Shown here: in pieces, positions 1-64,000 of the stretch
Layout: every line of letters begins with the position of its first letter
How positions within the stretch are numbered: position 1 is the first letter of the stretch
Assembly: GCA_964585385.1 (NCBI GenBank)
Contig: CAZPDP010000002.1
Location: forward strand, 26,143 to 90,142
Direction: 5' to 3'
DNA from: an uncultured Bacteroidales bacterium
GTDB lineage: Bacteria; Bacteroidota; Bacteroidia; Bacteroidales; UBA12077
Length of the DNA: 64,000 nucleotides
The notes under the pieces: model-generated
Databases searched by the model: none
Told to the model about the DNA's origin: nothing
The model's input: the letters and a program-made list of their open reading frames with translations, nothing else
Position numbers and translations under genes: made by a program

Positions 1-2
1 TA

Positions 3-293
3 GTGAATGTCAGGGATTTTGCAAGCGAAGATGCCCTGGTGGTCCCATCCAATATAATCAAACAGGATATGAAAGGGGACTACGTATACATCATTAAACA
101 GGATGAAGGAAGAGATGTTGCTACAAAAGTATATGTGGAGCCGGGCAGATCCTATAACAACAGGACCATTATTACAAAAGGCATGAAAAAGGGTGATAAA
201 GTAATTACTTCCGGTTATACCCAGGTTTCTGAAGGTTCGGAAGTAAACATAAAAGAAAAAGAGAACGTTGTTGACCAGAGATTGGGAAATTAA
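3..293 (+). CDS. Efflux RND periplasmic adaptor (membrane-fusion protein), C-terminal fragment; 5' end outside window
   Basis: ORF open to the window edge and ending about 10-20 nt before the RND permease start; beta-rich C-terminal tail (GDKVITSGYTQVSEGSEV) typical of MFP adaptors. Confidence 0.6.
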   Translation: MNVRDFASEDALVVPSNIIKQDMKGDYVYIIKQDEGRDVATKVYVEPGRSYNNRTIITKGMKKGDKVITSGYTQVSEGSEVNIKEKENVVDQRLGN

Positions 294-311
294 ATTTCAA
301 AAGTGAAGATA

Positions 312-3300
312 ATGGCTAAAGATAACAATACATATAAAGATAAAGCAATAAGAGAATTTAAACTTACTACCCTGGCCCTGAACAACAGGAACACGATTCT
401 TTTACTGGCTGTTGCTATTCTGGGATTTGGTTTGTTTTCATACAGAAACCTGCCAAAAGAGTTAACGCCGGAGGTAGTCATCCCGACCATTATGGTTCAG
501 ACTCCTTATCCGGGAAATCCACCCATTGATATCGAAAATCTTATTACCCGCCCTATAGAGAGAGAGGTGGAGAGTGTAAAGGGCATCAAAGAGATTAATT
601 CGACCTCATCGCAGGGTTTTTCTATGATTCTGGTTGAATTTAATACAGATGTGGATATTGATAAAGCCCTGCAGGACGTTAAAGATGCGGTGGATAAGGC
701 AGAGCGTGAACTGCCCAGCGATTTACAAAGCGATCCGGGCGTCCAGGATATTGATTTCTCGGAGTTCCCGATTATTAATATCAATCTTTCCGGAAATTAT
801 AGCATAGATGCCCTTAATGAATATGCAGAGTACCTGGAAGACCTGATTGAAGAAGTAGACCAGATTTCCAAGGTGGATATTAAAGGGGTGAATGAAAAGG
901 AAATTAAGATCAATGTGGATCCATATAAAATGAAGGCTGTGGGCCTCAGTTTTATGGATATTGAAAATGCAGTAAGGTCTGAAAACATTTCTATACCAGG
1001 TGGTGAGTTACGATTTAATAAAACCAAGCGTTCCATTAGGACAATAGGGGAGTTTGAAAATGTAGTTGAAATACGCAATATCGTTGTAAAAAACGACAAT
1101 GATAAGCTGGTTTACCTGAAGGATATTGCCGATGTACGGATGGGATATGCCTACCCGGACAGCTATGCAAGGCTTGATAAAAATCCCGTGGTTTCATTAC
1201 AGGTGATCAAAAAAAGCGGAGAGAACCTGCTTGCTGCTACCGACCAGATTTTTGACATACTTGATCAATCAGTGCAGGACCATCAAATTCCCGGGGATTT
1301 AAAAATCACCCTTACCAATGATCAGAGCGACATGATACGGAAACAGTTAAACAACCTGGAGAACTCAATCATCCTGGGGGTTATCTTTGTCATACTCGTC
1401 TTATATTACTTTTTAGGTACAAAGAATGCGCTTTTCGTGGGAACCGCCATCCCTATGTCCATGTTTTTGTCTTTTATTGTGCTTGGGCTTATTGGAGGGA
1501 GACTTAACATCATTGTTTTATTCTCCCTGATACTTGCACTGGGATTGCTTGTGGATAATGCTATTGTGGTGGTTGAAAATATTTACCGTTTTGTCCATGA
1601 CAAGGGCTATAAGCCATACAAAGGGGCTTGGCAGGCCGTGGGGGAGATTGCCGTTCCTATTATTACAAGTACCATCACCACGCTTTCTGCGTTTTTCCCG
1701 CTTGCTTTCTGGGGAGGCGTAACAGGCGAATTTATGAAAAACCTCCCTGTAACACTGATTATTGTACTTACCTCATCACTGTTTGTTGCCCTGGTTATCA
1801 TACCGGTGTTGGCTGCAACTTTTATCAGGTTAGGAAAGATACGGAACGATGGCAAAATTGATAAAAAGAAGAACTACCGGATCGTGGCGGTTATTGCTGT
1901 TATTGCCAGTTTCTTTTACCTGGTTAATGTCTATGCCATTGCCAATATCCTATTAATTATTACATTGATTATCTTTTTAAATGTCCTCTATTTTCACCGT
2001 GCGCAATACTTGTTTCAAAATGTTTTCCTCACGCGTCTTGAAAATGCTTACAACAGGCTACTCCAAATTGCTTTGCGGGGCAAAAATCCTCTGAAATTTT
2101 TCTTTGGAACCATACTCGCTTTAATTCTTGTTATCATTTTTATAAGAATACGAAACCCTGATGTTCTCTTTTTTCCTGAAAATGAACCCGATTATATTAA
2201 TGTGAGGGCAGAAATGCCTGTGGGCACAGACATACAGGCAACCGATTCGGTGATGAGAATTGTGGAGGATGACATTATTGAATTTCTGGAACCCCATGAT
2301 AAAATTGTGGAGTCTGTATTAACGACCGTGGGAAGTGGTGCCGGTGAGGGATTTACATCCTCAGGAACCCCAAATAAGGGACTTACGACAATCTCTTTTG
2401 TTGATTACGAATTCCGGGGTGATAAGAATACTTCTGAAATGATGTCGAATTTGAGCGATAAACTGATTGGGCGTTATCCCGGAGTACAAATCTCAATTGA
2501 AAAGAACCAGATGGGTCCACCTGCCGGGAATCCTATAAACCTCGAAATAAGCGGCCGGAACTTCGACGAACTGATTCAGCTTACCGATTCGATCAAACAA
2601 ACAATTGAACAAGCTAAAATACCGGGTATTGAAGGATTGAAAATGGATCTGGATGTTGGAAGACCCGAAGTACTTGTAAACATCGACAGGGAAAAAGCGA
2701 GAAGATTCGGCTTGTCTACCATGCAAATAGCTAACAAGATCAGGACTTCGTTGTTCGGTAAAGAAATATCAGATTTCAAAGTAGGCGAAGATGAATACCC
2801 TATTCAACTTCGCTTGAAGGAAGAATTCAGATACGATTTACCTACTTTGATGAATCAGACCATTAGCCTGAGGGATAACGGCAGGCTTATACATGTTCCG
2901 ATTTCATCTGTGGCCGATATTAAATACAGTACTACATACGGGTCTGTTAAAAGAAAAGACATGGACAGGGTAATTACTCTTTATTCAAATGTGCTGGAAG
3001 GGTACAATGCCACGGAAATCAACAATCAAATCAAGTCTCTGCTTGAGAATTTTGACATCCCGGAAGGTTATAACTACGAATTTACAGGCGAACAGGAAGA
3101 ACAGCAGGAATCCACCGATTTCCTTGCCCGGGCATTGGCCATTGCTGCGGTACTCATTTTGATTATCCTGGTTACCCAGTTTAATTCTCTGATTAAACCG
3201 CTGATAATCATTTCCAGTGTGGTATTCAGTACCATTGGAGTGTTTCTGGGTATCGGAATATTCAATATGGATGTGGTAGTGGTTATGACTGGTATTGGGA

Positions 3301-3767
3301 TTGTATCGCTGGCAGGAATTGTTGTAAATAATGCCATTGTACTTGTGGATTATATTGAGCTGCTCAAATCGAGAAAACGTAAAGAGCTGGGTATTGAAGA
3401 AGGCCAGTTCCTGCCGGTTAAGGAAGCCACTGAATGTGTGGTTGAAGGAGGAAAGACCAGGTTAAGACCCGTATTGCTTACAGCTATTACTACCATCCTC
3501 GGTTTATTACCTTTGGCAATAGGTCTTAATATGGATTTTGGCATACTGCTGAGTGAGTTTGATCCACAGTTGTACTTTGGTGGCAATATGACCAACTTCT
3601 GGGGCCCCATTTCCTGGACAGTTATATTTGGTCTTACATTCGCTACATTCCTGACCCTTGTAATTGTACCTGTAATGTATCGTTTGTCCATTCTTATTCA
3701 AAAGAAATTGTTAAAGCTTTTTAATATGGAACACAAAGAGGGTGCTATTGCCGATCAAAATGTATGA
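312..3767 (+). CDS. Efflux RND transporter permease (AcrB/HAE1-like), unusually long
   Basis: 1154-aa ORF (GTG at 303, first ATG at 312); two large periplasmic loops between TM blocks; conserved TM4-like LALGLLVDNAIVVVEN and TM10-like GIVVNNAIVLVDY motifs. Confidence 0.9.
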   Translation: MAKDNNTYKDKAIREFKLTTLALNNRNTILLLAVAILGFGLFSYRNLPKELTPEVVIPTIMVQTPYPGNPPIDIENLITRPIEREVESVKGIKEINSTSSQGFSMILVEFNTDVDIDKALQDVKDAVDKAERELPSDLQSDPGVQDIDFSEFPIININLSGNYSIDALNEYAEYLEDLIEEVDQISKVDIKGVNEKEIKINVDPYKMKAVGLSFMDIENAVRSENISIPGGELRFNKTKRSIRTIGEFENVVEIRNIVVKNDNDKLVYLKDIADVRMGYAYPDSYARLDKNPVVSLQVIKKSGENLLAATDQIFDILDQSVQDHQIPGDLKITLTNDQSDMIRKQLNNLENSIILGVIFVILVLYYFLGTKNALFVGTAIPMSMFLSFIVLGLIGGRLNIIVLFSLILALGLLVDNAIVVVENIYRFVHDKGYKPYKGAWQAVGEIAVPIITSTITTLSAFFPLAFWGGVTGEFMKNLPVTLIIVLTSSLFVALVIIPVLAATFIRLGKIRNDGKIDKKKNYRIVAVIAVIASFFYLVNVYAIANILLIITLIIFLNVLYFHRAQYLFQNVFLTRLENAYNRLLQIALRGKNPLKFFFGTILALILVIIFIRIRNPDVLFFPENEPDYINVRAEMPVGTDIQATDSVMRIVEDDIIEFLEPHDKIVESVLTTVGSGAGEGFTSSGTPNKGLTTISFVDYEFRGDKNTSEMMSNLSDKLIGRYPGVQISIEKNQMGPPAGNPINLEISGRNFDELIQLTDSIKQTIEQAKIPGIEGLKMDLDVGRPEVLVNIDREKARRFGLSTMQIANKIRTSLFGKEISDFKVGEDEYPIQLRLKEEFRYDLPTLMNQTISLRDNGRLIHVPISSVADIKYSTTYGSVKRKDMDRVITLYSNVLEGYNATEINNQIKSLLENFDIPEGYNYEFTGEQEEQQESTDFLARALAIAAVLILIILVTQFNSLIKPLIIISSVVFSTIGVFLGIGIFNMDVVVVMTGIGIVSLAGIVVNNAIVLVDYIELLKSRKRKELGIEEGQFLPVKEATECVVEGGKTRLRPVLLTAITTILGLLPLAIGLNMDFGILLSEFDPQLYFGGNMTNFWGPISWTVIFGLTFATFLTLVIVPVMYRLSILIQKKLLKLFNMEHKEGAIADQNV

Positions 3768-3852
3768 TAAGCTAACAGCCGATCTGTACCGGAATGTGAG
3801 AAAGACAATAATTAAGGCTGTATAACCGTATGTAATTTGAAAAAATATTAAA

Positions 3853-3860
3853 TACCTTTG
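3853..3860 (+). promoter_or_regulatory. Bacteroidota-type -7 promoter box TACCTTTG
   Basis: Exact TAnnTTTG match 18 nt upstream of the ATG at 3879. Confidence 0.5.
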
Positions 3861-3878
3861 CAGATAAATTAATACAAT

Positions 3879-4157
3879 ATGGGAATAAAATTTTTTCATA
3901 TACCCAGGGCCCGGGAATACGGTTATAAACCCCGGTTTTATGATGAGAGAAAAGAGGAACTGGAGAAAAGGATGAAGGCCATCGATCAGGAACTGGCTAT
4001 GGAGGAAAGGATGGGAAAAGAAGCCTATGTTTCCAACGTTAAGGGCCAGATGAGAGGTTATATGAGGATGGCAAGAAAACAGCGGAAGAAAACCAACATT
4101 CGTTTTGCTATTATTTTAGCCTTTCTTTTTTTACTTGCATATTTGATGCTCAGTTAA
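3879..4157 (+). CDS. Small basic protein with C-terminal transmembrane anchor, function unknown
   Basis: 92-aa ORF preceded by a -7 box; Lys/Arg/Glu-rich N-terminal part, hydrophobic tail IRFAIILAFLFLLAYLML. Confidence 0.5.
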   Translation: MGIKFFHIPRAREYGYKPRFYDERKEELEKRMKAIDQELAMEERMGKEAYVSNVKGQMRGYMRMARKQRKKTNIRFAIILAFLFLLAYLMLS

Positions 4158-4172
4158 TATGACGGAAATTTC

Positions 4173-6005
4173 ATGGCAGATCTAATACAGGTTTTACCCG
4201 ATTCTGTGGCCAATCAAATTGCGGCCGGTGAAGTGATACAAAGACCGGCTTCGGTTGTTAAAGAGTTAATGGAAAATGCGGTAGATGCCGGTGCCACAGA
4301 GATTAACGTGATTCTTAAAGATGCCGGAAAAACTTCAATACAGGTTATTGATAATGGTTCAGGCATGTCCGATACCGATGCCCGCCTTGCTTTTGAAAGA
4401 CATTCCACTTCAAAAATAAAAAATGCCAGCGACCTGTTTTCTATCCACACCATGGGTTTTCGGGGAGAAGCACTGGCATCAGTTGCAGCTATTGCCCATG
4501 TTGAGCTAAAAACCCGGGTGGAGGATGAGGAGATTGGAACCAATATCCGGATAGAAGGCTCGAAAGTGATTGCACAGGAGCCGGTTCAATGTCCGGCAGG
4601 AAGCAATTTTATTATTAAGAATCTTTTTTTTAATGTTCCGGCACGCAGAAAATTTCTTAAAAGAGACACGACAGAACTGAATCACACCATAAAAGAGTTT
4701 CAGAGAGTAACCCTGGCTTATCCGGAAATTCAATTCTCCCTGAGCCACAGCGAGCATTATCTTTATCGTCTTCCCTCATCAAAATTTGGCAAGCGCATTG
4801 TTTCGATTTTTGGAGAGAGCATGAAAGAAAACCTCATACCGCTGGAAGCAGAAACGAAAATTGTAACTGTTAGAGGATTTGTTGGTCACCCCCAAAAGGC
4901 AAAAAAACGAATGGGTGAGCAATTCTTTTTTGTCAATAACCGGTTTATGAGAAGCCCTTACCTCCATAAGGCCATACTCAATTGCTATGATAATCTTATT
5001 TCGCAGGGAAGCGTCCCTGCCTATTTTATTTGTCTGGATATAGATCCGGAAGCCATTGATGTGAACATCCATCCTACCAAGACAGAGGTTAAATTTGAGG
5101 ATCAGCAGGCGGTTTGGCAGATATTAAATGCCTCCGTAAGAGAGGCTCTTGGAAAGAACAACATTGTTCCTTCCCTGGATTTTGATCAAGCTGGCAATAT
5201 GGGTATTCCAACTCCCACCAAAGGCCAGGAAATTAAACCTCCCCGCATTGAGGTTGATCCGACTTTCAATCCCTTTGATTCTGATTCTCCGGGTTCAGGG
5301 AAGTCAGGTTCCAGGGACCAAGGGCACAAAGAGAATTTAATGAACTGGGACCAACTCTATACCCATTTTGAAGATCAAAAAGATCAGCAGACCCTGAAAT
5401 TTGAATCAAAAGCTACGGAAAAAGCAAAGCCTGAGACAGGAGGAACCGAAGAATCACGGTTTTTTCAGTTTAAGAAAAAATATATACTGACCCAGGTAAA
5501 ATCCGGATTGATGGTTATAGAACAGAGTCGATGCCATACCCGCATTTTGTATGATTATTTTTTTGAAATCCTGAAAAAGAAAAACAAGGTTATTCAAAAG
5601 CTTTTATATCCTGAAGAAATTCAGCTAAGCACTTCAGATTATGGTTTAATCACCGAAATGCTGGAGGAAATTCAAAATACCGGGTTCGAAATAGAACTAA
5701 AAGAAAATAACATTGTTAGAATATTGGGCTTACCGTCCGGGTCAATATTTGATAATATTAAAAATCTGATAGAGAAATTGTTGTTTGAATATTATGAATT
5801 GAAAGATGTGTCTTCTTCGCATCAGCATAATGTCGCACTAAGTCTTGCCAGGGCTGCTTCTGTCAAACCGGGGAAGACATTAGCTGCTGAGGAGATGCAG
5901 GAACTGGTTGATAAATTGTTTGCATGTTCAGCACCAAATTATACGCCTGACGGGCAAAAAATAATATCTTTGATTAACACGGAGGATATTGATAAATTAT
6001 TCTGA
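4173..6005 (+). CDS. mutL: DNA mismatch repair protein MutL
   Basis: GHKL ATPase motifs (VANQIAAGEVIQRPASVVKELMENAVDAG, DNGSGM, GFRGEAL); 610 aa. Confidence 0.95.
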   Translation: MADLIQVLPDSVANQIAAGEVIQRPASVVKELMENAVDAGATEINVILKDAGKTSIQVIDNGSGMSDTDARLAFERHSTSKIKNASDLFSIHTMGFRGEALASVAAIAHVELKTRVEDEEIGTNIRIEGSKVIAQEPVQCPAGSNFIIKNLFFNVPARRKFLKRDTTELNHTIKEFQRVTLAYPEIQFSLSHSEHYLYRLPSSKFGKRIVSIFGESMKENLIPLEAETKIVTVRGFVGHPQKAKKRMGEQFFFVNNRFMRSPYLHKAILNCYDNLISQGSVPAYFICLDIDPEAIDVNIHPTKTEVKFEDQQAVWQILNASVREALGKNNIVPSLDFDQAGNMGIPTPTKGQEIKPPRIEVDPTFNPFDSDSPGSGKSGSRDQGHKENLMNWDQLYTHFEDQKDQQTLKFESKATEKAKPETGGTEESRFFQFKKKYILTQVKSGLMVIEQSRCHTRILYDYFFEILKKKNKVIQKLLYPEEIQLSTSDYGLITEMLEEIQNTGFEIELKENNIVRILGLPSGSIFDNIKNLIEKLLFEYYELKDVSSSHQHNVALSLARAASVKPGKTLAAEEMQELVDKLFACSAPNYTPDGQKIISLINTEDIDKLF

Positions 6006-6030
6006 AATTTTTGAATAAAACTGCGATCTA

Positions 6031-6777
6031 ATGAACAATTACAGGACAAGTGGTTTTGCAGGAACACCACCGGTTGTAAAAAACCTTATAATAATTAATG
6101 TTTTAATGCTTCTGGCTCGCTTTACAGCTGAGCAGGTATTTAATATACGGCTTAATTATGAACTGGGGTTATTTTATCCGGGTTCAAACGAGTTTGAACC
6201 CTATCAGGTTGTAACCCACATGTTTATGCATGGGGGCCTGGCACACCTGTTTTTTAATATGTTTGCACTGTGGATGTTTGGACGGGTTCTGGAAAATGTA
6301 TGGGGACATAAGCGATTTTTCATTTACTTTTTCATTACCGGATTTGGCGCTGCCTTTTTGCATATGCTTGTCAATCACATTCAGATACAATCTCTTATGG
6401 GCCAGATGCCGCAGGAGAAAATTGCCACTGTTATTAATGAAGGATTTGATGCCATAAGACAAGGCAAGAATTTCACCGATCCCCAAATGGGAAAACTTAA
6501 CCTAATGATGAATATTCCGACCGTAGGGGCTTCGGGAGCAGTTTTCGGTGTTTTGCTGGCATTTGGTATGTTATTCCCCAATACACAGTTACTATTAATA
6601 TTCCCTCCAATACCGATTAAAGCAAAATACTTTGTTATTTTTTACGGCATTCTTGAACTATGGCTGGGTGTCACCCAACCAGGTAGTAATGTAGCTCATT
6701 TCGCACACCTGGGAGGTATGATATTTGGGTTTATTATGATTAAAATATGGAATGTGAATAAGAATTCGTTTTATTGA
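6031..6777 (+). CDS. Rhomboid family intramembrane serine protease
   Basis: Multi-TM protein with HMFMHGGLAHLFFNM, catalytic GASGAVFG and HLGGMIFG motifs. Confidence 0.85.
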   Translation: MNNYRTSGFAGTPPVVKNLIIINVLMLLARFTAEQVFNIRLNYELGLFYPGSNEFEPYQVVTHMFMHGGLAHLFFNMFALWMFGRVLENVWGHKRFFIYFFITGFGAAFLHMLVNHIQIQSLMGQMPQEKIATVINEGFDAIRQGKNFTDPQMGKLNLMMNIPTVGASGAVFGVLLAFGMLFPNTQLLLIFPPIPIKAKYFVIFYGILELWLGVTQPGSNVAHFAHLGGMIFGFIMIKIWNVNKNSFY

Positions 6778-6791
6778 TAAAAAAATACGTT

Positions 6792-7682
6792 ATGAGTGAT
6801 ATTGGACAACAAATAAAGGATACATTCAGAAGGGGCAGTTCACTTATAAAATTAATATACATCAACCTGGCTGTTTTTATTGTTATAAAATTAATCCAGG
6901 TTTTGGCATTTTTGTTTGGTTTTGAAGGAGTTACGGCATTTTTGATTCAATGGCTTGCCGTTCCGGCCAGTGTTGTAAAGTTGATTACCCGCCCCTGGAC
7001 ACTTTTTACCTACATGTTCCTGCATGAAGGCTTTTTTCATATATTGTTCAATTTTTTGTGGCTTTATGTATTCGGCCAGATATTTCTGAGGTATCTTAAT
7101 GAGAAAAAGCTGGTAAGTGTTTACCTTGTGGGAGGGCTGGCTGGAGCTGCTCTTTATATTCTGGCCTTTAATATTTTTCCTGCATTCCAGGATGTTTTGC
7201 CAAGAGCAATTGCCCTCGGAGCATCTGCTTCAGTAATGGCTATCGTTATTGCCGTGGCGGTTTATGTGCCAAATTTTTCAATCAACCTGCTTTTTATTGG
7301 TCCGGTAAAACTTAAATACATAGCCCTTTTTGCCATTGGTCTGGATATACTCAGTATCGCCGGTTCAAATGCAGGGGGGCACATAGCCCACCTGGGAGGA
7401 GCCATTTTTGGGTATTTTTACATTGCACAGTTCCGAAAAGGAAAAAACATAACCAAAGGGTTTGACAGTTTAATGGATAGTCTTTTTTCTATGTTTAAAC
7501 CAAAGCCTAAATTCAAAGTTACTTATAAAAATCCTAAAACCGATATCGATTATAATAAGCAAAAAATCAAAAGGCAGGAACGAATTAATAAAATTTTGGA
7601 GAAGATATCAAAACACGGATATGATAGTTTAACCAAAGAAGAAAAGGAGATCCTTTTCAAAGCCGGCAATGACAAAGAATAA
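6792..7682 (+). CDS. Rhomboid family protein (second paralogue, with basic C-terminal tail)
   Basis: HEGFFHILFN, GASASV and AHLGGAIFG motifs; ORF opens with TTG at 6774, first ATG at 6792. Confidence 0.8.
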   Translation: MSDIGQQIKDTFRRGSSLIKLIYINLAVFIVIKLIQVLAFLFGFEGVTAFLIQWLAVPASVVKLITRPWTLFTYMFLHEGFFHILFNFLWLYVFGQIFLRYLNEKKLVSVYLVGGLAGAALYILAFNIFPAFQDVLPRAIALGASASVMAIVIAVAVYVPNFSINLLFIGPVKLKYIALFAIGLDILSIAGSNAGGHIAHLGGAIFGYFYIAQFRKGKNITKGFDSLMDSLFSMFKPKPKFKVTYKNPKTDIDYNKQKIKRQERINKILEKISKHGYDSLTKEEKEILFKAGNDKE

Positions 7683-7739
7683 GATTCGTCATTTTATTTC
7701 ATCCAACAGTTTTGTATTTTTATTTTCAAATAGCACAAT

Positions 7740-8849
7740 TTGAGAAGTTTAATAAAAAAAATACTTGTATATTTTAATTACATCCTGGCTGTTTTTATAT
7801 TGCTGGCGGATCTTTCTGTTCTGATTTCTCCCGGCGATATATGGCCTGCAGCCTTTTTAGGTCTTGCTTTCCCGTTTTTACTTTTTCTGAATCTACTCTT
7901 TTTTATTTATTGGGCATCAGTAAAAAGAAAAGAGCTGCTTATTTCACTGATAGCCCTAATCATCAGTGCACCTAATGTTCATAAGACTTTTCAGTTTCCT
8001 GATATTTTTGAAGATAATAAGAAAACCGCAAAGTCAGAGTCAAGTTCGAAATCCCTGAAGGTGTTGACGTACAACATTCAAATTTTTAATCTGTTGGGCA
8101 GAACCCATTTCGGTGAACATCAGCAACAGCTTTTTCATTTCATTCAATCCGAAAACCCTGATATCATTTGTTTCCAGGAATTTTATACGAATGTAGATAA
8201 AGGGTTGAGCTTGAGTAAAATTAACAGCTTGCTGGAAAATTATCCCTACAGGCATATCGAATGGATAGTAGAAGGGGATGCTTCAAAATATGGAATTGCC
8301 ATATACAGTAAATATCGCCTGGTTAATAAAAGCCGTTTGTCTTTTAAGAACACTAACAATTCAACTATTTTTGCAGACGTTCTCTGGGGAACGGATACTG
8401 TGCGTCTTTTTAACAACCATCTGCAATCCATCAAATTTGACAGGCAGAATTATAAATTTATTACAAACCAGGGCGATTATTCGCAGACACAAAAAATTAA
8501 AGAGTTGCAGGACATTTCCTTTCGTTTGAGAGATGCCTTTATCAAAAGAGCAGAGCAGGCAGACCACTTGTCCAGGAAAATTCAGAATTCTTCTTATCCG
8601 GTTATCGTTTGCGGAGATTTTAACGACACTCCGATTTCTTATACTTACCGCAAAATCAGGGGGAATCTAAATGATTCATTCCTGGAGGCAGGACGGGGGT
8701 TGGGTTCAACCTATGAAGGCAAGTTCCCTTCCTATAGGATAGACTTTATTCTTCACAGTTCTTCGCTGGAAACCTTTTTCTATGAAACGAAAAGAGTTAA
8801 GCTGTCCGATCATTACCCGGTGGTGGCAGAAATTCGCCTGGTAGAGTAG
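7740..8849 (+). CDS. Membrane-anchored endonuclease/exonuclease/phosphatase (EEP) family protein
   Basis: N-terminal TM segments, then EEP motifs LKVLTYNI, ICFQEF, CGDFNDTP, SDHYPV; apparent TTG start with no nearby in-frame ATG. Confidence 0.8.
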   Translation: MRSLIKKILVYFNYILAVFILLADLSVLISPGDIWPAAFLGLAFPFLLFLNLLFFIYWASVKRKELLISLIALIISAPNVHKTFQFPDIFEDNKKTAKSESSSKSLKVLTYNIQIFNLLGRTHFGEHQQQLFHFIQSENPDIICFQEFYTNVDKGLSLSKINSLLENYPYRHIEWIVEGDASKYGIAIYSKYRLVNKSRLSFKNTNNSTIFADVLWGTDTVRLFNNHLQSIKFDRQNYKFITNQGDYSQTQKIKELQDISFRLRDAFIKRAEQADHLSRKIQNSSYPVIVCGDFNDTPISYTYRKIRGNLNDSFLEAGRGLGSTYEGKFPSYRIDFILHSSSLETFFYETKRVKLSDHYPVVAEIRLVE

Positions 8850-8943
8850 CTTCATTTTGAGCGTAAAGTGTATTACCTTTTTTTTTTTGGACGCCCTCCT
8901 GTCTAAATACCAGGGATATAGGCTGTTTTCTTATAACGCTGGA

Positions 8944-9912
8944 TTAAATTGCATTTTCATCATTAAAAGGCAGATTGCTCAGGTTAACATTTCCCCCGGA
9001 TAAAATTATCCCAACTTTTTTGTTTTTGAAGAAAAACCTGTTGTCAATAATGATAGAAAGGGCAACGGCTGCAGAAGGTTCTGCAATTATTTTCATACGC
9101 TCCCAAATCAGTCGCATAGCTCTTACAATAGTTTCTTCTTTAGTTGTAAAGATATCATCCATGTATTCGTTGATGATTTTGAAAGTAAGCGGACTGAGTG
9201 ATGTGAGCAAGCCGTCAGCAACTGTATTTGGGCGGTCAACCGGTATGAGGAAACCCTGTTTGAATGACCGGTAAGCATCATCGGCCATTTCCGGTTCTGC
9301 TCCATACACCCTTATATCCGGCTTTATGTTTTTGGCTGTAATGGCTGTACCGCTTATAAGTCCTCCACCACCAACCGGGGCAATGATTGCATCCAGGTCG
9401 GGATAGTCTTCAAGGAATTCTTTCGCCGCAGTGCCCTGTCCGCAAATGACATCATAATTTCCGGAGGGATGAATAAATGTGGCGTTGGTTTTTTCGCCAA
9501 CCTGTTTGTAAGTTTCTTCCCTTGAATCCAGGGAGGGTTCACAGTATGTAATGTTGGCCTTGTAATGCTCTACAGCTTTAATCTTGACCGGGCTTGAGGT
9601 TTTGGGCATAACAATATGGGCTTCTGTATTTCTCATTCTGGCAGCGAGAGATAACGCGGCAGCGTGATTGCCTGAAGAATGGGTGCCTACCCCATTTTTC
9701 GCCTCTTCTTTGTTCAGCTTCATGACGGCGTTACTGGCTCCGCGGAATTTGAAAGATCCTGTCTTCTGGAAGTTTTCGCATTTAAAATAGAGATCAATGT
9801 CCACGATTTCATTGATGCTGGAGCTGGTATGCACCGGGGTCCTGTTAATTTGTTCGAAAATCCGCTTGTGTGCGGCTTCAATATCTTTGAATGTTGGTGT
9901 CGGCTGACTCAT
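8944..9912 (-). CDS. PLP-dependent serine/threonine dehydratase (threonine ammonia-lyase / serine racemase-like)
   Basis: PLP-lysine motif SFKFRGA, glycine loop PVGGGGLISG; 322 aa. Confidence 0.85.
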   Translation of the reverse strand: MSQPTPTFKDIEAAHKRIFEQINRTPVHTSSSINEIVDIDLYFKCENFQKTGSFKFRGASNAVMKLNKEEAKNGVGTHSSGNHAAALSLAARMRNTEAHIVMPKTSSPVKIKAVEHYKANITYCEPSLDSREETYKQVGEKTNATFIHPSGNYDVICGQGTAAKEFLEDYPDLDAIIAPVGGGGLISGTAITAKNIKPDIRVYGAEPEMADDAYRSFKQGFLIPVDRPNTVADGLLTSLSPLTFKIINEYMDDIFTTKEETIVRAMRLIWERMKIIAEPSAAVALSIIIDNRFFFKNKKVGIILSGGNVNLSNLPFNDENAI

Positions 9913-10690
9913 GATGGTTTTGTATTTTGGGTGAACCTTTATATTCTTTGTATAATTTCTTTACGCGTTTAAGAATATAATATTGTTTGGTATTTAGAAT
10001 ATATTCATCGGTAAAATTACAAAAATCCATAAACCTTTTAACTTCCTTACCCTCTAGTCCGGTTATTTCACTTACCAGTTCCCTGTTGTATTTTGCTTCT
10101 ATTTTTTGCTGCTTAATTTGGTGCTTTTGGATTTCCATCATTTTTCGTTTTTCTTTTCCTTCATCACTAAACATTGAATACAGAAAAGAAACCGGGTTCA
10201 TGATGCTGGGCTCGTGGGGAATAATAGTGTCAGGTCTTAGCGGAATACCCCGCCATAACAGGGGATGGATATTTTCTTTTGGATTTTCTGTTTCGAGGCT
10301 CATAAATTTATTCTTGAATTCCCGGTAAGTCCCCCACGGAGTGATTTCAACCTCGCTGATCTCATAAAGTTTTTCTTCCATGGGAATGCTCTCAAATACG
10401 TAAGGCTGATATTTCCCGTCATATACATATCTTTTGCTTTCATAGCCTATTGAGGTGATTAAAAGCGTATCGCCACGGTTCACCTTTATCCTGAAAATTC
10501 CCAGAGTATCAGTAATAGTGGCATTGAACCTGTCCAGGTTTATTACATGGGCAAATTCAACCGGTTTAAAATTTTTTTCGTTATAAACATTCCCAAGAAT
10601 AGTTGTAAGGGAGTCTTTTTCCTGCGCCTGGGCAAAACCAAAACACAGAAACATCATAAATCCCGCAGCACTATTTTTTAGTATGGACAA
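9878..10690 (-). CDS. Secreted protein with carboxypeptidase-regulatory-like N-terminal domain
   Basis: Signal peptide (FMMFLCFGFAQAQ) followed by ILGNVYN...GIFRIKVNRGDTLLITSIGYESK, a CarboxypepD_reg-like pattern; 3' end overlaps the next gene by 35 nt. Confidence 0.5.
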   Translation of the reverse strand: MSILKNSAAGFMMFLCFGFAQAQEKDSLTTILGNVYNEKNFKPVEFAHVINLDRFNATITDTLGIFRIKVNRGDTLLITSIGYESKRYVYDGKYQPYVFESIPMEEKLYEISEVEITPWGTYREFKNKFMSLETENPKENIHPLLWRGIPLRPDTIIPHEPSIMNPVSFLYSMFSDEGKEKRKMMEIQKHQIKQQKIEAKYNRELVSEITGLEGKEVKRFMDFCNFTDEYILNTKQYYILKRVKKLYKEYKGSPKIQNHHESADTNIQRY

Positions 10691-10815
10691 ATTGTTTTTA
10701 TTTGTAAATGTAACAGGTTATTAACAAATTCCCACACCAGACAGTTTATTTAACAAAAATTAACAGCTATCCATGTGAATTCTTAGAATCGATTTCAGAA
10801 ACTTTCTTTTTTCCT

Positions 10816-10823
10816 TAATTTTG
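10816..10823 (+). promoter_or_regulatory. -7 promoter box TAATTTTG
   Basis: Exact TAnnTTTG match 21 nt upstream of the dapD ATG. Confidence 0.5.
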
Positions 10824-10844
10824 CGATAAATAAAATAAAATGTA

Positions 10845-11657
10845 ATGAATTATAAAGAAGAAATCAAAAAAATTTGGGAAGACCGAACCCTCCTGAAAAA
10901 AGAGTCGAACCGGAAAATGATACGGGAAATCATTGAAGAACTGGATAAGGGCAGGTTAAGGGTTGCTGAGCCCCATAATGGTTCCTGGAAAGTGAACGAT
11001 TGGGTTAAAATGGCTGTTATTCTTTACTTTCCAATCCAACAGATGAAAAAGATAGAGGTCCCTCCTTTTGAATTCTATGATAAAATAGATTTGAAGAAGG
11101 ATTATGATAAGCTCGGCGCCCGTGTGGTTCCCCATGCGATCGCCAGGTACGGTTCATTCCTGGCCGGCAATGTGGTTATGATGCCTTCATACGTGAATAT
11201 CGGCTCCTATGTGGATTCCGGCTCAATGATTGACACCTGGGCTACTGTGGGGTCCTGTGCACAGATTGGGAAAAATGTTCATCTAAGCGGAGGAGTGGGA
11301 ATCGGTGGTGTGCTGGAACCGGTTCAGGCCGCCCCGGTAATCGTGGAAGATAACTGCTTCATCGGGTCACGGTCTATAGTAGTGGAAGGCGTCAGAGTAA
11401 AAAAAGAAGCGGTAATCGGTGCGAATGTTACCATTACCAAATCAACTCATATTATTGATGTTTCCGGTTCTGAAGCTAAAACATATCACGGTGAAATCCC
11501 AGAACGGTCTGTGGTTATACCGGGCAGTTATACCAAGCAATTTCCGGCAGGTGAGTACCAGGTGCAATGTGCTCTGATTATTGGTAAAAGAAAAGAAAGC
11601 ACAGACGTTAAAACATCGCTAAATGATGCATTGAGAGATTTTAATGTTTCTGTTTAA
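10845..11657 (+). CDS. dapD: 2,3,4,5-tetrahydropyridine-2,6-dicarboxylate N-succinyltransferase
   Basis: 270 aa; left-handed beta-helix hexapeptide region (GKNVHLSGGVGIGGVLEP...VEDNCFIGSRS) with DapD-type N-terminus. Confidence 0.9.
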   Translation: MNYKEEIKKIWEDRTLLKKESNRKMIREIIEELDKGRLRVAEPHNGSWKVNDWVKMAVILYFPIQQMKKIEVPPFEFYDKIDLKKDYDKLGARVVPHAIARYGSFLAGNVVMMPSYVNIGSYVDSGSMIDTWATVGSCAQIGKNVHLSGGVGIGGVLEPVQAAPVIVEDNCFIGSRSIVVEGVRVKKEAVIGANVTITKSTHIIDVSGSEAKTYHGEIPERSVVIPGSYTKQFPAGEYQVQCALIIGKRKESTDVKTSLNDALRDFNVSV

Positions 11658-11666
11658 TCTGGCTTA

Positions 11667-12647
11667 ATGAAACAGTTTCTAATCATTCAGACAGCTTTTA
11701 TTGGAGATGTCATTCTTTCGACTTCTGTTATTGAAAAAATTCGGAAGGAGTATCCCGGGGCTGAAATTGATTTCTTGCTGAGAAAAGGCAATGAAAATCT
11801 TTTGCAGGCTAATCCCCAACTAAGAAACCTGTTCATTCTGGATAAGAAGAGGCAGAAGTTCAGGAATGTCTTCCGTGTCATAAAAACCATCAGGCAATAC
11901 AAATATGATCATGTGATCAATCTGCAGCGTTTTGCCACTACCGGGGTAATTACACTTTTTTCCCGGGGAAAAGAAAAAATCGGTTTCGATAAAAACCCGC
12001 TGGCTGTATTTTATGATCTTAAAATTAAGCATAAAATAGGAAACGGAGAGCATGAAACCGAGCGTAACTTAAAGACAGTCCAGCACTTGACCGGGAAAGG
12101 ATATGCCAAACCCAAACTATATCCTTCAGAGAAAGATTATGACAGGGTAAAACAGTTTAAGAATTCTTCATTTATCACTTTAGCTCCTGCTTCAGTATGG
12201 TATACCAAGCAGTTTCCGCCAGAAAAATGGATTGAATTTTTAAATAAGTCAGACAGCCAATATCAGGTTTATTTAACCGGGGGACCCGGTGACAGAGAGG
12301 CTTGCAATGCAATAAAAGATAAAACCACACATCCCAATGTTACAGTTCTTGCAGGGGAGTTATCTCTGCTGCAAACAGCTGCTCTGATGGCAGATGCTAA
12401 GCAGAATTATGTCAATGATTCAGCTCCACTGCACCTGGCTTCGGCAATGGATGCACCGGTAACTGCCGTTTTTTGTTCCACCGTTCCGGAATTTGGCTTT
12501 TATCCTGTTTCGGAAAACTCGAAAATCGTTGAAACTCAAGTTGACCTTGATTGTCGGCCATGCGGTCTTCATGGGTATAAAGCCTGTCCGCTTGGTCATT
12601 TCAAATGCGCCCATACCATAGATATCGACAGATTGTTGCCGGATTAA
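11667..12647 (+). CDS. Glycosyltransferase family 9 (heptosyltransferase-like)
   Basis: N-terminal IIQTAFIGDVILST and C-terminal NDSAPLHLASAM motifs typical of GT9. Confidence 0.8.
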   Translation: MKQFLIIQTAFIGDVILSTSVIEKIRKEYPGAEIDFLLRKGNENLLQANPQLRNLFILDKKRQKFRNVFRVIKTIRQYKYDHVINLQRFATTGVITLFSRGKEKIGFDKNPLAVFYDLKIKHKIGNGEHETERNLKTVQHLTGKGYAKPKLYPSEKDYDRVKQFKNSSFITLAPASVWYTKQFPPEKWIEFLNKSDSQYQVYLTGGPGDREACNAIKDKTTHPNVTVLAGELSLLQTAALMADAKQNYVNDSAPLHLASAMDAPVTAVFCSTVPEFGFYPVSENSKIVETQVDLDCRPCGLHGYKACPLGHFKCAHTIDIDRLLPD

Positions 12648-12725
12648 ATTCGTTGAATAATTACACAAACGACATCTGTATAGAGATTGTTAGAAATTCC
12701 CGGTAGGAAGGGGTATAAAAAAGAC

Positions 12726-12733
12726 TATATTTG
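12726..12733 (+). promoter_or_regulatory. -7 promoter box TATATTTG
   Basis: Exact TAnnTTTG match 58 nt upstream of the ATG at 12792. Confidence 0.4.
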
Positions 12734-12791
12734 TTTCTGATAACGAACACATTGCAAGCAATTTTAAATATGCCTAAACGGTAAACTCTTG

Positions 12792-14417
12792 ATGAATTGG
12801 CTTAAAAAGATATTAAATTTTTTTAATAAGCATGAATTAACATTCTATTTTGTTTTTATTCTGCTTATCGTTTTTACCTTTTCATTTTCCCGATATATGC
12901 TGAGAGCCTGGGAAATTATGCTGGTGGTGTTGTTGTTTATTGGTGGAAATTACGATTTAAAATGGCGGAGACTGAAAAAGAACAGGGCTTTGCTTGTGAT
13001 GTCTTCATTTTTTTTCATGTATGTGATTGCAATCCTTTATACCCCAAACTGGGCAGACGGAACAAAACACCTGAGAGCTTTCCTTCCCTGGCTTGGATTA
13101 CCTGTTGTTATTGCAGCTTACCCAGCTTTCAGCAAAAGAAAAATGCTGATTGTTCTTAAAGTTTTCGTATTAGGAGTTGTATTGCATACCCTGCTAAGTT
13201 TGCTGGCCTATTGGGGCGTTTTTTGGGAAGTTGAGACATTCAGGGATTTAGGTCTTTTTTATCCATCTCATCGTTTCGCCCTTACCATTGTGCTTGGGAT
13301 ATTTTTTATGTCCCACATTATTATCAGTGAGTGGCAGAATTTATCCCCCAGTTCTAAATGGATATATCTTACTGCTTTAGTATGGCTAACCGGATTTTTA
13401 CTGTTCACCAGAAATTTGACCGGAATTTTGATTTTTATCATGACTACCCTGGGGTATGGGGTTTATTTATTATTTTCCACCCGCAACAGGATAGTTCATT
13501 TTACCAGTATTACCTTCTTTCTCATTGTTCTGCTTTTTTTCGCTTTTCAGATTTACCGGATACACCAATTGTTTTGGACTGTCCCGGAGCCTGAAGAAAT
13601 GGTGCTGGACAAAACCACGGCCCGGGGTAATCCCTATTTTCATGATACTACAGCCATTGAGCTTGAAAACGGGCATTACATAGACTTATATGTATGCAAA
13701 AAAGAATTGAAAAAACAGTGGAGCAAAATGAGCAATATTCCCTACAGTGGTAAAGCTGATAACGGTGGAGAAATAAGCGAAGTGTTGAAAAAATATCTGA
13801 CTTCTAAAGGATTAAGAAAAGATTCTGTGGGGATGAGCAATCTTTCAAAGGAGGATATCCGAGCTATAGAAGAGGGAACCATTAATTATAAATTCAGGAA
13901 TTATGATCTTACGGACAGGCTATATAACCTGGGCAGAGAGTTATATCTTTCGAAACAGGTGGGTAAACCAACAGGTACTTTGACTAAACGGCTTTTTGCT
14001 ATAAAAAACGGCCTGCTTATCTGGAAAGAGAAACCCTGGCTGGGACACGGAGTTCGAACATTAAAGCGTGTTTATGAAAATTACTATGAAGAACGTCATT
14101 TATCAGGAAACAATTATTTTGTTACCGCCCATAATCAATATGTCAGGTACTTAATAGAATTTGGAGTTTTAGGACTTGCCTGGTTTTTATTTTCGATTTT
14201 TTACCCTTATTTTGCCATTTCAGGTTACAGGAAATTCCTTTTTAACTGCATGTTTGCCTATTTTTTAATAGCATCCATTATGAATAATACATTCAGTTCT
14301 CAACTGGCTATAACCATCTGGGTTACTTTTTATTCAGTGTTTTTTGTTTATATAAATGCCGGTTATCAAGGGAGTTTGGACGAGATTTCTGCTAATAAAA
14401 ATAAATCTGCTATATAA
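12792..14417 (+). CDS. O-antigen ligase / Wzy_C family membrane protein
   Basis: Many TM segments plus a soluble loop; conserved TAHNQYVRYLIEFGVLG motif; TTG at 12789, ATG at 12792. Confidence 0.7.
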   Translation: MNWLKKILNFFNKHELTFYFVFILLIVFTFSFSRYMLRAWEIMLVVLLFIGGNYDLKWRRLKKNRALLVMSSFFFMYVIAILYTPNWADGTKHLRAFLPWLGLPVVIAAYPAFSKRKMLIVLKVFVLGVVLHTLLSLLAYWGVFWEVETFRDLGLFYPSHRFALTIVLGIFFMSHIIISEWQNLSPSSKWIYLTALVWLTGFLLFTRNLTGILIFIMTTLGYGVYLLFSTRNRIVHFTSITFFLIVLLFFAFQIYRIHQLFWTVPEPEEMVLDKTTARGNPYFHDTTAIELENGHYIDLYVCKKELKKQWSKMSNIPYSGKADNGGEISEVLKKYLTSKGLRKDSVGMSNLSKEDIRAIEEGTINYKFRNYDLTDRLYNLGRELYLSKQVGKPTGTLTKRLFAIKNGLLIWKEKPWLGHGVRTLKRVYENYYEERHLSGNNYFVTAHNQYVRYLIEFGVLGLAWFLFSIFYPYFAISGYRKFLFNCMFAYFLIASIMNNTFSSQLAITIWVTFYSVFFVYINAGYQGSLDEISANKNKSAI

Positions 14418-15262
14418 TGTACAAGGCTTCTGTCGTGGTTTCTTTCTACAATAAGATCAATGAGTTGAAACTGGTTTTGGCCGGACTGGAAAGACAAACA
14501 GCGACAAATTTTGAAGTTATTATTGCTGATGACGGTTCTGGTGAAGAAGCTATAGCTGAACTGAAAAAGACCATTGAAAGTTCACCCCTGCCTGTTCAGC
14601 ATCTATGGCATGAAGATAAAGGCTTCCGTAAAACCAGGATCCTGAATAAAGCCATTGTAAAAAGCCACAGCGAATATCTGATTTTTCTCGATGGCGACTG
14701 CATTCCGCATTACCGTTTTGTTGAAGAACATATAACGAACAGTCAGAAAGGGATGGCGCTTACAGGCAGGCGTGTGAATCTTCCAAAGAGAATATCAGAT
14801 TCATTGGATCCAAATAAAGTCAGGAAGGGTTCGCTTGAAAAATTCTACCTTTTAAAAGTCCTTAAAGAATTGTTTTATTCTGATGAAAGAAGGCGTCAAT
14901 TGGAGAATGGATTTTACGTTAGAAGCCGCTATTTAAGGAAATTTATAAACAACAAGAAGAAAGGCATTCTGGGTTCCAATTTTTCAGCATATAAAGAAGA
15001 CCTATACAAAGTAAACGGTTTTGACGAGCGGTATAATTATCCCGCCTGCGGCGAAGATACAGACATTGAAATGAGACTGAGAAGGGCAGGGATGAAAGTA
15101 AGGAACCTGAAGCACATTGCTATTCAGTTTCATCTCTTCCACAAGCAATTGCCCAGAGATGAGAGAAGACTTGAAGTTTACAGTTATAACCTGGAAAAGA
15201 ATATTGTTTTCACACCTTTTGGAATCAACCAAACCCAAAGTCAAACCGGAGAGAACTTATGA
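14417..15262 (+). CDS. Glycosyltransferase family 2
   Basis: VVVSFYNK, IIADDGS and FLDGDC (DxD) motifs; start overlaps the upstream stop by 1 nt. Confidence 0.85.
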   Translation: MYKASVVVSFYNKINELKLVLAGLERQTATNFEVIIADDGSGEEAIAELKKTIESSPLPVQHLWHEDKGFRKTRILNKAIVKSHSEYLIFLDGDCIPHYRFVEEHITNSQKGMALTGRRVNLPKRISDSLDPNKVRKGSLEKFYLLKVLKELFYSDERRRQLENGFYVRSRYLRKFINNKKKGILGSNFSAYKEDLYKVNGFDERYNYPACGEDTDIEMRLRRAGMKVRNLKHIAIQFHLFHKQLPRDERRLEVYSYNLEKNIVFTPFGINQTQSQTGENL

Positions 15263-16080
15263 AAATCAGAGCCAAAACATCTTTAGAGTCTTTCCACACC
15301 CTTACCAGCAAACTGGATAAGCATAAGAGGCTTTTTTTTACGCGATTTGGCGATGGCGAAGTGGTTGCAATGATGGGTAAAGATCACCGGAATTATACCA
15401 CCAGCGAAGGACTTGTAGAGGAGCTGAAAGAATCTTTCACGATTGATAGTCCTCAATACCTGATGGCTCTTACCATCAATATTCCTTATGAAAAGAAAAT
15501 GGCACCCGGTGTGTTTGAGCGGTTTTCCAGTAACGATAGTTTGCTCAGGTTTTTAGAACAAAATGACCTGTTAATACAGGAAGAATATGAAAGCCCCATC
15601 CTGTTTCATTATCTTTCAGTTTTTTACCCTGATATGATGTATGACTTTTTTGAAACATACATCCGGCCATGCAGGAAGATGTTTATTGGTTGCACGCCTC
15701 GGGAAGTAGCCGAAAAACTTTATGGCAAAATTGACTATTATGTGCCCATACCTTTACGCAATGCTTACAATACGATTGATGCCTGGTGGCCTGAAATAGA
15801 AAAACACGTGAATGATGTGGGTTTGGTGCTCCCATCCGCAGGAGCTGCCTCCAATGTGATTAGTAAACGGTTGTGGAAGATGGGACAGGAGATTCATTTG
15901 CTCGATATCGGTTCCATTGTGGATGCCATTGAGGGTAAAAAGACCCGGACATGGATAAGGCTGCAGGGGCACCAGGTGGAGAAGATATTACCAAAGGAAT
16001 ACCAGAACCGGAGTCTCCTGAAAAAACTATCCAACTTTATAAATAACCTGAAATATTTCTACAGGCGGTATTTTAAGTAG
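15259..16080 (+). CDS. Putative GT-D-type (DUF1792-like) glycosyltransferase
   Basis: N-terminal FTRFGDGE motif recalled from DUF1792/GT-D enzymes; ATGA overlap with the upstream GT2 gene. Confidence 0.45.
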   Translation: MKIRAKTSLESFHTLTSKLDKHKRLFFTRFGDGEVVAMMGKDHRNYTTSEGLVEELKESFTIDSPQYLMALTINIPYEKKMAPGVFERFSSNDSLLRFLEQNDLLIQEEYESPILFHYLSVFYPDMMYDFFETYIRPCRKMFIGCTPREVAEKLYGKIDYYVPIPLRNAYNTIDAWWPEIEKHVNDVGLVLPSAGAASNVISKRLWKMGQEIHLLDIGSIVDAIEGKKTRTWIRLQGHQVEKILPKEYQNRSLLKKLSNFINNLKYFYRRYFK

Positions 16081-16090
16081 CCGGTTACAC

Positions 16091-16918
16091 TTATACAGGA
16101 TTGTTTACCCTGGCATATTCCAGGCACTTCTCCCAGTCATCCCGGTATGATTCCCTGATTTCATTCAATACCGGTTGTGGAATTAACGGTTCTTCTGAAA
16201 ACCAGGAATCAGGTAACATTAAGGCAGTATATAGCGTTGTATAACGGATAGCTGCCACGTAGAAATGCCGGAGTTTATCCAGCACTTTATTTTTTAACCG
16301 GATATGCGGCTGAATGTTGATTTTTCTTCCCACTGCCAGGGTTGCTTTCATTTGTTTTTCATTATATGAGATGTGTTTTTTAGAAAGAGAAATATCATCA
16401 GGGTTATACTCAGCACCCATATAACGCGCAAGGCGATCGATAAACTCCATGGGATCCTTTTTCATTTCATCGTAGAATAAAACCAGGGGTTTGTTGGAAA
16501 AGTATTTTTCAAGGGTCCGGATTTTGTCGTAAAACCGCAATTCTTTTTTACCCCATTGCCCCGTATCGTTTTTATGATCGAAGAATTCCGTGAAACTCCA
16601 GGGGTACCCGTTTTTTGCATATCTCCTGTATTGTGAGGCAATCCAGCTATCGTGCCTGCGAAGGATAATGATGGGTTTGGCATCCGGGAAATAACCGGAG
16701 ATAAATTTAGATTCCCGTTCCAGGTATTTGTCAAATTCCCTGGAGATTAGAAATTTATTGTAATTGCTTTTTTGAATGATTTGGGGGGATTTCCAGTATT
16801 TCGTCCGCTGTATATACCGAATATTCTTAAATTTGGGAAAAACCTTGTATTGAAGGTAGGTTGAGGCTACTTTCCCAAGCCCTACATGAAAAAAAACTTC
16901 TTTATTCTGATCCATCAT
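16091..16918 (-). CDS. Putative sulfotransferase
   Basis: P-loop-like 5'-PSB motif (HVGLGKVASTYLQ) and 3'-PB-like motif (ILRRHDSWIASQY); located in a glycan cluster. Confidence 0.55.
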   Translation of the reverse strand: MMDQNKEVFFHVGLGKVASTYLQYKVFPKFKNIRYIQRTKYWKSPQIIQKSNYNKFLISREFDKYLERESKFISGYFPDAKPIIILRRHDSWIASQYRRYAKNGYPWSFTEFFDHKNDTGQWGKKELRFYDKIRTLEKYFSNKPLVLFYDEMKKDPMEFIDRLARYMGAEYNPDDISLSKKHISYNEKQMKATLAVGRKINIQPHIRLKNKVLDKLRHFYVAAIRYTTLYTALMLPDSWFSEEPLIPQPVLNEIRESYRDDWEKCLEYARVNNPV

Positions 16919-16967
16919 ACCTAATTTTGAAGGAATTATCGTTAAATGCTTAATTACTTGAAGGCCT

Positions 16968-16975
16968 CAAAATTA
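16968..16975 (-). promoter_or_regulatory. -7 promoter box (TAATTTTG on the minus strand)
   Basis: CAAAATTA on the plus strand, 49 nt upstream of the sulfotransferase-like start. Confidence 0.35.
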
Positions 16976-17042
16976 GCCAAAAATTTGAGTTTTTTATGAA
17001 TATTTTCTCATCTTCATTTTGGAAACAAAATAGGAGAGTCCG

Positions 17043-17990
17043 CTATCTTTTTCTCAGGAGAATCCAGTTTCTTGTGCCACCAATAGTTTTTTCCCCCAGG
17101 ATACTGTTTTCTATCCACGAAACAACTTTGTTTTTGAGCTTCTCATGCCTGAGTTTTCGCCTGGTTTTAGGGTAAGGACCTGAATAGTAAAGCTCTTCCT
17201 TCCAGTCAAATTGTTGAATCCAGTCTTTCATGACAGCCGGGTGAGTGCCTTTGAACTTTTTTATCTTGTTGAGGGGCCCATAATCAAAATTCAGGTCATC
17301 AAACCGTTGCTCTGTTTCTTCCTTTCCACGGTGAATGACTGAAAAAGCTTTCATCTTTTTTTTCATGAGGTGGGGTGGACGAACCCAACCGTAATGAAAA
17401 ATGTGTGCTTTTAAAGGGATGACCTTAAGTTTATAGGTACCTTCTTTTTGCCGGTAATGGACACCGTCAAAATTGGGAATGCGCCGGAATGATTGAGCAG
17501 ACCGCCATGAGTGAATATCCGGGCGGTTCCGTATGATTCGGATTTCTTTCTTGTACCAGCCGTGTGCTTTGTGGTAATGGTTATAATCACCAAAAAAGTG
17601 ATAGTAGTTGAAGAGCATCCCTTCCACTTCCGCGTCATTCACATATTTTTCACATTTTTTTTTAATAAGGGGCAAATCGTCTTCATGAACCACTTCGTCA
17701 GCCTGGAGATAAAATAGCCAGTCACCTGAGCAGGCTTCTCTGGCAATATCTGTCTGGTGAGCATGCTCCATTCCGTACGGGTATTTTTCCAGGTCCCATT
17801 CGGTATCAATGATTTTTACTTTTGGACTGTTTATTGATTCCACTTCTTTCCGCGTCCTGTCCCCGGAGTCTCCTTTACCTATGGCAATGACAAACTCATC
17901 ACAAATGGGCAGGATTGATTCAATGGATTGCTTGACAGGATAGTATAATTTGCTGGCATTGCGAGCCATACTGAACCCACTAATTTTCAT
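17043..17990 (-). CDS. Glycosyltransferase family 2-like
   Basis: N-terminal ISGFSMARNASKLYYPVKQSIESILPICDEFVIAIG and LQADEV acidic motif. Confidence 0.6.
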   Translation of the reverse strand: MKISGFSMARNASKLYYPVKQSIESILPICDEFVIAIGKGDSGDRTRKEVESINSPKVKIIDTEWDLEKYPYGMEHAHQTDIAREACSGDWLFYLQADEVVHEDDLPLIKKKCEKYVNDAEVEGMLFNYYHFFGDYNHYHKAHGWYKKEIRIIRNRPDIHSWRSAQSFRRIPNFDGVHYRQKEGTYKLKVIPLKAHIFHYGWVRPPHLMKKKMKAFSVIHRGKEETEQRFDDLNFDYGPLNKIKKFKGTHPAVMKDWIQQFDWKEELYYSGPYPKTRRKLRHEKLKNKVVSWIENSILGEKTIGGTRNWILLRKR

Positions 17991-18082
17991 ACGGTTTGTT
18001 TTTTAAAAGGGATATATTTTTGACCAAAGCTAAAGATTTATTTTCAATTCATGAAGATATGAAAACGGAGAGTGTTGGAAGT

Positions 18083-19174
18083 TTACGAATTCATAATGTC
18101 CAGGAACCGCTCGGTCATCTTTTTAAAGCTGAAACGCTCCCGGACAATTTGCTTACCCTTTTCCCCAAACGCATTTTGTAGATTCGGATTATCAGCCAGG
18201 TTTATTAATTTTTCAGCCATCATCTCAATATTATTATCCGGGATGATATAGCCATTTTCTTCATTACTTATAATTTCATCGGTTGCTCCAATATCAAAAG
18301 AAAGCACAGGTTTCTCGGCAGCCATGGCTTCAATAAGTACATATCCAAAACCCTCGTAATAGGAAGGCAGCACAAACACATCAATTCCTTTAAGAAAAAG
18401 CGTAAATGGTTCCACGAAGCCTGCAAAACGAACACAATCTTTCAATCCTTCGTTAATAACCTGATCCCTGAGTTTTCCCTCTTCCGGGCCTTTACCAGCA
18501 ATCCGGAGTGTGAAATTCAGGCCTCTTTCCTTCAAAAGCTTGGCTACTTCAATTAAACGAAGGTGTCCTTTCTCTTTTGATAATCTCCCGGCGGTACCAA
18601 TTACGAATACTCCTTGGTTTCTTTTTTTAATGGATTTTTCATAAGCTTCTGTATCAATTCCGTTGTAAAGTACTTTTATCTTTTCGTTTGGAAACAAACC
18701 GGGATTATTTTGCAGGATAGTATTTTTTGTTTTTTCAGAGTTGGCAATGATTAAGTCAACTGTTTTTTTAAACAGATGTCTGTTAGAAAGACTGTTTTTT
18801 ATAGGTTTGGCGCTTCCCCTGCGATAAATGATTTTTCTCACAGATGCTTTTTTAGCGGCACGGCCCGCAGTTTTTAAATCAGATGGAAGATTAAGAATTA
18901 TATGTGTTATGTTCTTTTTTACCAGGAAATTTTTTAATTGTCTTATAAGCAGCGGTTTTAAGAAGCTAAGGTTGTTAATTTTGAAGGGATGAACAGGTAG
19001 TGAATGCGCCAGGGCTTTCTTGTAAAGTTCGCTTCCGGGATAGGGGCAAAGCATTACCCGAAACCCCTCTTGATGCAGGTGTCTGGCCATTTCAAAATGC
19101 CACTTTTCACCACCACCCCAGTCTTTTGAGGTGTTAAAGAAACAAAAAGTTGTATTTTCTTTGGATGCTTTCAA
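18083..19174 (-). CDS. Glycosyltransferase family 4 (GT-B fold)
   Basis: C-terminal E-x7-E region (PSYYEGFGYVLIEAMAAEKPV); 363 aa. Confidence 0.85.
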   Translation of the reverse strand: MKASKENTTFCFFNTSKDWGGGEKWHFEMARHLHQEGFRVMLCPYPGSELYKKALAHSLPVHPFKINNLSFLKPLLIRQLKNFLVKKNITHIILNLPSDLKTAGRAAKKASVRKIIYRRGSAKPIKNSLSNRHLFKKTVDLIIANSEKTKNTILQNNPGLFPNEKIKVLYNGIDTEAYEKSIKKRNQGVFVIGTAGRLSKEKGHLRLIEVAKLLKERGLNFTLRIAGKGPEEGKLRDQVINEGLKDCVRFAGFVEPFTLFLKGIDVFVLPSYYEGFGYVLIEAMAAEKPVLSFDIGATDEIISNEENGYIIPDNNIEMMAEKLINLADNPNLQNAFGEKGKQIVRERFSFKKMTERFLDIMNS

Positions 19175-19211
19175 ACTGAGTTGGATTTGAATCTCATATT
19201 ACCCGGCGATT

Positions 19212-20636
19212 CTAAAAAGCTCCTTGTTTACTGATTGAGATCATAAAGCCATAATTGGCGCCGTACATTAACCCTGAATCAACAGCGAAGCTGGTTGATA
19301 TATCCAGTCCGTTTAACCAGTTAACCGGAAAGTTTACCGTAAGCATGGAAGAGGTATACCCTTTTGCGGGGTCGTAAGGATTGGCGTTGGTGCCGAAATT
19401 GTCATGAAAACTGAAAAGCAATTTGTAGTCTATTTCTTTGTAAATGTTTCCCTCAAAGCCGTAATGATGAACAATTACTTTGTTGTTTTTCATGCCGTAC
19501 CCCGTCTCATAATAGACAGGTGAGGTTATGAAGGGGTTCCCCAGTGTGAAGCCATAGTATGACCAGCCCGACCGGTAGAAGTGATTGTTGAAATAGTTGT
19601 CGTTGCCCTTCAGTCCCAGGTCATTGTCATGTACAGGACCGCTTTGCTCTGTGGTATGAAGCAATTCAAAACAGACCCCTGAAATGATTTGCTTTTTGTC
19701 TTTCATTTTCAGACTGATGCCCCACAATCCGTCTTCTACATTTTTCCAGTTGAATCCGGAGCCATCTTCAAATAGTGTCTGCCAATACAGTTTGAAGAAG
19801 AAATCTTCCAGCTCAGCATCCAGGCCAATGACTCTTCCACCCACATGGTTGCCAAGTTTGTTAAGCACATCTCCTTCGGAAGGAGTTTCTTCTTCACTTG
19901 CTGATTGAGGGATGAAAACTTTATAAAAAGATTTCAAATCCCTGGGTAAGGCTTCATCAAATCTTTGTGATTTACCAGCCCACTGAGCAAAGTGATGAAG
20001 ACCCCAGTGAACATTGACAGGCAGGTCCCCTCCGATTCGTATTTTATAGAATTTATGGTGCAGCAATACATTTTCCACATACCTGGGGTAATCCATCCAG
20101 CCGTCCCTGCTGCTTTCAAACCAGCCGTGTTCCATGTACCCGCTGAATTCGAGGTAACCTTTGGTAAAAGGGACATCCACAAATCCATTAGTTCCGATTC
20201 CGATTTTCGGCATGGGACGTGCATTTCCAGACCAGAGAAGTCCTCCTGAAGAGAGGGTGGAGTCCTGGTTTCCATAATGGGTGTTTTTTGATCCGATGAG
20301 AATATTCCCGAACAGCATTTTGGCTTCAACATAATATTGGTTGAGGTAAGGGGTGTTTTGCTGGTTATACCTGTTTACAGCTTCCAGTCCGTACCCGATA
20401 CTGAATTTTTTATCATGGTTGAGGTTGCTTTTTATAAAGGCTTCGATTGTATTGTTAAAACCACCGGGCAGGTATTTGGCCTGGTTATTCGCAACCAGCC
20501 AAAAGGGTGTTTGTTGGCCTTTATAAGGTAAGGTGTTAATGCTTAAGCCGTAATCCGGTTTTTCAATTACCTGGCTAGCTGAAAAAGAAAAACCTGCAAG
20601 CAGCAGAGACAGTATTAATCCGATTCGTTTCCTCAT
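19212..20636 (-). CDS. Outer-membrane beta-barrel protein, possibly capsule-assembly Wzi-like
   Basis: Signal peptide, aromatic/Gly-rich beta-strand pattern, C-terminal aromatic residue; heads the glycosyltransferase operon. Wzi assignment is from size and context only. Confidence 0.4.
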   Translation of the reverse strand: MRKRIGLILSLLLAGFSFSASQVIEKPDYGLSINTLPYKGQQTPFWLVANNQAKYLPGGFNNTIEAFIKSNLNHDKKFSIGYGLEAVNRYNQQNTPYLNQYYVEAKMLFGNILIGSKNTHYGNQDSTLSSGGLLWSGNARPMPKIGIGTNGFVDVPFTKGYLEFSGYMEHGWFESSRDGWMDYPRYVENVLLHHKFYKIRIGGDLPVNVHWGLHHFAQWAGKSQRFDEALPRDLKSFYKVFIPQSASEEETPSEGDVLNKLGNHVGGRVIGLDAELEDFFFKLYWQTLFEDGSGFNWKNVEDGLWGISLKMKDKKQIISGVCFELLHTTEQSGPVHDNDLGLKGNDNYFNNHFYRSGWSYYGFTLGNPFITSPVYYETGYGMKNNKVIVHHYGFEGNIYKEIDYKLLFSFHDNFGTNANPYDPAKGYTSSMLTVNFPVNWLNGLDISTSFAVDSGLMYGANYGFMISISKQGAF

Positions 20637-20735
20637 TCTTTTTGTTTAGTGCGTTTATTACAATTTTAAAAATTCTGTCGTTGAAGTGTTTACGCCGCCA
20701 TATATTTTCATAAACAGCTATAGTGTTAAGAAATA

Positions 20736-20743
20736 CAAAGATA
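20736..20743 (-). promoter_or_regulatory. -7 promoter box (TATCTTTG on the minus strand)
   Basis: CAAAGATA on the plus strand, 99 nt upstream of the OMP gene start at 20636. Confidence 0.35.
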
Positions 20744-20759
20744 TCCAATTTGAAAGAAT

Positions 20760-20790
20760 AAAAAAAAGGGTTGAAGATGCAACCCCTTTT
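20760..20790 (-). terminator. Rho-independent terminator downstream of tonB
   Basis: GGGTTG / CAACCC stem with 6-nt loop, flanked by an A8 run and a T run; read on the minus strand it is followed by a U-tract. Confidence 0.7.
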
Positions 20791-20828
20791 ATATAAATAT
20801 TTTAAGATGAATTCAGAATAAATCTGCT

Positions 20829-21515
20829 TTACTGCAGTCTGAATACGATTGGAATTGTAAATTGAACTCTTACTGGTTTACCTCTTTGTTTCCCAGGTTC
20901 CCATTCCGGGGCGTTCTGAATGGTTCTTACCGCTTCTTCGTCAAGTGCGGGGTCAACGCCTCTGAGAACTGTAACGTTTGAGATAGAGCCGTCTTTGTCA
21001 ATTACGAATTTTACGTACACTGTACCCTCTATACCGTTTTCTGCAGCAATTGTCGGGTATTTGAGGTTTCTCTGAATGTAGTTTCTGAATTTGGACACGC
21101 CGCCACCTTTAAATTGGGGCATATCCTCAACCTTCATAAAAATTTGAGCTTCTTCTTCTTCTTCTTCTTCTTCAGCAAATGCATCAATTTGAACCTGTGT
21201 TTCCTGATCAGCTTCTGTTTCCTCCAGAACAAGTTCATCTTCAATATCTACATCGTTGTCGACAATGTTGATAACCTCTGTTGTTTTTGGAGGCGGAGGC
21301 GGAGGAGGTTGCTTTTGTTGTTCCTGACGTGTTACAGGTACGCTTTCCTGAACCACATCATCATTGTCTTGTTTGCTAAAGCCTTTTACTTTTTCGGGTT
21401 GTGAAGTCCACTCAAATGCCAGGAATACTAGTCCAAGGGTAATGACAAATCCTATCTCTAGAAAAAGGCCCTTTTTCTTCTCTAAATCAGCTTTTTTAGT
21501 TTTTTTCGGTTCCAT
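20829..21515 (-). CDS. tonB: TonB family energy transducer
   Basis: N-terminal TM anchor, Pro-rich PPPPPPPK linker, poly-Glu tract, C-terminal TonB domain (YPTIAAENGIEGTVYVKFVIDKDGSISNVTVLRG). Confidence 0.85.
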   Translation of the reverse strand: MEPKKTKKADLEKKKGLFLEIGFVITLGLVFLAFEWTSQPEKVKGFSKQDNDDVVQESVPVTRQEQQKQPPPPPPPKTTEVINIVDNDVDIEDELVLEETEADQETQVQIDAFAEEEEEEEEAQIFMKVEDMPQFKGGGVSKFRNYIQRNLKYPTIAAENGIEGTVYVKFVIDKDGSISNVTVLRGVDPALDEEAVRTIQNAPEWEPGKQRGKPVRVQFTIPIVFRLQ

Positions 21516-21710
21516 ATTTCCTTTTATTTTTGCTGGGCTAAAATTAATGATTTATAAGTTTATATTCAAAATATATTGGAAAATTAATTTAATTGTTAAA
21601 CAACATATTATTCTTACACATGCAATAACAGTGTTTTATTGTAAAACGGATTCACTATTTCAGATATTTCGTGTTGACAAAAAATAATACAGCGAAAAAA
21701 CGCATATTTA

Positions 21711-22931
21711 TCAAAAAGCTGCCATAAGCAAATCAATATCTCTTGAAGGAATATCAAAACGTTTCCCAAGCTGATTGCTTGTTAGTATTCCATTATAAAT
21801 ATACACTCCATTTCTGAGCCCCCTGTTTTCTTTCAGGAAATTGATAACTCCGCCATATTCACCCATTCTCACGAGAAGAGGTGAAAATACGTTGCTTAGG
21901 GCAATGGAGGCTGTTCTTCCAACACGTGAGGCAATATTAGGTACACAGTAATGGATTACGCCGTGCTTAATATAGGACGGATTATCGATTGTACGGATTT
22001 CTGATGTTTCAACGCATCCTCCCTGGTCAATACTTAAGTCTATAATTACGGATCCTTCTTTCATCTTTTTGACCATGTCTTCATCAATCAGCATTTTTGC
22101 ATACTGCTCCTCCTGGTACATAGCGCCGATTACTGCATCGGCAGATTGAATATCTTTTATAATCACACTGGGATGAAAAACTGATGTGTAGAGCCTGGTA
22201 GCTAGCCGTTTTTGTAATCTTCGGAGTTTAATGAGCGAATTATCAAAAATTTTCAGGGACGCTCCAAGACCGATTGCAGCTCTTGCTGCATATTCAGCGG
22301 CTGTACCAGCTCCCAGAATGACTACTTCGGTTGGTGTGATTCCTGTTACACCGCCTAACATAACCCCTTTGCCGTTTCTTGACTTACTCAGGTATTCCGA
22401 AGCAACCAGGATGGATGTTGTGCCAGCAATCTCACTCATTGCCCTGATAACCGGGAAACTGTTGTCGTCATCCCTGAGAAATTCGAAAGCGATAGCAATA
22501 ACCTTTTTTTGCATCATCTTACGGATGCACTCTTCGTTTTGCTGAGGAAGGTTCAGGCTGGTGATAACTACCTGATCGCCTCTTAGACTATCAATTTCTT
22601 CTGATTTGAGTGGAGAGATTCTTAAAATGATGTCGCACTGATAAACCTGGTTTTTGTTTTCCACTATGAATCCACCATTCTCACTATAATCCGTGTCTTT
22701 ATATTTTGCCTCATTACCGGCCCCGGTCTCGATAATTACTTCATGTCCCTGGTTCACAAGTATCTCAACAGCCTCGGGTGTGAGCGCCACTCGGCTTTCG
22801 ACCACCGCGTCATCTTTGGGTAGTCCAATGACGAGTTTGGAGCTTTTCCTGCCAATCTCAAGCATTTCCTCTTTTGGAAGAAAGCCTGCATTGCTTAGCG
22901 AAAAATTTGGAGAAACCCCTCTTTTTTTCAT
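21711..22931 (-). CDS. ald: Alanine dehydrogenase family NAD-binding protein
   Basis: AlaDH/PNT N-terminal domain and Rossmann motif (VVILGAGTAAEYAARAAIGLGA); 406 aa. Confidence 0.75.
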   Translation of the reverse strand: MKKRGVSPNFSLSNAGFLPKEEMLEIGRKSSKLVIGLPKDDAVVESRVALTPEAVEILVNQGHEVIIETGAGNEAKYKDTDYSENGGFIVENKNQVYQCDIILRISPLKSEEIDSLRGDQVVITSLNLPQQNEECIRKMMQKKVIAIAFEFLRDDDNSFPVIRAMSEIAGTTSILVASEYLSKSRNGKGVMLGGVTGITPTEVVILGAGTAAEYAARAAIGLGASLKIFDNSLIKLRRLQKRLATRLYTSVFHPSVIIKDIQSADAVIGAMYQEEQYAKMLIDEDMVKKMKEGSVIIDLSIDQGGCVETSEIRTIDNPSYIKHGVIHYCVPNIASRVGRTASIALSNVFSPLLVRMGEYGGVINFLKENRGLRNGVYIYNGILTSNQLGKRFDIPSRDIDLLMAAF

Positions 22932-23005
22932 ATATTATGCCTGGTTAAATAAATTAAGGTACGTAAACACCAATATTTTGTTGTTATTTCATTCCTGAAT
23001 GTCAT

Positions 23006-23422
23006 TTAATTGAACTCTATTGTTCTTTTTCCGTTCTGATTTTCAATTATCTTAACATATACCACATTGTTGGGCAACAATTCATCAATCTTTTCCGGCC
23101 ATTCGATAAAACAGTAATTATCATTCTGAAAATAGTCCTCCACCCCAATATCATAAGCTTCTTTAATTGATTCTATCCTGTAGAAGTCCATGTGGTATAT
23201 CTTTTGTCCGGATTCAGACTGATATTCATTGATTAGTGAGAAGGTGGGACTGCTTACAATGTCTACTACGTCCAATTCATTGCATAATGCCTTGATAAAG
23301 GTAGTTTTCCCAGCCCCTAAGTCACCAAAAAATGCAAAAAACTTTTTCCCATCTGTTTTTTCCAGGAATTTTTTAGCTGCTTTCGGCAAATCATTCAGTT
23401 TATTTAATTCCAGTTTTTCCAT
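23006..23422 (-). CDS. tsaE: tRNA threonylcarbamoyladenosine biosynthesis ATPase TsaE
   Basis: 138 aa with GDLGAGKTTF Walker A and SPTFSLINEY motif. Confidence 0.9.
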   Translation of the reverse strand: MEKLELNKLNDLPKAAKKFLEKTDGKKFFAFFGDLGAGKTTFIKALCNELDVVDIVSSPTFSLINEYQSESGQKIYHMDFYRIESIKEAYDIGVEDYFQNDNYCFIEWPEKIDELLPNNVVYVKIIENQNGKRTIEFN

Positions 23423-23440
23423 TTCTAAGAATTAAACAAA

Positions 23441-24997
23441 TTACATTTTTGGATTTAAAATTACAAATGGTATCATCATTTCTTCCATGGAAATTCCACC
23501 ATGCTGAAATGTGTTTCTGAAATAGTTGACGTAATAGTTATAATTATTCGGATACACCAGGTAGTCCTGGTTTGTGGCGAAGATATATTTTGAACTTACA
23601 TGCGTTTTAGGCAGATGAATGGTGGTTGGATCGTTGACATCAAAAACTTCCTGCTTTTTATAGGATAAGTTTTTACCTGTTTTATAGCGGAGGTTAACAG
23701 AAGTGTTCCTGTCTCCAACTACTTTTCGGGGATTATGAACCTGGATGTTCCCGTGGTCTGTAGTTAAGATTATTTTTATTTTTTTATCTGCCAGCTCTTT
23801 GAGTAATGCAAGCAGGGGAGAGTGTCTGAACCACGACAGGGTAAGGGTTCTGTAAGCTGCTTCTGTGCTTGCCAGCTCTTTGATAACATCCATTTCTGTT
23901 CTTGAATGTGAAAGCATGTCAATATAATTAAAAACCAGCACGGATAGGTTGTAATTTAGAAGATTTGAGAGCTTCTGGAGAACTTTCCGGCCGGTTTGTG
24001 CGCGGCTGATCTTTTCATAGAAAAAACGGGTGTCAAGACCCAATCGCGTCAGTTGGTTTTTCAGCAACTCGCTTTCTTTTAGGTTTTTACCCCCGGATTC
24101 TTCGTCGTGGAGCCAAATACCGGGATACAGTTTTTGAATTTCCAGGGGCATCAATCCTGCGAACATTGAATTCCTGGAATATTGAGTTGCTGTGGGAAGT
24201 ATGCTGAAAAACAAGTCTTCTTCTTCGATAGAAAAAAGTTCATTGATATAAGGCATGAGCACTTTCCAGTGATCAAAGCGTAAATTGTCAATAACCAGGA
24301 GAAGTACGTTTTCTTTTGCGGAAAGGAGAGGTAAAACTTTTTCTTTGAAAAGGCTGGGGGACAGGAGCGGTTTTTCCTCTGATTTGTCAGAAAACCACCC
24401 AGCGTAATTACTTTGGATGTATTTGGCAAAAGCATTGTTGGCATCGTGTTTTTGATTCTGTAAAATTTCATGCATTCCGCCGTCCTGGTTTTCAGAAAGT
24501 TCAAGTTCCCAGTAAACGATTTTTCTGTAAATTTTTTTCCAGTCGCTGAAATGAGCGGCATCGCTGATTAGGTTGCTTAATTCCTGGAATTGAGACTGAT
24601 AATTGGAGATAGACTTTTCGGTAATGAGTTTGTCCGTTTCGATATTTTTTTTGATGGTCAGCAAAATTTGTTTGGGATTTACGGGTTTGATGAGGTAGTC
24701 GTCTATTCTTGAACCAATTGCTTCTTCCATAATATTCTCCTCCTCACTCTTTGTAATCATCACTACCGGCACATTGGGCCTGAGGTTTTTGATATCACTG
24801 AGTGCTTCCAGTCCGCTTATGCCCGGCATGTGCTCATCCAAAAATATCAAATCGTAAGGATTGTTCTTAACCATTTCAATGGCATCGTCTGCATTGCTGG
24901 TGGTGAAAACCTTATAGCCTTTTTCCTGAAGGAATAATATATGAGGTCTCAGTAAGTCTATTTCATCATCTACCCAAAGAATTTTTATTTCCTTCAT
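23441..24997 (-). CDS. porX: T9SS response regulator PorX (CheY receiver + PglZ/alkaline-phosphatase-like domain)
   Basis: Receiver domain (ILWVDDE...DLIFLDEHMPGISG...KP), then PglZ-type domain (VIDNLRFDHW...TDHGN); 518 aa; adjacent to sprE/porW-like gene. Confidence 0.8.
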   Translation of the reverse strand: MKEIKILWVDDEIDLLRPHILFLQEKGYKVFTTSNADDAIEMVKNNPYDLIFLDEHMPGISGLEALSDIKNLRPNVPVVMITKSEEENIMEEAIGSRIDDYLIKPVNPKQILLTIKKNIETDKLITEKSISNYQSQFQELSNLISDAAHFSDWKKIYRKIVYWELELSENQDGGMHEILQNQKHDANNAFAKYIQSNYAGWFSDKSEEKPLLSPSLFKEKVLPLLSAKENVLLLVIDNLRFDHWKVLMPYINELFSIEEEDLFFSILPTATQYSRNSMFAGLMPLEIQKLYPGIWLHDEESGGKNLKESELLKNQLTRLGLDTRFFYEKISRAQTGRKVLQKLSNLLNYNLSVLVFNYIDMLSHSRTEMDVIKELASTEAAYRTLTLSWFRHSPLLALLKELADKKIKIILTTDHGNIQVHNPRKVVGDRNTSVNLRYKTGKNLSYKKQEVFDVNDPTTIHLPKTHVSSKYIFATNQDYLVYPNNYNYYVNYFRNTFQHGGISMEEMMIPFVILNPKM

Positions 24998-25019
24998 AGT
25001 TGTGGTTTTGAGATGGTTA

Positions 25020-27764
25020 TCAGCGGGTGGCTAATTTTTTGTCAAAGAATTTAATGTATTCAATTATCGATTTTTTCTCAAGCAGGGTTAAATAATTTTT
25101 GACAGAAATATAGAAAAAGTTGTAATCTGAGGGGTCTATTTCTGAAAAGACCCGATCTTTTTTCTTCTGCAAAATATCATAGTATTCTCTGACTGATTCC
25201 AGGGTTTCAAAACGTTTTACCGACACTACAGTATAATACTCATTGAATTTTTTACTGGAAGTATTATAGTCTTTTTGTAGAAAATAATCAAGATTAAAAT
25301 TAATCAGGTCAAATATAAGCCTGTTGATATCAATTTTTTCAGTATTGGCAACAACTACAAAATAATACTGGTCTTCATCGTCTGATTTATAATCTGTTTC
25401 CGGTTCATCTTCTTGAGGTTCTTTTGTTTCTTTTTGCTCGTTCTCATTATCCCCTTTTCCCTGCTTCTCTTTTCTGACTTTATTTTGTGAGAAATGCTGG
25501 CGCAATTGTTCAAGCTCTGTTTTATTAAGATAAGCCAGCATATCACCGGAAACCTCAGCAATTTCGGTTCCAGGGTATTTCTTTATCAATTCTTCCAGAG
25601 ATTTTCGATACGTAATAATGTCTTCTGTCTTTCCTTTGCTCAACGTTTCAAGAAAATCAAAACGGGCCAGATAATCCTGGCTGTTAAAGTTTTCCCGGGC
25701 GAAGGAAAAATTTTGAATCACCTTGTTGTAGTTCCCATTTCTGTATGCTTTAAGCGTTTCATTGTAGAACTTTTCAATTTCGTTTTGCTCTTGTTCCAGT
25801 TTTTTAAAATAATCGGGATCCTTTAATATTTTCGCATGATTGCTTTCCGGATATTCCCTGATAATTTTGTTCTTGTATTCATTCGCCAGATTACTGTTTC
25901 CTTCCTCTTTATAGAGCTTGTAGAGATAATAGTAACTTGTGAGCTGATATTTATTGTCCGGGTATCTTTCGTTGAGTTCTTTGAAAGCTTCAATGGCTTT
26001 AGGGTTATTTTCCAGGTCATTCATATAAGTCATCCCCACATCGAGATAGGCTTGCTGAATTTTTTGGTGGGAAACTTCCATCAGTGAATCGTTGAGAGGA
26101 AGGTCCCGCAGATAGTATTTTCTGTTGGTTTTAGGCATCTGTTCCTTCTCTTCTTTTTCAGCCTTTTCTGCTTCTGCAAAATCTTCAAACTGAGAGCTTC
26201 TCTTATTTGATCTTCTCCAGTTGTCTTCAAGCTCTCTGGCTCCCCATTTTTGTTGAAATGCCACCTTGCCCCGCTCAACTGCTGTTTGGCTGTAAAAATA
26301 CCAGCTGGAAGAATTCCTGTTTCTCAATTCATTTAACTGAGACTGGGTTAGACGGTTGTTTTGTTGTTGTCTTGCCTGCAAATCCTTTTGCTTTTTGGCT
26401 TGTTCTTCGGCTTTGTATTGCTTTATGAGCTTGTTAATCAATTCATTTCGCTTGCTTTCGCTCATTTGTGCCACTCTCTGTAAGCTGTCCTGCCGGTCGA
26501 TAACATTCAGGTTGCTGACAAGTTTGGTTAGGTATTTATTCTTAATGTACAGGTCTGTATATCCTGGATAATCAGATTCCAAAAAGGTGACAGCGCTGTC
26601 GTAATAGGCCTGTGCATTTTCATAACTCTTTCTTGCAAAATAGATATCAGCTAGCTCCAGATAGGATAAACCCTGCTGGTTTTGATTGTCTTTGCTATTT
26701 CTTGCAGAAAGTTTGAAGTTCTTAATGGCTTCTTCAACCCGGTTTTCTTGCCTGGCAATTTTTGCAAGAGCATAGTATATCTGGTCTTTATAATCTGAGT
26801 TTTTATCATCCTTGAGCATTTTGTCAAGCTCTTGCTTAATTTCTTTTCCTTCAATACCTGCGAGCTGATATAGCCATGCTTTTTTCAGGCTTGCATTGAA
26901 TTTCATCCGGTAATCGGGTTTCATTTCAATGACTTTGTCGTATTGTTCAAAGGCTTTACGGGGTTGGTCGGTTTCTTCCATTATCTGCGCTAAAATGAAC
27001 GAATATCTTGTTTTCTTGGATTTATCACCACAGAATTTTATGGCTTTTCTCAGAAAGGGGATGGCTTGCGCGGGCTGGTCCTGCTTCAGGAAATAATCTG
27101 CATAAGTGGCATTAAATTCCGAACGGATTTGTTCAGGCATTTGCTCAACCTCTTCTGATTTTTTCAATATTTCTGAAGCTTCCCGGTACTTTTGGAGCTG
27201 AATATAACTCCTGATTAACCAAACTTTTGTTTTATAACCCATTTCCTCGTTTTTAAATTCATTTGCAGCATATTCAAGCAATTTGGAAGCTGTGGAGTAG
27301 TCCATTAGCCAGAAGTAGGCTTTTCCCATGAGCAGATAGCTGTCGTCAACAAATCTGTTAAATTCAGACTTGCTGTAGTATTCTTTTTCTTCTTTGGTAA
27401 GTTTACGTTTTTGTTCAAGGTTTTCGGGTTTGGCAGTAATGGAGTGCAGCCGCACCAGTTTGGAAGCCTTTTCAATAGCACGCTCCATTTGAGGTTTTAT
27501 ATTTCCCGAAAGTTTTTCATTTCCATATATAAAAACTGGCAACCGGCGTGTGAAATCGAACTGGTAGTTCTCTTCATACCTGTTAATTCCTTCATTATAA
27601 CTCTCCTTTCCATTAAATAGGATGTTGTAATAGGAGGTAAGATTGTGGTAAGACCTTGTTATGGATGTGTTTTTTTCTGTTCCGCATCTGGCAAGGAGGA
27701 AAACAGAAAGAAGTATGATTATCAAACCACGGATACGCATGTTTTTTTTATTCAATTTCGACAC
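25020..27764 (-). CDS. sprE: TPR-repeat lipoprotein, PorW/SprE-like T9SS component
   Basis: Lipobox (LLARC), N-terminal YHNLTSYYNILFNGKESYNEG segment resembling SprE/PorW, multiple TPR-like repeats, Lys/Glu/Gln-rich low-complexity inserts; 22 nt upstream of porX. Confidence 0.55.
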   Translation of the reverse strand: MSKLNKKNMRIRGLIIILLSVFLLARCGTEKNTSITRSYHNLTSYYNILFNGKESYNEGINRYEENYQFDFTRRLPVFIYGNEKLSGNIKPQMERAIEKASKLVRLHSITAKPENLEQKRKLTKEEKEYYSKSEFNRFVDDSYLLMGKAYFWLMDYSTASKLLEYAANEFKNEEMGYKTKVWLIRSYIQLQKYREASEILKKSEEVEQMPEQIRSEFNATYADYFLKQDQPAQAIPFLRKAIKFCGDKSKKTRYSFILAQIMEETDQPRKAFEQYDKVIEMKPDYRMKFNASLKKAWLYQLAGIEGKEIKQELDKMLKDDKNSDYKDQIYYALAKIARQENRVEEAIKNFKLSARNSKDNQNQQGLSYLELADIYFARKSYENAQAYYDSAVTFLESDYPGYTDLYIKNKYLTKLVSNLNVIDRQDSLQRVAQMSESKRNELINKLIKQYKAEEQAKKQKDLQARQQQNNRLTQSQLNELRNRNSSSWYFYSQTAVERGKVAFQQKWGARELEDNWRRSNKRSSQFEDFAEAEKAEKEEKEQMPKTNRKYYLRDLPLNDSLMEVSHQKIQQAYLDVGMTYMNDLENNPKAIEAFKELNERYPDNKYQLTSYYYLYKLYKEEGNSNLANEYKNKIIREYPESNHAKILKDPDYFKKLEQEQNEIEKFYNETLKAYRNGNYNKVIQNFSFARENFNSQDYLARFDFLETLSKGKTEDIITYRKSLEELIKKYPGTEIAEVSGDMLAYLNKTELEQLRQHFSQNKVRKEKQGKGDNENEQKETKEPQEDEPETDYKSDDEDQYYFVVVANTEKIDINRLIFDLINFNLDYFLQKDYNTSSKKFNEYYTVVSVKRFETLESVREYYDILQKKKDRVFSEIDPSDYNFFYISVKNYLTLLEKKSIIEYIKFFDKKLATR

Positions 27765-27871
27765 TTTTTAAAATTAACTTAAAAACGCCGGGGATATTAT
27801 TCGATTGCCAATAAATTTGAACTTTATCTTGGCTAAGTTTATTTTCTGATATTCGTTAGAAGAATTTGTTT

Positions 27872-27879
27872 CAAAAATA
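27872..27879 (-). promoter_or_regulatory. -7 promoter box (TATTTTTG on the minus strand)
   Basis: CAAAAATA on the plus strand, 107 nt upstream of the sprE-like start. Confidence 0.3.
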
Positions 27880-27969
27880 TAAAAACCGGATATTTTATCT
27901 TTGAGTTAATGACAAAATACCCAGTTTGTATGTTGGTTTATAAGAGAGCCTGCAAATCAATCACGCAAC

Positions 27970-28212
27970 TTATTGATTAATGGCCACTACCTCTTTAAGT
28001 TCCGGTATTTCTTTTTTAAGCGCTTGTTCGACACCGTTTTTCAGTGTAAACAGACTAAAAGGGCATGTACCGCAAGCTCCTGTCAGTTCAACTTTTACCG
28101 TCAGATCATCAGTGATTTCATGTAACACAATGTCACCACCATCAGCAAGCAGGTAAGGTCTTACTTTCTCAATGGTCTGAATAATTTTGTTTTCAACTTC
28201 TTTTTTATCCAT
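27970..28212 (-). CDS. NifU-like Fe-S cluster domain protein
   Basis: 80 aa with NifU C-terminal-domain CxxC motif (GACGTCPFS). Confidence 0.85.
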   Translation of the reverse strand: MDKKEVENKIIQTIEKVRPYLLADGGDIVLHEITDDLTVKVELTGACGTCPFSLFTLKNGVEQALKKEIPELKEVVAINQ

Positions 28213-28220
28213 ACTAGTGT

Positions 28221-29342
28221 TTATTTGTGTTTTATTTCTACGCGTTTTGTGGGGTCAAGGTTTTTATTTCTTTCATCAACGGACTTTATTAGTTGGTCAG
28301 CCAGTTCTTTAAAAGCTTTTCCAACATGTGATTCTTCATCCAGGGCCGAAGGTTTCCCTTCTTCTCCGCCTTCCATTATGCTTTGCACAATAGGTATCTG
28401 ACCCAGCAGGGGAACGTTTTCCTGTTTGGCGAGTTCCTTACACCCTTCTTTTCCAAAGATATAATATTTATTTTCGGGCAACTCGGCAGGTGTAAACCAG
28501 GCCATATTTTCCACCAGTCCAAGAACCGGAACATTGATCTGATCCGTTGTAAACATACGTATACCTTTAATAGCATCAGCAAGTGCAACTTTCTGGGGTG
28601 TGCTAACAATTACCGCTCCTGTGACCGCTAGTTCCTGTACAAGCGTGAGGTGAATATCACTTGTTCCGGGGGGGAGGTCTATGATCATATAATCCAGCTC
28701 TCCCCATTCACCCTGGTCAATGATTTGTTTTAAAGCATTGGTTGCCATAGGGCCTCTCCAGATAAGAGCATCTTCAGGATTTACAAAAAAGCCGATGGAA
28801 AGCATCTTTACCCCGTACTGCTCAATTGGAGTAATCATTTCTTTACCTGTGACCTCTTTAACATGGGGTCTTTCCCCTTCAACATTAAACATTTTCGGGA
28901 TGGAGGGCCCGAAAATATCGGCATCAATCAGACCTACCCTGGCTCCGGTTTTCGCCAGGCTAGCGGCTGTGTTTGCAGCAATAGTTGATTTTCCTACACC
29001 GCCTTTGCCGGAAGCAATAGCAATAATATTTTTAACTCCCGGGAGCATGGTACTGGAAGCCTCGGATTGGGTTTGTTGTTTTTTTGCCTGGGGAATTTTT
29101 ACATTGATATTGCCCCGAATTTGAACACCCTCTCCCAGTTCATTTTCAATGGCCTGAACACAGGCTTTCTTAATAGATGAGGTAAACGGGTCGTTGGGTT
29201 TTTTAAAAATGAGGCTGAAGCTGATTTTTTTGTCTTCAATGGAAATGTCATCCACCATACCCATGGAAACGATGTCGTTTTCAGTTTCCGGATGTTTGAC
29301 TTTTCGCAGTATATCAAGTACTTGCTTGTTTGAATAACTCAT
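28221..29342 (-). CDS. mrp: Mrp/NBP35 (ApbC) family Fe-S cluster carrier ATPase
   Basis: N-terminal DUF59-like domain, deviant Walker A (ASGKGGVGKST), conserved PPGTSD motif. Confidence 0.9.
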   Translation of the reverse strand: MSYSNKQVLDILRKVKHPETENDIVSMGMVDDISIEDKKISFSLIFKKPNDPFTSSIKKACVQAIENELGEGVQIRGNINVKIPQAKKQQTQSEASSTMLPGVKNIIAIASGKGGVGKSTIAANTAASLAKTGARVGLIDADIFGPSIPKMFNVEGERPHVKEVTGKEMITPIEQYGVKMLSIGFFVNPEDALIWRGPMATNALKQIIDQGEWGELDYMIIDLPPGTSDIHLTLVQELAVTGAVIVSTPQKVALADAIKGIRMFTTDQINVPVLGLVENMAWFTPAELPENKYYIFGKEGCKELAKQENVPLLGQIPIVQSIMEGGEEGKPSALDEESHVGKAFKELADQLIKSVDERNKNLDPTKRVEIKHK

Positions 29343-29416
29343 GGGTCCAACTAATTTTAATTTAATTTAAATAAAACACCAAAATTAATTATAAAATTCT
29401 TAAATCCAATGGGAAA

Positions 29417-29752
29417 TCATCCCCCAGGTTCTTTCATCGGATCCCAGAAAAGACGGTTAAAATCCTGAACTTTATCATTGAGTACTGTTATGCCTTCATT
29501 TTCCAGCAATTCTTTCATAACATCAGGGCCTGAAAAGTGTGCTTTGCCGGTGAGCATGCCGTTTCTGTTAACCACACGGTGTGCGGGGATAAATTCGGGC
29601 TGACTGTGTGAGTTGTTTAATGCCCATCCTACCATCCGGGCCGACCCCGGGGCTCCCAAATATCTGGCAATCGCTCCGTATGAGGTTACACGGCCTTTGG
29701 GAATCAGGCGTGTTACATGGTAAACCTTATCGAAAAAGGAGTCATCATTCAT
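29417..29752 (-). CDS. Alkyltransferase-like (ATL) protein: MGMT DNA-binding domain lacking the acceptor cysteine
   Basis: MGMT-type helix-turn-helix and active-site loop reading IPAHRVV instead of IPCHRVV (GCA codon at 29582-29584, minus strand); 111 aa. Confidence 0.7.
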   Translation of the reverse strand: MNDDSFFDKVYHVTRLIPKGRVTSYGAIARYLGAPGSARMVGWALNNSHSQPEFIPAHRVVNRNGMLTGKAHFSGPDVMKELLENEGITVLNDKVQDFNRLFWDPMKEPGG

Positions 29753-30443
29753 CGGGTTCTTTCAGGGTTTTATTTTTATCCAGCTCGAAAGCCAGGTATT
29801 TTATTTTTTTATTCTGCTCAATGAACTGTTTTTCATAAAACGTTTTTATTTCCTTAACGATTTCAAGCTCCCCATTTGGGCAGCCGTGTACATCTCTGCT
29901 TTTACTGATGATATTCAGATTGTTCGTTTTTACTACTTCTTCTGCATAATCGAACAATTCAGTATTATCGGTTTTAAGATTTACAACCCCGTTCTCCCTT
30001 ATAAATTTTTGATAACGTGTAAGAAACATGGGTGATATAAGTCGTTTCCGTGATTTTTTAGGTTGAGGATCGGGGAAGGTAACCCATATTTCATCGACCT
30101 CATTCTCTGTAAAAAAGGAGGTTATGAAATCAATACGGGTGCGAAGGAATGTTGCATTGTGGATGTTCTCTTCCAGTGCCGTTTTGGCGCCTTTCCACAT
30201 CCGGGCTCCTTTTATGTCGATACCAATAAAGTTCTTTGAGGGGTATTTACGTGCCAGGGCAACAGTATACTCACCTTTTCCACAGCCCAGTTCAAGAACA
30301 ATGGGTTTGTTATTCCCAAAAAAATCAGGCTTCCATTTTCCTTTGAGCGTGTAATCCTTTTTAAATATTTCGTAAAAGCCCGGTTCAATGACGTTTGGGA
30401 AAGTTTTCATTTCCGCGAACCGGTCAAGTTTCCTTTTTGTCAC
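29745..30443 (-). CDS. trmB: tRNA (guanine-N7)-methyltransferase
   Basis: SAM motif (VLELGCGKGEY) and FPDPQPKK motif; 232 aa. Confidence 0.9.
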   Translation of the reverse strand: MTKRKLDRFAEMKTFPNVIEPGFYEIFKKDYTLKGKWKPDFFGNNKPIVLELGCGKGEYTVALARKYPSKNFIGIDIKGARMWKGAKTALEENIHNATFLRTRIDFITSFFTENEVDEIWVTFPDPQPKKSRKRLISPMFLTRYQKFIRENGVVNLKTDNTELFDYAEEVVKTNNLNIISKSRDVHGCPNGELEIVKEIKTFYEKQFIEQNKKIKYLAFELDKNKTLKEPDE

Positions 30444-30928
30444 TTTTCCGGATTTTTTGCTTTTTCAATCTGTAAACCAAAATCTGTTACATGCTTTAAC
30501 TGGTCAGTGCGCATGGCTTGTTGAACTTCCATTGTATAGGTTCCGCTGTCCGGGAATCTGACATATCTTTTATAGGGCATGCTTACTTCATAAATATCAC
30601 CCCATCCGTTTCCGTACCAGCGGCCTTTGTCATCTGCCAGCATGACCTCGAAAGTGTCTCTTAACGCATTGCCTTCCGGAGATGTGGTGTTAACAAATAA
30701 ATACAGGTTTTGATATTTGTATTTAGAAGAATGACGAACGTTGAATAGTACATTGTATGGACTGATGGTGTCATTTAAACTAAAACTGAAATTGAGAACA
30801 TTGGATTTGTCCCAGCTGGCATTTTTTAAATCGTAAGTCTTATTGTAAATTTTGTCAGAGTTACAGCTAACAGAAGATACCAGTAAAATAAGGACAAGTA
30901 GAAAGAAGAAGCTATCTTTTTTTACCAT
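30440..30928 (-). CDS. gldH: Gliding motility lipoprotein GldH
   Basis: Lipoprotein signal (LVLILLVSSVSC) from the internal ATG at 30928; ~160 aa; classic position downstream of the PSP1 gene. The ORF-track N-terminal extension to 31030 overlaps PSP1 and is rejected. Confidence 0.65.
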   Translation of the reverse strand: MVKKDSFFFLLVLILLVSSVSCNSDKIYNKTYDLKNASWDKSNVLNFSFSLNDTISPYNVLFNVRHSSKYKYQNLYLFVNTTSPEGNALRDTFEVMLADDKGRWYGNGWGDIYEVSMPYKRYVRFPDSGTYTMEVQQAMRTDQLKHVTDFGLQIEKAKNPEK

Positions 30929-32156
30929 TGGATTTTCGTTTTTTCTTATTGCTTTTTCGTCTTTTTTTGGATTTTGGCTTTGAGTCGGGTTTGTTTTCAA
31001 ATCGATCCAGGCTATCTTCTCCCACATCATTTTTAAAATCTATATTTTCCAGGGCTTCTGCTCCTGCATCGACTAGTTTTTCAGGTTTTTCGCCTTTTTT
31101 GTTGAGCGAGATGATTTTTTTAACACGTTCAATGCTTACAGGTATAAGGTTTTCAGATGAGTCCGTGCTAAAAGAGTACCAGAGTATTTTTTTGAAGATA
31201 TCGGTTTTTTGGTGGTGAGCAGTGCCCTGTTTTGTTTCGAGCAGAATTTCAGTATTCGGAAAATTTTTCCTGGCATCCAGGTAGTTATCCAGCTCAAAAT
31301 TGAGGCAACATTTCAATTTGCCACATTGTCCAGCCATTTTTTGGGGATTCAGGGAAAGTTCCTGGTATCTTGCGGAATTGGTTGTAACTGAGATGAAATC
31401 GGTTAACCAGGTTGAACAACATAACTCTCTGCCACAAGAACCGATTCCTCCAATTCTTCCCGATTCCTGGCGTGTACCGATTTGTCTCATTTCAATGCGG
31501 ATTTTAAATTCATCCGCCATAATTTTAATGAGTTCCCGGAAATCTACCCTTTCATCTGCGATGTAATAGAATATTGCTTTTGTCTTATCTCCCTGGTATT
31601 CTACATCGCCGATTTTCATGTCAAGGTTTAAATCATGGGCAATTTGCCTCGCTTTGATCATAGTTTTATGTTCCATGGATACCGCTTCACGCCATTTTTC
31701 AATATCGGTTTCCTTGGCTTTACGGTAAATATTCTTAAATTCCCCGTCAATCGGTGAGATATCCTGCTGTTTAAGCTTGTGTAAAACCAACTCACCTGTT
31801 AGCGAAACAATACCTATGTCGTGGCCTGGGGAGGCTTCTACTGCAACGATATCCCCTTCTTTTATTCGCAGGTGGTTAATGTTTCGAAAAAACTCCTTGC
31901 GTGTATTTTTAAAACGAATTTCAACCAAATCGGTTGAAAGGGGTGTCTCGGGAACATCTTTAAGCCAGTTGATAGTATTTAACTTTGAGTAATGCTCCGG
32001 CTTGCAGAAACTGCAGGGCCAATGATCCGGGTATTCCGCAGTGTGGGTATGTTGATTGTATTTTTGTTCTTCTGAATGGTCCATAGTGATTTGATTATTC
32101 ATTCGATTGTAATAGTAACAAACGAATAATTCGTAAACGGTATTTTCATGGTGCAA
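30912..32156 (-). CDS. PSP1 domain protein (RicT/YaaT-like)
   Basis: PSP1 C-terminal Cys-rich region (GRELCCSTWL...GQCGKLKCCLNFE); Lys-rich tail; ORF opens with TTG at 32156, alternative ATGs at 32102 and 32084. Confidence 0.8.
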   Translation of the reverse strand: MHHENTVYELFVCYYYNRMNNQITMDHSEEQKYNQHTHTAEYPDHWPCSFCKPEHYSKLNTINWLKDVPETPLSTDLVEIRFKNTRKEFFRNINHLRIKEGDIVAVEASPGHDIGIVSLTGELVLHKLKQQDISPIDGEFKNIYRKAKETDIEKWREAVSMEHKTMIKARQIAHDLNLDMKIGDVEYQGDKTKAIFYYIADERVDFRELIKIMADEFKIRIEMRQIGTRQESGRIGGIGSCGRELCCSTWLTDFISVTTNSARYQELSLNPQKMAGQCGKLKCCLNFELDNYLDARKNFPNTEILLETKQGTAHHQKTDIFKKILWYSFSTDSSENLIPVSIERVKKIISLNKKGEKPEKLVDAGAEALENIDFKNDVGEDSLDRFENKPDSKPKSKKRRKSNKKKRKSNGKKR

Positions 32157-32168
32157 AATTAATGAAAA

Positions 32169-33293
32169 TTATAATCTTAACAATTTCATTAATTTAATGG
32201 CAAGATCCAGAAGGACTGTTTTTCCGTGTGCATTCATCTGAATATCGCGATAGGCTTTGTTAAATTCGGTATAAATTCGATTTGCGTTCCTTTCATTAAT
32301 AAACTGGGAGAATTTGCCGGAAAATTTTTTTTCTTCATCGGTGAGGTATACAATTTTTTCCATTTGCAAATGCATCATAAAATTTTCCCGTACCATTCGT
32401 GCGGCATACTGGAGGAACATTTTCTGCCTTTCTCTTCCGATACTCCCGGTTTCATCTACCCATGAAAGGATTTCGGGAACCTTCTTAGAGTAGCACAAAC
32501 GCATCAAATCTATAAAGCGGCTGAAATTGATTTGTTCATCCTCGCTTGTCTTTAAATAATTCAATGCGTTCAGGTAACTCCCATTAGCCAGGTGAACAAT
32601 TTCCTGGGCCTTTTTGGTTTCAAGTCCGAAATGATCGCTAAGCGAATTAAACATGCTCTGGTCATCAATTTTAGGTACTTTTATATTTTGGGTTCTGGAG
32701 AGAATGGTAGGTAAAATCAGATCTGAATTTTCCGATACCAAAAGGAATATAGTAAACGGAGGAGGTTCTTCAATCATCTTTAGAAGTTTATTGGCCGCGC
32801 TTTGATGCATTCTTTCAGGAAGCCAGATAATCATCACCTTGTAATCTGCTTCAAATGTTTTGTAATTCAGTTTGCGGATGATATTATTGCTTTCACTGGT
32901 GGGAATAATACCTTGTTTATTTTCCAGTTCAAGCATTTCATACCACTGATTCGGACTGATATAGGGGTTCTCAGTTATACGGGATCTCCATTTTTCCAGG
33001 TAGGTATCGCTTGTTTCAGGCTTGGCTTCTGATGCTTTTTTTACAGGGAATACAAAATGCAAATCGGGATGGATGAGTTTGTTGTATTTTTTACAACTGT
33101 TACATACCCCGCATGAGTCATCTTCCTTCTTGTCCTGGCAATTGATATACTGTGCATAAGCAATGGCCAGCGAAAGTTTTCCTACCCCCTGCGGGCCAAT
33201 AAACAATTGTGCATGACTTATTCGATTGTCTTCAACAGTTTTTATCAGTTGTTTTTTAATGGTTTCCTGACCTATGATTTCTTTGAATTGCAT
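32169..33293 (-). CDS. holB: DNA polymerase III subunit delta'
   Basis: AAA+ clamp-loader motifs (HAQLFIGPQGVGKLSLA), Zn module (CGVCNSCKK), SRTQ sensor region. Confidence 0.85.
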   Translation of the reverse strand: MQFKEIIGQETIKKQLIKTVEDNRISHAQLFIGPQGVGKLSLAIAYAQYINCQDKKEDDSCGVCNSCKKYNKLIHPDLHFVFPVKKASEAKPETSDTYLEKWRSRITENPYISPNQWYEMLELENKQGIIPTSESNNIIRKLNYKTFEADYKVMIIWLPERMHQSAANKLLKMIEEPPPFTIFLLVSENSDLILPTILSRTQNIKVPKIDDQSMFNSLSDHFGLETKKAQEIVHLANGSYLNALNYLKTSEDEQINFSRFIDLMRLCYSKKVPEILSWVDETGSIGRERQKMFLQYAARMVRENFMMHLQMEKIVYLTDEEKKFSGKFSQFINERNANRIYTEFNKAYRDIQMNAHGKTVLLDLAIKLMKLLRL

Positions 33294-33351
33294 TCTTTAT
33301 TCTTGTGGTTTTAAATGTTTTGGATACCTCGCTAAAACTTAAAAATTGTAC

Positions 33352-33359
33352 CAAAGGTA
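33352..33359 (-). promoter_or_regulatory. -7 promoter box (TACCTTTG on the minus strand)
   Basis: CAAAGGTA on the plus strand, 58 nt upstream of the holB start. Confidence 0.45.
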
Positions 33360-33411
33360 AATAAAATAAAAATTTTTATATTTATCTTGAAAAATTAAAA
33401 CCCCAGCTCTC

Positions 33412-35796
33412 ATGTATTCAATTGACAATTATAATTTCAACGGAAAGAAAGTATTGATGCGCGTTGATTTTAATGTTCCTTTAAATGACAAACAGGAAAT
33501 TACCGATGACACAAGAATTGTAACAGCTTTGCCATCTATTCAGAAGATATTGAGCGAAAACGGAGCCTTAATTTTATTAACCCATCTTGGGAGGCCTAAA
33601 GGCAAATACGATGAGAAATTCTCTGTTAAACATATTGTTCCTCATTTGTCAAAACTACTTGAGAGAGAGGTAAAATTTGCAGAAGACTGTGTAGGGGAAA
33701 TAGCCAAAAAAGCTGCTTCTGAATTAAAGCCCGGAGAAGTTTTAATTCTTGAGAACCTCAGGTTTCATCCTGAAGAAAAATCAGCCGATACAGAATTTGC
33801 AGCGCAACTGGCTTCGCTGGGGGATGTATACATTAACAATGCTTTCGGTACAGCACACAGGGCACACGCTTCAACATATACAATTGCTAAGTTTTTTCCA
33901 AAAGATAAGATGCTGGGTTACCTTGTTGAAAGCGAGATTAAACATATAGACAGGGTTTTGAATGAACCTGAACATCCTTTTACAGCTATTATTGGGGGTT
34001 CAAAAATTTCTACGAAAATTCATATTATCAAAGCCCTAATCGAGAAAGTGGATAACCTGATTATTGCAGGTGGTATTGCCTACACTTTCAGCAAAGCTAC
34101 CGGAGGAAAAATCGGAAAATCCATTGTTGAAGATGACTATTTGGATGTAGCCCTTGAGATTATAGAAAAGGCCAAAGAGTACAAAGTAAACCTTTATCTT
34201 CCCATCGATTGTATTATTGCAGATGAATTCAGTAATGACGCTAACATTAAGCATACCGAAACAGATAAAATTCCCGATGGATGGATGGGGTTGGATATTG
34301 GCTACAAATCTGCTAACCAGTTTACCAATGTGATTGAAAATTCTACGAAGATTCTGTGGAACGGGCCCATTGGTGTTTTTGAAATGTCTAATTTCTCGAT
34401 GGGTACCCTGCGGGTCGCTATGGCGGTAGCTTCAGCAAGCGACAAGGGGGCCTTTTCTTTACTCGGCGGCGGAGATAGTATCTCAGCAGTAAATAAGTAT
34501 GGCCTGGCAAACCGAATCAGCTTTGTTTCTACTGCTGGAGGCGCTCTGCTTGAATATCTGGAAGGGAAAGAGTTACCCAGTTTGAAAGCAATAAGAGAAG
34601 AACTTACCATTGACAACTATGATTTTAATGGTAAAAAGGTCCTGATGCGTGTTGATTTTAATGTACCCTTTGATGAAGATTTCAACATTCTGGACAATAC
34701 CCGTATCATTACTGCTTTGCCAACAGTCAGAAAAATTCTGACCGATGGGGGTTCTATCGTCTTTCTCACTCATTTGGGACGTCCCGGGGGAAAGTATGAT
34801 GACAAACTTTCACTCAAGCACCTTGTTCCTTATCTTTCGAAGTTGATTGACAAGGAGATAAAATTTGTAGATGATTGTCTGGGCAGAAGGGCCAAATTGG
34901 CTGCGCAGAATTTGCAGGCCGGGGAAATTTTACTTCTCGAAAACTTGCGCTTCTACAAAGAGGAACTCGAAGGAGATGAGGAATTTGCCAGGCATCTGGC
35001 TGAACTGGGTGATGTTTACGTAAATAATTCATTTGGAACGGCCCACAGAGCGCATGCCTCAACTTATACGATAGCAAAATTCTTTCCGAACAACAAGATG
35101 CTGGGTTACCTGGTGGAAAATGAAATTAACAACATAAACAGGGTGTTAAAGCAGCCCAAGCGGCCCTTCACCGCTATTCTGGGAGGTTCACAGGTTAGTA
35201 CGAAAATAGATATAATCCGGGCATTGCTTGCAAAGGTGGATAATCTTATTATTGCAGGAGGAATTGCTTATACTTTTGTTAAGTCTCTTGGCGGGGATGT
35301 TGGTGATTCCCTTGTTGAGGATGAATCTCTGGATGTAGCCAGAGAAATTTTGGATAGAGCAGAAAAACTGGGAGTGAATTTACTACTGCCTACGGATTGT
35401 GTAATAGCTGATGAATTTAAAAATACGGCTAACATAAAACACAACGATATTAAATCTATAAAGAAAGGATGGCGGGGAATGGATATTGGAATCAAAACCG
35501 CTACAAAATTTGCTGATGTTATTGAAAGTTCTGCTACTATTCTATGGAATGGGCCGATTGGAGTTTTTGAAATGTCCAATTTCTCCGGTGGAACTTTGCG
35601 AATAGCAATGGCAGTCTCAAGAGCAACAGATAAAGGATCATTCTCACTAATCAGTGGAGGCGATTCTATTGCAGCCGTTAATAAATATAACCTGGCACAC
35701 AAGATAAGTTATATTTCCACTGCAGGAGGTGCTTTGCTTGAATTTATCGAAGACAAGCAGCTTCCTTCTCTTAAGGCAATCCGGGAGGAGTTTTAA
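33412..35796 (+). CDS. pgk: Tandem phosphoglycerate kinase fusion: two complete PGK modules in one 794-aa polypeptide
   Basis: Both halves carry the full PGK motif set ([31 protein letters not shown](K/Q)x[22 protein letters not shown]). Module A is codons 1-396, module B codons 397-794. Confidence 0.9.
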
Positions 35797-36047
35797 ACCA
35801 ATTGAGATCTTTTTTTGTTAGCTGTCGGAGACAGGAATAATTCTTGAACGGCGAAGCCCTCAACGAAGTTAATTATTCGGGTAAAACCTAAGTTGAGTTG
35901 TTTGAACAGCCTGTATCGATTTTTATCGGGATAGTAAAAAAGCGCTTTACTTAGGTATAATTTGGGTAAAAGTTAAATGTTCAGGTTTTCGTTTGAAAAT
36001 GATGAACATCTTTTGTAATTTGAACACAAATTAAAAAAGGATAAATT

Positions 36048-37334
36048 ATGATTGAAAAGTATAACTTACCACTGATACAGAATGCTGATCTGGACGGAAA
36101 AGTAGTTCTTGTACGAGTAGATCACAACGTTGTAAAAAAGGGTGAAATCCATGATCCCTATCGTATTGATGCAACTATTGGTACCCTGTACCACATTAAT
36201 GCCAAAGGAGGGAAAATCATATTGATGACTCATGTTGGCAGGCCCAGAGATAAGAAAACAGGTGAGATTGAAATCAATGATGATGTGTCAGTTCAGCCTA
36301 TTGTGGACTATCTCAAAAATAAACTGCATATTACTCTTAAAGTTCCTGAGTTCCGGGCTCATGGTAAACAGGGTTATCTGGGAATAGAAACCTCTATTAA
36401 TCATCAAATCAGGGAGCTTCGGGAAGGCAAAATAGACGGTATTTATCTTCCAAACACCCGTTGGTTTAACGGAGAAGAGGCCGGTGGTGAAGAAGCCGAT
36501 CGTTTCGCTCATCAATTAGCGGGCCTGGCGGATATCTTTGTGAATGACGCTTTCGGCTCATGGCAGCCCCACGCGTCTACGGTAGGTGTAAACAAATATC
36601 TGCCTTCTTATGCAGGATTCCTGATGCAAAGCGAAATAGACAACCTGGAGAGAATTTACGACCCCAAAAAACCCTTTGTGGCTGTGGTTGCAGGTGCTAA
36701 ATTTGATACAAAAGCTGAACCCCTCTACGCACTTCTGGAAAAAGCTGATTATTTGGTTCTCGGTGGTGTTATCTATAATGCCTATCTTTCTGCAAAATAT
36801 GATATAGAAATCAAGGGAGTTTCAGAAGACGATAAGAAACTGGCTAAAAAATTTATTGATTATGCTGAAAAGTTTGAGAGTAAGCTTGTCGAGCTTCCTT
36901 ATATTGTCGAATCCGACACCCTTGAAGGTAAACTTGAAGGTCAGTACAGAGAACATTACATTCATGACCTGAAGCAAGGAGCAAAACTTAATTATGTCCT
37001 GGACGTTTCGCATAAATCTTTTGAAGAAGACCATGTTCAGGAAGTTTTTCATAGTGCTCAAACCATTTTTGTAAATGCTGTAATGGGCTTTACTCCTCAT
37101 TTTAACGATGGTACAATTGCCCTCGACCAACTAATAGATGATAATATTGATGCTGTCAAACTTTATGGTGGTGGTGATACCATGCAGGAGCTGAAAAGGC
37201 TGCTGCCGGGTCTTTATATTGTGGCGCTCGATCATCCAAAATATTACATTTTTACAGGAGGCGGAGCTGTACTAAAAGCTATTCAGGAAGGAACAACACT
37301 GGGAATTGAACCGGTGAAAGCGTTACAGAAATAG
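36048..37334 (+). CDS. Divergent phosphoglycerate kinase-like paralogue
   Basis: 428 aa with recognisable but altered PGK motifs (RVDHNV, THVGRP, NTRW, AFGSWQPHAS, AGAKFDTK, GGGDT, TGGGA). Confidence 0.75.
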   Translation: MIEKYNLPLIQNADLDGKVVLVRVDHNVVKKGEIHDPYRIDATIGTLYHINAKGGKIILMTHVGRPRDKKTGEIEINDDVSVQPIVDYLKNKLHITLKVPEFRAHGKQGYLGIETSINHQIRELREGKIDGIYLPNTRWFNGEEAGGEEADRFAHQLAGLADIFVNDAFGSWQPHASTVGVNKYLPSYAGFLMQSEIDNLERIYDPKKPFVAVVAGAKFDTKAEPLYALLEKADYLVLGGVIYNAYLSAKYDIEIKGVSEDDKKLAKKFIDYAEKFESKLVELPYIVESDTLEGKLEGQYREHYIHDLKQGAKLNYVLDVSHKSFEEDHVQEVFHSAQTIFVNAVMGFTPHFNDGTIALDQLIDDNIDAVKLYGGGDTMQELKRLLPGLYIVALDHPKYYIFTGGGAVLKAIQEGTTLGIEPVKALQK

Positions 37335-37357
37335 GTAAGTAGAAATAGCAGAATTCT

Positions 37358-37389
37358 AAGGCTGATGATGATTATTGTCAGCCTTTTTT
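37358..37389 (+). terminator. Rho-independent terminator after the PGK-like gene
   Basis: AAGGCTGA / TCAGCCTT stem followed by a T-run, 24 nt after the stop codon. Confidence 0.7.
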
Positions 37390-37474
37390 ATTGGTATTAC
37401 ATATTCTGTTGCATAAGCGACTTTATTTATAACCCTTTCAGAGCTTTTTGAATCAAAATTGGACTGAATTTTAC

Positions 37475-37482
37475 TACCTTTG
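37475..37482 (+). promoter_or_regulatory. -7 promoter box TACCTTTG
   Basis: Exact TAnnTTTG match 17 nt upstream of the ATG at 37500. Confidence 0.5.
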
Positions 37483-37499
37483 AAAAAAAAATAGTGGTT

Positions 37500-38840
37500 A
37501 TGAAAGGATTTAAAGCCTATGACATCCGGGGAATTTATAATAAAGACTTTAACAAAGAGGATGTTTATAAACTGGGCTATTTTTTACCAGAACTGGTAGG
37601 AGTTGATAAGATACTGGTGGGTAGAGATATTAGACTTAGTTCCGAAGAGATTTTCAATAGCCTGGTAAATGGAATAACTGATCGTGGTGTCGATGTTTAT
37701 GATGCCGGACTGACAACCACCCCCATGATATATTTTGCTACAGGGAAGCATGAATTTAAAACATCCGTCCAGATTACAGCTTCGCATAATGCTAAAGAAT
37801 ACAATGGGTTTAAAATATCCGGGGAAAATGTTGTGCCCATTGGATTTGAAAATGGATTGAAAAAACTTCATGAGCTCGTACTAAATGGTGAGATAAAACC
37901 TTCTCTAAATAAAGGCAGGCTCATTTCTTTCAATGTTAAAGAGGAGTATCTGGTATTTTTACGGAAGTATTATAACAAGAATATTCGGAATTTAAAAATT
38001 GGGGTTGATTGCTCCAATGGAATGGCAGGAATGGTTATAAAAGAGATTTTAAAGGATCACCCCATCTATATTCACTGCGAACCCAATGGCGAGTTTCCCA
38101 ATCATAACCCTAATCCATTGGAACCCGAGAATCAAAGGGATATTAAAAAACTGGTTTTACAGGAAGAATGTGATTTAGGACTAATTTTTGACGGGGATGG
38201 CGACAGGGTGATGTTCATTGATGAAAAAGGAGACTTTATTTCTCCCGATATGGTCATTGCACTCATGGGGCATTATTTTCTTAAAAATCCAGATGAAACG
38301 GTATTGCAGGATATTCGTACTTCTAAATCTGTTAAGGAATATTTAAAACAGTACAATGCCCATATTCATACCTGGAGAGTGGGTCGGGCTTTTGCATCAC
38401 CCAGGCTTAAAGAGATAGGCGGCCTTTATGGAGGCGAACTGGCCGGCCATTACTATTTCCGTGATTTTTATTATTCTGATTCGGGAATTTTAGCAGCTCT
38501 TATTGTTCTGGATATTGTCTCAGACTTTAAAAGCAAAGGAGTTAGGTTGTCTGAAGTCATAGACCAGATTTCTAATTACGAAAGCAGCGGAGAGTTGAAT
38601 TTTAAAATTGAGGACAAATCAGAAGCAATGGAAGCCCTGAAGGAATATTTTACCAAACAGGAAAAACCTCTCGAATTGCTTGATTTTGATGGTTACAGAA
38701 TAGAATTTGAAGAATGGTGGTTTAACGTCAGGCCCTCTAATACAGAGCCTTATTTGCGGTTAATTGTAGAAGCCAGGGATAACGATACACTAAGGGAAAA
38801 AGTAGATAAAATGAAAAGCATTCTCAAACAATTCAAATAG
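37500..38840 (+). CDS. Phosphomannomutase / phosphoglucomutase
   Basis: Alpha-D-phosphohexomutase motifs: active-site TASHNAKEYNGFK, metal loop FDGDGDR, GGELAGH sugar loop; GTG at 37494, ATG at 37500. Confidence 0.85.
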   Translation: MKGFKAYDIRGIYNKDFNKEDVYKLGYFLPELVGVDKILVGRDIRLSSEEIFNSLVNGITDRGVDVYDAGLTTTPMIYFATGKHEFKTSVQITASHNAKEYNGFKISGENVVPIGFENGLKKLHELVLNGEIKPSLNKGRLISFNVKEEYLVFLRKYYNKNIRNLKIGVDCSNGMAGMVIKEILKDHPIYIHCEPNGEFPNHNPNPLEPENQRDIKKLVLQEECDLGLIFDGDGDRVMFIDEKGDFISPDMVIALMGHYFLKNPDETVLQDIRTSKSVKEYLKQYNAHIHTWRVGRAFASPRLKEIGGLYGGELAGHYYFRDFYYSDSGILAALIVLDIVSDFKSKGVRLSEVIDQISNYESSGELNFKIEDKSEAMEALKEYFTKQEKPLELLDFDGYRIEFEEWWFNVRPSNTEPYLRLIVEARDNDTLREKVDKMKSILKQFK

Positions 38841-39455
38841 GTGAATTTAAGAGCATTTTATAAAGAAGGAATTTATGAAGCAGGCTGTGATGAAGCTGGA
38901 AGGGGCTGTCTGGCAGGGCCCGTATTTGCTGCTGCTGTTATTTTGCCTCCCGGGTTTAGTCATTCGGTATTGAACGATTCCAAAAAACTTACTGTAAAAC
39001 AACGAAAGGCCTTAAGAAAAGATATTGAAGAACAGGCTCTTGCCTATTCCGTTGCCAGTGTGGATAACCAGGAAATAGATCAGATTAATATATTTAAAGC
39101 TTCAATTTTGGCTATGCATAGAGCTGTAGATGGATTGAAAATTACTCCAGAACATCTGCTGATTGACGGGAAATACTTTTACAAATACAAAGAAACCCCC
39201 CACCAGTGTGTTGTGAAAGGCGACCAGAAATATTTGTCCATTGCTGCTGCATCAATACTTGCTAAAACATACCGTGACGACTATATGATTCAACTGCATG
39301 AGGATTACCCGGAGTACCAATGGAACAGCAACAAAGGATATCCTACACTGAAGCACAGGGATACCATTAAGCAAAATGGGGCTACCATCTATCACAGAAA
39401 AAGCTTCCGGTTGCTTCCGGAAGCTTATCAACTTGAGATAAAAAATATTAAATGA
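38841..39455 (+). CDS. rnhB: Ribonuclease HII
   Basis: GCDEAGRGCLAGPV catalytic motif; GTG start immediately after the upstream stop. Confidence 0.9.
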   Translation: MNLRAFYKEGIYEAGCDEAGRGCLAGPVFAAAVILPPGFSHSVLNDSKKLTVKQRKALRKDIEEQALAYSVASVDNQEIDQINIFKASILAMHRAVDGLKITPEHLLIDGKYFYKYKETPHQCVVKGDQKYLSIAAASILAKTYRDDYMIQLHEDYPEYQWNSNKGYPTLKHRDTIKQNGATIYHRKSFRLLPEAYQLEIKNIK

Positions 39456-39474
39456 GAAAATTAGGCTTCAGCGC

Positions 39475-39600
39475 TTAATTTTCATCGCCTTCTTCGTACA
39501 GATACTTTTTGTGTTTTAATACAGCATAGCTAATGCGGTAAATCGCAAAAATGAGTATCGGCCAGAAGGCCAGCCATATTAAGGATATTGTGTGTTCCAT
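39475..39600 (-). CDS. Candidate 41-aa single-TM small protein downstream of cydB (CydX-like?)
   Basis: ATG at 39600, TAA at 39475-39477; hand translation MEHTISLIWLAFWPILIFAIYRISYAVLKHKKYLYEEGDEN; 21 nt after the cydB stop, same strand; below the ORF-track size cutoff. Confidence 0.35.
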   Translation of the reverse strand: MEHTISLIWLAFWPILIFAIYRISYAVLKHKKYLYEEGDEN

Positions 39601-39621
39601 AGTCTTGGTTTTTAAATCAGA

Positions 39622-40779
39622 TTAATACATATGATCGCCTTCAGCTTCTACTTCACTGGAGTCGATTTTCTTTTTATTCATTGATGTCCATGCATACCAG
39701 ATATAAGCTATCACAAAAGGAACCATCAGGGAAACATAGCTCATTGCCGTCAAAGTGTAATGGCTTGAAGAACTGTTTTCAATAGTCAATGAACTCTGCA
39801 AATCAAATGTAGAGGGATAGTAGGCGGTATTATTGAAACCGGCCACCATGAACAGAGAGAAAACTGTCAAGGCCGCACCAAAGCCAGTAAACCACAAGCC
39901 GTTTTTACTGTTTTTAAAGATTGTTAATGCAATTCCGGTCAGCACCCCAGCAACACCTGCCAGAAGGAAGGCTGCCACCAGAGGCATTTGCAGATAATTG
40001 TTCAGATACTTGTTAGGTTCCATGAAAACATTTTTTGTTTCAGGATTTACTGCAAAACCGTCTTTTGTGAGGAGCAAAATCATGAAAGAAAGAAATACAG
40101 CCAGGAAGGGAATCGTGTTGTACCGGATTTGTTTTTTAGATCCTTCAAAGATCTCCGTATCTTCAATGGTTTTGATAAAGTATAGGGAGCCAAGGATTCT
40201 TGCCAGGAAAAAAACGGATAATCCGAGCAGAATATTTTGAATATTAGCTGCTGCCTCCAGTCCATTCAGTGGTGTTTCCCACCGGGTAATTGCACTGTTT
40301 GTTATATCAGTCAGACGAATTTTGTCTACAGAAAACTCTGAACCTGTGAAAAAAGTACTAACAGCCGCCCCAAATAATATGGTACCAATCAGGCCATTGA
40401 TGAAAAGGAAGGTGTTATAAGTTTTTTCACCCAGAAAGTTAGATGGTTTTTTTCTGTATTCATAGGACACAGCCTGGATAATAAAAGAGAAAAGAATAAT
40501 CATCCAAACCCAGTAAGCTCCCCCGAAACTGGTAGCATAAAAAAGAGGAAAGGAAGCAAAGAAAGCTCCTCCGAAAGTGACCAGGGTAGTAAAACCCAGG
40601 TCCCATTTTCGTCCTATTGAATTGACAAGCATGGTCTTTTGAACATCATTTTTTGCAATCTGGCCCACCAGGGTCTGCCCGCCCTGAACAAACATCAGAA
40701 AAACCAGGATGGATCCCAGAAGGGAAATGATGACCCACCAGTATTGTTGTAATGCAAGATGTGATAATGTTTCAAACAT
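39622..40779 (-). CDS. cydB: Cytochrome bd ubiquinol oxidase subunit II
   Basis: 385-aa polytopic membrane protein directly downstream of cydA with CydB-type N-terminus (LQQYWWVIISLL). Confidence 0.9.
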   Translation of the reverse strand: MFETLSHLALQQYWWVIISLLGSILVFLMFVQGGQTLVGQIAKNDVQKTMLVNSIGRKWDLGFTTLVTFGGAFFASFPLFYATSFGGAYWVWMIILFSFIIQAVSYEYRKKPSNFLGEKTYNTFLFINGLIGTILFGAAVSTFFTGSEFSVDKIRLTDITNSAITRWETPLNGLEAAANIQNILLGLSVFFLARILGSLYFIKTIEDTEIFEGSKKQIRYNTIPFLAVFLSFMILLLTKDGFAVNPETKNVFMEPNKYLNNYLQMPLVAAFLLAGVAGVLTGIALTIFKNSKNGLWFTGFGAALTVFSLFMVAGFNNTAYYPSTFDLQSSLTIENSSSSHYTLTAMSYVSLMVPFVIAYIWYAWTSMNKKKIDSSEVEAEGDHMY

Positions 40780-40791
40780 GATATAGTCGTT

Positions 40792-42309
40792 TTATTTTGG
40801 TCCGATTTTAATTTGTCTTACCAGAATGGATATTTCAGCAATCAACAGGATTGTGAACAAGGCTGCGAACAGCCAGAATGTTAACTGAACATTTGCTACG
40901 CTGATGTGTGAAGTAGAGATTTTAGTGGGCAACACATCCTGTATAGTCCAGGGTTGCCGGCCCACTTCAGAAACCACCCAGCCCAGCTGAGAAGCAAGGT
41001 AACCCAAAGGTATAGACCATAATGCAGCTTTCAGTAGTGTTCTGTTATTCTCAATTTTATCATTCATGTTGGCCCAAAGAAGCACGACAAAAAAAAGAAT
41101 GAAATAGAAGCCCAGAATAACCATTAGATGGAAACTGTAAAATGTCAACGGGACAGGGGGGACTACTTCTTCTTCCCTCTCAAAATATCCATATCCCATA
41201 TATTCATAATTCTTCTCAAAATCTTTTATGTGTTCTTCAGCCAGTTCTTCGTTATTTGCCTTTTTTGCTTGTTTGTACTTTCTCAGAGAGGCAATAGCAT
41301 CTTTGCCCTTTTTCATTTTATTTGTGGTGGGTTCTATCCCGTACTTTTCGTTACCATAAACCAGATCGTTCACACCCGGCACAAAAGCATCGACATCTCT
41401 TTCAGCCAGAAGAGACAATAATTTTGGCATAGCAATTTTAAAATGGAATGATTTTTCCTGGTCACCCACTTTTTTGCTGTGATTTAATAATCCAATAGCC
41501 ACGAGATCCGCTCCTTCCTGTCCGTCATATAATCCTTCCATCGCTGCCAGTTTCATGGGTTGGGTTTTGGCAACATCGTTACCGGAACTGTCACCGGTAA
41601 CAACTATAAAGAGGGATGCCAGAACTCCAAATACAGCACCAATGAGCATACTCCTGCGGGCAAATAAAATTTCTCTTTTTTTCAGTAAAAACCAGGCGCT
41701 AATTCCAACCACAAACAAGGAGGAAATTACATATCCACTTGACAGGGTATGGAGAAATTTATCAACCGCTGTAGGGGAAAGCAGGACTTCCCAGAAATTT
41801 TCCATTTCATTTCTGGCGGTGTCCGGGTTAAAGTTCATGCCCACCGGATTCTGCATCCACCCGTTGGCCACAAGAATCCACAAAGCGGATAAGTTTGAAC
41901 CCAGGGCTACCAGCCAACTGGATAAGAGATGGAATTTTTTACTGACCTTTTCCCAGCCGAAAAACATTACGGCAATAAATGTTGATTCAAGGAAAAAAGC
42001 CATGATTCCCTCTACAGCCAGGGGAGCGCCAAATATATCACCAACGAACCAGGAATAGTTTGACCAGTTGGTGCCAAACTCAAATTCAAGAATTATTCCA
42101 GTGGCTACTCCGATGGCGAAATTGATTCCAAAGAGGGTCATCCAGAATTTTGTTGTTTTCTTCCACTGTTCATTGCCCGTCTTGTAATATACAGTTTCCA
42201 TTATGGCAATGATAAAGGAAAGACCTAAGGTCAGAGGGACAAAAAGCCAGTGATAAATAGCAGTTAGTGCAAATTGAGCTCTTGACCAGTCAACTAATAA
42301 TTCATCCAT
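40792..42309 (-). CDS. cydA: Cytochrome bd ubiquinol oxidase subunit I
   Basis: CydA N-terminus (LSRAQFALTAIYHWLFVPLTLGL), Q-loop, GWVVSEVGRQPW motif. Confidence 0.95.
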   Translation of the reverse strand: MDELLVDWSRAQFALTAIYHWLFVPLTLGLSFIIAIMETVYYKTGNEQWKKTTKFWMTLFGINFAIGVATGIILEFEFGTNWSNYSWFVGDIFGAPLAVEGIMAFFLESTFIAVMFFGWEKVSKKFHLLSSWLVALGSNLSALWILVANGWMQNPVGMNFNPDTARNEMENFWEVLLSPTAVDKFLHTLSSGYVISSLFVVGISAWFLLKKREILFARRSMLIGAVFGVLASLFIVVTGDSSGNDVAKTQPMKLAAMEGLYDGQEGADLVAIGLLNHSKKVGDQEKSFHFKIAMPKLLSLLAERDVDAFVPGVNDLVYGNEKYGIEPTTNKMKKGKDAIASLRKYKQAKKANNEELAEEHIKDFEKNYEYMGYGYFEREEEVVPPVPLTFYSFHLMVILGFYFILFFVVLLWANMNDKIENNRTLLKAALWSIPLGYLASQLGWVVSEVGRQPWTIQDVLPTKISTSHISVANVQLTFWLFAALFTILLIAEISILVRQIKIGPK

Positions 42310-42321
42310 TAGATTGCGTTT

Positions 42322-42534
42322 TTAATGATTTGTGAGTTCTTTAATTATATGTTCGCTTCGCTCTTCATCAGAATTAAACTTTTCCTGCATAACATCCGGA
42401 AAGAAGAAAAGCCTTAAAATTGCAAACATGATGAAAAGTTTAATCAGAATAATTATCCAAAGCTTTTTTCCGGTTTGGCTAATGTTTCTGAAACCTTCAT
42501 AATAAAAGAGCCAGATCTTTTTGAAAACATTCAT
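42322..42534 (-). CDS. DUF4492-like small membrane protein preceding cydAB
   Basis: 70 aa (FYYEGFRNISQTGKKLWIIILIKLFIMFAILRLFFF), matching the small ORF recalled upstream of cydA in Bacteroidota. Confidence 0.7.
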   Translation of the reverse strand: MNVFKKIWLFYYEGFRNISQTGKKLWIIILIKLFIMFAILRLFFFPDVMQEKFNSDEERSEHIIKELTNH

Positions 42535-42560
42535 TTTTTACGCTCAGTTTGAACCTGTAA

Positions 42561-42568
42561 CAAAAATA
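42561..42568 (-). promoter_or_regulatory. -7 promoter box (TATTTTTG on the minus strand) for the cyd operon
   Basis: CAAAAATA on the plus strand, 26 nt upstream of the DUF4492 start. Confidence 0.5.
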
Positions 42569-42611
42569 CTAATGTATGTGAGAAATGGTCGTTTGTTTGT
42601 GTAATTTAAAA

Positions 42612-42767
42612 TTAGTAAAAACAAATACAGCTGCTAAAATAACTTAATTTTCGCTTTTTCATTTTATCTCCACAACAACTAAGCTCTTGACGACCTGCGT
42701 GGTAAATTTCTACCATGTTTCCACAATGATTGCAGTGGTAGAATTCAAGTCTGATTGTTTCTGCCAT
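42612..42767 (-). CDS. Desulforedoxin-like Fe(Cys)4 mini-protein (Dfx N-terminal-domain type)
   Basis: From the internal ATG at 42767: [38 protein letters not shown]..., i.e. the CxxC...CC pattern of desulforedoxin; own -7 box upstream; no SOR domain follows. Confidence 0.5.
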
Positions 42768-42793
42768 TTTGAAGAGAATAAAGTTTATCTTAC

Positions 42794-42801
42794 CAAAGAT
42801 A
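42794..42801 (-). promoter_or_regulatory. -7 promoter box (TATCTTTG on the minus strand)
   Basis: CAAAGATA on the plus strand, 26 nt upstream of the ATG at 42767. Confidence 0.45.
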
Positions 42802-42828
42802 TAAAAATTGAAATAAGTACCCCTGAAC

Positions 42829-42859
42829 AAAAAAAACCCCGATATATCACTTATCGGGG
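42829..42859 (-). terminator. Rho-independent terminator downstream of ferritin
   Basis: CCCCGATA / TATCGGGG stem with 7-nt loop; the A8 run on the plus strand gives a U-tract on the minus strand. Confidence 0.75.
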
Positions 42860-42884
42860 CTCTTTATTCAACAAGACAGTTAAA

Positions 42885-43397
42885 TTATTCTTCTTTAGTT
42901 TCGTCAACAAATTGTCTTCCACTTAATTCCTTGTCTATCATCAACAGGCCATGACCTTTACCACCAATCAATTTGAGTTTTTGAAGAAGTTCATCAGCGT
43001 TGGCTTCTTCTTCAACTTGTTCTGCAACAAACCATTGAAGCATATTGTCTGTACCATGATCGTTTTCAGATCTTGCAAGATCTACCAGGTCATGAATCAT
43101 TTTTGTCACCTTCTGCTCATGCCCATATACTTCCTCAACAACTTTGACAGGATCATCCCACTCTGACGGTGGTGTGTCAATTGCTTTAAGTTTTATCCTG
43201 CCACCTCTGTCAAACACATAGTTGTATATCTTCATAGCATGCGTCATTTCTTCCTGTGCCTGAACATACATCCAGTTGGCAAAACCAGAAAGATTTTGGT
43301 CTTCAAAATAAGCTGACATAGCAAGGTAAAGATATGCAGAATACATTTCAGCATTGACTTGATCATTAAGGGCTTGTTCCATTTTTTCTGATAACAT
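42885..43397 (-). CDS. ftnA: Non-haem ferritin
   Basis: 170 aa; ferroxidase di-iron ligand pattern (EMYSAYLYL...QEEMTHA...E); ferritin-like four-helix layout. Confidence 0.9.
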
Positions 43398-43438
43398 ATA
43401 AATCCTCCTTTATTTATTGTAATTTAGTTAATAATATG

Positions 43439-43446
43439 CAAATATA
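43439..43446 (-). promoter_or_regulatory. -7 promoter box (TATATTTG on the minus strand) for ferritin
   Basis: CAAATATA on the plus strand, 41 nt upstream of the ferritin ATG. Confidence 0.5.
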
Positions 43447-43477
43447 GCTTTAAATATAGGTTGTAACAACCTGCCCC

Positions 43478-43485
43478 TAATTTTG
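43478..43485 (+). promoter_or_regulatory. -7 promoter box TAATTTTG
   Basis: Exact TAnnTTTG match 87 nt upstream of the ATG at 43573; overlaps the TTG that opens the tracked ORF, which argues for the later ATG. Confidence 0.4.
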
Positions 43486-43572
43486 TTCTTTAAATTCGTT
43501 CTAAATAGTTTTATTTTTTTTAACCTAAGGGCAAACAAGAACAGATACTGGTTTGTTAATAAAAGAAAAATT

Positions 43573-44061
43573 ATGTTGTTTTGGCCCTTCAAACTTATAC
43601 GAATAGAGACCTCTTTGAAAGAGAGTGAAATCTTGCGTATTATCAATGAGAATACAGACCAGGACCAAAAAAGTATTTATTGGGGTAAACGCTTTTACAA
43701 ACGATTCTGGGGAAAAGTGACCGATAAAGCCTTTAGAATACGACCTGTAGTGCCTTACTGGAATATGTCGCCAGTGGAAATGCAAGGGAATGTTTCCGAC
43801 ATCTCCGAAGATAAAAACGGACTTGAGGTTAAGCTGAAATGTCCTTACCTGAGGGTTGTTATACCCCTTGCAATCCTGGCCGTTGGGTTATTCTTTATAA
43901 GTTTTGGGTTGAAAGGACAAATGGATGTATTCCTTTCAAGCACTTTAATAATTTTGATAGCTGCTTATCTATTTGTAAATATACCTTTTCAGATACAATC
44001 TGTATGGAGTTTGAAAATATTGGCTGAAAGGCTCAACGGGAAACTGCACTATTTAAGATAA
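43573..44061 (+). CDS. Hypothetical protein with two C-terminal TM helices
   Basis: ORF from the first ATG; soluble N-terminal part then VVIPLAILAVGLFFISFGL and LIILIAAYLFVNIPF hydrophobic segments; no recognised motif. Confidence 0.4.
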   Translation: MLFWPFKLIRIETSLKESEILRIINENTDQDQKSIYWGKRFYKRFWGKVTDKAFRIRPVVPYWNMSPVEMQGNVSDISEDKNGLEVKLKCPYLRVVIPLAILAVGLFFISFGLKGQMDVFLSSTLIILIAAYLFVNIPFQIQSVWSLKILAERLNGKLHYLR

Positions 44062-44105
44062 AGGTTTTTCCCTAATATAAACAGGCTAGACGGGCAGTGC
44101 TGAAA

Positions 44106-44504
44106 CTAGAGGTATTGGTCAAGGGTTTGAGACTTCAGGTAGTCCCTGAATTCTCTGGACATTTGACTTGTTACATTATTGAGAATACACTTATCAAACG
44201 GGCAAACAGGTTTGCTCATAGGACACGTACTTATTTCAATGGATCCTTCAATAGTTTCGTAGATTTCAAGGAAACTGATATCTTTTGGTTTGAGACGCAA
44301 CTCGAATCCGCCGTTTGGCCCGCGATGTGATTCCAGATAGCCCGCCTTTACCAATCGCTGCATGACTTTGGCCACATGATGTCTCGAAGTGCTTGTTCTT
44401 TCAGCTATTTTAGAAACATTCATGCCCTTTTTTTCCCTGGCTACTAAAATAATTCCGTGAAGAGCAATTGATGCTGCTTCTGAGAGAGAAACTATTTTTG
44501 ACAT
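44106..44504 (-). CDS. Rrf2 family transcriptional regulator
   Basis: N-terminal winged helix (ALHGIILVAREKKGMNVSKIAERTSTSRHHVAKVMQRLVKAGYLESHRGPNGGF); three Cys (CPMSKPVCPFDKC) suggest a cluster-binding member. Confidence 0.85.
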   Translation of the reverse strand: MSKIVSLSEAASIALHGIILVAREKKGMNVSKIAERTSTSRHHVAKVMQRLVKAGYLESHRGPNGGFELRLKPKDISFLEIYETIEGSIEISTCPMSKPVCPFDKCILNNVTSQMSREFRDYLKSQTLDQYL

Positions 44505-44541
44505 GATTGTGGTATTTTGGTAATTTAAGTATTTAAATGCT

Positions 44542-44549
44542 CAAAAATA
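44542..44549 (-). promoter_or_regulatory. -7 promoter box (TATTTTTG on the minus strand)
   Basis: CAAAAATA on the plus strand, 37 nt upstream of the Rrf2 regulator start. Confidence 0.45.
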
Positions 44550-44625
44550 CACAAATTTTTTTATCCTGAATAAGATGTAAATGGAAAAAAATATGAGCAA
44601 TAGGAGTAGTTTCGAAAAAATCTTG

Positions 44626-44699
44626 TGGAGACTACGGGGCTCGAACCCGTGACCTCCACGCTGCCAGCGTGGCGCTCTAGCCAACTGAGCTAAGTCCCC
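44626..44699 (-). tRNA. tRNA-Ala (anticodon GGC)
   Basis: Reverse complement folds as a cloverleaf: GGGGACT acceptor with G3:U70, AGCTCAGTTGGCTAGAGC D-arm, CCACG-CTGGCAG-CGTGG anticodon arm (GGC), GGTTCGAGCCC T-arm; CCA not encoded. Confidence 0.95.
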
Positions 44700-44812
44700 A
44701 AAATTTTAGCAAAAATAATATTTTTTCTTCCAATCAGAAAAAATGAAGGGTATTTTATCGCGTTTTGATGCTGAATATTTCTTAAACATTTTCACCCTTT
44801 TTTATAAGTATA

Positions 44813-44820
44813 TATATTTG
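44813..44820 (+). promoter_or_regulatory. -7 promoter box TATATTTG
   Basis: Exact TAnnTTTG match 32 nt upstream of the panC ATG. Confidence 0.5.
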
Positions 44821-44852
44821 CGAATTATTTTATGGTTAAGTAATTTTATTTT

Positions 44853-45698
44853 ATGGAAGTTTACCAAAGCAAAGAAAGCATTCAACAAGCATTGTTTAGG
44901 CATAAATCAGATGGCAAAACTGTTGGATTTGTGCCTACCATGGGAGCCCTGCACGAGGGCCATTTTTCTTTGATTCGTTGTTCCACACAACAGAATGATA
45001 TTACAGTGGTGAGTGTGTTTGTAAATCCTACCCAGTTTAATCAACGCTCCGATTATGAGAAATATCCGAGAGATTTAAGCTATGATTTGAAAATTCTTGA
45101 AGATGCAAATTGTGACATAGCATTTACACCGTCCGAAAAGGAAATGTATCCCGAGAAAGATACTCGCGTGTTTGATTTCGGGAAAATCGATAAGGTAATG
45201 GAAGGAAAACACCGTCCCGGTCATTTTAATGGAGTTGCACAAGTTGTCAGTAAGCTTTTTGAAATTGTTTCACCAGATAGAGCCTATTTTGGTGAGAAAG
45301 ATTTTCAGCAGCTGGTTATTATAAGAAAGCTTGTGGAAAAACTGAATATGGATATAGAGATCGTTCCCTGTTCGATAATACGTGAGGAAAGTGGACTGGC
45401 AATGAGTTCGAGAAATGAACGTTTATCAGATGAAGAAAGAAAAAATGCAGCAATAATATCTGAAACATTATTTCAGGCCAGGAAAATGGCAGGTTCAAGT
45501 GGAGTGGAAGAAGTGAAGAAATGGGTTACAGATGAATTAAACAAAAATTCATACATCAATGTTGAATATTTTGAGATCGTGAATGAAAAGAATTTTGAAC
45601 CCATTTCGGCATGGAACGAAACCTTTTATAAAAGGGCGTGTATAGCTGCCTGGGCAGGAAATGTGAGGTTGATAGATAATGTGAAATTTTATTTTTAA
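44853..45698 (+). CDS. panC: Pantoate--beta-alanine ligase
   Basis: VGFVPTMGALHEGHFSL HIGH-type motif; 281 aa. Confidence 0.95.
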   Translation: MEVYQSKESIQQALFRHKSDGKTVGFVPTMGALHEGHFSLIRCSTQQNDITVVSVFVNPTQFNQRSDYEKYPRDLSYDLKILEDANCDIAFTPSEKEMYPEKDTRVFDFGKIDKVMEGKHRPGHFNGVAQVVSKLFEIVSPDRAYFGEKDFQQLVIIRKLVEKLNMDIEIVPCSIIREESGLAMSSRNERLSDEERKNAAIISETLFQARKMAGSSGVEEVKKWVTDELNKNSYINVEYFEIVNEKNFEPISAWNETFYKRACIAAWAGNVRLIDNVKFYF

Positions 45699-45725
45699 TT
45701 TTGTACCGGTTTAATCAGATAAGTT

Positions 45726-46076
45726 ATGAATATTGAATTAGTTAAGTCAAAAATTCACAAGGTAACAGTGACTGAAGCAAACCTTCAGTACGTGGGAAGC
45801 ATAACAATTGATGAAGATTTGATGGAGGCCTCAAATATAATTGAAAATGAAAAGGTACAGGTGGTCAATATTAACAATGGCGAAAGGCTGGAAACTTATG
45901 TGATTAAAGGCGAACGCGGGTCCGGTGAAATTTGTATGAACGGGCCGGCCGCCAGAAAAGTAGCCGTGGGTGATGTTGTGATTATAATTTCCTATGCTTC
46001 AATGGACTTCGAGGAAGCCAAAAATTTCAGCCCAAAGATCATATTCCCTGATACATCAACCAATAAATTGGTATAA
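45726..46076 (+). CDS. panD: Aspartate 1-decarboxylase
   Basis: 116 aa; [22 protein letters not shown] with the Gly-Ser self-cleavage site. Confidence 0.95.
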
Positions 46077-46081
46077 GACGA

Positions 46082-47122
46082 TTGAAAAGAATTTTATTCA
46101 AATTGACCAGAGCGTTGATCTTCCTGTCGATCGGGGTGATACTGTTGTTTTTTGCTTTTAAAGATGTGAGTTTGAAGGAACTAAGGGAAAGCCTTCAAAG
46201 GGCTGATTTTATCTGGGTTGGGATAACTGTTTTTGCCGGCTTTTTAGGTTTTATGAGTCGGGCCTACCGCTGGAAACTTTTGATTAAGCCTCTAAATCAT
46301 AACCCGCCATTCTGGAATGTATTTTATGCCATGATGATCGGTTATACAGCCAATTTTGCCATACCCAGAATTGGAGAAATCACACGGTGTATTACCCTTA
46401 GAAGATCAGACAGAATTCCGGTGGATTCATTACTGGGAACAGTACTTATCGAGAGAGCCTGGGATCTGATTGTCCTGCTTTCTGTTTTCCTGGTTATTTT
46501 CTTCTCCAGGATTAATTTTTTTGGAAAGTTTTTTACAGAAAATATATACCGCCCCATTGTGAATCGTTTCAGCAATATTTTTGACTTATCGCTTCTGAAC
46601 TGGGTTCTTTTCCTGGTAATAATTGTTGGGCTGTATTTTTTATTGAAATATCTAAACCGCCGGTTATCCGGTAATTTGATATGGCGTAAATTCAGAAAAC
46701 TTATAAGAGGTGTTATAAGAGGAGTGAAAACTATTGCAAGAATGAGAAACCGTTGGGCTTTCTTACTTCATACACTTTTCATTTGGTTCATGTATTTTAT
46801 TATGAGCTACCTTCTAGTGTTTGCGTTTCCATCTACCTCACATCTTACACCCCTGGCCGGATTGATTTTGCTTATCATCGGAGGCATTGGAATGTCTGCT
46901 CCTGTGCAGGGAGGAATTGGTGTATTTCATGTGATTGTTGCTCTTGGACTTACCGAACTTTATAACATACCCAAAGTAGATGCTGTTGCCTATGCCACTG
47001 TATCACATGAGTCACAGGCTCTACTGGCTATTATGCTAGGAGCTGTATCATTTGTTATGCTTTTTATAAATAAAAGAAAAGCTTTCAAACTTAAAAAGGA
47101 AAAGTCTTATGAATTTCATTGA
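46082..47122 (+). CDS. Lysylphosphatidylglycerol-synthase-TM-region / UPF0104 family membrane protein
   Basis: Polytopic membrane protein with RAYRWKLL and ANFAIPRIGE-type motifs; TTG start. Confidence 0.65.
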   Translation: MKRILFKLTRALIFLSIGVILLFFAFKDVSLKELRESLQRADFIWVGITVFAGFLGFMSRAYRWKLLIKPLNHNPPFWNVFYAMMIGYTANFAIPRIGEITRCITLRRSDRIPVDSLLGTVLIERAWDLIVLLSVFLVIFFSRINFFGKFFTENIYRPIVNRFSNIFDLSLLNWVLFLVIIVGLYFLLKYLNRRLSGNLIWRKFRKLIRGVIRGVKTIARMRNRWAFLLHTLFIWFMYFIMSYLLVFAFPSTSHLTPLAGLILLIIGGIGMSAPVQGGIGVFHVIVALGLTELYNIPKVDAVAYATVSHESQALLAIMLGAVSFVMLFINKRKAFKLKKEKSYEFH

Positions 47123-47600
47123 ATTGTTAAAGTCAAAGATTGTTGATAAGGAACAATTGAAATCTTTGTTGATATACTGGAGATTTAAAAATCAGAAGGT
47201 TGTCTTTACAAACGGTTGCTTTGATATATTGCACAAGGGACATGTTGAATACCTGGCTAAGGCTGCCAGTCTGGGAGATGTGTTAATTGTTGGTTTGAAC
47301 ACGGATAAATCTGTAAAACAGATTAAGGGAGAGGACCGTCCGGTTCAGGATGAAGAGGCCCGGGCAATGGTGCTGGCATCTTTAAGATTGGTTACGAATG
47401 TCGTGCTCTTCGATGATGAAACTCCCTACGAATTGATTAAATATATTAAACCCGATGTACTTGTCAAAGGGGCAGATTATAAAGAGGATGATATTGTGGG
47501 AGCAGATATTGTAAAAGCGAAAGGTGGAGAAATATTTTCTGTAGAATTAACAGAAGGATACTCTACTTCTGATTTGATAAAAAAAATTAAGAATTCTTAA
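47109..47600 (+). CDS. D-glycero-beta-D-manno-heptose 1-phosphate adenylyltransferase (RfaE domain II type)
   Basis: Cytidylyltransferase fold motif FTNGCFDILHKGHVEYL; 163 aa. Confidence 0.8.
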   Translation: MNFIELLKSKIVDKEQLKSLLIYWRFKNQKVVFTNGCFDILHKGHVEYLAKAASLGDVLIVGLNTDKSVKQIKGEDRPVQDEEARAMVLASLRLVTNVVLFDDETPYELIKYIKPDVLVKGADYKEDDIVGADIVKAKGGEIFSVELTEGYSTSDLIKKIKNS

Positions 47601-47608
47601 TCAGCAAC

Positions 47609-48961
47609 ATGGCAAAAAAGGACAAAATTGTATACGTATGCACTAACTGTGGGGCAGAATCACCCAAATGGATAGGGAATTGTCCATATTGCCAGGAGTG
47701 GAATACCTATAAAGAACAAAGAATATCCAAAGGAACTTCTTCAAGAAGTCATTCGGAGGAATCAAATGAGATATTAAAGCTAAAGGATGTATCTCTTGAA
47801 AAGGAAAGCCGTCTGCTCACAAATTATTCTGAGGTAGACCGGGTTCTGGGAGGTGGAATCGTTCACGGATCAATGGTTTTGGTTGGTGGTGAGCCCGGTA
47901 TAGGCAAATCGACTCTTGCTCTTCAGATAGCGATGAAATCTACCCGGATTAATACGCTGTATGTGTCAGGAGAAGAGAGTCTTAAGCAGATTAAGTTGCG
48001 GGCAGGCAGGTTGGGAGAAGAACACGACAATATTTATTTGTTGAATGAAACCAATCTTGAGCTCCTATTTGATCATTGTAAAAATTTCACACCCGATTTG
48101 TTGATTATAGACTCAATCCAAACACTATATTCTAATAACCTGGATTCTTCGCCCGGAAGCATATCTCAGGTCAGGGATTGTGCTACCCAGCTTCTGAAAT
48201 ATGCAAAAAAAAGCGGTGTGCCCGTGTTGGTTATTGGACATATCAATAAGGAAGGAAATATTGCAGGACCTAAAGTGCTGGAACATATTGTGGATGTTGT
48301 TCTTCAGTTTGAGGGTGATCACAATTTTGTTTACCGCGTTTTACGTTCATTAAAAAACCGTTTTGGATCTACTTCCGAAATAGGAATTTTCGAAATGCAC
48401 AACGACGGACTGAACGAAGTACTGAATCCATCTGAGTTGCTGATTAATCAAAAACAGAATGGATTGAGCGGGATATCTATTGCTGCTACATTAGACGGTG
48501 TTCGTCCTTTCATGGTTGAAATTCAGTCATTGGTTAGTCCTTCTGCATATGGGAATCCCCAACGTTCAGCTACAGGTTTTGATATCCGAAGACTTTCCAT
48601 GCTCCTTGCCGTACTCGAGAAACGGTCCCGCTTAAATATATACAACAAAGACGTATTCCTTAATATTGCAGGAGGAATAAAGGTGGTTGATCCCGCAGTG
48701 GATTTAGCCATTGTTACTTCCCTGCTTTCTTCCATACTCGATAAGCCTGTACCCGAAAATGTGTGCTTTTCCGGAGAAATTGGTCTGTCTGGTGAGATTA
48801 GAGCCGTTAACCAAATTGAAAACCGTATTTCCGAGGCAGAAAAAATTGGTTTCAGGAAAATATTGGTTTCTTCATTCAATAAGATAGATTCAAACAATTT
48901 CAAAATCGAAATTGTGAAGCTTTCAAGTGTGGCCGATCTCTTTAAACATTTATTTAAATAG
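47609..48961 (+). CDS. radA: DNA repair protein RadA
   Basis: Zn finger (CTNCGAESPKWIGNCPYC), Walker A (GEPGIGKST), KNRFG motif, Lon-like C-terminal domain. Confidence 0.95.
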   Translation: MAKKDKIVYVCTNCGAESPKWIGNCPYCQEWNTYKEQRISKGTSSRSHSEESNEILKLKDVSLEKESRLLTNYSEVDRVLGGGIVHGSMVLVGGEPGIGKSTLALQIAMKSTRINTLYVSGEESLKQIKLRAGRLGEEHDNIYLLNETNLELLFDHCKNFTPDLLIIDSIQTLYSNNLDSSPGSISQVRDCATQLLKYAKKSGVPVLVIGHINKEGNIAGPKVLEHIVDVVLQFEGDHNFVYRVLRSLKNRFGSTSEIGIFEMHNDGLNEVLNPSELLINQKQNGLSGISIAATLDGVRPFMVEIQSLVSPSAYGNPQRSATGFDIRRLSMLLAVLEKRSRLNIYNKDVFLNIAGGIKVVDPAVDLAIVTSLLSSILDKPVPENVCFSGEIGLSGEIRAVNQIENRISEAEKIGFRKILVSSFNKIDSNNFKIEIVKLSSVADLFKHLFK

Positions 48962-48964
48962 TTT

Positions 48965-50662
48965 ATGTCCGGCAAGTTAATATCCATTGAGAACTTAACT
49001 GTTTCTTTTTATTACAACCAGGAAACTTTCAATGCAATTGATAATGTTTCGTTTGATATATACAAAGGCCAGTCCCTTGGTATAGTCGGGGAGTCCGGAT
49101 CCGGAAAATCTCTTACTGCTCTTTCCATTTTAAATTTACTCCCTGTTTCAGCCTCTGTGAATTCCGGTGAGATATTTTTTTTCGGTGAAGACAGCACCCC
49201 CCTGAATCTTTTAAAAGCCCCTGAAAATACCCTGAAAACACTAAGAGGCAATGCTGTCTCTATGATTTTTCAGGAACCCATGACCTCTTTAAATCCTGTA
49301 TATACTTGTGGGAACCAGGTTGCCGAAAGTATCCTTGCCCATAAAAAAGTAAAGAAACCGGATGTGAAGAATCAGGTGCTGGATTTATTTGCGGATGTCA
49401 AATTGCCTGCTCCTGAAAGGATTTATAGAAGTTACCCTCATGAACTCTCAGGAGGACAGAGACAGCGAGTGATGATAGCAATGGCTTTGTCATGCCGGCC
49501 GAAGCTTTTAATTGCGGATGAACCTACCACGGCCCTGGATGTTACTGTGCAGAAATCTATTTTAAGTTTGCTGAATGAGTTGAAGGAACAATATGGAATG
49601 AGCCTGATGTTTATATCCCACGATTTAAGTGTAGTATCCGAAGTGGCTGATAATATCGCGGTAATGCATCAGGGGCGGATTGTAGAAAGAAATTCCCGGG
49701 AAGAAATACTCCAAAATCCTCAGGAGCCTTATACAAAAGGTCTTATTGCCTGTCGCCCATCCCTGACAAAAAAACCAGACAGGCTTTTGACATTGAAAGA
49801 TTTTACCGAAAAAGGAACTCTTTCAGAATCAAGCTTCCAAAAAACAGATAAAAAAATTGTTGACCAATCAGGTAAAAATTTGATAGAGATAAAGAATCTT
49901 TCGAAGCGATTTGCTCTGAAAAGAAATTTTTTTGGAAAGATAAAGGTTTCAAATCAGGCTTTAAGCGATATAAACCTCCGGGTAACGGAGGGTGAAACCC
50001 TTGGTTTGGTTGGTGAATCGGGTAGTGGAAAATCCACCCTGGGCAGAATCATACTGAATTTGCTGGATTTTGATAATGGAGAAATCCATTACAAGGGCAA
50101 AAATATTCAGGGGTTTAAAAAAGATGAAATCTATAGTTTCCGGCAGAATGCCCAGATTATTTTTCAGGATCCGTATTCTTCTCTGAACCCGAGAATATCA
50201 ATAGGAGAGATGATTTCTGAGCCATTAAAATTTTATAAGTATTATCCGAACAAAAGAGATAGAGAAACAAGGGTTAATGAGTTGCTGGAACAAGTAAGGC
50301 TTGGCAGTGCCTTTTATAATCGGTATCCTCATGAATTGTCAGGAGGCCAGCGTCAAAGGGCCGCTATTGCCAGGGTACTGGCTTTAAATCCCGAGTTTAT
50401 AGTTTGTGACGAAGCTGTGAGTGCTCTTGATGTATCCGTTCAGGCTGAAATTTTAAATCTTCTGCAGGATTTGAAAGCGGAATACAATTTAACTTATATC
50501 TTTATTTCCCATGATTTTTCTGTCATTCGTTTTATGGCAGACCGTGTGGCTGTTATGAATCAAGGAAGGATTGTCGAATTAGATGAAGCTGACAATCTGC
50601 TCAAAAGCCCGCAGAATGATTATACCAAAGAATTGTTAAACTCAATTCCCTCGGGAATTTAA
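48965..50662 (+). CDS. ABC transporter ATP-binding protein with two fused NBDs (Dpp/Opp-type)
   Basis: Two Walker A (GESGSGKS), two signature LSGGQRQR and two Walker B motifs; no permease gene adjacent. Confidence 0.85.
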   Translation: MSGKLISIENLTVSFYYNQETFNAIDNVSFDIYKGQSLGIVGESGSGKSLTALSILNLLPVSASVNSGEIFFFGEDSTPLNLLKAPENTLKTLRGNAVSMIFQEPMTSLNPVYTCGNQVAESILAHKKVKKPDVKNQVLDLFADVKLPAPERIYRSYPHELSGGQRQRVMIAMALSCRPKLLIADEPTTALDVTVQKSILSLLNELKEQYGMSLMFISHDLSVVSEVADNIAVMHQGRIVERNSREEILQNPQEPYTKGLIACRPSLTKKPDRLLTLKDFTEKGTLSESSFQKTDKKIVDQSGKNLIEIKNLSKRFALKRNFFGKIKVSNQALSDINLRVTEGETLGLVGESGSGKSTLGRIILNLLDFDNGEIHYKGKNIQGFKKDEIYSFRQNAQIIFQDPYSSLNPRISIGEMISEPLKFYKYYPNKRDRETRVNELLEQVRLGSAFYNRYPHELSGGQRQRAAIARVLALNPEFIVCDEAVSALDVSVQAEILNLLQDLKAEYNLTYIFISHDFSVIRFMADRVAVMNQGRIVELDEADNLLKSPQNDYTKELLNSIPSGI

Positions 50663-53022
50663 AAGAAGTCATCGTCTTTTTCCCTGTCTCTCAGATTTCT
50701 GTTCTTTTTCCTGTATTCATCACAATCCAGGATGTAATTGAAATTTAAAGGTTTTTCAAATTTGTCTTTCGGAGAAACCAGGTTTTGCAAGCTTTCATCT
50801 TCATACACTTTTTTCATATAAAGAGCCCAGATTGGCAGTGCCATATTAGCACCCTGTCCCAGGGTTATACCTTCAAAGTGGATGCTTCTGTTTTCTCCTC
50901 CAACCCAGGCACCGGAGACGAGGTTTGGAGTAACTCCCATGAACCAACCATCCGATTGATTCTGGGTTGTTCCTGTTTTTCCTGCAATTTCGCTCTCGAA
51001 ATTGTATTTGTATCGCAGACGAATGCCCGTCCCTTCATTAACTACATTTTCCAGCAGGTTTATCATTAGGTAGGCTGTTTGTTCGCTTATGGCTTCCCGC
51101 TTTTTAGGTGTAAAAGTGGAAATTACGTTTCCGTTCTTGTCCTCAATTCTTGTAATAAACCTGGGTTTAATATAGACTCCTTTATTGGCATAAGTACTGT
51201 AAGCTCCCACCATTTCGTATAAAGAGATTTCTGAAGTACCCAGGAAGATGGAAGGTACAGGCTGAATTTCTCTTTCAATGCCCATCTTTCTCATCACATC
51301 TATAACAGATTGAGGATTAAACTGCTTGATAAGCCAGGCTGAAATCCAGTTGACTGAGTTTGTTAGTCCCCATTTCAGACTCACCATTTCACCATCTTTC
51401 TCGGAAGGCCCTGAATTTTTAGGTGTCCAGGTTGAATCGCTAATGTAAAATGTGCTTGGGACATTTGGGACCATCCTGCATGGTGATAAATTTTCCTGCA
51501 TGGCAAGTGTGTAGAGAAAAGGCTTTATAGTCGAGCCTACTTGCCGGGTACTTTGAGTTACATGATCATATTTAAAATACCGGAAATCTGGACCACCAAC
51601 ATAAGCTTTGATATGCCCGTTATGAGGGTTCATAGACATAAAGCCTGCTCTTAAGAATTTTTTGTAATGCAAGATGGAATCCAATGGAGACATTACTGTG
51701 TCTTTCATTCCGTCCCATGAAAACACTTTCATTTCTACAGGCTTATTAAAAACAGATTTTATGGAATCTTCGTTCAGGCCATTTCTTTTTAATATATAAT
51801 AACGATGAGTCCCTTTCATGGAGTGGTCAATGATATTTTCCACCTGCTTTTCTTTTAGTTCTTCTGAGAACGGGGGATTTTCCCTTTCCTCCAGTTCATT
51901 GTTGAAAGCAAGCTGAAGATCTTCGCCAAGATGTTTCCTTACTGCTGATTCTGCATATTTTTGCAGTTTTGAATTGATAGTGGTATATATTTTCAGTCCA
52001 TCTCTATACAGGTCGTACGACTCCCCATTTGGCTTTTTATTTTTGTTACACCAGCCGTATAATGGATTGTTGGCCCATTCTGTTGAGTCTTCCTTGAAAG
52101 ATTTGGAGGTAATATAATTATTCCTGTTGGGTTTGTCTTTCGTTAGAAGGGTTCTGAGGTATTCACGGAAATAAGTTGCCGGTCCCACATTATGATCCTG
52201 TACATTATACTCGATGCCCAAAGGCTTTGCCCTTAAAGTATCATATTGCTGATTATTAATGAAGTTGTACCTGTTCATCTGGTTCAGCACAATGTTTCTT
52301 CTTTCCAGGCATCTTTCCGGGTTTAGAATAGGACTGTACCGGGTAGGAGCTTTTAAGACGCCAACCAGTGTAGCGGCTTCATGTATCTCAAGTGAATCCG
52401 GATATGTATTAAAGAAAGTTTTGGCCGCCGATTTAATACCATACGATTGTCCTCCGAATGGGACAGTATTGAGATACATGACGATAATTTCTTTCTTGGT
52501 ATAATTTTTTTCAAGTTTTACTGCAGTAACCCATTCTTTAAATTTATTGATAGCCAGATTCCCCAGGTAAGCAATTCGTGACTTGTATCGGGTCGTATCT
52601 CTGGGGAAAAGATTTTTGGCAAGTTGCTGAGTTATGGTACTACCACCTCCGGAACTTTGACCAAGAAGTATGGTTTTAAAGATCACCCTGGCCAGACCAC
52701 GGGGGTCGATTCCGGAGTGCTTCTGAAATCTGATGTCTTCGGTTGCAAGCAATGCGTTTACAATGTTGGGAGAGAGCTCTTTAAACTCAACATAGGAGCG
52801 GTTTTGATAATAATACTTGCCCAAAAGTTTATTGTCGTGGGAAAAAACCTGTGAAGCCAGGTTGTTTTCGGGATTCTCCAGATCTTCGAATGTGGGCATA
52901 GGTCCGAAAACTTCGGCTGAAATGAGTGTGAAGATAAGTATTAATAAAAGGAATGGAAAAGCAATAATTGTCCAGAATGTGCGTATGTAAGATTTCTTGG
53001 TAAATTTTAGCTTGGCATTCAT
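50659..53022 (-). CDS. mrcA: Penicillin-binding protein 1A (bifunctional transglycosylase/transpeptidase)
   Basis: GT51 motifs (EDIRFQKHSGID, GGSTITQQL), transpeptidase STIKPF (SxxK), SVN and KTGTT motifs. Confidence 0.9.
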   Translation of the reverse strand: MNAKLKFTKKSYIRTFWTIIAFPFLLLILIFTLISAEVFGPMPTFEDLENPENNLASQVFSHDNKLLGKYYYQNRSYVEFKELSPNIVNALLATEDIRFQKHSGIDPRGLARVIFKTILLGQSSGGGSTITQQLAKNLFPRDTTRYKSRIAYLGNLAINKFKEWVTAVKLEKNYTKKEIIVMYLNTVPFGGQSYGIKSAAKTFFNTYPDSLEIHEAATLVGVLKAPTRYSPILNPERCLERRNIVLNQMNRYNFINNQQYDTLRAKPLGIEYNVQDHNVGPATYFREYLRTLLTKDKPNRNNYITSKSFKEDSTEWANNPLYGWCNKNKKPNGESYDLYRDGLKIYTTINSKLQKYAESAVRKHLGEDLQLAFNNELEERENPPFSEELKEKQVENIIDHSMKGTHRYYILKRNGLNEDSIKSVFNKPVEMKVFSWDGMKDTVMSPLDSILHYKKFLRAGFMSMNPHNGHIKAYVGGPDFRYFKYDHVTQSTRQVGSTIKPFLYTLAMQENLSPCRMVPNVPSTFYISDSTWTPKNSGPSEKDGEMVSLKWGLTNSVNWISAWLIKQFNPQSVIDVMRKMGIEREIQPVPSIFLGTSEISLYEMVGAYSTYANKGVYIKPRFITRIEDKNGNVISTFTPKKREAISEQTAYLMINLLENVVNEGTGIRLRYKYNFESEIAGKTGTTQNQSDGWFMGVTPNLVSGAWVGGENRSIHFEGITLGQGANMALPIWALYMKKVYEDESLQNLVSPKDKFEKPLNFNYILDCDEYRKKNRNLRDREKDDDFF

Positions 53023-53090
53023 AATTTCTTTTCTTTCTTGGAGTTATATTTTTTAATATGAAATATTTGAATTTGGTTCTTTAAATGTAT

Positions 53091-53098
53091 TAACTTTG
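53091..53098 (+). promoter_or_regulatory. -7 promoter box TAACTTTG
   Basis: Exact TAnnTTTG match 36 nt upstream of the ATG at 53135. Confidence 0.5.
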
Positions 53099-53134
53099 CC
53101 TTTTTCGATTTATTATATAAACCCCGTATTTTCT

Positions 53135-55534
53135 ATGGAAGACAATTTAGTTATAGTTGAGTCACCTGCAAAAGCCAAAACTATAAAAAAATTTTTAGGT
53201 AAGAACTATTTAGTGAAATCTAGTTACGGTCATATTAGAGATCTTGAGAAAAAAAATTATGGAATTGATATAGAAAAGAATTATCAACCGAGATACGTGA
53301 TTCCTGATAATAAGAAGGATGTTGTGAGAGAATTAAAAGATTTGGCAGGGAAAGCAAAAACAGTTTGGTTGGCAACAGATGAAGACCGTGAAGGGGAAGC
53401 GATTGCCTGGCATTTATACAAAGAGCTGGGATTAAAACCGGAGAATACCAAAAGGATTGTTTTCCACGAAATTACCAAAGATGCTATTCTGCAAGCCATA
53501 AATAATCCCCGCGATATAGATACCAATCTTGTTAATGCACAACAGGCCCGAAGAATTCTCGACAGGCTTGTCGGGTTTGAGTTATCGCCTGTTCTCTGGA
53601 AAAAAGTAAAACCTTCTCTTTCAGCAGGAAGGGTCCAGTCGGCTGCAGTCAGGCTTATTGTTGAGAGAGAAAGGGAAATAATTCATTTTGAAAGCCAATC
53701 TTCCTTTAAGGTTATCGGTATGTTTAACTCAGGCAAAGAAGAATTCAGAGCTGATTTAAACAAGCGCCTTGATACAGAAAAACAATCTGAAGAATTTCTG
53801 AAAAAGTGTCAGAATGCCACTTTCGAAATATCAGATATTACCCAAAAGCCTTCTAAAAAACATCCTGCTGCTCCTTTTACAACTTCAACTTTACAACAGG
53901 AGGCCAGTAGAAAACTGGGCTTTTCTGTTGCCCGCACCATGAGAATTGCCCAAAAGCTTTATGAAGCGGGAAAAATTACCTATATGAGAACAGATTCTGT
54001 GAATTTGTCTAATGCAGCTATAGCTTCAGCCAGCAATGTGATTGAGGGAAGTTTTGGAAAAAAATACCTTAAAACAAGAAAATACCAAACCAAGTCTAAA
54101 GGGGCACAGGAAGCTCATGAGGCAATTCGCCCAACGTTCCTCCAAAATAGTGAAGTTGGAGGCACCGAAGCTGAAAAAAAACTGTATACCCTGATCTGGA
54201 AAAGAACAATTGCCTCTCAGATGAGTGATGCTGAGCTGGAGAAAACAAATGTGAAGATCGATATTTCCAATGATGACAAGTATTTTAATGCTACAGGCGA
54301 AATATTAAAGTTTGACGGTTTCTTAAAAGTCTATATTGAATCTACAGATGAGGAAGGAGAGAAAGAAGAAGGCGGACTGCTTCCTGAGCTTAAAAAAGGA
54401 CAAATTCTTTCATATAAAGAGATTAAGGCAATCCAGAGATTTACAAACCATCCCCCCAGGTATACGGAAGCAAGTTTAGTAAGAAAGATGGAAGAACTGG
54501 GAATTGGACGACCCTCGACCTATGCTCCTACCATATCCACAGTTCAGGAAAGAGGTTATGTTATCAAGGAAGATCGTCAGGGCACACCCAGAGAATATAA
54601 AGAGATAGTCCTTGCTGACGAGATAGAAAAACAAACTAAGACCGAGATTACCGGAGCCGAAAAAAAGAAACTTTTTCCGAATGATATTGGAATGGTCGTA
54701 AATGACTTTTTGAAAAAGCATTTTCCGGAAATTGTTAATTATAACTTTACAGCTGAAGTTGAGGAGGATTTCGACCAGATAGCGGAGGGCTATATTGAAT
54801 GGTCGAAAATGATTGATGAGTTTTACAAGGCTTTTCATAAAAAAGTAGAGGAAACTCTGGAAGTATCAGGAAAGAGTACTGGAGAAAGAATACTCGGGAA
54901 AGATCCCAAGACAGGAAGACAGGTGTCTGTGAAAATTGGACCATACGGTCCCATGGTACAGCTTGGAACCAAAGAAGAAGAAGAAAAGCCTAAGTTCGCC
55001 AGTCTTCAGAAAGGGCAACATCTCGAGACCATAACCCTGGAAGAAGGTCTTAAGATGTTTGAGCTGCCTCGCTCACTGGGAAAATACGAAGGAGAGGAGG
55101 TGACGGTATCAATCGGAAGATTTGGACCTTATGTAAAGCACAAAGGTAAATTTGCCTCCCTTAAAAAAGGGGTGGATGATCCGTTTAAAATAACTCTTGA
55201 GCGTGCAAAAGAGCTTATTGAAGAAAAAAGAGAAAGAGATAAAAAGAAAATAATTAAAAGCTTTCCGGAGGATGAAAACTTACAGATATTAAGAGGCAGA
55301 TACGGGCCCTATATTAGTTATAAAAAAAGCAACTTTAGAATTCCAAAGGGAACAGAACCCGAAAAACTAACTCTAAAAGAGTGCTATGACATAATCAAGA
55401 AGAAGGAAGAAAAGGATAATAAAGGAAAAACGGAGAATAAAAAAACATCCTCTAAAAAAAGAACAAGCAAAAAAACAACCCAAAAGAAGACTTCTGCAAA
55501 AAATACTAAAGGAGCTAAAAAGAAAAAAAAATAA
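53135..55534 (+). CDS. topA: DNA topoisomerase I
   Basis: TOPRIM (LVIVESPAKAKTI, DEDREGE), active-site Tyr region (ITYMRTDS), Lys-rich C-terminal tail; start moved to the ATG downstream of the -7 box. Confidence 0.95.
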   Translation: MEDNLVIVESPAKAKTIKKFLGKNYLVKSSYGHIRDLEKKNYGIDIEKNYQPRYVIPDNKKDVVRELKDLAGKAKTVWLATDEDREGEAIAWHLYKELGLKPENTKRIVFHEITKDAILQAINNPRDIDTNLVNAQQARRILDRLVGFELSPVLWKKVKPSLSAGRVQSAAVRLIVEREREIIHFESQSSFKVIGMFNSGKEEFRADLNKRLDTEKQSEEFLKKCQNATFEISDITQKPSKKHPAAPFTTSTLQQEASRKLGFSVARTMRIAQKLYEAGKITYMRTDSVNLSNAAIASASNVIEGSFGKKYLKTRKYQTKSKGAQEAHEAIRPTFLQNSEVGGTEAEKKLYTLIWKRTIASQMSDAELEKTNVKIDISNDDKYFNATGEILKFDGFLKVYIESTDEEGEKEEGGLLPELKKGQILSYKEIKAIQRFTNHPPRYTEASLVRKMEELGIGRPSTYAPTISTVQERGYVIKEDRQGTPREYKEIVLADEIEKQTKTEITGAEKKKLFPNDIGMVVNDFLKKHFPEIVNYNFTAEVEEDFDQIAEGYIEWSKMIDEFYKAFHKKVEETLEVSGKSTGERILGKDPKTGRQVSVKIGPYGPMVQLGTKEEEEKPKFASLQKGQHLETITLEEGLKMFELPRSLGKYEGEEVTVSIGRFGPYVKHKGKFASLKKGVDDPFKITLERAKELIEEKRERDKKKIIKSFPEDENLQILRGRYGPYISYKKSNFRIPKGTEPEKLTLKECYDIIKKKEEKDNKGKTENKKTSSKKRTSKKTTQKKTSAKNTKGAKKKKK

Positions 55535-55585
55535 AGTAATTCAGGGAAAAAAATCACGTTCATAACAATATAATTATATGATTTG

Positions 55586-56704
55586 ATGGAGTTAGCAGAA
55601 TATTTCAGCCCTTTTGATTCAAGTCGGATAAGAAAACAACAAGGGACATTAATTAATAAAGTGCTTTGTGACCAGGAGAAGATAAAATCCAATCTTAAAA
55701 AGGCTGGTATTGCATTAGTTGGCGTGCCTTATTCAAGTGAAAACATTAGAGTGGAGCAGAGTACCAGCCTTATAAGAGATGCTTTTTATGCACTTGCAGA
55801 TCCCTACCCTGATGATTTTCGGATCCTTGATCTGGGCGACCTGAAAAAAGGAAAAACATATAAAGATACTTGGGTGGGGCTCCGGGATGTTTTGCAATAT
55901 TTGACTTCCAGAAACTTGTTTACTATTGTTTTAGGGGGCAGCAGCCTGTTTAAGTCATCCTTGTTGCAATCTCAGCCGGCAACAGATGGACCGATTGATT
56001 TTGTTTCCGTTGAACCTTGTATTTCCCTCTATTCTGAATGGGACAGAATTCCTGATAAATATAAGAAGAGTATTTACTATAATACTGTAGGAAGTCAGAT
56101 TTATTATTTAAAAAGAGAAGAAAAGGAGTGGATGGACAAAGAACAATTTCAGGATTACCGTTTGGGAGATGTTAGGTCATCACTGATCAATATTGAGCCG
56201 GTTCTACGGGATGCTTTAATTACTACAATTTCTATCAATTCAATCAAGCATGCTGATGCTCCAGGTCAGGAAACAGCGGTTCCCAATGGGTTATATGGAG
56301 AAGAAATTGCGCAGATAGCCCGTTTTGTAGGACTTGCAGATAAAACCAAGGTTTTTGGATTATTTGATTATTTTCCTGAAAAGGATAGAAATAATCAGAC
56401 GAGTCAATTGGCAGCCCAGCTATGTTGGTTTGTTACTGAAGGCTATTTAAATAGATATCCAGAAGAACCCCGCTCCGGAGAAGAGATAAAGAAATTTATT
56501 GTGAATCAGAATGATTCATCTTATGAGCTGGTTTTTTATAAAAGTGAAAAGACAGAAAGATGGTGGATGGAAATACCTTATAAAGGAGGAAGTCACCCAG
56601 AGGTATTTGCTTGTAGCTATGACGACTATAGACTGGCATCAGAACAAGAACTCCCTGTGAGATGGATCAGGCTTTTCCAAAGATTTAATTTAGAGGAAGG
56701 TTGA
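55586..56704 (+). CDS. Arginase/formiminoglutamase-fold protein, apparently lacking metal ligands
   Basis: Ureohydrolase-like blocks (IALVGVPYSS, VLGGSS, IDFVSVEP, SINSIKHADAPG) aligned by eye to GGGHE / DAHFD / SIDxD motifs; TTG at 55583, ATG at 55586. Confidence 0.45.
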   Translation: MELAEYFSPFDSSRIRKQQGTLINKVLCDQEKIKSNLKKAGIALVGVPYSSENIRVEQSTSLIRDAFYALADPYPDDFRILDLGDLKKGKTYKDTWVGLRDVLQYLTSRNLFTIVLGGSSLFKSSLLQSQPATDGPIDFVSVEPCISLYSEWDRIPDKYKKSIYYNTVGSQIYYLKREEKEWMDKEQFQDYRLGDVRSSLINIEPVLRDALITTISINSIKHADAPGQETAVPNGLYGEEIAQIARFVGLADKTKVFGLFDYFPEKDRNNQTSQLAAQLCWFVTEGYLNRYPEEPRSGEEIKKFIVNQNDSSYELVFYKSEKTERWWMEIPYKGGSHPEVFACSYDDYRLASEQELPVRWIRLFQRFNLEEG

Positions 56705-56816
56705 GGAGATTTCCATCAAAAGTGGATTTGATTTGATAAAAATTCAAAATCAATAGTAACCTTTGAGCGAATCTAGAAGTATAAGGTGGATGTGGTTATT
56801 AACATTTAGTTGTTAA

Positions 56817-56824
56817 TAAATTTG
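56817..56824 (+). promoter_or_regulatory. -7 promoter box TAAATTTG upstream of porP-gldKLMN
   Basis: Exact TAnnTTTG match 64 nt upstream of the porP/sprF ATG; overlaps an inverted repeat. Confidence 0.4.
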
Positions 56825-56888
56825 TTTTGGAAGAATATTTTTTTTTATTTTACGTTCAGTATACATTAATTGAGGCTATACGGTATTT

Positions 56889-57842
56889 ATGAAAAAGTTT
56901 TCAGTTTTTTTTCTTACTTTTTTTATGGTTGTTCAGCTAGCTAAAAGCCAGCAGGATCCTCAATTCAGCCAACATATGTTTACACAGCTTTCTTTTAATC
57001 CTGCCTATACCGGCAGCCATGGACAAATTTGTGTTACTGCTTTACATCGTCAACAATGGTTTGGTTTTGATGGAGCCCCCGAAATTAGCGTTTTCAATTT
57101 TGATGCTGCAATAAGTCCTTTCAATATTGACGCAGGGGTTGGACTATCCATAATTCAGGATCAGATAGGATTTAATAATAATTTGGGAGCCAATCTTTCT
57201 TTAGCCTATCGTTTTGATGCCTGGGATGGACAATTTGCAATCGGGGCCAGTGGAGGTCTTATAAATTACTCACTTTCTCCTAATTGGAGCATTCCTAGTG
57301 GAACAGATGTTCATACCTCAATATCAGGCGATCCTGATATTCCACAGGAAGTGAAAAATGAAATGGCTTTGGATATTAGTGCAGGAGTTTATTTTAATAC
57401 AGATGAGCTTTATATCGGATTATCCTCAACCCATCTTAACGAACCATCTTTTGTTCCTACTGCAGGGAACATTGAACCCACTATTCAAAGAAATTATTAT
57501 TTTATATCCGGTTATCACCTGTCTGTTCCGGATTCCAAATTTGAGTTAAATCCCTCACTTTTAGTGCAGACTGATGGGGCAACATCCCAAATAGGAATAA
57601 ATACTTATGTTTCCTACAATAAAAAATTTTGGACCGGCGTTTCTATTAGAACTGACAGGTCCTTAACGGGTATGATAGGAGCTAAGTTATTTGATTGGGT
57701 GCGAGTAGGTTATTCTTATGATTTTGCGGTTTCTGAAATTAGCAGGTATAATCAAGGATCACACGAAATTATGGTAGGCTTTTGTTTTGATGCTAAAGTA
57801 GACAAAAGCCCGAAAAAATACAAGAGTATTAGATTTTTGTAG
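56889..57842 (+). CDS. porP: T9SS membrane protein PorP/SprF family
   Basis: Signal peptide then QQDPQFSQHMFTQLSFNPAYTG, the hallmark PorP/SprF N-terminus; beta-barrel-like sequence; directly upstream of gldK. Confidence 0.8.
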   Translation: MKKFSVFFLTFFMVVQLAKSQQDPQFSQHMFTQLSFNPAYTGSHGQICVTALHRQQWFGFDGAPEISVFNFDAAISPFNIDAGVGLSIIQDQIGFNNNLGANLSLAYRFDAWDGQFAIGASGGLINYSLSPNWSIPSGTDVHTSISGDPDIPQEVKNEMALDISAGVYFNTDELYIGLSSTHLNEPSFVPTAGNIEPTIQRNYYFISGYHLSVPDSKFELNPSLLVQTDGATSQIGINTYVSYNKKFWTGVSIRTDRSLTGMIGAKLFDWVRVGYSYDFAVSEISRYNQGSHEIMVGFCFDAKVDKSPKKYKSIRFL

Positions 57843-57885
57843 GTATTGAAAAAATTATTATTTTGCATAAATAAACCTGAATATT

Positions 57886-59223
57886 ATGAAGAAATTAATC
57901 TTGTTCTTAGGCCTTATATCTTTCATGTTTAGCTGTGGAAACTATAAAGGAGGAGAATTAGTTGGAGTCCAGGGTCGAAGCGACTGGTATGAACCTAAAC
58001 CCTACGGTATGGTTTTTGTTCCTATGGGTAGCTTTACAATGGGCCCCAGCGATGAGAGCGCCTCCTGGGCAATGACTACAAAATCAAAAACTGTATCCGT
58101 TGACGCTTTCTGGATGGATGATACAGAAATTACTAATAATGAATACCGGCAATTCGTAAAATATGTAAAAGATTCCATTTTACGCGAAAAATTGGGAGAA
58201 GCTTTACCAGAAGATTTTATGATTTCAGAGAATCAGTACGGAGAACCATTGGATGATCCAAGAATTAATTGGGAAACGGAAATTGATCCAAGTGATGAAG
58301 CACAAAGAGCTGTTATTGATGAAATGTATTATGCCCGGCAAGACAGACTATTTGGTCGTAAACAAATAGATACCCGTAAATTGATGTACGATTTCTATTG
58401 GGTTGATTATCAGGAAGCAGCTAAAGGTGGCAACAGGTATAATTATGAAACACAACAATATGAGGGCAGTGTTACAAACGAGCAGGGAGACCAAGTACCA
58501 ATTGACAGCAGAGCTGCTTTTATTAAAAGAGGTAGAGTGAATGTTTATCCCGATACTTTGGTTTGGATTAGAGATTTTACTTATTCCTTTAATGAACCCT
58601 ATACAGACCTCTATTTTTCCCATCCCGCCTATGATGATTACCCAGTTGTAGGAGTAAACTGGGAACAAGCCAGAGCATTTTCCATATGGAGAACCAAGAC
58701 TCTCAATGACTTTTTACGAGGACAAGGTGAAGGAGAAGTACAAGATTATCGTTTACCAACTGAAACAGAATGGGAATATGCTGCAAGAGGCAATCTTGAT
58801 TTGAGTCCTTATCCATGGGGTGGGCCTTATACAAGAAACAACGAAGGTTGTTTTCTGGCTAACTTCAAACCGCTTCGTGGTAATTATGTAGATGATGGTT
58901 CTTTGATTGCATTAGCAGTGGGTAGTTATGCACCCAACGAATATGGATTGTATGACATGGCAGGTAATGTTGCAGAATGGACCGCCAATGCATACGATGA
59001 ATCAGCATACTTTTTCACTCATGATATGAACCCGAATTATCAATATGAGGCAAAACCTGATGATTTACCCGCAATGAAAAGAAAAGTTATACGTGGTGGG
59101 TCATGGAAGGATATTGGCTACTATCTGCAAAATAGTGCCCGTACTTATGAATATCAAGATTCTAGTACATCGTACATAGGGTTTCGATGTGTTAGATCAT
59201 ACTTAGGAGGCAGTAATCAATAA
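57886..59223 (+). CDS. gldK: Gliding motility/T9SS lipoprotein GldK (PorK)
   Basis: Lipobox (FMFSC), FGE-sulfatase/SUMF1-like domain (LPTETEWEYAARG, GLYDMAGNVAEW, RGGSW). Confidence 0.9.
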   Translation: MKKLILFLGLISFMFSCGNYKGGELVGVQGRSDWYEPKPYGMVFVPMGSFTMGPSDESASWAMTTKSKTVSVDAFWMDDTEITNNEYRQFVKYVKDSILREKLGEALPEDFMISENQYGEPLDDPRINWETEIDPSDEAQRAVIDEMYYARQDRLFGRKQIDTRKLMYDFYWVDYQEAAKGGNRYNYETQQYEGSVTNEQGDQVPIDSRAAFIKRGRVNVYPDTLVWIRDFTYSFNEPYTDLYFSHPAYDDYPVVGVNWEQARAFSIWRTKTLNDFLRGQGEGEVQDYRLPTETEWEYAARGNLDLSPYPWGGPYTRNNEGCFLANFKPLRGNYVDDGSLIALAVGSYAPNEYGLYDMAGNVAEWTANAYDESAYFFTHDMNPNYQYEAKPDDLPAMKRKVIRGGSWKDIGYYLQNSARTYEYQDSSTSYIGFRCVRSYLGGSNQ

Positions 59224-59241
59224 TTTTAATTTTTTAGGCTT

Positions 59242-60285
59242 ATGATAAGTATTTCTGAGATTGTTCAAACCGAAGGTTGGCGCAAATTTATGGCCAAGTT
59301 ATACGGCTTGGGAGCTGCGGTTGTATTGGCAGGAGCGCTTTTTAAAATACAGCACTGGCCTATGGCCGGATTAATGCTAACAATCGGAATGACCACCGAG
59401 GTGATCATTTTCTTCTTCTCAGCTTTTGAACCTGTTCATGAAGAAGTGGACTGGTCTATTGTTTATCCGGAATTAGCAGGAATTGAAGAGGATGCAGAAG
59501 AAGCTCGTGAACGTAACAGGGCCAGGAGGCAGTCTGTGGAAGCCCACGGAGGCGCAGCCCCTGCTGAAGGGGGTGGCGGAGGTGCCGGTGGATTGTCGAA
59601 ATTCGATGAGATGCTGGAAAATGCCGAAATTACACCAGACCTGTTTAATAGCCTTGGCGAAGGATTAAAAAAACTCAATGAAACAACCAAAGGCCTTAAC
59701 GATGTTTCAGATGCCACATTGGCCACCAATGAGTATGTAGAAAATATGCAGGCTGCATCACAGTCAATTAGCAACCTTACGGATACTTATAATCAATCAC
59801 ATACAGACCTTAATGATAATATTTCAAACCTTAGCAATGTCTACCAGGAATCCGTAGAATCAATTAAAGAGTCCGGAAGCTATGTGGCTGATAAGATGGC
59901 AGAAGGAGGTAAAGCTTTTGCTGATAAAATTAATCAGTCGGCAGATGAAATAGCTAGTTCTTATAAAGAGATTTCTGAAAATGTTCGCTCAGGAATCCTG
60001 GAGAACAATAATATATTTAATCAACGCTTAGAAGAAATCAATAATCATCTGTCTGCTTTAAATTCAGCTTATGAATTGCAACTGAATTCTACCAATGAAC
60101 ATGTCAATACTACCCAAAGTATATATGGCGAGATGGATAAGGTGATGAATGATTTGAGAGAGTCGGTGGACGAAACCAAAAAATATAAAGAAGAAATTTC
60201 TAAGCTGAATCAGAATTTATCTGAGCTTAATAATATCTATGGCAATATGTTATCTGCCATGTCTGTAATGGAAAATAATGTCTAA
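59242..60285 (+). CDS. gldL: Gliding motility/T9SS protein GldL (PorL)
   Basis: Two N-terminal TM helices (KLYGLGAAVVLAGALFKIQHWP...TTEVIIFFFSAFEP), Gly/Ala-rich linker, coiled-coil-like C-terminal region. Confidence 0.85.
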   Translation: MISISEIVQTEGWRKFMAKLYGLGAAVVLAGALFKIQHWPMAGLMLTIGMTTEVIIFFFSAFEPVHEEVDWSIVYPELAGIEEDAEEARERNRARRQSVEAHGGAAPAEGGGGGAGGLSKFDEMLENAEITPDLFNSLGEGLKKLNETTKGLNDVSDATLATNEYVENMQAASQSISNLTDTYNQSHTDLNDNISNLSNVYQESVESIKESGSYVADKMAEGGKAFADKINQSADEIASSYKEISENVRSGILENNNIFNQRLEEINNHLSALNSAYELQLNSTNEHVNTTQSIYGEMDKVMNDLRESVDETKKYKEEISKLNQNLSELNNIYGNMLSAMSVMENNV

Positions 60286-60301
60286 TTAACAGGTTCAGGG
60301 T

Positions 60302-61951
60302 ATGGGTCACGGAAAAGAAACTCCTCGTCAGAAAATGATTGGTATGATGTACCTTGTTTTAACAGCAATGTTAGCATTGAATGTTTCTGCCGAGGTATTG
60401 GATGCTTTTCGTCTGGTAAATGAAGGAATTAAAAAGACTACAGATAATTTTGTTCAAAAAAATAATACGATTTATAAAGATTTTGAGGAAGAAGTAGCAA
60501 AAAATGCTTTAAAGGCTGGTACCTGGAAAGAAAAGGCTGATTCTGTCAGAAATGCTGCTGATGAATTGTATGATTATATGCAGGGAATAAAAGTGAAATT
60601 GATAAAAGACAACCAGGGAAAAAATATAGAAGAAAATAAAGCATTATACGAAGAAGATGGAAAAATTAAGGTTGAGCAGAGATTTGTAACCGGACAGGAT
60701 AAGTATGACAAGACTACCCATTATTTGATCGGGGATAAAAATGGAGAAGCTTATGAGCTTAAGCAGAGAATTATTGATTTTCGAAAAAAGATGGTTTCTT
60801 TAATAGATAAAAAAGATGCTAAAATTATTGAATCTATTGAAACTGCATTGAATACTGATGATCCGCCCCCTTTAGAAGGTCATGATCCAAAATCATGGGA
60901 AATTAAACACTTTTATCATATTCCAATAGGCGCTGTTTTACCAATACTGAGCAAATTCCAGGCAGATGTCAGAAATACTGAATCAGAAATTATTCGTTAC
61001 CTTTTTAATCAAATTGATGCCGGTGAATTTTCATTCAACCAGATCGAAGCTACTGTTATTCCCAACTCCAAATTTGTTTTCCAGGGTAACGAGTACAAGG
61101 CCGATGTTTTCCTTTCTGCCAGAGATACAACTGCTCCTCCAACAATCTTAATTGGAAAATGGGATAGTGTGAGAAAGGAAGATGGAACCTATGACGTCGT
61201 TATGCAGAATGTTGAAGATACCCTGAAGGTTATCGGTGGAAAAGGTAAGTTTACTAAGCAAGCTACTTCAACGGGTGTACATGAATGGGGAGGCATAGTT
61301 CTATTAAAAGGACCTGAAGGAGATACTATTAAAAAACCTTTCAGGAGAGAATATAAAGTTGAGCCTCCAAACCTGGTTATCTCGCCAACTAAGATGAATG
61401 TATTTTATGTTGGTATACCTAACCCTGTGAGTATTTCAGTGCCCGGTGTTCCAGCAGATAATTTACGACCAACAATGACAAACGGGCGTATATATAAGAA
61501 AAGTTCCGGTAATTATGAGGTAAATCCATCAACTCCAGGACAGGTTGCCCGAATCAGGGTACAGGCAGAAGTTGATGGTCAGATGCAATCTTTTGGCTCA
61601 AAAGAGTTCAGGGTAAAACCTCTGCCTACCCCTGTAGCCCAGGTTAACGGAAAATCCGGTGGTGATATTCGAAGAGAGGTACTGGTTGCGCAAAGTGGAA
61701 TTTATGCTGCTATGGAAGATTTCCTTTTTGATTTGGAATATACAATAACTCAGTATACAGTTTCCACTACCAACAAAGGAGGATTCCTCATTGACGAACA
61801 AAGGAATACCTTTAGATTTGACAACGAAATAAGAGAATGGCTCCGGGATAATGCCATTGCCGGAAGAAAAATAAACTTTGAGGACCTTCAAGCTGTAGGC
61901 CCCGATGGAGCTGTAAAAGATTTGAATCCAATTACATTTACAATACGATAA
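60302..61951 (+). CDS. gldM: Gliding motility/T9SS protein GldM (PorM)
   Basis: N-terminal PRQKMIGMMYLVLTAMLALNVS TM anchor typical of GldM; 549 aa; position between gldL and gldN. Confidence 0.85.
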   Translation: MGHGKETPRQKMIGMMYLVLTAMLALNVSAEVLDAFRLVNEGIKKTTDNFVQKNNTIYKDFEEEVAKNALKAGTWKEKADSVRNAADELYDYMQGIKVKLIKDNQGKNIEENKALYEEDGKIKVEQRFVTGQDKYDKTTHYLIGDKNGEAYELKQRIIDFRKKMVSLIDKKDAKIIESIETALNTDDPPPLEGHDPKSWEIKHFYHIPIGAVLPILSKFQADVRNTESEIIRYLFNQIDAGEFSFNQIEATVIPNSKFVFQGNEYKADVFLSARDTTAPPTILIGKWDSVRKEDGTYDVVMQNVEDTLKVIGGKGKFTKQATSTGVHEWGGIVLLKGPEGDTIKKPFRREYKVEPPNLVISPTKMNVFYVGIPNPVSISVPGVPADNLRPTMTNGRIYKKSSGNYEVNPSTPGQVARIRVQAEVDGQMQSFGSKEFRVKPLPTPVAQVNGKSGGDIRREVLVAQSGIYAAMEDFLFDLEYTITQYTVSTTNKGGFLIDEQRNTFRFDNEIREWLRDNAIAGRKINFEDLQAVGPDGAVKDLNPITFTIR

Positions 61952-61971
61952 CATTTAAATTTTATAATCAT

Positions 61972-62850
61972 ATGAAACGATTTTCTGCTTTACTAATTTT
62001 GGCTTTTGTTGTTTTTGCTGCTCATGCCCAAACTGAACAAACTGAGCAACAAAGTGATCAACAGCAAGAGAGTGAGAAGGCCTATATTGATGATGATATC
62101 TATACAAAAGGTAATATAACTGAAAAAAAACCATTGGCTTATCCGAAATTAAGAGAAGCCGATGTTATGTGGTCAAAAAAATTGTGGCAAAGGATTGATT
62201 GTCGAAAAAAGATGAACCAACCCCTTTATTTTCCAACCACAGAGATGGAGGACAGAAAGAGCCTGATTCAGGTAATCATGGAAGGATTTGATAATCCGGA
62301 GTATAACATTACCGCCTATAAAACTGATCTCCTGGAGGAAATAATGACTAAGGAGGAAGTGATGCGAGGCCTTGGTGCAGGGACAGAAACCATTGAGACT
62401 CAACAACCGGATGGAACTATCGAAAAACAAACGATTACCCAGGATGTAAGATACCAGGAAATTAAGCAATATGAAATCCGCGAAGAATGGTATTTTGACA
62501 GAAAATATTCAAGATTAAGAGTACGAATTGTAGCTATTGCACCCATTAGGGAATGGATAAACCCGGATACTGGTGAAAAAAGAAGATCCCAGCCATTTTG
62601 GCTTTTTTATCCTGAGATAAGAGAACTTTTAGCATCTTATGAGGTATTCAACAGACACAATGATGCACAAAGGGTGAGTTATGAGGACTTCTTCCAGCAA
62701 AGGCGTTTCCAAAGCTTTGTTACTCGTGAAAGCAATGTTTACGGAAACAGATTCATAACCGAATATACCACAGGTGTTCAAACCCTTCTTGAAGCAGAAC
62801 GTATACGAAACGAGGTCTTCAAATTTGAACATGACCTTTGGGAATATTAA
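61972..62850 (+). CDS. gldN: Gliding motility/T9SS protein GldN (PorN)
   Basis: Signal peptide; 292 aa; conserved position after gldM; EEWYFDRK-type motif. Confidence 0.8.
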   Translation: MKRFSALLILAFVVFAAHAQTEQTEQQSDQQQESEKAYIDDDIYTKGNITEKKPLAYPKLREADVMWSKKLWQRIDCRKKMNQPLYFPTTEMEDRKSLIQVIMEGFDNPEYNITAYKTDLLEEIMTKEEVMRGLGAGTETIETQQPDGTIEKQTITQDVRYQEIKQYEIREEWYFDRKYSRLRVRIVAIAPIREWINPDTGEKRRSQPFWLFYPEIRELLASYEVFNRHNDAQRVSYEDFFQQRRFQSFVTRESNVYGNRFITEYTTGVQTLLEAERIRNEVFKFEHDLWEY

Positions 62851-62876
62851 TGGTAAATAATCGATTGGTATAATAT

Positions 62877-62906
62877 AAAAAAGCCCGCTTTAAACGGGCT
62901 TTTTTT
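62877..62906. terminator. Bidirectional rho-independent terminator between gldN and manC
   Basis: GCCCG / CGGGC stem (AAAAAGCCCGCTTTAAACGGGCTTTTTTT) flanked by an A-run and a T-run between convergent genes. Confidence 0.8.
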
Positions 62907-62935
62907 GTGTATAAAAGTTGAATCCAAAATTATTC

Positions 62936-64000
62936 TTAAATATATTTTTCTCCTTTCGTTTCTTTTATTTCATCTACTATATTTTTTATTTCCTGCTCAT
63001 TTTCTTTTTTATAAATAAGTAACTTATCGTCACTATCAACAACTATGTAATTGTCCAGACCTTTAATCACAGCTATTTTGTTATCAGAGAAATTGATAAT
63101 CGAATCTTTTACATCATATAGAATAACATTTTTTCCAAAGACAGAATTACCGTTCTCGTCTTTATTGATAAATTCCTGTAAAGATCCCCATGTACCAAGA
63201 TCAGCCCATCCAAAATCTGAGGTATAAACGTATACATTCTCAGCTTTTTCCATTATTCCATAATCAATGGAAATGCTTTTGGTTTTGAAATAAATTTTGG
63301 AGATAAATTCATTCTCTTTTTCGGTATTGTATATCTCTTTTCCTTCTTTAAACAAATCGTCTACTTCCGGCAGATGTGTGGTAAAAGCTTCTTTTATGGC
63401 TTTTAACGACCAGATAAATATGCCTGAATTCCAGTAATACTCACCGCTTTCATAGAATTTTTTAGCTAGCTCTGAGTTTGGTTTTTCTGTAAAGGTTTTG
63501 ACTTTGAAAATATTTTTCCCGTTTTCTTTCTTTTTATCTCCAATTTGAATATAACCATAACCTGTTTCTGGCCTGTGCGGTTTTATTCCTAGCGTTAGAA
63601 GCGATTGTTTCGCCTTTGTAAATTCAAAACCCTCTTTTACCACTCTGACAAATTCCTCCTCCTTAGTTATAAGATGATCAGATGGCATTACGGCTATATT
63701 TGCATCGGGATTAAGGTTTTCAATTTTATAATTTGAATAGGCAATACAAGGAGCCGTATTTTTCTTTTCCGGTTCAAGTAAAATCTGATGCTCTTTCAGT
63801 TCTGGCAATTGCTCTGAGGTAATATCTTTGTAGATTTCATTCGTTACAATCATAATATTTTCAACAGGTGCAATTTTTTTACACCTTTCAAATGTATGCT
63901 GAAGTAAAGATTTACCAGTGCCCAAAATATCCAGGAATTGTTTTGGTTTTGATTTTGTGCTTAGCGGCCAGAACCTTGTACCTGTTCCACCGGCCATTAT
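62936..64000 (-). CDS. manC: Mannose-1-phosphate guanylyltransferase; N-terminus truncated by the window edge
   Basis: (I)MAGGTGTRFWPLS nucleotidyltransferase motif at the window edge; the reading frame continues beyond 64000. Confidence 0.85.
   Translation of the reverse strand: MMAGGTGTRFWPLSTKSKPKQFLDILGTGKSLLQHTFERCKKIAPVENIMIVTNEIYKDITSEQLPELKEHQILLEPEKKNTAPCIAYSNYKIENLNPDANIAVMPSDHLITKEEEFVRVVKEGFEFTKAKQSLLTLGIKPHRPETGYGYIQIGDKKKENGKNIFKVKTFTEKPNSELAKKFYESGEYYWNSGIFIWSLKAIKEAFTTHLPEVDDLFKEGKEIYNTEKENEFISKIYFKTKSISIDYGIMEKAENVYVYTSDFGWADLGTWGSLQEFINKDENGNSVFGKNVILYDVKDSIINFSDNKIAVIKGLDNYIVVDSDDKLLIYKKENEQEIKNIVDEIKETKGEKYI

Follow-up and report, generated by a model that had tools for sequence, protein, structure and literature searches.

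The window analysed here, a 64,000-nucleotide stretch of the genome of an uncultured Bacteroidales bacterium, carries a gene in which two phosphoglycerate kinase (PGK) modules are fused head to tail in one open reading frame, with a single stop codon at its very end (Table 1). The Pfam profile of PGK (PF00162) gives two full-length matches in this 794-residue ORF, 988.9 bits in total against a cutoff of 27, and each of the two stretches spans approximately positions 1 to 379 of the 379-position profile, which bears out a sequence-only reading of this DNA according to which one uninterrupted frame holds two complete modules. A weak match to PF06962 (MnmM) at residues 22 to 80 had no significant stretch and was discarded as spurious. 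The predicted product is a single polypeptide of approximately 87 kDa that begins directly with a PGK N terminus (MYSIDNY), a presequence being absent.

Table 1. Features of the tandem PGK gene and its neighbours (positions in the window)
Feature	Position	Strand	Description
holB (DNA polymerase III delta')	32169..33293	-	TIGR00678; divergent upstream neighbour, synteny anchor
PGK-PGK tandem-fused gene	33412..35796	+	794 codons plus stop, one ORF, sole stop terminal
Module A	33412..34602	+	Codons 1-397; complete PGK with full catalytic residue set
Fusion junction	34597..34608	+	GAA GAA / CTT ACC (REE/LT); without linker, stop or start codon
Junction-spanning tryptic peptide of the 794-aa fusion			[16 protein letters not shown]
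Module B	34603..35793	+	Codons 398-794; complete PGK fold, remodelled phosphoryl-transfer site
A164S in module B	35029..35031	+	Codon 540, Ser (NNSFGTAHR)
K215Q in module B	35191..35193	+	Codon 594, CAG = Gln
G371S in module B	35653..35655	+	Codon 748, Ser (SGGD for GGGD)
PGK-like gene C	36048..37334	+	Third and divergent, 428 aa; PF00162, 273 bits
Phosphomannomutase/phosphoglucomutase gene	37494..38840	+	PGM_PMM domains I-IV; downstream of C

The junction reads AAA GCA ATA AGA GAA GAA / CTT ACC ATT GAC (KAIREE/LTIDNY), and codon 397 (E, positions 34600 to 34602) is the last one of module A. The boundary had earlier been placed one codon too far upstream, between codons 396 and 397, but the peptide strings quoted for the two modules were correct in spite of this shift, as were the lack of a linker and the observation that module A ends one residue short of the C terminus of module B (REE versus REEF). 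The N terminus of module B is complete except for the initiator Met, and there is no Met at its first position from which it could start on its own. A search for an internal promoter for module B found 19 sigma-70-like matches versus 18.5 expected, with none singled out for the module, and the Bacteroidetes -7 motif TAnnTTTG occurred about as often as expected (85 versus 78.7) and marked out no site for module B.

When the halves were compared by BLASTP, 265 of 394 residues were identical (67%, with 85% positives and no gaps), within the 60 to 70% that had been estimated by eye. The identity is 65.5% on the DNA level and 40% at third codon positions, and with the NG86 method dN is approximately 0.22 to 0.25 while dS is saturated and not computable. 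The stretch [19 protein letters not shown], encoded at 33844-33900 and again at 35032-35088, uses different codons for 15 of its 19 residues, every change being synonymous, exactly as had been counted before. Orthologous comparisons gave an omega of approximately 0.03 for module A and 0.02 for module B, and the earlier claim of purifying selection on both halves is thereby upheld.

The fusion family is a real, conserved and fairly rare bacterial gene. At least 120 protein clusters, drawn from NCBI, JGI, ENA and Logan, carry the fusion, and the best 120 of them all have a length of approximately 794 aa and the same architecture, with 59 to 100% identity to the window protein. The window protein itself is 100% identical to one of these clusters (P0001), which was found on three contigs, one of them from an independent Logan assembly, and 59 to 93% identical to the other 119. 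Uninterrupted two-domain ORFs are present in genomes (MAGs) of 14 Bacteroidales GTDB species, and the fusion is also found on a 4.6-Mb contig, ERZ21831104 ctg97523c. The register of the junction is identical in all of the best 120 clusters and in every subclade, and the residues around it differ by subclade (REE/LT, KQN/LT and KQS/YS) while the length is constant. In its length, its two PF00162 matches, its fixed register and its position downstream of a divergent holB gene, the window protein is a regular member of this Bacteroidales family. P0393, an NCBI entry of 400 aa that looked like an unfused version, corresponds to residues 396 to 795 of another fusion (P0241), its start having been assigned to an internal Met, and is a truncation by annotation rather than a gene of its own.

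The divergent block TrmB-GldH-RicT-holB adjoins the fusions and, in many Bacteroidota, a single pgk gene. The fusion thus occupies the single-pgk position of other Bacteroidota, indicating that the housekeeping pgk gene was duplicated in situ, though these genomes may carry a further single pgk gene elsewhere. A horizontal origin of one of the halves was considered and rejected: modules A and B are monophyletic with respect to 66 single PGKs in 100 of 100 bootstraps, the nearest relative of each module outside its own group is the other module in 120/120 of the best clusters, and the GC and GC3 contents of both halves fit those of the genome. Downstream, the PGK-like gene C encodes a protein with 30% identity to module B that has W169/Q170, a deletion at E343 and V338, all of them invariant in 120/120 relatives. 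It adjoins the fusion at L001, L002, L004, L005, L011 and L082 and never a single pgk gene, and its family is highly conserved, co-located with the fusion and altered in substrate-binding residues. The phosphomannomutase/phosphoglucomutase gene that follows is syntenic at L001, L002, L004, L005 and L082 and falls under the cutoff for every NCBIfam equivalog.

The AF2 prediction of the whole fusion (mean pLDDT of 89.2, pTM of 0.58) has the two-lobed PGK fold of N-domain, hinge and C-domain, and at the junction, where the pLDDT is approximately 71 to 80, disorder is not predicted. In Foldseek searches, the modules matched the bacterial PGKs 1PHP, 3Q3V and 1V6S with TM scores of 0.95 to 0.97 relative to the target and an rmsd of 1.3 to 1.6 Å; every PDB chain covered at most half of the query, with a TM score relative to the query of no more than 0.48. 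The only PDB chain that aligned continuously over the natural junction (query residues 69 to 461) was 1FW8, an engineered circular permutant of yeast PGK in which the native C terminus is joined to the native N terminus, as in the fusion (PMC2395249). In contrast to the fusion with its two modules, 1FW8 is artificial, consists of a single module and has its new termini at residue 72, but its alignment across the junction indicates that the joining of PGK termini is structurally feasible.

The residues for 3-phosphoglycerate (D23, N25, R38, H62, R65, R122, H169 and R170 in human numbering, which is used throughout) are present in both modules of the window protein and, among the best clusters, in every A module (120/120) and every B module (120/120). 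Module A also has K215 (its K198, positions 34003 to 34005), K219, N336, E343 and GGGD374. The module B of the window retains K219, N336, E343 and D374 but has an incomplete phosphoryl-transfer and nucleotide set, with K215 replaced by Q and G371 replaced by S. Across the best 120 clusters, the catalytic residues are intact in 120/120 A modules and in 112 to 120 of 120 B modules. All 66 single PGKs and each of the 120 A modules have K at position 215, and in the B modules this position is K in 112 clusters and Q in the remaining 8, all of which belong to the sublineage of the window, so that K215Q is, as far as these sequences go, limited to one young sublineage. The A164S change affects a position with at least 97% invariance elsewhere and is fixed in 8/8 clusters of this sublineage, and G371S occurs in six clusters, namely, five of the eight K215Q clusters and P0011. 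Module A of the same sublineage shows zero fixed violations among 96 near-invariant columns. In their residues, the two modules of the window protein are thus not equivalent. The amino group of K215 makes contact with the phosphoryl group during its transfer and helps to balance charge (PMC5594045, PMC6040698), and with K215Q, A164S and G371S all located at the phosphoryl-transfer site, module B of this sublineage is probably catalytically attenuated; this rests on the role of the residue, and Gln215 might retain some activity.

Each module is 44 to 49% identical to the canonical bacterial PGKs of Geobacillus stearothermophilus (1PHP), Thermotoga maritima (1VPE) and Campylobacter jejuni (3Q3V) and superimposes on them with TM scores of 0.87 to 0.97 relative to the target and an rmsd of 1.3 to 3.0 Å, and module A shares their catalytic residues. 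The canonical enzyme is "generally monomeric" (PMC7729029), whereas here two modules reside in one chain, and module B of the window is without K215. The sequence-only reading knew of no PGK-PGK fusions. This holds to the extent that literature searches on PGK-PGK fusions and K215 mutants turned up no work on a tandem PGK from bacteria, but an in-frame PGK-PGK is not unprecedented, and the fusion is a variant of a known enzyme. The chloroplast PGK of Euglena gracilis is made as a polyprotein precursor of two units that, as here, lie in frame within one translation product; the units differ by one residue, follow a plastid-targeting presequence and are cleaved to monomers after import (PMC7729029). 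In contrast, the halves here are 67% identical (50 to 79% family-wide), presequence and cleaved linkers are absent, the junction being linker-less in the best 120 clusters, and the bacterial gene is conserved as a fusion over a whole clade. Among database entries, probable multi-PGK polyproteins occur in dinoflagellates (e.g., Amphidinium carterae KAL9138824.1), and tandem PGKs are also seen among dinoflagellate, mollusc and plant gene models.

A second prokaryotic tandem family (P0244 and P0395-P0400; locus L084) likewise has two complete, near-linkerless modules in approximately 798 aa, each with its full set of catalytic residues. Its identity to the window protein is only 43%, a TIM gene lies after it, and it comes from a genome with a GC content of 68 to 69%, compared to approximately 32 to 40% for the fusion gene in its Bacteroidales MAG hosts and approximately 39% for the window overall. 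It numbers only seven clusters, and its duplication is younger (dS of 0.52) and of independent origin. The PGK-TIM protein of Thermotoga (NF010569) likewise combines PGK with another glycolytic module in one reading frame, and this model scores above its cutoff on the window protein (1013.5 versus 883 bits). We rejected a PGK/TIM identity since there is no TIM domain (PF00121), Pfam finds PGK twice and the match is confined to positions 5 to 393 of the 645 in the model; the false positive arises because two PGK matches add up. The homodimeric or tetrameric PGKs of the hyperthermophilic archaea Pyrococcus woesei, Methanothermus fervidus and Sulfolobus have more than one active site per particle (PMC7729029), and by analogy, the covalent tandem could be a single-chain equivalent of a PGK dimer, although those assemblies are non-covalent, consist of identical subunits and are tied to thermoadaptation, while here the link is covalent and the halves have diverged.

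How the two halves have evolved together was inferred from neighbor-joining (NJ) trees, p-distances and site patterns of the modules of the best 120 clusters, for which the fusions were split into modules with HMM guidance and sequences of the same length were aligned. The NJ trees do not recover modules A and B as reciprocally monophyletic, A-B identity within a protein reaches 0.77 compared to 0.61 to 0.70 across lineages, the concerted pattern is seen at 13 to 38 sites per quartet compared to 4 to 11 for the orthologous pattern, and 0 of 395 columns hold a residue diagnostic of A or B family-wide. This suggests old homogenisation between the halves, although parallel lineage-specific substitution could contribute to the pattern. 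No significant tract of recent conversion was found by synonymous-codon permutation in the window and 14 further loci (lowest p of 0.02 in 15 tests), and a 50-nucleotide exact run between the halves at one locus (L009) is merely suggestive (p of approximately 0.06 to 0.08). The earlier view of an old duplication therefore stands as far as the divergence is concerned, dS being saturated, but the lack of reciprocal monophyly and the higher identity within proteins mean that the 67% dates the last homogenisation and not necessarily the original fusion.

We propose, with a probability that we put at roughly 75%, that the gene is a housekeeping pgk gene that was duplicated and fused in situ, with both modules active in most members of the family and module A carrying the PGK activity in the sublineage of the window. 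A tandem duplication at the native locus in an uncultured Bacteroidales lineage would have been followed by loss of the stop codon of the first copy and the start codon of the second, giving the in-frame fusion. In most members, both modules would be active PGKs, each chain forming a covalent "pseudo-dimer" that has two active sites, and the halves would have remained functionally interchangeable since they appear to have been repeatedly homogenised and no residue distinguishes them family-wide. In the sublineage of the window, PGK activity would reside in module A. Module B keeps its substrate- and nucleotide-binding residues but lacks one of the three positive charges that stabilise the phosphoryl group in transfer (K215Q), and it also has A164S and G371S. 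It probably serves as a ligand-binding partner with little or no activity, which may have been kept for a regulatory or structural function or for a changed catalytic one.

Several other explanations were weighed against this proposal. That adjacent pgk genes were misjoined, with a stop codon or frameshift lost at the junction, deserves a thought because the window is MAG-like, tandem repeats are easily misassembled and a few database tandem PGKs with 100% identical halves (P0402, P0408 and P0446) are suspect. However, the divergence of the halves in DNA rules out collapse or misjoining, the register recurs across clusters, species and the long contig, and the identical protein was recovered with a second assembler, so that we agree with the sequence-only reading and give an artefact virtually no credence. 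Cleavage of the product at the junction into two PGK monomers is also very improbable, even if a processed in-frame precursor is documented in Euglena gracilis (PMC7729029) and dinoflagellate multi-PGK models exist. The fusion has no linker, presequence or conserved cleavage motif, its native C-terminal helix directly meets a native N terminus in a junction of variable residues and fixed length, and its halves are far from near-identical. Bacteria are not known to have a polyprotein-processing system for cytosolic enzymes.

Two further alternatives concern the history of the halves. The fusion may have arisen independently, or been lost and remade, in several Bacteroidales sublineages, including that of the window, instead of once with gene conversion afterwards, which would agree with the lineage-specific A+B sister clades (bootstrap values of 78 to 98%), with an orthology signal in the group of the window (G71) that is on a par with noise (6.0 versus 5.2 sites and comparable values), with the failure to detect conversion tracts and with the unrelated GC-rich family, which shows that a near-linkerless PGK-PGK can arise independently. 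We nevertheless find recurrent origin unlikely, as the register is the same in all subclades, no single-module PGK is nested within the A+B clade, and outside G71, residual orthology exceeds noise in columns 1 to 40 and 141 to 200 and at the scattered C-terminal columns 386, 390 and 395, a clustering that is the mosaic expected from partial conversion. A family-wide division of labour since the fusion (glycolytic versus gluconeogenic roles, different nucleotide preferences or an enzyme with a regulatory pseudoenzyme) could be read from the slightly faster evolution of module B (in 77% of pairs, the orthologs of A are the more similar ones) and from its altered active site in the sublineage of the window. 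Such subfunctionalisation is quite improbable given that no column separates A from B across the family, that module B retains all catalytic residues in 112 of the best 120 clusters, that repeated homogenisation was tolerated and that K215Q is so restricted.

Returning to the fused, in situ-duplicated housekeeping enzyme, a more specific form of the proposal for the sublineage of the window is possible but doubtful. The protein would there be a covalent enzyme/pseudoenzyme pair in which module A catalyses and module B binds nucleotide and 3-PG/1,3-BPG but turns them over inefficiently, acting as an allosteric sensor, a substrate buffer or a stabilising partner; in the family more generally, the zero-length junction would force the N-domains together and could couple the hinge-closure cycles and give rise to cooperativity.

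The fusions are prone to mis-annotation, with the NCBIfam PGK/TIM equivalog exceeding its cutoff on them and a fusion cut to 400 aa in at least one NCBI record, and metabolic reconstructions of these Bacteroidales may for this reason be wrong in detail. PGK is the textbook monomeric hinge-bending enzyme, non-cooperative and a model for domain closure and two-domain folding. A linker-less and long-conserved double PGK is a natural experiment on the mechanical coupling of two hinge enzymes, and the fusion also appears to be a clear example of concerted evolution within a gene of core metabolism. In the sublineage of the window, one half has lost its catalytic lysine under strong constraint, which may represent the birth of a pseudoenzyme partner.

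The open reading frame of the fusion runs through 794 codons to its sole stop, and Pfam finds two full-length copies of PF00162 (PGK) in it, with a combined score of 988.9 bits, in agreement with the sequence-only reading of one frame holding two complete PGK modules. The alignment of modules A and B is gap-free, with 67% identical and 85% similar residues; the identity falls in the range of 60 to 70% that had been judged by eye. Their coding sequences share 65.5% of nucleotides (40% at third codon positions), with a dN of ~0.22-0.25 and a saturated dS. In the 19-residue stretch that the modules share, 15 of the 19 codons differ, all synonymously, exactly as claimed. The junction, KAIREE/LTIDNY (slash at the module boundary), contains no linker, stop, or Met. 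Judged against single PGKs of related Bacteroidota, which start with M-x-x-ID and end with AI-x-x-x-stop, it joins a whole PGK minus the stop codon to a whole PGK minus the Met. The absence of a linker had been recognized correctly, but the proposed bounds (codons 1-396 and 397-794) needed correction, since codon 397 begins at 34600 and belongs to A.

Coordinates of the fusion, its neighbors, and the loci compared with it
Feature	Position	Strand	Remarks
Fusion	33412-35796	+	794 aa
Module A	33412-34602	+	codons 1-397
Module B	34603-35793	+	codons 398-794
K215Q site of module B, window	35191-35193	+	codon 594, CAG
PGK-like gene C	36048-37334	+	428 aa; directly downstream of fusion; 30% identical to module B
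Terminator-like hairpin	37358-37385	+	consensus match; 12-bp stem, then TTTTATT; right after C
Bacteroidetes-type -7 motif	37475-37482	+	consensus match; TACCTTTG; 12 nt upstream of PGM/PMM start
PGM/PMM-family mutase	37494-38840	+	after C and hairpin
Cytochrome bd oxidase subunits I and II, ferritin-like gene	39622-43397	-	downstream of fusion locus
GC-rich tandem PGK, locus L084	8001-10394		ENA ERZ21831019 ctg33840l
TrmB-GldH-RicT(PSP1)-holB block beside single pgk			L016-L019, L028, L032, L040, L042, L046-L048, L050, L054, among others

The fusion is a conserved, linker-less, single-chain double PGK of one Bacteroidales clade. When 5.8 billion proteins (NCBI, JGI, ENA, and Logan) were searched, a survey for PGK homologues of >700 aa that had been proposed from the sequence, the best 120 clusters were all tandems of ~794 aa with 59 to 100% identity to the window protein. 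The junction register is the same in all 120 and in all subclades, and the residues at the junction differ between clusters (REE/LT, KQN/LT, KQS/YS, and others). On GTDB contigs, with one genome per species, the fusion occurs in 14 Bacteroidales MAG species, and in every one of them the frame is unbroken with two PGK domains. An identical protein was rebuilt from run SRR7048227 by the Logan assembler, together with holB and RicT neighbors that are identical as well, and repeat collapse or misjoining is implausible because the halves are only ~65% identical in DNA. Together, these observations rule out an assembly artifact, as the sequence-only reading had held.

The tandem architecture is already abundant in databases but uncharacterized in bacteria; full-text literature searches turned up no work on a tandem PGK from a bacterium. 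Annotation can conceal it. The fusion scores 1013.5 bits against the NCBIfam equivalog NF010569, "bifunctional PGK/TIM" (cutoff, 883), yet Pfam finds no TIM domain in the protein, and that identity was rejected. At least one NCBI record covers the second half only: P0393 (400 aa, three MAG records) corresponds to residues 396-795 of the fusion P0241, with its start called at a Met inside the fusion, and thereby obscures the tandem. An exhaustive HMMER search of 1.84 billion cluster representatives returned the Bacteroidales family as a single full-length representative, P0241, plus fragments.

The fusion lies directly downstream of a divergently transcribed TrmB-GldH-RicT(PSP1)-holB block. Many other Bacteroidota have this block next to a single-domain pgk, so by position the fusion is orthologous to the housekeeping pgk and arose by duplication at that site; it probably replaces the monomeric enzyme in this clade. 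A foreign origin of one half is ruled out: in a neighbor-joining tree that placed the A and B modules among 66 single PGKs, human PGK1 serving as the outgroup, all modules formed one clade (100/100 bootstraps), the nearest relative of a module beyond its own class was the other class in 120/120 cases, and the GC and GC3 of both halves agree with the genome. Each module is a canonical PGK. The structure prediction that had been called for (AF2, 78-sequence alignment) gave a mean pLDDT of 89.2 and a pTM of 0.58. Its modules superimpose on bacterial PGKs in Foldseek with TM scores of 0.95-0.97 relative to the target (rmsd, ~1.4 Å), and PDB chains cover at most half of the fusion (TM relative to the query, ≤0.48). 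Both termini of PGK are on the N-domain, and a zero-length junction must therefore place two N-domains close together. The sole PDB chain aligning continuously across the natural junction is the engineered circular permutant of yeast PGK, 1FW8 (PMC2395249), showing that joining the PGK termini is structurally tolerable.

The proposal of an old duplication is essentially right, and the family alignment adds what appears to be a signature of old concerted evolution. Reciprocal monophyly of A and B was recovered in 0/100 neighbor-joining bootstraps; instead, in several sublineages the A modules group as sisters to the B modules from the same organisms (78-98% support). None of 395 columns is diagnostic for A versus B across the family. 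Comparisons between sublineages put A-A and B-B identities only 0.00-0.03 above A-B identity, and A-B identity reaches 0.77 within one protein compared to 0.61-0.70 across lineages. Four-taxon site patterns gave 13-38 concerted sites per quartet, far above the 4-11 orthology sites and the 3-7 noise sites. Orthology signal remains above noise solely among groups outside G71, the sublineage group of the window, and is concentrated near the N-terminus and in columns 141-200, apart from a few isolated columns toward the C-terminus. Taken together with the invariant junction register, these data are most economically read as one fusion event, after which intragenic gene conversion partly homogenized the halves long ago. 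At their synonymous sites, the fusion genes show no tracts of recent conversion. For G71, complete homogenization or loss and re-duplication may each apply, as both fit, and parallel lineage-specific substitution may contribute to the A/B pattern.

Both modules should be active PGKs in most of the family, judging from their residues. Essentially every one of the 120 A and 120 B modules carries, in human PGK1 numbering, D23, N25, R38, H62, R65, R122, H169, R170, K219, N336, E343, and G372-G373-D374. The omega values of one pair of close orthologs (loci L001 and L002) are ~0.03 for A and ~0.02 for B, indicating strong purifying selection on both halves, as had been suggested. K215 is present in 120/120 A modules and 112/120 B modules. 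The eight exceptions (P0001, P0002, P0005, P0008, P0010, P0012, P0013, and P0014), which include the window protein, carry Gln in B; all eight also have A164S in B, and five have G371S, which is shared with P0011. Module A of these proteins shows no fixed change at 96 columns that are ≥97% invariant elsewhere. In transition-state-analogue complexes of human PGK, the K215 amino group touches the transferring phosphoryl group, whose charge is offset by K215, K219, and R38 (PMC5594045, PMC6040698). Given this role, module B of the window should bind ligands and be a poor catalyst. Its strong constraint indicates that it is not decaying, and it would appear to be retained for another role, whether structural, regulatory, or in altered catalysis.

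The third PGK-like gene, C, has its best 120 relative clusters (P0121-P0240) at 75-92% identity, including Desulfobacterales/Desulfobulbaceae MAGs. Without exception, its family carries W169/Q170 instead of H169/R170, a deletion at E343, P338V, G212A, and G238V and retains R38, K215, K219, and GGGD; C probably functions as a kinase whose binding of substrate or nucleotide has changed, and it is annotated everywhere simply as phosphoglycerate kinase. Among the loci compared here, it adjoins the fusion in six (L001, L002, L004, L005, L011, and L082) and never stands beside a single pgk; on a Desulfobacterales chromosome, it stands alone. The hairpin and the -7 motif suggest that C and the mutase, which is followed by an RNase HII gene, are separate transcription units. 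Farther downstream, the cytochrome bd oxidase and ferritin-like genes are consistent with a micro-aerotolerant anaerobic host.

PGK is generally monomeric, with exceptions in dimeric and tetrameric archaeal enzymes, the Thermotoga PGK-TIM fusion, and the chloroplast PGK of Euglena gracilis, synthesized as a polyprotein whose two nearly identical units are cleaved from each other after import (PMC7729029). The fusions named in the sequence-only reading were PGK-TIM, as in Thermotoga; in-frame PGK-PGK is also documented, albeit as a precursor that is processed in a eukaryote. Beyond the Bacteroidales family, the HMMER search also gave other proteins with two or more PGK modules. One GC-rich family of prokaryotes (P0244 and P0395-P0400, ~798 aa) is 43% identical to the window protein and, at L084 (genome, ~68% GC), has a TIM gene right behind it. 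The two halves share 72% identity (dS, ~0.52), both with the full catalytic residue set, and meet at ALTV/LPFRT; the family is an independent, younger fusion. A few prokaryotic tandems with 100% identical halves are suspect. Eukaryotic gene models contain 2-4 PGK modules: highly diverged ones (25-41% identity, with a THEG repeat in one model) in the gastropods Aplysia californica (P0247, XP_035826093.1, 1918 aa) and Bulinus truncatus (P0249/P0392, 1031 aa); polyprotein-like ones, by their look, in dinoflagellates (Amphidinium carterae P0471, KAL9138824.1, 2090 aa, modules 90-100% identical); and joined paralogs of 82-87% identity in plants (P0401-P0405), probably merging neighboring chloroplast and cytosolic genes. 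The Bacteroidales fusion is a variant of a known enzyme and not a new kind of system, and its interest lies in the apparent past homogenization between its halves and in a module B that, in the sublineage of the window, is without the catalytic Lys215.
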